In this document: piece by piece, positions 1 to 32,000 of the stretch
Position numbering within the stretch: position 1 is the first letter of the stretch
How the letters are laid out: every line of letters starts with the position of its first letter
Origin: Psychrobacter cryohalolentis K5
GTDB taxonomy: Bacteria > Pseudomonadota > Gammaproteobacteria > Pseudomonadales > Moraxellaceae
Reading direction: 5' to 3'
Length of the DNA stretch: 32,000 bases
Assembly (NCBI RefSeq): GCF_000013905.1
Contig: NC_007969.1
Span: 960,001 to 992,000 of the forward strand
Translations under genes and position numbers: made by a program
Notes under the pieces: generated by a model
Database searches by the model: none
Told to the model about the DNA's origin: nothing
What the model saw: only the letters and a program-made list of their open reading frames with translations

Positions 1-589
1 CGCCCATTTTTGCGCCTTGATTGAGCGCCATAATGGCATTAGCGGATAAGCTGCCAAAGCTCATCGCTGAGATATTAAACACTGACATATCATGCGGCTG
101 CTTACACCGCTCACCGCCCACAATGATGCGGAAGTCTTTATTCTTAATAGGCTCACTGACAGCAGATTGCAAAAACCATTCTTTACCATGAGCATATAAA
201 TTGTCCAAAGTGCCAAAAGCATTGGTATCGCTGACGTTTTTGGCGCGCTGATAGACCAAGGCCCGCTGCTGACGTGAGAACGGCACTTGCTCTTTATCGT
301 CTTCGAGCAAATACTGGCGAATCTCAGGACGGAAATCCTCTAACACATAGCGGATGTGACCGGCGATAGGATAGTTGCTTAGGATAGAGTGCTTAGATTG
401 CAATAAGTCATAAATACCTAGCCCAACGGCGAGACCACCGATGATAATGAGTACCCAGTTGACGAGGAGTAATCCTGCTAAAAACAGCAAGATTGCGGCG
501 CCAAAGGTGCTGTAGCGTAGCAAAACACCGGTTAGGTAAGGGGAGTTGTGTTCAGGCTCAGGGTTCAAATTGGTTCTGGAATCGGGCAT
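1..589 (-). CDS. FMN-binding glutamate synthase family protein (GltB domain-2-like), N-terminal part; gene continues beyond the left edge
   Basis: Absent from the ORF track because it runs off the window. The minus-strand ATG at 589-587 opens a frame that stays open to position 1. Translation: MPDSRTNLNPEPEHNSPYLTGVLLRYSTFGAAILLFLAGLLLVNWVLIIIGGLAVGLGIYDLLQSKHSILSNYPIAGHIRYVLEDFRPEIRQYLLEDDKEQVPFSRQQRALVYQRAKN...FNISAMSFGSLSANAIMALNQGAKMG. It has N-terminal TM helices followed by YPxxGxxRY, VYQRAK and ISAMSFGxLS motifs typical of this family. Confidence 0.8.
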   Translation of the reverse strand, partial: MPDSRTNLNPEPEHNSPYLTGVLLRYSTFGAAILLFLAGLLLVNWVLIIIGGLAVGLGIYDLLQSKHSILSNYPIAGHIRYVLEDFRPEIRQYLLEDDKEQVPFSRQQRALVYQRAKNVSDTNAFGTLDNLYAHGKEWFLQSAVSEPIKNKDFRIIVGGERCKQPHDMSVFNISAMSFGSLSANAIMALNQGAKMG

Positions 590-616
590 AACAAGGCTCA
601 ACTATAAAAAATAGGA

Positions 617-657
617 ATTAAAAAATGCGGCAGTAAGTTATTTGGTAACTTTGCCGC
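617..657 (-). terminator. Intrinsic-terminator-like hairpin plus U-tract, 28 nt upstream of the start codon at 589 (leader structure, attenuator or upstream terminator)
   Basis: GCGGCA(627-632) and AAGTTA(635-640) pair with TAACTT(646-651) and TGCCGC(652-657): 12 bp with a 2-nt bulge and loop TTTGG. On the minus strand the hairpin is followed by ATTTTTTAA (complement of 617-626). Confidence 0.4.
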
Positions 658-1295
658 TATTCATGATTCAATATAGAAAGATTAAATAAGAGGTTTAAAA
701 TGAGCGAAAGCGCTAAAAGCCAACATGTTAAAAGCAGGCCAAACGCCCTTAGGGGCTCAAATTTGTGGTGTGTATCATACGCCTATAATATCACGGCTCC
801 ATATCAATTAAGTAACGGCAGACCGATAAAGACCTTGCAATTGCTACTCTCAGGCTTTAATAATTCCAAAAAAAACCCTAAGCTTATGTTTTAATGACTG
901 TTTGTCGCGTAGCTACGAGTAAGTTACCTATAATCAATGGCAGAAAATATTAAAAATAAAATTGAAACCGACTGTCAGTATCTTGTAGCAAGGTATGAAA
1001 AGTACCTTGTAAGGTGTGACGAGGACGCGGCATGAAGGGTAAAAAAACAATTATTCAACAAGGGCAATTTGCCAGTTATTGGTTTGAATGACAATATTGA
1101 TTTTGCGCAGTTTCATAGCGATGTCATTCGCTTGTTTTTATAAGCTTGCGACCGAGACCATGAGATTCCATTTAATCTCACGGTGGCTATAGCGATCCGC
1201 CTCCGTATCAGTTGCTTCAATCGCCTCAATCAATAGCTTATGGCACATTACTTTTATTATTGGTATTTAAATAAAATTTTAACGTCTCTTACGCT

Positions 1296-1334
1296 TTAGC
1301 ACAAACTAAGTGCTAAAAAGTGTATAGCACTTAG
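1296..1334 (-). terminator. Two overlapping, mutually exclusive hairpins downstream of the IclR gene; probable weak terminator
   Basis: Hairpin 1: TTAGCAC(1296-1302)/GTGCTAA(1310-1316). Hairpin 2: CTAAGTGCT(1306-1314)/AGCACTTAG(1326-1334). They share 1306-1316. In minus sense hairpin 2 is followed by UUUGUG. Confidence 0.35.
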
Positions 1335-1416
1335 ACCAAATCACTTTGTGATTGCATCGAAAGGCTTTAGTATCATTGGTAAACTAAGTTAAAACTTACC
1401 TAGCAACTCAATTAGT

Positions 1417-2244
1417 TTAAACCCCGCTGCCAATCCTTTCAGCCAACGCTTGCAACTTAGGTACTATCATCGCCGCATAGTCTTCGCTTTCCCAATTGGC
1501 ACTTGGGACACTGGCATTGAGTGAATACGCATATTGCCCAGTCGCAACATCAAAGACACCAACGGCCACTGCTAATATGTCCGTAGAGAACTCACCATCC
1601 GATACGGTATAACCATGCATTCTATAATGTTCTGCGGCGTCAGATAAAGCAGCCTGCGCATGGTTATAATCTTCTGCTGATAGCTGCTCTTGTAAATTAC
1701 TACGAATAACAGCCTGTCGTATTTGCGAACTAGCCGCATAAAAAGCACGTCCAATAGCGGTTCGGGCGACGGGAACGGCTGAGCCAACTTGCAAATTGAC
1801 CGATAGGCGGGCAGGGCTACGACAACAAGCGTGATAGCGCATCTCCCCTTCGACTTCGGTTGCTAAATTCACCGACACCTCGTTTTGACTGGCAAACTGC
1901 CGCAATAACGGTTCAGCTGCTGCCACTAAATCATGACGACTCCACGCTGTTGCACTTAATCGCACCGCACTACTACCCAATTGATACTGTCCATGTAGCG
2001 TCACGCGCAAAAATCCAAGCGTCATCAAGGTATGAATCAGACGAGTAATCGTCGCTTTTGGCAATTTTGTCATCTGGCATAATTGCTGATGGCTAAGCGC
2101 CTCTTCATGCTCAAAAGCTGCCAATATCATTAAGCCACGTCCAAGGGCAGTGACAAATTGCCTATCGTTGTCTTCTTTACCTTGGGTAAGGGAGCTATTT
2201 AATCGATCCAATAATGGTGCAGATACCAGCATATTTTTTCTCAT
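1417..2244 (-). CDS. IclR family transcriptional regulator
   Basis: 275-aa ORF. N-terminal winged HTH (LGRGLMILAAFEHEEALSHQQLCQMTKLPKATITRLIHTLMTLGFL) followed by an IclR-type effector domain. Divergently oriented to gcdH. Confidence 0.9.
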   Translation of the reverse strand: MRKNMLVSAPLLDRLNSSLTQGKEDNDRQFVTALGRGLMILAAFEHEEALSHQQLCQMTKLPKATITRLIHTLMTLGFLRVTLHGQYQLGSSAVRLSATAWSRHDLVAAAEPLLRQFASQNEVSVNLATEVEGEMRYHACCRSPARLSVNLQVGSAVPVARTAIGRAFYAASSQIRQAVIRSNLQEQLSAEDYNHAQAALSDAAEHYRMHGYTVSDGEFSTDILAVAVGVFDVATGQYAYSLNASVPSANWESEDYAAMIVPKLQALAERIGSGV

Positions 2245-2311
2245 TTTATAACCATCTGAATGAATAAGGGTTTACAGGACGCTAAAATTTTGCTTAAATA
2301 GTTTATATTAT

Positions 2312-2324
2312 GAAACTAAGTTTC
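2312..2324. promoter_or_regulatory. 13-bp palindrome GAAACTAAGTTTC in the IclR/gcdH divergent promoter region (candidate operator)
   Basis: Perfect 5-bp arms (GAAAC/GTTTC) around TAA, read directly. It lies between the divergent starts at 2244 and 2420. Confidence 0.35.
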
Positions 2325-2419
2325 GCATAGCGGAATTTTGAAGTCAATAGTAAATTTAGCCAAAGCATCATATTCACCATTAATCGTCGGTCAGGATGAC
2401 TGACAACAAGGAGCACCAC

Positions 2420-3604
2420 ATGGCAACTTCTAGCAGCCCACGTTTTGATTGGGAAGATCCATTTTTATTACGTGACCAGCTTACAGATGAAGAGCGCATG
2501 GTAACGGACAGTGCGCGTCAGTTTTTTCAAAAAGAGCTGATGCCGGGTATCATTCAGGCCAATCGTAATGAACATTTTGACCGCGATATCATGCGTCAGA
2601 TGGGCGAGATGGGTCTTCTTGGTGTGACGATCGACGGTTATGGTTGTGCTGGCATGTCAAGCGTGGCTTATGGTTTGATTGCGAAAGAAGTGGAAGCGGT
2701 GGATTCGGGCTATCGTTCAGCGATGAGCGTGCAGTCAAGCTTGGTCATGCATCCGATACATGCCTATGGTACAGAAGAGCAGAAAGAAAAATATCTGCCA
2801 AAACTGGCAACTGGGGAATATGTCGGCTGCTTTGGTCTTACAGAGCCGGATTCGGGTTCAGATCCTTCATCAATGTCAACGCGCGCGCGCGCAGTGGCAG
2901 GCGGTTATGAGCTGACTGGTAATAAAATGTGGATTACCAATAGCCCGATTTCTGATGTATTTGTCGTTTGGGCAAAAGATGATGCCGGTGACATTTGTGG
3001 TTTTATCTTAGATAAAGGTATGAAAGGGCTGTCCGCACCGAAAATCGAAGGCAAGTTCTCATTGCGTGCGTCTGTCACGGGTGAGATTGTCATGGACAAA
3101 GTGTTTGTCCCTGAAGCCAATGCTTTCCCAGATATTCGTGGTCTAAAAGGTCCGTTTGGTTGCCTAAATAAAGCCCGTTATGGTATCGCTTGGGGTTCAA
3201 TGGGTGCGGCTGAATTCTGCTGGAAAGCGGCTCGTCAGTACACCCTTGACCGTAAGCAGTTTGGTCGTCCGCTAGCCGCGACACAGTTGGTACAGCTAAA
3301 ACTTGCCAATATGCAAACGGAAATCACACTAGGTCTACAAGCAGCATTGCGTGTTGGCCGTTTGATGGATGAGGACAATGCGGCGCCTGAAATGATTTCA
3401 CTGATTAAGCGTAATAACTGCGGCAAAGCGCTAGAGATTGCCCGTATTGCCCGTGATATGCATGGCGGCAATGGTATCTCTGATGAGTTTCATATTATTC
3501 GTCATGTGATGAATTTAGAAGCGGTCAATACTTATGAAGGTACCCATGATATTCATGCGCTCATCTTAGGTCGCGCGCAGACTGGGATTCAGGCATTTTA
3601 TTAA
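2420..3604 (+). CDS. gcdH: Glutaryl-CoA dehydrogenase (acyl-CoA dehydrogenase family)
   Basis: The track ORF is 2396-3604. I prefer the ATG at 2420 because AAGGAG (2408-2413) sits 6 nt upstream of it. The N-terminus [20 protein letters not shown] and the overall ACAD pattern ([28 protein letters not shown]) are typical of GcdH. Confidence 0.9.
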
Positions 3605-3646
3605 GCGTTATTAGCTAATAAGTATTAGCTAATTTCCCGACCATTA

Positions 3647-3705
3647 ACGTACGTTACTGTTGTGCTTCTTACGAAGCACCTGATAAGCAGTAGCGTGCGT
3701 TTTTT
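3647..3705 (+). terminator. Compound rho-independent terminator after gcdH
   Basis: Outer stem ACGTACGTTACTG(3647-3659)/CAGTAGCGTGCGT(3688-3700): 13 bp including 2 G-U pairs. It encloses inner hairpin GTGCTTC(3662-3668)/GAAGCAC(3673-3679). TTTTT follows at 3701-3705. Confidence 0.7.
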
Positions 3706-3711
3706 AGTTAT

Positions 3712-3770
3712 TAGTCCTCATTTATATCTGGTTTAGCAGTAGTTCTAAAGAATTAGATAAATGAGGACTA
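3712..3770. repeat. 14-bp perfect inverted repeat TAGTCCTCATTTAT / ATAAATGAGGACTA separated by 31 nt, upstream of the CoA-transferase gene
   Basis: Arms at 3712-3725 and 3757-3770, read directly. Located between the gcdH terminator and the start at 3828. Confidence 0.6.
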
Positions 3771-3827
3771 GGCACTGTCTTATCATTTTTATCATTATAA
3801 AAAATACGTTATCAATAAGGGATTATT

Positions 3828-5099
3828 ATGACTGTCACTACAACCACACAACAGCCTGAACAAGCCAACTTTACTAATAATGCTACCGCTGATATTGCGA
3901 CTGATGCTGTATCAAAAGGCGCATTGCATGGAATCAAAGTGCTTGATTTGTCGCGGGTATTGGCAGGTCCTTCTTGCACCCAAGTGCTCGCCGACCTTGG
4001 TGCCGATGTGATCAAGGTTGAGCGTCCACATATTGGTGATGAAACCCGTCATTGGGCGCCGCCAAAATTCAGCGATGATACATCCGCTTATTACGCTACC
4101 ATTAATCGCAATAAAAAATCCCTCACGGTAGATATTACGACGTCTGCTGGACAAACCATCATTAAGCAGCTCGCTGAAACAAGCGATATCGTGGTAGAAA
4201 ACTTTAAAGTTGGCGGTCTGAAAAAATACGGTTTGGACTATGAGAGTCTAAAGCAAAGCAATCCACGTCTGATTTATGCCTCATTAACGGGCTTTGGGCA
4301 AACAGGTCCCGATGCTGAGCTTCCGGGCTATGACTATATTATTCAAGGTTTGTCAGGGCTAATGAGCATCACTGGACCTACTGATGGCGAACCACATAAA
4401 GTTGGCGTGGCAGTGGTAGATTTATTTGCAGGCTTGCAGCTGACGATTGGTATTCAAGCGGCGTTAATAGCGCGCCAGCATACTGGAATAGGTCAACATG
4501 TCGATGTCGCGTTACTAGACAGTGCGTTGGCAATGCTCGCCAATGTTGGTATGAATCATTTGGCATCTGGTGAGGTACCGCCAAGATTGGGCAATGGTCA
4601 CCCTAACATCGTTCCTTATCAAGTGTTTGCCGGTGCAGGGGAGGAGCATTTCATTTTAGCCTGCGGTAATGACAGTCAATTTGCCAGACTATGCCAGATG
4701 CTATCCGTAGAGTGGCATACTGACAGTCGTTTTGCGACCAACCCCCAACGCGTTACCCATCGTGAGCTGATTTGTGAGTGGCTTATAAACGCATTTGCCG
4801 AGCATCCACGTGCATATTGGCTTACGCGCTTGCATGAGGCGGGTATTCCTTGCGGTCCTATTCATAATGTTGCAGAAGCTTTGGCTATGCCGCAAGCGCT
4901 GGCACGAGGGATGATTGTTAGTTTTGCCGCGCAAGGCAGTCCGGTAAGAGCGCTTGGTAGCCCCATTAAACTCTCAGGCTCGCCTGTCACCTATCGTACA
5001 CCACCACCGCGACTCAGTGAACATACTGACAGCACGCTTAGTAATTTGGGCTATGACAGCGATATGATCGCCAAATTGAAAGCTGATGGGATTGTTTGA
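3828..5099 (+). CDS. Family III CoA-transferase (CaiB/BaiF type), probable glutarate:succinyl-CoA CoA-transferase
   Basis: 423-aa ORF with RBS AAGGGA 6 nt upstream. N-terminal signature GIKVLDLSRVLAGPSCTQVLADLGADVIKVE is typical of family III CoA-transferases. The substrate is inferred only from adjacency to gcdH. Confidence 0.85.
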   Translation: MTVTTTTQQPEQANFTNNATADIATDAVSKGALHGIKVLDLSRVLAGPSCTQVLADLGADVIKVERPHIGDETRHWAPPKFSDDTSAYYATINRNKKSLTVDITTSAGQTIIKQLAETSDIVVENFKVGGLKKYGLDYESLKQSNPRLIYASLTGFGQTGPDAELPGYDYIIQGLSGLMSITGPTDGEPHKVGVAVVDLFAGLQLTIGIQAALIARQHTGIGQHVDVALLDSALAMLANVGMNHLASGEVPPRLGNGHPNIVPYQVFAGAGEEHFILACGNDSQFARLCQMLSVEWHTDSRFATNPQRVTHRELICEWLINAFAEHPRAYWLTRLHEAGIPCGPIHNVAEALAMPQALARGMIVSFAAQGSPVRALGSPIKLSGSPVTYRTPPPRLSEHTDSTLSNLGYDSDMIAKLKADGIV

Positions 5100-5136
5100 T
5101 TAAACCCCTGATTGTCTTGGTCGAAGTCGGTTATTA

Positions 5137-5172
5137 CCTGCAAAAGCTCAATGACAATTTGCAGGCATTTTC
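5137..5172 (+). terminator. Probable rho-independent terminator after the CoA-transferase gene
   Basis: CCTGCAAA(5137-5144)/TTTGCAGG(5158-5165), followed by CATTTTC. Confidence 0.5.
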
Positions 5173-5283
5173 ATCAGGGCTTATAGTCAGTCCTAAATAA
5201 AATAAGTACAAATATCATAAAGTGCTACTGGTATAAATTTTTCTTTCTTTAAACAAGGAAATAGTAGCGTTTAGGTTTTATTG

Positions 5284-6042
5284 CTAGTCAATGAAACCTA
5301 AACGCTGTTCAATTTGCTTCGCCAATTCAATCAGTACAGCACTGACCTCAGCACGCTTGGACTCATATTCTGCTTGTAAAAAGCTGACTGCCATACCCGC
5401 AACCGCATTGCCCGACGCATTGCGTATGTAAGTCCCTAAGCAATACATACCATCACGCAATTGCCCATCATCCAGTGAAATACGGCTCTGCTGTATGGCA
5501 GCAATTTCATCCGCTAAAGTTTCGAAGTTGCTAACTCCGTTAGGTGTCATTGGCTCTGGAAAGATACCTTCATAAAGTGATTTGATATTATGCATGGGCA
5601 AGGTTGAAAGCATAGCTTTGCCCGTAGCAGAAAATACTGCTGGTACGCGCACACCAGCACGGAAAGTAAAACCAAGCGGAGCTGGTGCTTCATGACATGC
5701 TAAAAAAACCACTTCGCCCAAATCCATTTTGGACAAGGTGACGGTATGCTGTAACAGGATAGGATATTGCATGATAAGGTCTTTAAATAACTGCACCACC
5801 CCTTGCTGTTGCTCGTATTTACCCGCCCAATATAGCAAGTAAGAACCTAAGTGAAAGCGTCCTTCGCTATCCTTATAGATGACATGCTTGGTAAGTAAGC
5901 TTTGCAAAATATTATGCGTTGAGCTACGTGGTAGCTTTAACTCTTTTGCAATATAAGCTGCCGTTAAGGGCTGCTGGCTTGCCGTGATTAAATCCAGAAT
6001 TTGAAACGTTTTGTCTAGAGCAGGAACGGCGCTGGTACTCAT
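5284..6042 (-). CDS. IclR family transcriptional regulator (second, divergent from gabD)
   Basis: 252-aa ORF. HTH region ALDKTFQILDLITASQQPLTAAYIAKELKLPRSSTHNILQSLL followed by an IclR effector domain. Confidence 0.9.
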   Translation of the reverse strand: MSTSAVPALDKTFQILDLITASQQPLTAAYIAKELKLPRSSTHNILQSLLTKHVIYKDSEGRFHLGSYLLYWAGKYEQQQGVVQLFKDLIMQYPILLQHTVTLSKMDLGEVVFLACHEAPAPLGFTFRAGVRVPAVFSATGKAMLSTLPMHNIKSLYEGIFPEPMTPNGVSNFETLADEIAAIQQSRISLDDGQLRDGMYCLGTYIRNASGNAVAGMAVSFLQAEYESKRAEVSAVLIELAKQIEQRLGFID

Positions 6043-6164
6043 AAGTTGCCTATTAAAATGTCAGTTAAACAATAAAAATAAAAAATATGTTCGAGAACTA
6101 TCAAAATAACGGTTGCAAAGACTATCGCATCGTTCTTATAATGATGTCTCATATATGGAATAGT

Positions 6165-6182
6165 TGTTCAGTATATTGAACA
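6165..6182. promoter_or_regulatory. 18-bp palindrome TGTTCA-GTATAT-TGAACA in the IclR/gabD divergent region (candidate operator); a related GTTC-GA-GAAC lies at 6089-6098
   Basis: 6-bp perfect arms read directly. A second GTTC..GAAC element lies 76 bp away in the same intergenic region. Confidence 0.35.
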
Positions 6183-6320
6183 CTACATATATTATCAATC
6201 ATTATTACTGACTGCTCATGCCAATTTTTCATTGGTTCAATAGCTGTTTAAAAAGACAAGCTTATGCCAACGTTAGATAGCTTTATAAATAAGTAATAGC
6301 GACAAACATGGAGTGTTACG

Positions 6321-7787
6321 ATGCTAAAGACGACCCTAAATCTCTCAAACCCAGATTTGATTAAACAGCAGTGTCTTATCAAAGACGGATGGCACGCTGC
6401 CAATGATGATGCCACTATTGAAGTGAGCAATCCATTCAACGGCGATGTTATCGGTACGGTGCCAAGCTTGACGACCGCTGATGTCAATGATGCTGTTACT
6501 TACTCTCACGAAGCTCAAATCACTTGGGCCGCCAAAACCCCACAAGAACGCGCGCAGCTGCTGCAAAAATGGGCAGATCTTATCGATGCCAACAAAGAAG
6601 ATTTGGCCATTATCATGACCGCCGAGCAGGGCAAGCCTTTGGCTGAATCACGCGGCGAGATTGGTTATGCCAATAGCTTTATCCGCTGGTTTGCAGAAGA
6701 AGGCAAGCGTGTTTATGGTGATGTCATTCCTGCAACCAACTCGCAATTACGCTATGTGGTATTAAAACAGCCGGTTGGCGTTTGTGCTGCCATCACGCCT
6801 TGGAACTTTCCAGCGGCGATGATCACGCGTAAAGCAGCTCCTGCACTAGCAGCAGGCTGTACTATCATTATCAAACCTGCGACTGAAACGCCATTTTCTG
6901 CCTTAGCACTCGGTGCATTGGCTGAGCAAGCAGGTATTCCTGCCGGCGTTATCCAAGTTGTGACCGGTAAATCATCTGTTATCGGCGATATTCTTACCGG
7001 CGATGCTCGCATTCACAAACTATCATTCACGGGTTCTACCGAAGTCGGTCGCACCTTAATGGCGCAGTGTGCTCCAACGATTAAAAAGCTGTCATTAGAG
7101 CTTGGCGGCAATGCACCGTTTATCGTTTTTGATGATGCCGATCTTGAAAAAGCTGCTGAAGGTCTAATCGCCTCTAAATACCGTAACGCCGGTCAAACCT
7201 GTGTCTGTGCCAACCGCGTTTATGTTCAAGACAGCATTAAAGATGAATTCTTAGATATCTTTATCAAAAAAGTCGCTGAGCTAAAAGTCGGTAATGGCAT
7301 GGAAGAAGGGGTCAACGTTGGTCCTTTGATTAATGAAAAAGCCTTACAAAAAGTACAAGCGCTACTAAAAGATGCGCTAGACAAAGGCGCAACCCTGATT
7401 GCTGGTGGCAGTACGAATAATGCGTCAGCCCTTGCTTACAACCCAACTGTCATCACCGATATCAGCGCTGATATGGATATTGCCAGCGAAGAGATATTTG
7501 GTCCTATCGCGCCAGTCTTTACTTTCTCATCTGAAGAAGAAGTTATTCGCGCAGCCAACGACACTATCTACGGTCTAGCAGCTTATTTTTATAGTAGCGA
7601 TTATGCGCGTGCTTGGCGTGTGACCGAAGGTCTTGAATATGGCATGGTTGGACATAATACGGGCATGCTCTCAACAGAAGTAGCACCATTTGGCGGTGTC
7701 AAACAATCTGGTTTTGGTCGTGAAGGTTCAAAATACGGCATCGAAGAATATGTTGTGACCAAATACTGGTGTTCTGACGTCAGCTAA
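6321..7787 (+). CDS. gabD: NAD(P)-dependent succinate-semialdehyde (or glutarate-semialdehyde) dehydrogenase
   Basis: 488-aa ALDH-family ORF with RBS GGAG 8 nt upstream. Motifs ELGGNAP and GQTCVCANR (catalytic Cys). Length and sequence are GabD/DavD-like. Confidence 0.9.
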   Translation: MLKTTLNLSNPDLIKQQCLIKDGWHAANDDATIEVSNPFNGDVIGTVPSLTTADVNDAVTYSHEAQITWAAKTPQERAQLLQKWADLIDANKEDLAIIMTAEQGKPLAESRGEIGYANSFIRWFAEEGKRVYGDVIPATNSQLRYVVLKQPVGVCAAITPWNFPAAMITRKAAPALAAGCTIIIKPATETPFSALALGALAEQAGIPAGVIQVVTGKSSVIGDILTGDARIHKLSFTGSTEVGRTLMAQCAPTIKKLSLELGGNAPFIVFDDADLEKAAEGLIASKYRNAGQTCVCANRVYVQDSIKDEFLDIFIKKVAELKVGNGMEEGVNVGPLINEKALQKVQALLKDALDKGATLIAGGSTNNASALAYNPTVITDISADMDIASEEIFGPIAPVFTFSSEEEVIRAANDTIYGLAAYFYSSDYARAWRVTEGLEYGMVGHNTGMLSTEVAPFGGVKQSGFGREGSKYGIEEYVVTKYWCSDVS

Positions 7788-7942
7788 GCTTTTAAGTTTT
7801 ATTTTCTATTTTAATGGTCACACATTCAATTGTCACATAGCACGAAACGGGATTCAGTACTATGAATCCCAACTGTAATTCACTCTATAAACCGCCATCA
7901 CTTCACTGGCATCTACGTAAAAAGAAAGAAAAGGACATTCTT

Positions 7943-9202
7943 ATGACTACCAATCAATCATTACTTGCACGCCGTAAAGCGGTATTACCAACCGGACTGG
8001 GTGTGGCTTTTCCTATCTTTGCCGAAAAAGCAAAAAACTCAGAAGTTTGGGATATTGAAGGCAATCGTTATATCGATTTCGTTGGCGGCATCTCAGTACT
8101 AAATACCGGTCACAGTCATCCAAAAATCACGCAGCGTGTGCATGAGCAGCTAGACAAATTCACCCATACTGCTGCGCAAATGATTAACTATGAATGCTAT
8201 GTCGATCTTGCCGAAAAACTGTGTGAAAAAGCGCCTATCAGTGGCGACACAAAGGCATTCTTCTTGACCACTGGTGCAGAAGCGGTTGAAAACTGTATCA
8301 AAATTGCTCGTGCAAAAACCCGTCGTCCAGGCGTGATTTCTTTCGTTGGCGGTTGGCATGGCCGCACGCTTATGTGCATGAGCTTGACTGGTAAAGTATT
8401 GCCATACAAAAAGAACTTTGGTCCGATGCCAGGGCCTGTATTCCATGCACTATTCCCATGCGATGAGCTGAATGTTACTGAAGAACAAGCATTGCATAGC
8501 CTTGAGATGATTTTCCAAGCGGATATCGATCCTAGTGAAGTGGCGGCGATGATTATCGAGCCAGTACAAGGTGAGGGTGGCTTCCATCAAGTCACGCCAT
8601 CATTTGCTAAGTCTTTACGCGATATCTGTGATGAGCACGGCATTGTCCTAATCTTTGATGAAGTACAGTGTGGTTTTGCGCGTACGGGTACGTTGTTTGC
8701 CTGTGAACAATTGGGCGTTGAGCCAGATCTTATGACCAGTGCTAAGAGCTTGGCAGGTGGTTATCCTATTTCTGCCGTTATTGGTCGTGCCGATATTATG
8801 GATGCCCCGCAAGTAGGTGGCTTGGGTGGTACTTATGCTGGCAACCCACTTGCTTGTGTAGCCGCTTTAGCAGTCATCGAAGTCATCGAAGAGGAAAACC
8901 TACTTGAGCGTAGTATTGAAATTGGCGACAAAATTGAGTCATTTTTAAAGGGCTTAAACTTAAGTAGTATCGGACATATTCGCCATAAAGGCGCCATGCT
9001 CGCGTTTGAATTAATCGATAGTGATGGTAAGCCTGACGTTGAAGCGACGACTAACCTAAAAGCGAAATCATTTGAGCAAGGTTTGTTACTAGCATCTTGC
9101 GGTATGCATGGCAATGCCATTCGTGTGATGGTGCCATTGACGGTTGAAGATGAAGTGCTACAAGAAGGTCTTGATATCATCAAAGGTATTTTGACTGCCT
9201 AA
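7943..9202 (+). CDS. gabT: 4-aminobutyrate (or 5-aminovalerate) : 2-oxoglutarate aminotransferase, class III PLP enzyme
   Basis: The track ORF starts at 7862. I prefer the ATG at 7943 (MTTNQSLLARRK..., the usual GabT N-terminus) with AAGGA 7 nt upstream. PLP-lysine context is TSAKSLAGGYP. Confidence 0.9.
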   Translation: MTTNQSLLARRKAVLPTGLGVAFPIFAEKAKNSEVWDIEGNRYIDFVGGISVLNTGHSHPKITQRVHEQLDKFTHTAAQMINYECYVDLAEKLCEKAPISGDTKAFFLTTGAEAVENCIKIARAKTRRPGVISFVGGWHGRTLMCMSLTGKVLPYKKNFGPMPGPVFHALFPCDELNVTEEQALHSLEMIFQADIDPSEVAAMIIEPVQGEGGFHQVTPSFAKSLRDICDEHGIVLIFDEVQCGFARTGTLFACEQLGVEPDLMTSAKSLAGGYPISAVIGRADIMDAPQVGGLGGTYAGNPLACVAALAVIEVIEEENLLERSIEIGDKIESFLKGLNLSSIGHIRHKGAMLAFELIDSDGKPDVEATTNLKAKSFEQGLLLASCGMHGNAIRVMVPLTVEDEVLQEGLDIIKGILTA

Positions 9203-9277
9203 GTATTTGATAGCTTAAAGGATAACAAGTGCTAAAGGTTAGGCTGTGTTTATAGTCAAATCCTAAGCAGTGTTGGT

Positions 9278-9310
9278 ACAACGGCGCCTTGCAAGTCAAG
9301 ACGCCGTTGT
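9278..9310 (+). terminator. Strong hairpin after gabT (14 bp with 1 mismatch, loop CAAGT) lacking a clear U-tract
   Basis: ACAACGGCGCCTTG / CAAGACGCCGTTGT, read directly. Followed by TGTCTCC, so its function as a terminator is uncertain. Confidence 0.4.
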
Positions 9311-9486
9311 TGTCTCCGCTATCGAGATATTAAAAATACTATCGAGCTTCTCGGCTGAGAAGTATGGAAAGATAAACATGAGGGGCAATGCCCTGTTAAA
9401 TAAAACCCTGTTATATAAAATACAGTGTCACTCTAAGTGTAATGAAAAAAGATTCACACGGATGAAGCACGGACAAGGAGCAAGTT

Positions 9487-10929
9487 ATGTCTGAATTAAA
9501 AAAATCGTTAGGGACGCTAGATGTTATCGCCTTAGCATTTGGTGCAATGGTCGGTTGGGGTTGGGTCGTCTTGGCGGGCGGTTGGATTTTATCTGCTGGT
9601 ACTTGGGGTGCGATGTTGGCATTCTTTATAGGTGGGCTGGCAGTGATACTGATTGGTGTGACTTATGCTGAGCTTGCGGCATCGATGCCCATCACTGGTG
9701 GTGAGCATACTTATACGCATCGAGCGCTGGGAGTAAATGTCTCCTTTATCTGTTCATGGAGTATCCTATTTGGTTACTTCTCTGTGGTCGCGTTTGAGGC
9801 GGTCGCTTTGCCTACAGTTGTAGAATATTTTATTCCTAATTATAATCAAGGTTATCTCTGGACCATTGCTGGATGGGATGTTTATGCCACATGGGTAGGG
9901 GTTGGGATGCTAGGCTCCGTCATTGTAACGTGGCTAAATATACGCGGTATGGAAGTCAGTGCATGGTTCCAAAAAACTGCAGTACTAGGTATTTTATTCG
10001 TCGGAACCTTGCTATTTATTGGTGCAGTGCTTTATAACCCTGAAACCTCTACAGCAATACAATCGCCAGCCTTCATTGGTGGTGTCGGTGGCATGATGGC
10101 CGTCATTGTCATGGTGCCCTTTATGTTCGTGGGTTTTGACGTTATTCCACAAGCGGCAGAAGAGATTGATTTAACTCGTCCTAATATCGGTAAGTTTTTG
10201 ATTATCTCTATCGTCGTTGCGGTGATGTGGTATGTGGGTATCGCTTGGAGCGTGGGCACGACGTTGCCGCTTGTACAAGCAGAAAGCTCAACCTTAGCCA
10301 CAGCTGATGCCATGACCAATGCTTGGCAAGGCAAATGGGCAGGTATTTTACTGGTTATCGGCGGTGTACTGGGTATTTTATCAAGCTGGAATGCGTTCTT
10401 AATTGGTGGTAGTCGTCTACTTTATGCGATGTCAAAAGCGCGCATGTTGCCAGCTTTTTTAGGTAAGTTACATCCAAAATACAATACACCTTCGAATGCG
10501 ATTCTCCTCATTGGTGGTTTAGCAACGCTAGCACCTTTATTTGGTCGCAAGATGTTGGTTTGGATCGTTGATGCTGGTGGTTTTGGTATCGTCATTGCCT
10601 ATACCTGTGTTGCTATTTCATTCTTGGTACTACGCTACCGCGAGCCTGATATGGTACGTCCCTTTAAGATACCAGCAGGTAAGCTTGTCGGTATGATAAC
10701 GATTGCGCTTAGCTTTGGTTTATTGATGCTATATATGCCAGGTATGCCATCAGCACTGACTGCTGTTGAGTGGTGGATTTTCTTTGGCTGGACCGTCTTA
10801 GGTATTGTGTTATATAGCTATGCAAGGATTAAATATCCAGGTATTAGTGAATCGATTATGGCAGAAGAGCTACGTGAATTAAAAATCGTCAATCAATTAT
10901 GGTTAAAAGATAATCCACCTAAGCAATAG
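9487..10929 (+). CDS. APC-superfamily amino acid/polyamine permease
   Basis: 480-aa ORF, very hydrophobic with about 12 predicted TM segments. RBS AAGGAG 7 nt upstream. N-terminal LGTLDVIALAFGAMVGWGW is typical of APC transporters. Substrate not deducible. Confidence 0.85.
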   Translation: MSELKKSLGTLDVIALAFGAMVGWGWVVLAGGWILSAGTWGAMLAFFIGGLAVILIGVTYAELAASMPITGGEHTYTHRALGVNVSFICSWSILFGYFSVVAFEAVALPTVVEYFIPNYNQGYLWTIAGWDVYATWVGVGMLGSVIVTWLNIRGMEVSAWFQKTAVLGILFVGTLLFIGAVLYNPETSTAIQSPAFIGGVGGMMAVIVMVPFMFVGFDVIPQAAEEIDLTRPNIGKFLIISIVVAVMWYVGIAWSVGTTLPLVQAESSTLATADAMTNAWQGKWAGILLVIGGVLGILSSWNAFLIGGSRLLYAMSKARMLPAFLGKLHPKYNTPSNAILLIGGLATLAPLFGRKMLVWIVDAGGFGIVIAYTCVAISFLVLRYREPDMVRPFKIPAGKLVGMITIALSFGLLMLYMPGMPSALTAVEWWIFFGWTVLGIVLYSYARIKYPGISESIMAEELRELKIVNQLWLKDNPPKQ

Positions 10930-10967
10930 TTTTTTCGATGGGTTATTTTTTAATAAAATTGTCCTAT

Positions 10968-11000
10968 AAAAAAAGCCTAACATTGACTGTTAGGCTTTTT
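10968..11000. terminator. Bidirectional rho-independent terminator between the convergent permease and sad-like genes
   Basis: A7-GCCTAACA(10975-10982)-TTGAC-TGTTAGGC(10988-10995)-T5. Confidence 0.75.
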
Positions 11001-11025
11001 ATTATTCTAAAAATCGCTCTGTCGA

Positions 11026-12399
11026 TTACGACTTATCGCGAATCAACTTATAGTTTAAAAATTCAGTAATGCCAAGGGTACCAAGCTCTCGACCAAAACC
11101 TGAGCGCTTCACACCGCCAAATGGGGTATTGGCTTCACTACCAGACGGGGCGTTGATCGTTACCATACCGACTTCAAGCTTATCAGCTATCTGAGTCGCC
11201 AACTCTGCATCTTGCGTTTGAATAGAAGCGCCAAGTCCAAATGGTACATCATTGGCAATTTGAATCGCATGATCGACATCACGCGCTTTATAAATGACAG
11301 CAACTGGACCAAATAGCTCCTGACGATAGACGTCCATGGATTCATCAACGTCTGTCAGTACCGCAGGCTTAAACCAAGCGCCCGGCTTGTCTTTCACCAT
11401 ACCGCCTTCTACCAATACAGTTGCCCCTGCTTGAATGGCGCTGTCGAGCTGCTCTTGTAAGTTTGTTGCTGCTGCTTTAGAGGACATCGGTCCGATAAAG
11501 GTGCCATCATCAAGTGGATCAGCCAAGCTCATATCACGTACGGCATCAGTAAAGCCTTTGACGAAATCATCATAAACTGACTCAATGACGATTAGGCGTT
11601 TGGCGGCATTACAGGCTTGGCCAGTATTACCAAAACGACCAGAGATAGCGCCTTGTACCGCTTTTCCGATATCAGCGTCAGCTGCAACGATGAAGGCATC
11701 TGAACCGCCAAGCTCTAGCACGACTTTTTTGAGGGCGCCGCCTGCTACTTTAGCAACCGCTTGTCCAGCTCGTTCAGAGCCAGTTAAGGAGATACCTTGT
11801 ACCCTGCTGTCTTCAATAATAGTCGCTGCTTGTTCATTGGTTGCAAACACATTGTTATAGACACCCTCTGGCAAGCCTGCGTCTTTAAAGATATCGACGA
11901 TAACTTCTGCCGTCTTAGGGCATTGCGGCGCGTGTTTTAAGATAAGGGTATTGCCTGCCATAAAGTTTGGTGCGGCAAAACGTGCAACCTGATAATGCGG
12001 ATAGTTCCATGGCATGATACCCAACAGGACACCAACAGGTAGCTTCTCTACAGAGGCAGACCCTGTATCGACATCAATTTTATTGGGCGCTAATAGCTGC
12101 TCTGCATTATCGGCATAGTAACGAAAGATATCAGCAACCAATCCAATCTCGCCTTTTGCTTGCGCGACAGGCTTACCCATCTCTGTTGCTACGATACGTG
12201 CAAGCTCTTCTTTACGCTCAAGATAGAGATCAGCAATTTTATGCAGTAGCTTACTACGCTCACTTAGCGATACTGTGCGCCAGTCTTGATAGGCTGTGTC
12301 AGCTTGCTCAATCACTCTTTGGATATCTTGTTCAGTTGCTGTAGGGTAAGTGGCTTCTACTTCACCAGTAGCTGGGTTATTAACTTGATAATCGCTCAT
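11026..12399 (-). CDS. NAD-dependent succinate-semialdehyde dehydrogenase, Sad/YneI-like (ALDH family)
   Basis: 457-aa ORF with RBS AAGGA 8 nt upstream. Motifs LELGGSDAF and GQACNAAKR. Length and pattern resemble E. coli Sad/YneI rather than GabD. Confidence 0.85.
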   Translation of the reverse strand: MSDYQVNNPATGEVEATYPTATEQDIQRVIEQADTAYQDWRTVSLSERSKLLHKIADLYLERKEELARIVATEMGKPVAQAKGEIGLVADIFRYYADNAEQLLAPNKIDVDTGSASVEKLPVGVLLGIMPWNYPHYQVARFAAPNFMAGNTLILKHAPQCPKTAEVIVDIFKDAGLPEGVYNNVFATNEQAATIIEDSRVQGISLTGSERAGQAVAKVAGGALKKVVLELGGSDAFIVAADADIGKAVQGAISGRFGNTGQACNAAKRLIVIESVYDDFVKGFTDAVRDMSLADPLDDGTFIGPMSSKAAATNLQEQLDSAIQAGATVLVEGGMVKDKPGAWFKPAVLTDVDESMDVYRQELFGPVAVIYKARDVDHAIQIANDVPFGLGASIQTQDAELATQIADKLEVGMVTINAPSGSEANTPFGGVKRSGFGRELGTLGITEFLNYKLIRDKS

Positions 12400-12484
12400 A
12401 GTTATGTCCTTTATTGTAAAATATTATTGGGTTCAAAATCCATTTGGGTCTATATTTTTATGCGGGTGCTTTTAGTTAATGCTT

Positions 12485-13612
12485 TCAGTTGCTGCTTTTA
12501 ATTAATGGTTTTGGTTGCTGCTGCGTAATGCAATGAATATTGCCGCCACCAAACACAATCTCTTTCGTTTGTACTCCCACTACCTGATGCTGAGGAAAGG
12601 CTTTTTCAAGCTGCTCGATGGCGAGTGCATCATTTATATCATCATATTGCGGTACGATGATAGCGTCATTACAAATCAAAAAGTTGGCATATGAGGCAAT
12701 ACAGACATCACCCGTTAGGCGTGTTTTGGCATCATCAGATTGTTCAATATCATAATGTTCAGGCAAGGTGACAGAGTTCTTGGTACAGCATAGCTTATGG
12801 ACTTTTAAACGTCTGCCTTTTGCATCGGTCATATTTGAGAGCTGCTCATAGGCTTTTTGTGTTGGTTCATAAAACGGATGCTTAGGGTCGTCAGTAAACA
12901 AGCAAACCACTTCACCAGGGCGCGCAAAGCAAGCGATATCATCAATATGACCAGTGGTTTCGTCAGGATCGATACCGTCATCAATCCACAGCACTTTTTG
13001 TACATTAAGATAAGCTTTTAGCTTGTCTTCAATTTGAGCTTCGGTTAGGTGCGGGTTACGCCCTGGGCTTAGCAGACACATGCGCGTAGTCAGAACGGTG
13101 CCTTCACCATCGACATGAAATGCACCGCCTTCCATCACAAAGTCATCCGTTCGATAGCGTTTGATATCTAGATGGTCACATAAGCGTTCAGCCAGCTTAT
13201 CATCGTCATCCCACGGCGAGTATAGTCCATCATAGTCGCCGCCCCATGCGTTGAATGTCCAATCACAAGCGCGTAGCTCACCTTTATCATTGATTAAAAA
13301 TGTCGGGACAGTATCACGCGCCCAAGCATCATTGCTAGGCATGGCGATAACGTCGATATTAGCAGGTAGACTATCGCGGCATGATTGGTAATCATCAGGA
13401 TTGACCAGTACGCCAACCTCACAAAAGCCACTGATTGCCAATGCGACATCAGCATAAGATTTCTGAGCAGGAATGGCTTGCTGTCGCCAGTTATCAGCAC
13501 GGTAAGGCCATACCATCCATATTTTTTCTATAGGCTCAAATTCTGCTGGCATGTAAAAGCCGTCTTGTTGTGGTGTTGAGCCAGTGATTAATCGGTTCGG
13601 TAATAATGACAT
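12485..13612 (-). CDS. aguA: Agmatine deiminase
   Basis: Motifs TPQQDGFYMPAEFEP, AWARDT.PTF, W.FNAWGG, EGGAFHVDGEGT, DETTGHIDD, and the C-terminal catalytic GGGNIHCITQQQP. The track start at 13621 is GTG; I prefer the ATG at 13612-13610. Confidence 0.9.
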   Translation of the reverse strand: MSLLPNRLITGSTPQQDGFYMPAEFEPIEKIWMVWPYRADNWRQQAIPAQKSYADVALAISGFCEVGVLVNPDDYQSCRDSLPANIDVIAMPSNDAWARDTVPTFLINDKGELRACDWTFNAWGGDYDGLYSPWDDDDKLAERLCDHLDIKRYRTDDFVMEGGAFHVDGEGTVLTTRMCLLSPGRNPHLTEAQIEDKLKAYLNVQKVLWIDDGIDPDETTGHIDDIACFARPGEVVCLFTDDPKHPFYEPTQKAYEQLSNMTDAKGRRLKVHKLCCTKNSVTLPEHYDIEQSDDAKTRLTGDVCIASYANFLICNDAIIVPQYDDINDALAIEQLEKAFPQHQVVGVQTKEIVFGGGNIHCITQQQPKPLIKSSN

Positions 13613-14004
13613 ATAGAGCACTTTATTTGACGACTTTTTTTAGCGATGAGTGGAAAGAGCCTAAAGCTCGAGTAGTGGTTACGCCAAAAGATTTGATAGA
13701 GCTGAGTGAGCCGAGCAGTAGAGTGTCTCTAAAGCAGGTATATAACTGTAGCACCACCAAGAATCTGGGTTTTTTGATCGAGACTTATCAGCCCAACAGC
13801 TCAACGGAAGAAAAAATTGCTCATGAAGGTGAAGAAATCGGTACCGTCATCGAAGGTAAAGTGTTGATTCGTATTGAAGAGACAACCTACTTATTAAATG
13901 AAGATGACAGTTATGTGATCGATACGATTAAGCCGCATACTTTTATCAATCCTACTGACGGCGTGACTCGTATCATTAGTGCGCATACGCCAACGACTTA
14001 CTGA
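13606..14004 (+). CDS. Cupin-domain protein; probably the C-terminal remnant of an XRE-HTH/cupin regulator whose HTH domain is missing
   Basis: 132-aa ORF. The cupin core is GEEIGTVIEGKVLIRIEETTYLLNEDDSYVIDTIKPHTFINP. The N-terminal YLTTFFSDE resembles the linker that follows the HTH in PuuR-like regulators, but no HTH is encoded. The start overlaps the aguA start. Confidence 0.55.
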   Translation: MTYRALYLTTFFSDEWKEPKARVVVTPKDLIELSEPSSRVSLKQVYNCSTTKNLGFLIETYQPNSSTEEKIAHEGEEIGTVIEGKVLIRIEETTYLLNEDDSYVIDTIKPHTFINPTDGVTRIISAHTPTTY

Positions 14005-14102
14005 ACAAAAATCAGCATAAGCTTTTATACAGTGATAGGTTCATATATTAATGTATTTTCAAAAGCGTATGGTTATTGAACATACAGGATTGCCTTTTAC
14101 TC

Positions 14103-14135
14103 ACGCTATTTTCTATTAAAAAGTAGCGTTTTTTG
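14103..14135 (+). terminator. Rho-independent terminator after the cupin ORF
   Basis: ACGCTATTTT / AAAA(G)TAGCGT stem with one bulge, followed by TTTTTT. Confidence 0.55.
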
Positions 14136-14212
14136 TATGTGTCTTTGAAGCAAGCTGATAAGAGGAAAGTTAATAATAGATAGGCAAGCAGTCAAATTAG
14201 AAATGATGCCAA

Positions 14213-15511
14213 TTAAGCATCGTTTGGCTCTTCTGTTACTTTAGTACTATAAGATGTGTTGGGTTTGTCTTTGACCAACCTGACTTTATTGGCTGTTTTT
14301 TTATTAACGATGGGCTCAGAAGTCACGCCAAAGACTTTTTTGTGTCTTCTTACGGCTAAAGCATCCGCTGCGGCTTTTTCTTCTGCTAATGCCTGCTCAT
14401 GCAGATTTTTATAGACGCCTATTGTCTCATCAATCATCTCACGCATGGTAAATTTGTTGGTCATCTCAGGGCGAGTCACACTTTCTAACTGATTGCGCAC
14501 CGCTTTGCACAGTGCGTTGGCATTGTATTTTCTAACCAAACCTTGCGGATAGAGTGGGCGCAGAATTTCACTAAATGCCGCTTGATCCCAGCCAATGACA
14601 GGCGTACCCAAATGAATGGCTTGTAAGGCATTGATACCGATAGATTCAGGCTGATTGGCAAGTGCCATGACGACATTGGCCGCTGACAACCACTCACGCA
14701 TATCATTACGTTTGCTGCCGACATAAGTGATACGATCGGCTAGTCCCAAAGTATTGCTGCGTTGACGAAAATCTTCATGGGCGACATCGCCCGCGCGATA
14801 ATCATCATCCATAATAATGGCATGGATATTGGGGAACTGCTCTTGAAGATTGCCCAAGATATCAATCAGCCATTCTTGGCCATATTCCTTACCGATGATG
14901 GTTGGAAATACCAGCCATTTTTTATTCTCAAGCTCAGGGTATTCAGCAAAAGTATGACGTAGCCAATATACTGATGGATTATGACGATAAGGATAACGAC
15001 GCGTATCAACACCGCGGTAGATACGTTTAATGACTCTGGGATCCAGCTCCTCACGACGCAGCCCTTTTTTTAAGTAATCAGTCACACTATCAGACACAGT
15101 AATAATGGTGTGAACATCAAGCAAGGCTTGTGAGTATTTATTGATAGGATAGAAGCCATACATGGTCGATACCAGTTTTGGTCGACGTTTTACCCGTGCA
15201 CGGCGCAGCGCTAAATGCAGTACCCATGCTGGTGTCCGCGAATGCACATGGATGATATCAGGGTCATATTTTTCAATCAGACGGCGCAGTGGCGCGACCT
15301 GTAACAAGGACAGCCAAGATTTTTTATTCATATATAACTGGTGATAATGGTTGCCATCACGCTTTAGGCGTCTGACCAAGTCGTTGTCTTCATTAGCACT
15401 AGAGATAATAATTGAGGTATGCTCGTTTTTAACCAAAGCACGCCCAAGATGAAAAATACCGCGCTCGGATTCATCATGCTTCAAAGACGACAGTAAACGC
15501 ATAACTTTCAT
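14213..15511 (-). CDS. Glycosyltransferase, GT-B fold (family 4/group 1-like) with a basic C-terminal tail
   Basis: The track ORF 14213-15526 starts at GTG. Alternative ATGs are at 15511 and 15502 (MKVMRLLSSL...). It has a GT4-like N-terminal domain (IIHVHSRTPAWV) and a C-terminal GT1-like domain, then about 60 Lys-rich residues. The exact start is uncertain. Confidence 0.7.
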   Translation of the reverse strand: MKVMRLLSSLKHDESERGIFHLGRALVKNEHTSIIISSANEDNDLVRRLKRDGNHYHQLYMNKKSWLSLLQVAPLRRLIEKYDPDIIHVHSRTPAWVLHLALRRARVKRRPKLVSTMYGFYPINKYSQALLDVHTIITVSDSVTDYLKKGLRREELDPRVIKRIYRGVDTRRYPYRHNPSVYWLRHTFAEYPELENKKWLVFPTIIGKEYGQEWLIDILGNLQEQFPNIHAIIMDDDYRAGDVAHEDFRQRSNTLGLADRITYVGSKRNDMREWLSAANVVMALANQPESIGINALQAIHLGTPVIGWDQAAFSEILRPLYPQGLVRKYNANALCKAVRNQLESVTRPEMTNKFTMREMIDETIGVYKNLHEQALAEEKAAADALAVRRHKKVFGVTSEPIVNKKTANKVRLVKDKPNTSYSTKVTEEPNDA

Positions 15512-15663
15512 AATGGCGTGGGTCACTATTAGAAGATATCAAGCTGCTATTGTCAGTGAAAAGTGCTGAAAACTCAACCTCCAAGATAAAAAGATAGCAT
15601 GGGACGATGACTATTATTTGTCTTCAATAAATACAGGTAATATAAATGAAAGCATTCAAGACA

Positions 15664-16548
15664 TTAGCGCTGTTTTTTGAGGTGCTGCGCATTTGGCAGG
15701 ACTTGCTTTTCACTCAAGTATTTCCAATAGCGCTGCGGTAAGTATTGCTTGTGCAAACGTGGATTTTTACGCTCTTTGATATTGACGTTGGTAAAATAGC
15801 CTTGCCAAAAACGCTGATAACGTTGCTCATCTTCGCTATGAATGCTGGCAGGATTGCGCAGTACTGCCTCATCAAACTCAGTAATGGTTTGCAGGGCTGC
15901 GGGGCGCTTGGGCGTGCTTTGACTTTTGTTATAATAAATACCATAGCCACGCGCCAAATCATAAATTGCCCAATGCTGATCTTGATAACGCTGACGAAAA
16001 TGCTCTCCGATTAAAGGCAAAACATTAAAATCCGGCTCAACACGGGCAAAGTAAATGTCTTCAACTGTATGCTCAAAGCGTACAAAGGCTTCCATGCGGT
16101 GTTTTTCACGACCGACAGACTTGACCGTTTGCACGAGTTCTAAAACATTGAGATTACCCAAATCATCCATGATATGGCGACTTGGGTAGTTAATAGCATA
16201 TTTCACTACTTGAAATAGAGTAGTGCCTATATTGTCTTTTTCTGACAAAAAACCCCAAAGTAAATTGCGCATACCCGAGCGACCTAGGAGTTGATTCAAC
16301 TTCGTAAGTACTCGTTCGGCATGGTTGGCATTGGTCTCTACACTAATGGCGTGAGCGAATAATGACGGCACATAACAGTCCTGCGCAATAAGCTGTAGCG
16401 ATGTATCGTCCTGTAAGTGATTGGAATAGACGTAAAATACTGCACTGAGCCACCCCTCAAAACTTGGCTCATAAAGTACAATACTGGGCGTCAATTGACC
16501 CAGCTGGTAATTTTGGTTTTTGACAAGTTCTGACAGTGATTGCGACAT
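15664..16548 (-). CDS. DUF4130 / TIGR03915-type putative DNA metabolism protein (partner of the radical SAM protein)
   Basis: 294-aa ORF, 55 bp downstream of the radical SAM gene on the same strand. The segment MEAFVRFEHTVEDIYFARVEPDFNVLPLIGEHFRQRYQDQHWAIYDLARGYGIYY matches my recollection of the DUF4130 core. No uracil-DNA-glycosylase-like domain is present. Confidence 0.75.
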   Translation of the reverse strand: MSQSLSELVKNQNYQLGQLTPSIVLYEPSFEGWLSAVFYVYSNHLQDDTSLQLIAQDCYVPSLFAHAISVETNANHAERVLTKLNQLLGRSGMRNLLWGFLSEKDNIGTTLFQVVKYAINYPSRHIMDDLGNLNVLELVQTVKSVGREKHRMEAFVRFEHTVEDIYFARVEPDFNVLPLIGEHFRQRYQDQHWAIYDLARGYGIYYNKSQSTPKRPAALQTITEFDEAVLRNPASIHSEDEQRYQRFWQGYFTNVNIKERKNPRLHKQYLPQRYWKYLSEKQVLPNAQHLKKQR

Positions 16549-16603
16549 TATTTGTCCTAAGATAACTTCATGATAGTAGCTAAATTATCAATAATTTTGA
16601 TAT

Positions 16604-17872
16604 TTAAAACAAAGCCAACTGTCCACTGCGTTGATCTTTAAATTTCGTCTGCGTTTGCGCCAGCACATATTGACGAAAGTTGTCACAGGTTAAGTGTGCG
16701 AGATGCTCGTTTTTACCAGTAGTTGCAATGAAGTATTTGGCGCGATTGACCGCCGCGCCCATTTTCTTCAAGTGATAAAGTGTGAGCTGATTAAACTTGC
16801 GGGCTTTGACTATTTTTTTAGCCGTTTTTGTACCGATACCGGGAATACGGACAATCATCTCATAACTTGCTGTTTGGATATTGACCGGAAAATGATCACG
16901 GTGGCGGATTGCCCATGCTAACTTTGGGTCGCAGTCCAAATCTAAAAATGGCGAGTCCGGTTCAACGATTTCGTGCGCGCCAAAACCATAAAAACGCATC
17001 AGCCAATCCGCTTGATAGAGACGGTTTTCGCGTATCATTGGCACAGGCGTACCGATAGCTGGCAGGCGACTGTCAGATAGCATTGGCACATAGCCAGAAT
17101 AGTAAACTCGTTTTAAATCATAGTGTTTATAAAAATGACTCGATAGCTGAATCACTTGCAAGTCGGTCTCGTTACTTGCGCCAACAATCATCTGGCTAGT
17201 CTGACCTGCAGGCACAAATTTCGGCGCTTTTTTATGCGTTTTACGGCTCTCACGAATGGTGATGATTTCTTCTTTGACCGTCTCCATCGGTGCTTTTAAT
17301 TGTTCGTGAGATTTTTCTGGTGCCAGTAACGCCAATCCTGATTTAGTCGGAATTTCGATATTGACGCTTAAACGGTCAGCATATAATCCAGCTTCTAATA
17401 ATAATTCTTTTGAAGCTCCGGGAATGGTCTTTAGATGAATATAACCATTAAAACGCTCACGGGTACGCAATATCTTTGCAACCTCGACCAATCGCTCCAT
17501 CGTATAATCGCCACTTTTAAAAATACCTGAGCTGAGAAACAGCCCTTCGATATAGTTACGGCGGTAAAACTGCATAGTTAAATCAACCACTTCTTCAACA
17601 CTAAAAGCAGCGCGCGGGGTGTCATTGCTTTTACGCGAGGTGCAATAAGCGCAATCATATATGCAATGATTGGTCAGCAGGATTTTCAGCAGGCTAACGC
17701 AGCGACCATCTTCGGTATAGCTGTGACAAATACCGGTTGCTGAGGCATCGCCAAGGCCACCGCCTTGGTTTTTCCGCGTACCAGCGGAGGATGAGCAAGA
17801 GACATCATACTTAGCAGCGTCCGCTAAAATATTGAGCTTACCTTGTAGTCGTTCATAATTGATGGTTGCCAT
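16604..17872 (-). CDS. Radical SAM protein, TIGR03916-type putative DNA modification/repair enzyme with a C-terminal helix-hairpin-helix
   Basis: 422-aa ORF. CX3CX2C motif NHCIYDCAYC (Cys70/74/77, nt 17642-17665). Extra N-terminal cysteines at C26, C49 and C58. HhH-like RIPGIGTKTAKKIVKAR near the C-terminus. Confidence 0.85.
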   Translation of the reverse strand: MATINYERLQGKLNILADAAKYDVSCSSSAGTRKNQGGGLGDASATGICHSYTEDGRCVSLLKILLTNHCIYDCAYCTSRKSNDTPRAAFSVEEVVDLTMQFYRRNYIEGLFLSSGIFKSGDYTMERLVEVAKILRTRERFNGYIHLKTIPGASKELLLEAGLYADRLSVNIEIPTKSGLALLAPEKSHEQLKAPMETVKEEIITIRESRKTHKKAPKFVPAGQTSQMIVGASNETDLQVIQLSSHFYKHYDLKRVYYSGYVPMLSDSRLPAIGTPVPMIRENRLYQADWLMRFYGFGAHEIVEPDSPFLDLDCDPKLAWAIRHRDHFPVNIQTASYEMIVRIPGIGTKTAKKIVKARKFNQLTLYHLKKMGAAVNRAKYFIATTGKNEHLAHLTCDNFRQYVLAQTQTKFKDQRSGQLALF

Positions 17873-17957
17873 AAGCGGTATTTACCATGTCAGTAATGAA
17901 AGACTATTTTAGCAAAATTATCGGTAAGTCATTGTATTTATGAGTAAAATATCAATG

Positions 17958-17982
17958 ATAGACGACAACTGTTGTCGTCTAT
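17958..17982. promoter_or_regulatory. Perfect 25-bp palindrome ATAGACGACAAC-T-GTTGTCGTCTAT upstream of the radical SAM operon
   Basis: 12-bp perfect arms read directly. The centre (17970) is 98 bp upstream of the ATG at 17872. Function unknown (operator or hairpin). Confidence 0.5.
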
Positions 17983-18194
17983 TCTGGAGCTGCACTATAC
18001 GATTATAAAAGCGATTAAATTTGAAGTAATATAGTCAGTGAAAAGTAATATCGATACATTGAGTACTGTTAGTATTAATTTTGCTTTCTTTCTTTCTTGC
18101 TTGCTGTGCCTAGGCAGACAGAGACTGCAAAAAATTTATACTAGCAGTACCGTAGCGTTTTTAAGGTATTTTACTATGGTTTATGAATAGCCAC

Positions 18195-18238
18195 AAAAAA
18201 GGCCTTGCCGGCTAGATACCTAGCAAACAAGACCTTTT
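18195..18238 (-). terminator. Rho-independent terminator of the DUF11 secreted-protein gene
   Basis: Minus sense: GGTCTTG-TTT-GCTAG-GTAT-CTAGC-CGG-CAAGGCC followed by TTTTTT. One G-U pair on the minus strand is a C-A mismatch on the plus strand. Confidence 0.7.
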
Positions 18239-18288
18239 ATTAGTTTTAGTATTTCTTAAGTTTTAATACTATAACTTCACTGCCGTAT

Positions 18289-19233
18289 TTATTGAACTTT
18301 AGCGCGTATCACGACAGTCTGTGCAGCTTTAGGACTAAGATTTACCAAGTTCCATTTAAGACCTGAGTAGTTTTCTTTTACCACTACTGTATTGCCAACT
18401 TGTTGGATAGTTTGATAGCTATCGCCACCAGTGGTCGCAAGCGTTGGTAATGGACTGTTTAATGACACCATTCTGACGCCATTTGGCAAAGAAACCATGG
18501 CATTGATATCAGTCACTGGTTGTGCTGTGGTATTGGTATAAACGGTATGATACTCAATCACATCACCAGGCGCGATATGGTTAGCCGGTACTGCAACTTC
18601 ACGTCCATCGCTATTTTTAAGGATTTTCATAACTTTGGTTTGCGCGTTGACCACATCAGGCGTACTAAAGGTTGGTTTGAGCTGTAAGGCTTCTATAGAG
18701 GTAATTGTTGTCACAGGGGTAGTGATCACCGGTGCATTGATTACTGACGTATTTATGACTGGCAGCTGAGTTGCCGTGGTAACAGGCAGTACTTGAGTCG
18801 TCGGTAATACTTGAGTGACAGTACTGGTCGGTACTGCGATGACATCAACACGGCTGCTTTGATTGGTTATTTGGTTGGTCACCGGTACGCTAGTGACAGT
18901 CGCACTACCTTGAGTGACGACAGTACTACTAATACCATTACTGGCTACTTGGCGAACCACGTAGCGCGGTACATTGGTAACCTGTGTCACAGCAAACGGC
19001 ATGCCATCTTGCATACCAATGCTATTAGGCGTAGCGGTAATGACAGCTGTTTTACCATCAGAATACTGCTCGACCACGGTGGTACTAACGCCCGTAGAAG
19101 GTAGAACGGTCACTTCAGTGGCGGCATTGGCAGCAGACATAGCCATAACAGTGCCTGCCAACAGTGCGGATACTGCCGTGAATGTAGCTGTTTTTTGCAT
19201 CACAACGAATGAGCGATTAATAGTGGTGGTCAT
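18289..19233 (-). CDS. Secreted Thr/Val-rich protein with a C-terminal DUF11 (conserved repeat) domain
   Basis: The track ORF reaches 19281. I prefer the ATG at 19233 (AAGGA about 8 nt upstream). Signal peptide MTTTINRSFVVMQKTATFTAVSALLAGTVMAMSAANA/ATE. A low-complexity T/V/Q region (TQVLPTTQVLPVTTATQLPVINTSVINAPVITTPVTT) precedes PGDVIEYHTVYTNTTAQPVTDINAMVSLPNGVRMVS, which fits the DUF11 pattern. Confidence 0.7.
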   Translation of the reverse strand: MTTTINRSFVVMQKTATFTAVSALLAGTVMAMSAANAATEVTVLPSTGVSTTVVEQYSDGKTAVITATPNSIGMQDGMPFAVTQVTNVPRYVVRQVASNGISSTVVTQGSATVTSVPVTNQITNQSSRVDVIAVPTSTVTQVLPTTQVLPVTTATQLPVINTSVINAPVITTPVTTITSIEALQLKPTFSTPDVVNAQTKVMKILKNSDGREVAVPANHIAPGDVIEYHTVYTNTTAQPVTDINAMVSLPNGVRMVSLNSPLPTLATTGGDSYQTIQQVGNTVVVKENYSGLKWNLVNLSPKAAQTVVIRAKVQ

Positions 19234-19300
19234 AATAAAGTCCTTTAAAATGATAATAAGTAACACAAAAATAGAGAACACTTAAATAAGAAAGCCCAGA

Positions 19301-19350
19301 TAAGAAAACCCCCGTTAATTGACGCTGCAGGGGAGGTCAAATAACGGGGG
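19301..19350 (-). terminator. Strong hairpin plus U-tract between greA and the DUF11 gene (greA terminator or leader attenuator)
   Basis: CCCCCGTTAATTGAC(19309-19323)/GTCAAATAACGGGGG(19336-19350): 15 bp with 1 mismatch and a 12-nt loop. In minus sense it is followed by TTTTCTTAT. Confidence 0.55.
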
Positions 19351-19620
19351 CAGCATTACTGATGATAGTAGTAAATAGCCAGACGATAAAAGCTATCTGT
19401 CAAACCGTCCTATCAAACTATTGATTTATCCGTGATTATTTTAATTAGTTGCTAAGCATACACTTAGCAATCTCAACTCAAGAATTATGCGCTAAAACGA
19501 GTTAGGTAGAAAAGCAGCGTTGTGTAACTGCTATCCTATAAATGATGACTTTTTGTGTGGTTTACTTTATCTAATTTTTTAAGAAAGTTACTATTTGATT
19601 TACTACAAAAGACGACTATA

Positions 19621-20097
19621 TTAATCGTAGATGACTTTCATAATTTCGTATTCAACCACACCTTTTGGGGTTTCAATACGCGCTTCATCGCCCTCAGATT
19701 TACCAATCAAACCACGCGCAATCGGTGAGTTAACAGAGATTTTACCGGCTTTGAAATCCGCTTCGTCGTCACCAACGATTTTGTACTGCTTTTCCTCTTC
19801 AGTGTCCATGTTTTCAATAACGACGCTGACGCCGAATATCACACGGCCATCTTTTGGTAACGTCGTAGGATCAATCACTTGCGCACCGCCAAGTTTGGCT
19901 TCGATATCACGGATACGAGCTTCACAAAATCCCTGCTGTTCACGCGCTGCATGATATTCAGCATTTTCTTTCAAATCACCATGTTCGCGTGCTTCAGCAA
20001 TAGAGGCGGTGATGCGAGGACGGTCAATACTTTTTAACTGTTTTAATTCGGCTTCTAAAGCCGCATGTCCTTGCGGAGTCATGGGATAACGTTGCAT
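19621..20097 (-). CDS. greA: Transcription elongation factor GreA
   Basis: 158 aa, canonical GreA sequence ([18 protein letters not shown]...[16 protein letters not shown]). RBS AAGGA upstream. Confidence 0.95.
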
Positions 20098-20124
20098 GTT
20101 TTTTCCTTAAACCAATAACACGGG

Positions 20125-20160
20125 CACCATCTCCTACTCTTAGTGAATAGTGAGATGGTG
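20125..20160 (-). promoter_or_regulatory. Hairpin in the greA 5' leader
   Basis: CACCATCTC(20125-20133)/GAGATGGTG(20152-20160), 9-bp perfect stem. It ends 28 nt upstream of the greA ATG. Confidence 0.35.
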
Positions 20161-20281
20161 TCAGAGTTGTTGCAATGGGTATAAAATAAAAAAAGAATAA
20201 TGATGCAGACAGCGTAACCAGTCAGGTCGCTATCATTCATTGATATCAATTCAATAATCTGGGTGTTTAAGCTTACGTAAT

Positions 20282-20317
20282 AAAAAGCATAGTCGCAGTT
20301 TAGCCACTATGCTTTTT
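20282..20317 (-). terminator. Rho-independent (bidirectional) terminator after carB
   Basis: AAAAAGCATAGT(20282-20293)/ACTATGCTTTTT(20306-20317), 12-bp perfect stem including the A/T tracts. Confidence 0.75.
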
Positions 20318-20448
20318 AGGTCTATCATTTAAATTTCATTTCAAGCATGGTCTACAGTATTAAACGCTACACTATGCTCAAATAAGCTCCTAGGCAAGCC
20401 TAACGGTTATGCTTAATCTACTGAAATTATTCAGCCAAGTCAATAGAG

Positions 20449-23400
20449 CTATACAATAGACTTTGCTTGCTCATGTAAATCTTGTAATTTATACACCTCA
20501 AAAGGTAGGTCAATCGCATAAGATTTACAAACAGCATCTGCTGCGCCCAAAGTCGTGACGTAGAACACTTTGCCTTGTAGCGCGCTACGACGGATAGAGA
20601 AAGAATCCTCTTGTGCCTGCTTGCCTTCAGTCGTGTTAATAATAATATCGATTTTGCCGTTTTTCAAGGCATCAACGATATGTGGGCGACCTTCGGTGAC
20701 TTTGTTAATTTGCTTGCATTCAATACCATTGTCGCTTAGTACTTTTTGCGTACCAGTAGTCGCTACAATGTTAAAGCCAAAGTCAGTCAGTTGACGTGCG
20801 ATAGGGGCAATTTGCGCTTTATCGCTATCACGTACCGAGATAAAGACTGTTTTGGTTTCGCCTTCAGTTGGTAAACCTGGCAGACGCTCGTTACTACCGA
20901 TAACCGCTTTGTAGAATGCTTCGCCAAAGGTTTTACCAACGCCCATCACTTCGCCAGTCGATTTCATCTCAGGGCTCAAGATTGGGTCAACACCAGGGAA
21001 TTTAGCAAACGGGAAAACCGCTTCTTTGACTGCGAAAAATGCAGGAACGATTTCTTTCGTAAAGCCTTGGTCTTTTAGTGACGTGCCAGCCATACAGCGT
21101 GCTGCGATTTGTGCTAAAGAAGTGCCGATACACTTAGAGACAAACGGTACGGTGCGCGCGGCACGTGGATTGACTTCTAAGATGTAAACCGTTTCACCTT
21201 TTACCGCAAACTGGACGTTCATTAAGCCGACAACACCAAGCTCTTTTGCCATGGCGACGGTTTGTGCGCGCATCACATCGCACAGCTCATCAGACAACGA
21301 GTAAGGCGGCAATGAGCATGCTGAGTCACCAGAGTGGACACCCGCTTGTTCGATATGCTGCATGATACCGCCAATCACCACATCTGTACCGTCGCTAACA
21401 CAGTCAACATCGACTTCGATCGCATCGTCTAAGAAACGATCTAACAATACCGGCGCTTCATTTGATGCTTGTACCGCAGTGCGCAGATAATGTCTGAGCT
21501 CATCTTCGTTATAAACGATTTCCATCGCGCGACCACCGAGTACATAGGATGGACGTACAACCAATGGATAGCCAACATCTTTTGCTTTGACCAAACCGTC
21601 TTCTAAGCTAGTCGCCAAGGCATTGGTTGGTTGCACAAGATTCAACTGCTGAATCATATGCTGGAAGCGTTCACGATCTTCAGCGCGGTCAATGGCATCT
21701 GGGCTCGTACCAATAATTTTGACGCCAGCGGCTTCAAGTGCGCGGGCGAGCTTCAATGGTGTTTGACCACCAAACTGTACAATCACGCCATCAGGATTTT
21801 CGATACGGACGATTTCTAACACGTCTTCTAATGTGATTGGCTCAAAGTAGAGACGGTCAGAGGTGTCATAATCGGTAGAAACGGTTTCAGGGTTACAGTT
21901 GACCATGATGGTCTCGTAGCCGTCTTCGCGCATGGCAAGCGCCGCGTGTACGCAGCAATAGTCAAACTCGATACCTTGACCGATACGGTTAGGACCACCG
22001 CCGATAACCATGATTTTCTTATTATCGGTAGGATTGGCTTCACATTCGCTATCGTATGTTGAGTACATATAAGCGGTGCTGGTAGCAAACTCTGCTGCAC
22101 AAGTATCGACACGCTTATAAACTGGATAGACATTTAAGTCCCAACGTTTGGTACGTAGCTGCTTTTGTGAGACGCCAAGCAACTTAGCAAGACGCAAATC
22201 TGATAAGCCTTTACGCTTAAAGCCACGTAAATTATGCTCAGTTAAGCCGCCAAAACCTAACGCTTTAACTTGTGCTTCGGTTTTTACGATATCTTCGATT
22301 TGTACCAAGAACCATGGGTCGATTTTGGTTAGTTTGAAAACGTCATCGACGCTCATGCCAATACGGAAAGCATCCGCAATATAATAAATGCGCTCAGGCG
22401 TTGGAATGGTTAAGCGATTGGTGATTTCGCTACGCGCTTTTTCAATACTTACTTTTGATAAGTCAATTTGCTCATCAAAACCATCATTGCCAGTTTCCAT
22501 GCCGCGTAATGCTTTTTGCATCGACTCTTGGAAGTTACGACCAATCGCCATGACTTCACCAACTGACTTCATTTGCGTTGATAATACATTATCGGCTTGT
22601 GGGAATTTCTCAAAGTTAAAACGAGGAATCTTAGTGACGACATAATCAAGCGCAGGCTCAAAGCTGGCTGGGGTTTTGCCGCCCGTGATGTCATTTTGCA
22701 ATTCATCTAAGGTATAGCCAATTGCTAATTTTGCCGCAATTTTTGCAATCGGGAAGCCCGTGGCTTTTGAGGCCAATGCTGATGAACGTGATACACGTGG
22801 GTTCATCTCGATGACGACCATACGACCCGTTTCAGGGTTGATACCGAATTGCACGTTTGAGCCGCCCGTTTCCACACCAATCTCACGCAGTACTGCTAAT
22901 GAAGCATTACGCATGATTTGATATTCTTTGTCCGTCAAAGTCTGCGCAGGGGCAACCGTGATAGAGTCGCCTGTGTGCACACCCATTGGGTCAAAGTTTT
23001 CAATGGCACAAATGATGATGCAGTTGTCGTTTTTGTCACGAACCACTTCCATCTCATACTCTTTCCAACCGATGAGTGACTCATCGATAAGCAATTGATG
23101 GTTTGGCGACAAGTCAAAGCCGCGCTCGCAAATCTCGATAAACTCATCGCGGTTATAGGCGATACCGCCACCTGAACCGCCCATGGTAAATGAAGGGCGA
23201 ATGATACACGGATAGCCCATTTTTTCTTGGGTCGCAAACGCTTCTTCCATGGTTTCGGCAGTTTCAGCGCGTGGGCACTCAAGGCCGATGCGCTTCATGG
23301 CTTTATCGAACAAGTTGCGGTCTTCTGCCATCTCTATTGAATCTTTGGTTGCCCCAATCAATTCGCAGTTATATTTGGTTAATACGCCGTGCTTGTCTAA

Positions 23401-23703
23401 CTCTAAGGCACAGTTTAGAGCGGTCTGACCACCCATGGTTGGCAAGATAGCGTCAGGGCGTTCTTTGGCAATGATTTGCTCAACCGTCTGCCAAGTAATC
23501 GGCTCGATATAGGTCGCATCCGCCATGGTTGGGTCAGTCATAATAGTCGCAGGGTTTGAGTTGACCAAGATGACGCGGTAGCCTTCTTCTTTTAGCGCTT
23601 TACACGCCTGCGCGCCTGAGTAGTCAAACTCACATGCTTGGCCGATGACGATAGGGCCTGCGCCAATGATAAGAATGCTTTTTATGTCGGTACGTTTTGG
23701 CAT
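20449..23703 (-). CDS. carB: Carbamoyl-phosphate synthase large subunit
   Basis: The track ORF extends to 23787, but the conserved N-terminus [30 protein letters not shown] starts at the ATG at 23703-23701. Full-length CarB with two ATP-grasp halves and a C-terminal MGS-like domain. Confidence 0.97.
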
Positions 23704-23847
23704 AGTTAGGGCTACCTTCGTTTGAGTGATATTTTGAGTAATCTGCATTTTAACGATATGTTCAATAACGCTTATCGTGTCTGGCATGGTGTAGCTTGAA
23801 TCACCATCTGTGCTTCAAGCTTTATACTTATTATTTATGGCTAGGGA

Positions 23848-25080
23848 TTAAGCTTTCGCTGCTGCCATCATATCGGCAAATTTATCGAACAGTGGCGCAG
23901 CATCATGCGGGCCAGGGCTGGCTTCTGGGTGACCTTGGAAACTAAAGACTGGCTTATTGGTCAGCTCAATCCCTTGGTTGGTACCGTCAAATAATGAGCG
24001 ATGGGTCGATTTAACATTGGCAGGCAGCGTGTCTTCATCAACCGCAAAACCATGGTTTTGACTGGTAATCATAACCGTGCCAGTTGCCAAGTCTTGTACC
24101 GGATGGTTGGCACCGTGATGACCAGTTTTCATTTTGATGGTTTTTGCACCGCTGGCAAGACCAATCAGCTGATGACCTAAGCAGATACCAAAGGTTGGAA
24201 TGTCAGTTTGTTCAATGATATGACGTACCGCATCGATAGCGTAATCACAGGCAGCTGGATCGCCAGGGCCATTTGATAAGAAGATACCATCTGGATTCAT
24301 CGCGAGGACATCTGCGATAGGCGTTTGTGCTGGCACGACAGTGACATGACAACCGCGGTCAACGAGCATACGTAGGATATTGGTTTTGCTACCAAAGTCA
24401 TAGGCAACGACGTTATATTTTGCTTCGACGTGCGTACCCAAGTGCTTAAAGAAGCCGCCTGTACCGCTATCATGGCTACCAGCTACATCGCGGTTAAGTA
24501 AAGTGTCTGATAAATCCCAGCTACCAGCGGTCCATTCAAATGTCGTCGGTGTACAGCATTCTTTTGCTAAGTCCATACCTTCGATACCAGCAAATTCTTG
24601 TGCCAATTTAATCGCTTGCTGTTCATCTTCGCTGCTAATCGTTGCGCCGTTAGAAGCCGTCATGATACAGCCGTTTTGCGCGCCTTTATCACGTAGTAGG
24701 CGGGTCAGTTGACGGGTATCAATATCAGCAATAGCGACGGTATTATGGCTCTGTAAATAATCACTCAGTGACTCTGAGTTGCGGAAGTTTGAGGTCACCA
24801 TGGTTGCATCGCGGATGATAAGACCTTCAGCCCACACTTGATGACCATTACCAGACTCAACATCTTCAGCGTTGGTGCCAGTATTGCCGATATGCGGATA
24901 GGTAAGCGTGACCAGTTGGCGCGCGTAACTTGGGTCAGTTAGGATTTCTTGGTACCCTGTCATGGCTGTATTAAATACCACCTCACCGACACGATGACCA
25001 AGACTACCGATACTCAAACCGCGAAAAATCGTACCGTCTGCTAGTGCCAAAATTGCTTGTATTTCTGCCGATGAATTCAA
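23848..25080 (-). CDS. carA: Carbamoyl-phosphate synthase small (glutaminase) subunit
   Basis: 410 aa, collinear with E. coli CarA (GICLGHQL catalytic Cys, [13 protein letters not shown]). The start is TTG (25080-25078) with GGAGG (complement of 25087-25091) 6 nt upstream. Confidence 0.95.
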
Positions 25081-25481
25081 GGGTTGCCTCCGCTGTTATT
25101 AGTGAGTGCTGTGCTGTTTTTTGGTTAAAATAAAGCGCTGCTTTTTTGATTATTGCTATTTAACTGCGGCTAAATAACCATAATAAAAGAGACAGCGCCA
25201 AAATTTTTCCACAAAAAAGCGAGAAGACATCATAGATGAAAAGGTACAGGATTCACTAGGTGGTGAATAAGTAACTTACATCATGTCCGCTCGCTTTGGC
25301 ACAGATTTTGCGCATTATACTAGAGTTTTGCACTAAGGGCTAGCATCTTAAGCTGATGCTTGACTAATAAATTTAAGATGTTTCTTATTTAACCTTTCAA
25401 TCATGAGCAGCCATAGTAGATGTGGCTATAGGTAGTGACTAGGAGGTGATATAAATAGGTATGAAGACTAGGATTTATTGA

Positions 25482-26051
25482 TCAAAAGTTATAATGTACT
25501 GATAAGCCATAATAATCTGGCGATAAGTTGGTGGCGATATGCAGCTGATCATCTTGATAGCTTTTCGTCAGATACATACTGCTCGCCATACCTAAGGCAG
25601 CGCCTGCCAATACATCGACAGCGTCATGCTCATCGGCTTCAATGCGGCTATAAGCCACAAAACCTGCGCCAATATAGGCAGGAACACTATATTTTAGTCC
25701 ATAGCGTTTATGAATAAAGCTGGCTCCCTGAAAGGCTCTTGAGGTATGACCAGATGGATAAGAATCATCATCGCTGCCATCTGGGCGCTCTTTACTAATC
25801 ACAGATTTTAGGGCATAAGTGGCTGCAACATTGGTTGCAAATGAATAATAAAATTGCTCTCGTCCCTCTTTATCATCCATATAATAAGTGCTACCGTAAG
25901 CAACTGCTGGTATAGCGAAAGATAGAATGTCACCCGCCTTGTCGATATTATCGCTACTACTGGCGTGAGCTGGCATAGCGACAAGCAAGCTGCTCGATAA
26001 TAAAAAACTACTGGGTAATAAAATGATAGCGGAAGCGTTTTTGCTGATCAT
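25482..26051 (-). CDS. PAP2-family phosphatase with signal peptide
   Basis: 189 aa. Signal peptide ends AMPAHA/SS. The PAP2 tripartite motif is KSVISKERP, PSGH, SRIEADEHDAVD. Confidence 0.85.
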   Translation of the reverse strand: MISKNASAIILLPSSFLLSSSLLVAMPAHASSSDNIDKAGDILSFAIPAVAYGSTYYMDDKEGREQFYYSFATNVAATYALKSVISKERPDGSDDDSYPSGHTSRAFQGASFIHKRYGLKYSVPAYIGAGFVAYSRIEADEHDAVDVLAGAALGMASSMYLTKSYQDDQLHIATNLSPDYYGLSVHYNF

Positions 26052-26225
26052 TGCGGCAATCCTAAAGAGGGTTTATAGAGCAGATGAAGGAAAACCGCAT
26101 TATACTACAACTGCTTGCTCCTAAATTCAGCGCTCACATATTTACAGGTCAGTTTTATAGCCGATATCTGTCTCAGCTACATTTATTAATAATAACAACT
26201 GAATAAAACCTATCAAGGATAGAGT

Positions 26226-26762
26226 ATGATTTATCAATATTTAGACAAAGTGCCTACATTCGCTGTACCCTTTAATGGTTGGGTTGCAGACTCAGCACGC
26301 GTGATAGGCGACGTGTATTTGGGTCATCAGTCAAGCGTCTGGTTTGGCGCAGTGATTCGTGGCGACAATGAACGCATCCATATCGGTGACTATACTAACG
26401 TGCAAGAAAACAGTGTTATTCATACTGATGCTGGTATCGAGGTAAAAATCGGTAATCATGTCACCATTGGTCATTTAGCGATGCTGCATGGCTGCGAAAT
26501 CGGTGATAATAGCTTGATCGGCATTGGCGCAGTCATCTTGAATAATGCCAAAATCGGCAAAAACTGTATTATCGGTGCCAAAGCCTTGGTCACCGAAGGC
26601 AAAGAGATACCAGATAATTCTCTCGTTGTGGGCGCTCCTGCAACAGTGGTCAAAACTTTGACTGATGAACAGGCAGTCATGATGAAACTGTCAGCGCTAC
26701 ATTATAGCGATCGTTGTCAGAAGTTTAAAACGGGTCTTAGAGAGATTGAGCAACCAGAATAA
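26226..26762 (+). CDS. Gamma-carbonic-anhydrase-like hexapeptide-repeat protein (YrdA/PaaY family)
   Basis: 178 aa. Left-handed beta-helix repeats and the conserved pattern VWFGAVIRGD...IGDYTNVQENSVIHTD...IGHLAMLHGCEIG. RBS AAGGA. Confidence 0.85.
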   Translation: MIYQYLDKVPTFAVPFNGWVADSARVIGDVYLGHQSSVWFGAVIRGDNERIHIGDYTNVQENSVIHTDAGIEVKIGNHVTIGHLAMLHGCEIGDNSLIGIGAVILNNAKIGKNCIIGAKALVTEGKEIPDNSLVVGAPATVVKTLTDEQAVMMKLSALHYSDRCQKFKTGLREIEQPE

Positions 26763-26848
26763 GTTGCTAATGAACAATCACTAATCAACAGTTACTAACG
26801 ACCGATTACTATTAATTATTACCAATTGTCATTAATGAGTCTTTTATT

Positions 26849-27556
26849 ATGAGCACGCCAAGCATTGTCAGCCAGACTGTCTCACGCACCTTAGCGCTAT
26901 TTGATTTAGACCATACTTTGCTCGATGTCGATAGCGACTACTTATGGGGCGAATATATCGTCAAGCATAATCTTGTCGACGAAGCCGAGTATCGCACTGC
27001 CAACCAGAAATTTTATAATGATTATATCGAAGGTACGCTTGATGCGACGGAATATAATGAATTTGTGGCACAGTTTTTAAGTAGCTTATCAATGGATAGG
27101 TTGCATGAGTTGCGAGAAGACTATATTAAAAGTGAAATCGAGCCGCATATCCGCCCAAAAGCGATGGAAGTACTGTGTCAGCATGTTGAAGCAGGTCACG
27201 ATGTGGTGATTATTTCGGCGACCAATGACTTTGTCGTTTCGGCGATTGCTAAGCGTTTTGGGATTGAAGACGGCAATGTGCTCTCAACGCCTCTTGAGAT
27301 AAAAGATGAGCGCTATACGGGTAAATTGACCGATAAGCCAAACTTTAAAGAAGGTAAAATTTATCATTTGGATAAATGGATTGGCAAACAGCAACTGGCT
27401 GGCATTCATTTTGACAAGACTTATGCCTACTCTGACTCCAAAAATGATCTTCCGCTGCTTGAATGGGCGGATGTGGCTATTTGTGTGTCGCCCGATGATG
27501 CGCTACATGCCCATGCGTTGGCACACCGCTGGGCGGTTGAGGATTGGTCAATTTAA
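26849..27556 (+). CDS. HAD-IB family hydrolase (SerB-like/TIGR01490-type)
   Basis: 235 aa. Motif I is FDLDHTL (DxDxT). Also a cap domain, ISATNDF, and the C-terminal YSDSKNDLPLL motif. Confidence 0.8.
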   Translation: MSTPSIVSQTVSRTLALFDLDHTLLDVDSDYLWGEYIVKHNLVDEAEYRTANQKFYNDYIEGTLDATEYNEFVAQFLSSLSMDRLHELREDYIKSEIEPHIRPKAMEVLCQHVEAGHDVVIISATNDFVVSAIAKRFGIEDGNVLSTPLEIKDERYTGKLTDKPNFKEGKIYHLDKWIGKQQLAGIHFDKTYAYSDSKNDLPLLEWADVAICVSPDDALHAHALAHRWAVEDWSI

Positions 27557-27650
27557 AAGATGAAAATAGCGGCTAAAATTAGCCAAACATTTCACCTGAA
27601 TCTCATTTAAAATAGCGCTATCGTATCTTTTAAAATATATAGGAACCTTT

Positions 27651-28746
27651 ATGGAAATCAATCCGTATCAAGAACGAATTAAAGACTTATCTGAGCGTGG
27701 GCAGGACTTGCGGAGGTATCTTTGACTTCGATGGTAAGCAAGAACGCTTAGAAGAAGTCAATTTAGAGTTAGAAAACCCCGAGCTATGGAATGATCCAGA
27801 ACGTGCGACCAAGATTAATAAAGAAAAAAGTCAGCTTGATGGTGTGATTGATGTGGTGGTGTCGCTTGAAACTACATTGGAAGATGCATCTGCCATGCTG
27901 GAGCTGGCGGTAGAAGCAGAGGATGAATCCTTGCTGGCGGATGTGCAAGCCGAATTAGACAACGCTGAAAAGCGCGTTGCCGATTTAGAGTTTCGCCGGA
28001 TGTTTAGCGGTGAGATGGACCCAAATAATTGCTACTTGGACATCCAGTCAGGTAGTGGAGGTACAGAGGCGCAAGATTGGGCAGAAATGCTACTGCGTAT
28101 GTATACGCGCTGGGCGGAAGCGCATGGCTTTAAAGTTGAAGTGATTGAAGTATCATCAGGTAGTGTCGCTGGTATCAAGTCGGCCACGATTGAGATTAAA
28201 GGGAACTATGCCTTTGGTTGGTTACGTACCGAAATCGGCGTCCATCGCTTAGTGCGTAAGTCACCATTTGATAGCAATAACGGTCGTCATACCTCATTTG
28301 CCGCCGTTTTTGTGTCGCCTGAAATTGATGATAATATCGAAATTGATATCAATCCAGCAGATTTGCGTATCGATACCTATCGCTCTTCTGGCGCAGGTGG
28401 TCAGCACGTAAACACCACCGATTCTGCGGTACGTATCACCCACGAGCCAAGTGGCGTAGTGGTCACTTGTCAGAACGAGCGTAGCCAGCATGGTAATAAA
28501 GCGACGGCGATGAAAATGCTACGTGCTAAGCTCTATGAGCTAGAGATGCAAAAGCGTATGGAATCCCAGCAAGCGGTTGAAGATGGCAAGTCCGACGTCG
28601 GTTGGGGCAGTCAAATCCGCTCTTACGTGCTTGATGACTCTCGTATCAAAGACTTGCGTACTGGCGTCGAAACCTTTAACACCGGTGCGGTACTCGATGG
28701 CGATCTCGATCAATTTATCGAAGCGAGCCTAAAAGCGGGTCTATAA
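27651..28746 (+). CDS. prfB: Peptide chain release factor 2, expressed via programmed +1 frameshift: join(27651..27722, 27724..28746)
   Basis: Frame 0 reads [24 protein letters not shown], then TGA at 27723-27725. The +1 frame continues [12 protein letters not shown]... to 28746. SPF and GGQ motifs are present ([21 protein letters not shown]). Confidence 0.95.
27712..27726 (+). promoter_or_regulatory. prfB +1 frameshift site: internal SD-like GGAGG, then TAT CTT TGA C
   Basis: GGAGG at 27712-27716, slippery CTT at 27720-27722, in-frame TGA at 27723-27725 followed by C. Identical in form to the classical E. coli site. Confidence 0.9.
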
Positions 28747-28815
28747 AGCTGGACTGTAAAAATAGAATATAAAGACAGATTTAAAATATCAACCAACACT
28801 TAATTAAGGAAAATT

Positions 28816-29100
28816 ATGCCAAGCGTTAATAATTATTTTGAAAACAAAGTGACTTCTATTGCCTTTCAAACGGCAACTAAGCCTGCAACAGTTGGCGTGA
28901 TGGAAATTGGCGAGTACGAGTTTGGTACCAGCGAATTTGAAACCATGAGCGTAGTCAGTGGTGCATTGACGGTCAAATTGCCAGAAAGTGATGAGTGGCA
29001 AACCTTTAATGCTGGCGAGCAATTTACCATTGAAGCCAATCAGAAGTTTCAAGTAAAAGTGGAAGTTGAGTCTGCTTATTTATGTACTTACGGTAAATAG
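28816..29100 (+). CDS. ppnP: Pyrimidine/purine nucleoside phosphorylase PpnP (UPF0345/DUF1255)
   Basis: 94 aa. [12 protein letters not shown]...[25 protein letters not shown] matches the YaiE/PpnP family. RBS AAGGA. Confidence 0.85.
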
Positions 29101-29126
29101 CCATTTCCCATATGAGTACAGTCGTC

Positions 29127-29160
29127 AAAAAAACGCCAAGTTAATGCTTGGCGTTTTTTT
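29127..29160. terminator. Bidirectional rho-independent terminator between convergent ppnP and GNAT genes
   Basis: A7-CGCCAAG(29134-29140)-TTAATG-CTTGGCG(29147-29153)-T7. Confidence 0.8.
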
Positions 29161-29213
29161 ATGAGTACTTTATTTTCCGACTAATTTCAAACAATAAAAC
29201 AAGCTAATACAAT

Positions 29214-29690
29214 CTATAAGTTCTTACGGTATTGCACCATATCTGTTTGAGTGGCGATTGTGTCATAGAGTTTGCGCGCTGTGGTGTTTCCCTCTTGGGT
29301 TGTCCAATAAACGCGGTTGCAGTTTTGCTGGCGTGCAAACTCATAAACCTGTTCAATCAATGCACGTCCTACGCCTTGCCCTCGTACAGATTGATTCACG
29401 TATAAATCCTCTAAGTAGCAGCATTCAGTGCTATTCCAAGTATTGGGGTGTAGCACCACATGCGTGATACCTACCAACTTGTCGTCTTGCCAAGCACCAA
29501 AACCATAAATCGACACATTACTATCGAGCAAACTGTGCCACGTTGCATTCGTCGTTTCTAATGGCAAGCTGCTCTCATAAAACGTCAGATAGCTTTGCCA
29601 TAGGCTTAACCAAGCATCGTAATCACTTTGAGATAATGGCATTATTTTTAAAGAGCCATTAGTTGGGTTTATAGGAGTGGCGTTTGTCAT
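29214..29690 (-). CDS. GNAT family N-acetyltransferase
   Basis: 158 aa. Acetyl-CoA binding motif A is VRGQGVGRALIE. Confidence 0.85.
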   Translation of the reverse strand: MTNATPINPTNGSLKIMPLSQSDYDAWLSLWQSYLTFYESSLPLETTNATWHSLLDSNVSIYGFGAWQDDKLVGITHVVLHPNTWNSTECCYLEDLYVNQSVRGQGVGRALIEQVYEFARQQNCNRVYWTTQEGNTTARKLYDTIATQTDMVQYRKNL

Positions 29691-29864
29691 ATTAATGGTG
29701 TCTTTAGTCAGTTTGTCTTAAATTATGCCGTAGCGCCCAAAATCTACAAGCCATTTATCGGTTTTATTTTACACAGCATTACACATTGTCCATGGCAAGT
29801 ACACAGCAATGATAATGGCGGTTGATTATGCTAAAACAACGATATTAGTAAATGAGTATTTTTT

Positions 29865-30992
29865 ATGGCGAAGTCAAATCAACCAACCAATATACAAGAT
29901 GTGCGCCATGATTATGAGCACTTGGCGAGCCTCGCAAACTTACGTTATGTCAGCGATACCGATCCTGGATATGGGCGTCGGCGTTCTGGGCGTGGCTTTA
30001 CTTATCGAGATGCCACTGGCAAAACGGTCAAAGATAAAGCCTTGCGTCAGCGCTTTGATGCTTTAGTCATACCGCCGATGTGGTCAGAAGTTTGGATATG
30101 CCAAGATGATAAAGGACATCTACAATCGACAGGTCGAGATGATAAAGCGCGTAAGCAGTATTTATATCATTCAGAGTGGGATCGGGTACGTGACCAAGCC
30201 AAGTTTAATGCCATGATAGGTTTTGCTGAAGCATTGCCCAATCTGCGTGCGCAAGTTGAAAAAGATTTAGAAGCCAAACCCTTATCACGTGACAATGTGT
30301 TGGCAGCAGTGGTCAAATTACTTGAGACCACTTTGATTCGTATCGGTAATAGTCGTTACGCCAAGCTCAATAAAAGTTATGGTTTAAGCACGTTACGCAG
30401 TAAGCATGTCAGCGAAACGGATACTGGACTGGCATTTGACTTTGTCGGTAAAAGTGCCAAAGAGCATCATATAGAATTGCAAGATGAGCGTTTGATTGAC
30501 ATCATCCAAGCGTGCTCTGAGCTGCCCGGTTATCAAGTATTCAAATACTTAGATGAAGAGGGCAATAAGCAAGTCGTTGATAGCGCTGATATCAATGATT
30601 ATCTGCGTACGCATACCTGTGGTAATGAGTGTGAAAGTTATAGCGGCAATTTATACAGTGCAAAAGACTTTCGTACTTGGATGGCAAGTGTATTGGCAGC
30701 AAGCTACCTTTATGATGAGCTGCAAACCAAATCTGGTAAATTGATTTTAGCCAGTGCGCTCGATAGTAAAGAGCGTCAGCAACTGGTGACTGATATGGTA
30801 AAAAGCGTCGCCGATGAGCTCGGCAATACCCCAACGGTCTGTCGATCCTCTTATATCAATCCTATTATTATCCAGCAGTTTTTAGCAGGGGAGTTTTTTG
30901 AGCCTTATAAACAAGCGCGCCGTGGACGTACCAAACGGCATCAAAGCTGTGAAGAGAAGGCGTTACTTGGGTTTTTGAGCGCGCGACAGTAA
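29865..30992 (+). CDS. DNA topoisomerase IB (poxvirus-like bacterial TopIB)
   Basis: 375 aa. The N-terminal LRYVSDTDPGYGRRRSGRGFTYRD...IPPMWSEVWIC...GHLQSTGRDDKARKQYLYH is typical of bacterial TopIB. The C-terminal CRSSYINP carries the candidate catalytic Tyr (codon 30852-30854). Confidence 0.85.
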   Translation: MAKSNQPTNIQDVRHDYEHLASLANLRYVSDTDPGYGRRRSGRGFTYRDATGKTVKDKALRQRFDALVIPPMWSEVWICQDDKGHLQSTGRDDKARKQYLYHSEWDRVRDQAKFNAMIGFAEALPNLRAQVEKDLEAKPLSRDNVLAAVVKLLETTLIRIGNSRYAKLNKSYGLSTLRSKHVSETDTGLAFDFVGKSAKEHHIELQDERLIDIIQACSELPGYQVFKYLDEEGNKQVVDSADINDYLRTHTCGNECESYSGNLYSAKDFRTWMASVLAASYLYDELQTKSGKLILASALDSKERQQLVTDMVKSVADELGNTPTVCRSSYINPIIIQQFLAGEFFEPYKQARRGRTKRHQSCEEKALLGFLSARQ

Positions 30993-31194
30993 ACCATTAC
31001 TAAGTAACTGTTTTTAGGGAATAATAAAAATGATACGTTATGTATTGAAATAAGTATAAAAATACGTTACTAATAGAGCATGTGCCATTTAAGATGTTTA
31101 AATGGTTGATCAAATATAGCTGTTTTACGATTTATTCTATTATTTCTAACTCTCTGATTTTGTCAGTGATTCTCGATTGCTAAAGGATTAGCTT

Positions 31195-32000
31195 ATGAAT
31201 ACCTCTCCTTCAAGTACTACCTCTTTAAACACCCCTTCAAATCATGCTGTAAATACCTCACAGGCGCTAACGAGTTATAGTGACTATTATAATAATTTTG
31301 ATATGAACGCATTACTGACAGAGATATTTGGTGAAAATGTAGATGATCGTTTAAACGCCTATATGGCGTGCTGTGGACGTCATGTACGTGACGGTCGCGG
31401 TGATAATATTGCGCTAGTTCATGAAGATACGGCTGGCAATGTCACGCGTATGAGCTTTGCTGAGCTTGATAAAGCAAGTGCACAGGTTGCCAGTTTACTA
31501 CTTTCTTATGGCGTGCAAGCGGGTGACCAAGTGGCAACTATGCTACCGCGTACCCCTGAGTTACTCACCATTGTATTAGCCACTTGGCGGATTGGCGCAG
31601 TCTATCAACCGCTGTTTACCGCCTTTGGTTATGATTCGATTAAGTATCGAATGGACAAAGCTAATACTAAAGTTGTTTTTACCAATCAAGACAATCGTGG
31701 CAAGTTTGACGACTTGGCGAAGCAAACCAAAATGGTGTTGGTTGGTAGCAAGGTAGATGCGCAAAGCTGGGGTGATGATAACTATGCTGACAAGATATCA
31801 AAGCAGCCACAAACTATAGAATCAGTGTTACTAAATACCGATGCACCATTTTTACAGATGTTTACCTCGGGTACGGTTGGTAAGTCAAAAGGCGTTAGTG
31901 TGCCACTAAGCGCACTTTCGGCTTTTTATCTGTACATGCGTTATGCAATTGACCTGCGCGCGGATGACAACTACTGGAATATGGCAGATCCAGGCTGGGC
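31195..32000 (+). CDS. AMP-dependent synthetase/ligase (acyl-CoA synthetase family), N-terminal part; continues beyond the right edge
   Basis: Absent from the track because it has no stop in the window. ATG at 31195 with AAGGAT 6 nt upstream; the frame is open to 32000. Contains the AMP-binding P-loop FTSGTVGKSKG. Confidence 0.8.
   Translation, partial: MNTSPSSTTSLNTPSNHAVNTSQALTSYSDYYNNFDMNALLTEIFGENVDDRLNAYMACCGRHVRDGRGDNIALVHEDTAGNVTRMSFAELDKASAQVASLLLSYGVQAGDQVATMLPRTPELLTIVLATWRIGAVYQPLFTAFGYDSIKYRMDKANTKVVFTNQDNRGKFDDLAKQTKMVLVGSKVDAQSWGDDNYADKISKQPQTIESVLLNTDAPFLQMFTSGTVGKSKGVSVPLSALSAFYLYMRYAIDLRADDNYWNMADPGW

Follow-up and report, generated by a model that had tools for sequence, protein, structure and literature searches.

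To our knowledge, spore photoproduct lyase SplB is the only characterized radical-SAM DNA repair enzyme; it reverses a thymine dimer directly. SplB is SOS-regulated in several phyla, and an operon comprising COG1573 and COG4277 is likewise under SOS control (PMC8565304). COG4277, or TIGR03916, is a radical-SAM protein whose gene is commonly accompanied by one for a DUF4130, or TIGR03915, protein. At least four phyla contain cassette members, a DUF4130 search yielded 2455 representatives at 50% identity, and the family counts among the more widespread "known unknowns" in the bacterial response to DNA damage. Specifically, no substrate, product, or phenotype was found for any family member in the literature searched, in agreement with the initial annotation of the locus described here, which stated that no substrate or reaction had been demonstrated. 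Regulation of the cassette is better defined. In the Moraxellaceae, the lineage that includes Psychrobacter and in which LexA was lost, the WYL-family activator DdaA, described in 2025, recognizes the consensus CGWCA-N5-TGWCG, some 50 bp upstream of where transcription starts (PMC12392091, NAR 2025). A ddaA knockout in Acinetobacter baumannii lowers basal expression of the radical-SAM and TIGR03915 genes more than 2-fold, and EMSA shows the consensus motif bound by a DdaA homolog from Psychrobacter (PMC12392091). Here, we analyze the cassette of Psychrobacter cryohalolentis. Our preferred reading, to which we assign a probability of about 0.55 (a figure that excludes the specific reaction), is that its products would form a damage-induced heterodimer, probably recruited by the sliding clamp, that performs radical chemistry on DNA.

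The window, i.e., the whole 32-kb stretch of DNA analyzed, carries the two genes on its minus strand (Table 1); re-reading the sequence returned the same ORF positions, lengths, shared strand, and 55-bp gap as first described. The 294-aa protein is 100% identical to a Psychrobacter cryohalolentis RefSeq protein (P0001) that NCBI names TIGR03915, and close homologs of the 422-aa protein are named TIGR03916. The Psychrobacter copy is an ordinary, already annotated member of a widespread cassette, and nothing about it is new as a locus. The 422-aa protein is 97–98% identical to other Psychrobacter copies and 59% identical to the A. baumannii enzyme; versions from Bacteroidota are closer, at 64–69%. 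The two genes are probably cotranscribed: AGGA lies 6 nt ahead of the ATG of the 294-aa gene, the 55-bp spacer contains no terminator-like site on the minus strand, and the genes abut or overlap in many orthologous loci. Upstream, the 330-aa gene has a strong terminator, in which a U-run follows an interrupted hairpin of 18 bp (−25.8 kcal/mol, z −5.1, 0/200 shuffles equally stable). With this terminator insulating it, the cassette must have a promoter of its own.

Table 1. Features of the cassette and its upstream region, in window coordinates.
Feature	Position	Strand	Basis
DUF4130/TIGR03915 partner, 294 aa, no UDG domain	15664..16548	-	TIGR03915 248.9 bits, PF13566 167.8 bits
Spacer, 55 bp, with RBS AGGA at 16555-16558	16549..16603	-	Sequence read
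Radical-SAM/HhH protein, 422 aa	16604..17872	-	TIGR03916 661.6 bits; Radical_SAM, HHH_3, and HHH in Pfam
C-terminal QLALF, residues 418-422, ending a variable tail	16607..16621	-	Beta-sliding-clamp-binding-type motif by sequence
Helix-hairpin-helix DNA-binding motif IPGIGTKTAKKIV, residues 343-355	16808..16846	-	Pfam HHH_3 over 330-361, HHH
CX3CX2C radical-SAM cluster motif, C70/C74/C77	17642..17665	-	Sequence read; invariant in homolog alignments
Extra cysteines C26, C49, C58, in block AKYDxSCxSS...GICH..T.DGRC.SLLK	17699..17797	-	Homolog alignments
Putative promoter-core block; the two -10 candidates are ATAAATACAAT (17941-17931) and extended TGcTAAAAT (17914-17906)	17906..17941	-	Psychrobacter conservation
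DdaA box CGACA-ACAGT-TGTCG, core of a perfect 25-nt palindrome (17958-17982)	17963..17977	.	Published-consensus match
Intrinsic terminator of the upstream 330-aa gene	18197..18238	-	RNA fold of 18180-18250(-)

Both family assignments proposed in the initial annotation hold, with scores far above the curated cut-offs. Residues 9–421 of the 422-aa protein cover positions 1–414 of the 415 in the TIGR03916 profile (NCBIfam cut-off 343.5 bits), and the 294-aa protein strongly matches both TIGR03915 (NCBIfam cut-off 112.25 bits) and PF13566 (Pfam cut-off 27). In NCBIfam, no characterized radical-SAM family is a better match to the 422-aa protein: the next-best radical-SAM families all score below 20 bits, and the SplB family (COG1533) gives no match. 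Pfam adds PF04055 (40.4 bits), HHH_3 (31.5 bits; cut-off 27 bits), and HHH (24.1 bits). The reported CX3CX2C coordinates indeed cover CIYDCAYC. The three further N-terminal cysteines are likewise present, and they are invariant across 28 homologs and in distant members at 49–59% identity, including UdgX-linked ones; they probably constitute an auxiliary Fe–S site. The helix-hairpin-helix had been described as C-terminal. The motif exists, but some 65 residues, ending in GQLALF, separate it from the true C terminus. RuvA domains I–II align with residues 252–356 (E 4e-5), and the HhH region is modeled by AF2 with pLDDT >90; around the clusters (residues 20–86) pLDDT is <50 and the model is unreliable. 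Foldseek matches are generic (HydE, LIAS, MiaB, ThiH, viperin; TM 0.36 or less), and spore photoproduct lyase is absent from the top 50 matches of this moderate-quality model. Therefore, structure lends no support to lesion reversal specifically.

The 294-aa partner models confidently (AF2 pLDDT 90.6, pTM 0.84) as a degenerate DHH/DHHA1, RecJ-like two-lobe fold without catalytic motifs, apart from a genus-specific N-terminal extension of about 20 aa that has low model confidence. The top PDB matches all belong to the DHH family, led by PAP phosphatase 8a8k (E 1e-4) and including DhhP, GdpP, RecJ, and Cdc45; E-values run from 1e-4 to 2e-2 and probabilities reach 1.00, with TM only 0.2–0.35. A RecJ-like two-lobe fold for DUF4130 was independently reported in a preprint. 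Pfam DHH finds no match in the protein, and the conserved columns of 61 diverse DUF4130 sequences contain no DHH triad. In those sequences the invariant residues are G32, E148, R157, P172, F184, R187, W193, D197, W248, P271, W275, and E280, mostly arginines and aromatics in the C-terminal half; the N-terminal lobe has G32 as its only invariant position and no invariant acidic or histidine residue. We note that one DUF4130 protein elsewhere carries, as a fusion, a 2H/LigT-type phosphoesterase (59 bits), an arrangement that hints at RNA or cyclic-phosphate chemistry.

Several of these relationships would fit an enzyme that modifies RNA (tRNA or rRNA) or nucleotides in the manner of MiaB or RlmN, with DUF4130 as the substrate-recognition subunit and damage-regulon membership a secondary matter. 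MiaB bound to RNA is among the fold matches of the 422-aa protein, nucleotide phosphatases (PAP phosphatase, GdpP) are among the DHH/DHHA1 relatives, the 2H/LigT fusion exists, and a preprint that leaves the type of nucleic acid open places DUF4130 where MiaB has its TRAM domain. However, RNA-modifying families in NCBIfam all score 20 bits or less, the cassette carries a clamp-type C-terminal motif, and each of three lineages has placed it under a different, unrelated DNA-damage regulator. Moreover, the HhH resembles RuvA, and the UdgX domain that serves as a fusion partner is DNA-specific. We consider RNA or nucleotide chemistry quite improbable, and the RuvA likeness and UdgX fusions make DNA the probable target of the complex.

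Genomic context argues for a two-subunit enzyme. The DUF4130 gene lies directly downstream of the radical-SAM gene in 72 of 80 related loci, and one protein, P0234, is a natural single-chain TIGR03916–TIGR03915 fusion. The expected co-occurrence is thus found, and linkage is usual, but the description of the partner as obligate does not extend strictly to position: seven radical-SAM loci with room for a partner have no DUF4130 within 5 kb. Adjacency, the natural fusion, and a published AF3 model of the pair (ipSAE 0.80; preprint) together make it likely that the two proteins form a heterodimer.

The Psychrobacter cassette had been singled out as a minimal version lacking a uracil-DNA glycosylase (UDG) domain. 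The absence is real: NCBIfam and Pfam give no TIGR03914 or UDG match in the 294-aa protein, and a family-4 UDG probe, validated at 146 bits on PF03167 and by its detection of a real Caballeronia UdgX fusion at E 2e-29, finds no UDG in the whole window or in the 80 related loci. It is not, however, special. UDG-less partners are the norm in the Moraxellaceae/Bacteroidota clade (72/72, 228–347 aa), and almost all of the 150 top-ranking DUF4130 representatives at 50% identity share this form. Nor are the UDG domains linked elsewhere generic family-4 enzymes, as had been supposed. They are UdgX-type (TIGR03914, KRRMH loop), occur as fusions in Alpha- and Betaproteobacteria, and retain GEAPG, KRRMH, and HPS, which we take to match the covalently crosslinking UdgX type.

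The UdgX fusions are one of several observations compatible with a DNA-modifying or mutagenic role in place of repair, in which the enzyme would alter a base and glycosylases or UdgX would process the product, alongside error-prone polymerases in damage-induced mutagenesis. Thymine modification was suggested by Aravind and colleagues, and one paper, which links DUF4130 to radical-SAM and UDG proteins, terms it a "predicted mutagenesis-related enzyme" (PMC3765255). The cassette and translesion polymerases are co-regulated in SOS regulons (PMC8565304), and its clamp motif is typical of translesion polymerases (PMC3716654). Nonetheless, a fused or neighboring UDG is missing from the whole Moraxellaceae/Bacteroidota clade, so the system does not inherently include a glycosylase step, and DUF4130, without DHH catalytic motifs, has no obvious active site. 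We judge a DNA-modifying or mutagenic role clearly unlikely.

The regulatory evidence is consistent with the damage-induced expression that the preferred reading calls for. The initial annotation suggested that the host may belong to a lineage thought to lack canonical LexA, which the published loss in Moraxellaceae bears out (PMC12392091), and regarded regulation of the cassette as open. That view gives way to a perfect, positionally conserved DdaA box here and to the ddaA dependence of the orthologous A. baumannii pair (PMC12392091). The box is the only perfect CGWCA-N5-TGWCG in the 32 kb (0.12 expected) and lies 91–105 nt upstream of the radical-SAM ATG. It is found at −105/−106 from the start codon in 9/9 Psychrobacter loci, at −130 in M. 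osloensis, and, again perfect, at −93 in the A. baumannii ortholog; its half-sites are invariant while spacer and flanks vary in the locus alignment. The adjoining putative promoter-core block is conserved among Psychrobacter, whereas no alignment is possible farther upstream than the box. If TACAAT serves as the −10 element, the box center would lie near −46, in keeping with the published distance of about 50 bp; the other candidate would put it at −71. Control of the Psychrobacter operon by DdaA after damage is very probable by analogy with the published Moraxellaceae data. The box is absent from three loci: two Moraxella loci have none in the 160 nt upstream, and an unclassified Acinetobacter locus has the gene pair and no box; therefore, DdaA control is not universal in the family.

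Other lineages use other regulators. The 68 loci from outside the Moraxellaceae, each about 11 kb long, contain just two DdaA-type boxes, both at unrelated positions. Of these loci, 19 carry a Bacteroidetes SOS box, CTAA-N5-TTAG, within 55 nt of the start, compared with 8 of 2497 background windows (0.3%), and two alphaproteobacterial loci have a GAAC-N7-GAAC repeat at −28 and −43. Judged by these motifs, the comparison shows three unrelated regulators (DdaA, a CI-like LexA in Bacteroidetes, and alphaproteobacterial LexA) each putting the cassette under damage control, a pattern that argues strongly, if indirectly, for the cassette's importance following DNA damage.

DdaA, beyond repair genes, controls CRISPR-Cas, RM, and Zorya (PMC12392091), and the cassette could on that account be an anti-phage or foreign-DNA system whose enzyme damages or marks invading DNA. 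tblastn homologs occur in 10 records filed as phages, and phage-tail-like genes adjoin the radical-SAM gene in two loci. However, the "Acinetobacter phage" records are 240 kb long and match at 59.1% identity, just as the chromosomes of A. baumannii do, which makes bacterial DNA their probable nature. PADLOC gives no match for either protein and PHROGs gives none, the window neighbors are housekeeping genes (GT4, aguA, greA, carAB), and across the genus the radical-SAM protein shows 97% conservation, unlike fast-turnover defense genes. A defense function thus appears extremely improbable.

The C-terminal QLALF peptide provides a potential link between the enzyme and the replication fork. Clamp-binding peptides have the reference consensus QL[S/D]LF, with QLGLF in Pol II and QLNLF in UmuC (PMC3716654). 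A penta- or hexapeptide of this form occupies the last 14 aa of the radical-SAM protein in 62 of 83 loci, compared with 0/527 C-termini of other ORFs and 0/2429 windows of the enzyme body, and 115 of 119 close homologs have the motif. By column, conservation is 1.00 for Q, 0.89 for L, 0.43 for x, 0.80 for L, and 1.00 for F, versus 0.2–0.7 in the preceding linker. QLxLF-type tails are also seen in Clostridia, Fusobacterium, and Burkholderiales; in the Psychrobacter model the tail has pLDDT <50. From this pattern we lean, if only slightly, toward recruitment of the radical-SAM protein to the beta sliding clamp; the best-ranked clamp-binding literature names no radical-SAM enzyme as a client.

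The peptide could instead tether the radical-SAM subunit to DUF4130, leaving the remaining model the same. The notion arises from P0234, the one natural fusion found, which lacks the motif, as one would anticipate if joining the chains covalently removed the need for a tether; the subunits are also predicted to share a very large interface (3666 A2; preprint). Against a tether, the peptide agrees residue for residue with the clamp consensus (Q, L, x, L, F) and lies where such motifs usually do, at the C terminus, and five of six radical-SAM genes with no adjacent DUF4130 retain it. Moreover, it is invariant although DUF4130 evolves fast (43–51% identity where the enzyme has 75–80%), which points to a target that itself changes slowly, for example DnaN. 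We think a tether unlikely. Clamp recruitment, extended further, leads to the speculative and somewhat doubtful proposal that the bacterial sliding clamp has its first radical-SAM clients in the TIGR03916 enzymes, the damage-induced heterodimer riding on DnaN or docking to it at stalled primer termini and reversing or converting a blocking lesion in the single-stranded template by means of its 5′-deoxyadenosyl radical. If so, translesion synthesis and the covalent shielding of abasic sites that the UdgX domain adds in other lineages would be joined by a third way of acting at the fork.

The preferred reading, i.e., damage-induced radical chemistry on DNA by a clamp-recruited heterodimer, can be laid out as follows. 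DNA damage would lead DdaA to bind CGACA-N5-TGTCG upstream of the operon's own promoter, yielding a bicistronic transcript from which the 422-aa and 294-aa proteins would be made and assemble. Three elements could target the heterodimer to DNA: the HhH module, the DUF4130 subunit, and the QLALF peptide. DUF4130, with a RecJ-like fold minus the phosphoesterase motifs, probably threads or holds a single strand or a nucleotide, and QLALF probably attaches the enzyme to the beta sliding clamp and would thereby position it at primer termini or stalled forks beside translesion polymerases. The [4Fe-4S] cluster on C70/C74/C77 would cleave SAM to a 5′-deoxyadenosyl radical that abstracts hydrogen from the DNA substrate; a second cluster is probably held by C26/C49/C58. 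For the reaction itself, our best guess is that radical chemistry directly reverses or converts a lesion that blocks replication, in template or single-stranded DNA, a setting in which excision would be an unsafe form of repair. Our confidence in direct reversal on single-stranded DNA in particular is low. In other lineages, a fused UdgX-type domain would add covalent capture of uracil or abasic sites to this machinery.

The family-wide clamp-type motif and the RecJ-like, inactive partner narrow the hypothesis space for the cassette. The Moraxellaceae include A. baumannii, whose damage-induced pathways feed antibiotic tolerance and the evolution of resistance.

How, then, does the cassette stand relative to known systems? 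From the TIGR03916/TIGR03915 (COG4277 plus DUF4130) pair it shows no material difference: it is full-length in both families, has the same gene order and adjacency, and belongs to the UDG-less sub-architecture. With the COG1573–COG4277 operon of Alphaproteobacteria, Verrucomicrobia, and Bacteroidetes, and with M. smegmatis UdgX, it has in common the radical-SAM family, damage regulation, and DUF4130 as a shared module, whereas their UdgX/TIGR03914 domain is absent here and within 5 kb in the 80 related loci. It resembles the DdaA regulon in its perfect box upstream of the promoter, as in the orthologous A. baumannii operon; ddaA dependence is known from the A. baumannii orthologs, and some Moraxellaceae copies have no box. 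The beta-clamp clients Pol II, Pol IV, and UmuC share its peptide form, terminal position, and damage-inducible expression, the clamp likeness of the radical-SAM protein being known from its sequence. The DHH/DHHA1 phosphoesterases (RecJ, PAP phosphatase, GdpP, Cdc45) have the two-lobe fold of DUF4130, but their Asp/His motifs (DxD, D, DHH, D) are not conserved in it and identity is about 10%. MiaB/RimO, LipA/LIAS, and HydE are the best, though weak, fold matches of the 422-aa protein and likewise have three extra N-terminal cysteines; the 422-aa protein, at TM 0.36 or less and with a differing C-x22-C-x8-C spacing, belongs to none of these families. Finally, SplB offers a working analogy for radical lesion reversal, although the 422-aa protein is not a member of its family by sequence or fold, and spore photoproduct lyase presumably lacks the HhH, the three extra invariant cysteines, the clamp-type tail, and the obligate-looking partner that distinguish the cassette enzyme.

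The cassette belongs to a known family, of which it is an ordinary and previously annotated member. Its radical-SAM/HhH gene (whose product we call the enzyme) and its DUF4130 partner gene lie where the initial annotation had placed them, on the same strand and 55 bp apart. An AGGA ribosome-binding site precedes the ATG of the DUF4130 gene by 6 nt, and a terminator scan found no terminator-like site on the coding strand of the spacer between the genes. The family assignments likewise hold. Specifically, the 422-aa protein reaches 661.6 bits against TIGR03916 (cut-off 343.5), and it scores above 20 bits on no other radical-SAM NCBIfam family, characterized ones included; its Pfam domains are Radical_SAM, HHH_3, and HHH. 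The 294-aa protein reaches 248.9 bits against TIGR03915 and 167.8 bits against DUF4130, and it is 100% identical to a P. cryohalolentis RefSeq entry that carries the name 'TIGR03915 family putative DNA repair protein'. The CX3CX2C motif noticed earlier is real (C70/C74/C77), as are the three extra cysteines, C26, C49, and C58, which are invariant among homologs down to 49% identity.

Features of the cassette and of the region upstream of it
Feature	Position (nt)	Strand	Remarks
Radical-SAM/HhH gene	16604..17872	(-)	422 aa; TIGR03916
DUF4130 partner gene	15664..16548	(-)	294 aa; TIGR03915
Candidate extended -10, TGcTAAAAT	17906-17914		Alternative to TACAAT
Candidate -10, TACAAT	17931-17936		Would put box centre near -46
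DdaA-type box CGACA-ACAGT-TGTCG	17963-17977		Core of a perfect 25-nt palindrome; matches CGWCA-N5-TGWCG
Intrinsic terminator of upstream gene	18197-18238	(-)	-25.8 kcal/mol, z -5.1

The two genes co-occur across genomes; together with the family scores, this means that none of the three refuting conditions set out in the initial annotation holds. A DUF4130 gene lies immediately 3' of the radical-SAM gene, on the same strand and often abutting or overlapping it, in 72 of 80 loci encoding homologs; seven loci have no DUF4130 gene within 5 kb, and one of the remaining loci is cut by a contig end. The genes flanking the cassette are unrelated housekeeping genes (a GT4 glycosyltransferase, aguA, a PuuR-like regulator, greA, carAB, and others), and the GT4 neighbor is syntenic only within Psychrobacter. 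Thus, the cassette constitutes a two-gene unit.

Individual loci vary in arrangement. In two Psychrobacter loci (L003 and L028, ~6267-6460), the spacer is ~190 nt and carries a long inverted repeat, versus 55 nt in the window. In a Methylococcales MAG (L015, 6218-9540), the DUF4130 gene is split by a ~2.4-kb insertion, likely a mobile element (matches at 6218-6904 and 9328-9540). A TnpB gene lies between the radical-SAM and UdgX-fusion genes of Azospirillum (L084), and a short-chain dehydrogenase gene lies downstream of the radical-SAM gene in a Psychrobacter MAG (L007). In two further MAG loci (L073, 6317-8770; L077, 6918-9323), a radical-SAM gene without DUF4130 is followed by phage-tail-like genes encoding an endosialidase chaperone domain and a minor tail protein.

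The window holds three other genes of note. A 330-aa gene at 18289-19281(-), with a strong terminator, encodes a Thr/Val-rich protein with a hydrophobic N-terminus that is 51-74% conserved among Psychrobacter and has no Pfam or NCBIfam match. An RF2-like ORF (27697-28746(+); PCRF and RF-1 domains) begins with GTG and contains, 24 nt inside, CTTTGAC (27720-27726). This heptamer is probably the well-known +1 programmed frameshift site of prfB, in which case translation would begin farther upstream in a different frame; the window has 13 copies of CTTTGAC (3.8 expected). A bacterial type IB topoisomerase (29865-30992(+); Topoisom_I catalytic core and Top1B_N_bact), uncommon in bacteria, is unrelated to the cassette.

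The cassette had been regarded as a special minimal version lacking a UDG-like domain. The absence stands: a probe shown to be valid found no UDG match in either the window or any of the 80 loci. The special status does not. Partner ORFs in the 72 loci all measure 228-347 aa, too short for an added UDG domain, and, among the 150 top-ranking 50%-identity representatives, nearly all are standalone proteins of about 250-290 aa. Thus, the UDG-less form is standard in the Moraxellaceae/Bacteroidota clade. The partner found in Alpha- and Betaproteobacteria takes the form of a ~480-aa TIGR03915+TIGR03914 fusion. NCBI's present name for TIGR03914 is 'UdgX family uracil-DNA binding protein', and the Paracoccus domain retains GEAPG, KRRMH, and HPS. 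The representative search also returned P0171 (438 aa), in which DUF4130 carries a C-terminal 2H/LigT-type phosphoesterase domain (2_5_RNA_ligase2, 59 bits), a third accessory-domain type besides UdgX that hints at cyclic-phosphate or RNA-end chemistry. Within Psychrobacter, DUF4130 identity is about 82% versus 97% for the enzyme, and against Moraxella it is 43-51% versus 75-80%; by this measure, DUF4130 evolves much faster than its partner.

Regulation of the cassette, described initially as open, has a probable answer, and this is the chief correction to the initial annotation. Because a strong intrinsic terminator closes the upstream gene, the cassette must be transcribed from a promoter of its own. 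DdaA is the WYL-family activator that replaced LexA in Moraxellaceae; its site is CGWCA-N5-TGWCG, located about 50 bp upstream of the TSS, and a Psychrobacter homolog bound this motif in EMSA (PMC12392091). The window contains a single perfect match to the consensus (0.12 expected), upstream of the enzyme gene. A perfect box is present in 9/9 Psychrobacter loci, where it sits at -105/-106 relative to the start codon; it sits at -130 in Moraxella osloensis and, as CGTCACCTCATGACG, at -93 in Acinetobacter baumannii. Three Moraxellaceae copies (L010, L048, and L081) have no box. In the 68 non-Moraxellaceae loci among the 80 surveyed, only two DdaA boxes were found, both at unrelated positions. 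The Psychrobacter alignment contains a conserved block downstream of the box. If TACAAT is the -10, the box position would be compatible with the published one.

The scan flagged the palindrome as a terminator, a reading we rejected: the upstream gene has its real terminator elsewhere, and only the half-sites (5+5) are invariant across species. The spacer and the flanks, with the outer arms, vary, which indicates a protein-binding site. Two one-mismatch DdaA boxes, at 16543-16557 (overlapping the DUF4130 start) and 28154-28168, were dismissed as chance matches; about 2.1 are expected per window, and the former is unconserved in other Psychrobacter. The Psychrobacter/Moraxella enzyme is 64-69% identical to Bacteroidota and Methylococcales versions versus 59% to that of A. 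baumannii (L082 and P0378 compared). This raises the possibility of two cassette lineages within Moraxellaceae, each with DdaA boxes, explained either by horizontal transfer or by the regulon having recruited them independently.

Other lineages present other damage boxes. The Bacteroidetes non-canonical-LexA box, CTAA-N5-TTAG, lies no more than 55 nt from the start codon in 19/68 non-Moraxellaceae loci (the 68 being almost all from Bacteroidota), versus 8/2497 background windows, in agreement with the published SOS regulation of the COG1573-COG4277 operon (PMC8565304). The other Bacteroidetes SOS motif, GGA-N5-TCC, is not enriched (5/68 loci versus 5.2% of background windows). Two alphaproteobacterial loci carry GAAC-N7-GAAC, which we take to be the alphaproteobacterial LexA box, at -28 and -43. 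Boxes of three regulators in three lineages suggest that three unrelated regulators control the same cassette.

Solved relatives at the sequence level were found for neither protein, save for the HhH/RuvA similarity: enzyme residues 252-356 align to RuvA domains I-II. The DUF4130 model, a confident one (pLDDT 90.6, pTM 0.84), has as its best PDB matches exclusively DHH/DHHA1 proteins, namely PAP phosphatase, DhhP, GdpP, RecJ, and Cdc45. Most of the residues that are invariant in DUF4130 are Arg or aromatics, in the C-terminal half. The fold matches independently support an August 2026 preprint, which reports the same fold and also predicts a high-confidence heterodimer with a narrow channel fitting a single strand. 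Both the predicted complex and the damage regulation of the cassette in this bacterial family have already been published. The AF2 model of the enzyme is mediocre (pLDDT 67.5) and matches generic radical-SAM barrels alone; residues 20-86, which include the possible C26/C49/C58 cluster site, fall below 50. An SplB-like identity was rejected, given no family match and no spore photoproduct lyase among the top 50 fold matches.

The enzyme ends in GQLALF-COOH. Homolog tails are variable up to a terminal Q (conservation 1.00), L (0.89), x (0.43), L (0.80), F (1.00). The penta- or hexapeptide form occurs within the last 14 residues in 62/83 loci, versus 0/527 C-termini of other ORFs in the same loci and 0/2429 enzyme-body windows; most misses are near-variants (QLSLL, QASLF, QYAIEW). 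Close homologs carry a QLxLF-type motif in 115/119 cases, and it is seen too in Clostridia, Fusobacterium, Burkholderiales, and Alphaproteobacteria. The clamp-type motif is a family-wide lead, not one peculiar to the window. The peptide could instead tether DUF4130: the one natural single-chain TIGR03916+TIGR03915 fusion, P0234 (669 aa), has no C-terminal QLxLF motif.

Family identity, gene linkage, regulator boxes, DUF4130 fold, and terminal motif are demonstrated, and a mechanism can be sketched alongside them. DdaA would activate the operon after damage, and the two proteins would pair as a heterodimer. Recruitment of this complex to clamp-marked sites on DNA would fall to the HhH module, the inactive RecJ-like partner, and the clamp-type tail; a cluster-generated 5'-deoxyadenosyl radical would then act on a DNA lesion, possibly assisted by a second cluster on C26/C49/C58. 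Our best guess at the reaction, with a probability of roughly 0.3, is that a blocking lesion in single-stranded template DNA is directly reversed or converted. Mutagenic base modification and RNA or nucleotide modification are less well supported, as is anti-phage action, for which neither PADLOC nor PHROGs returned a match. A literature search that included alternative family names found no functional study of the family.

Ten records filed as phage (H26-H35) encode homologs. Two are 240-kb 'Acinetobacter phage MD-2021a' records that look like bacterial DNA, with 59.1% identity, the same as A. baumannii chromosomes; unannotated faecal 'Bacteriophage sp.' contigs are also among the ten. The gene occurs in 164 plasmid-filed records. 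Most of these are large chromids of Alphaproteobacteria (Phaeobacter 58, Paracoccus 15, Azospirillum 11), and some reach chromosome size (A. baumannii, 3.7-4.1 Mb).

A literature search found no paper tying radical-SAM enzymes to the clamp. The beta-clamp-binding motif is QL[S/D]LF, with QLGLF in Pol II and QLNLF in UmuC (PMC3716654), and the terminal QLALF of the enzyme shares both the form and the position of the motif in these clamp clients. DUF4130, for its part, is predicted to resemble DHH/DHHA1 proteins in fold, but differs from them in lacking conservation of the DHH catalytic motifs.
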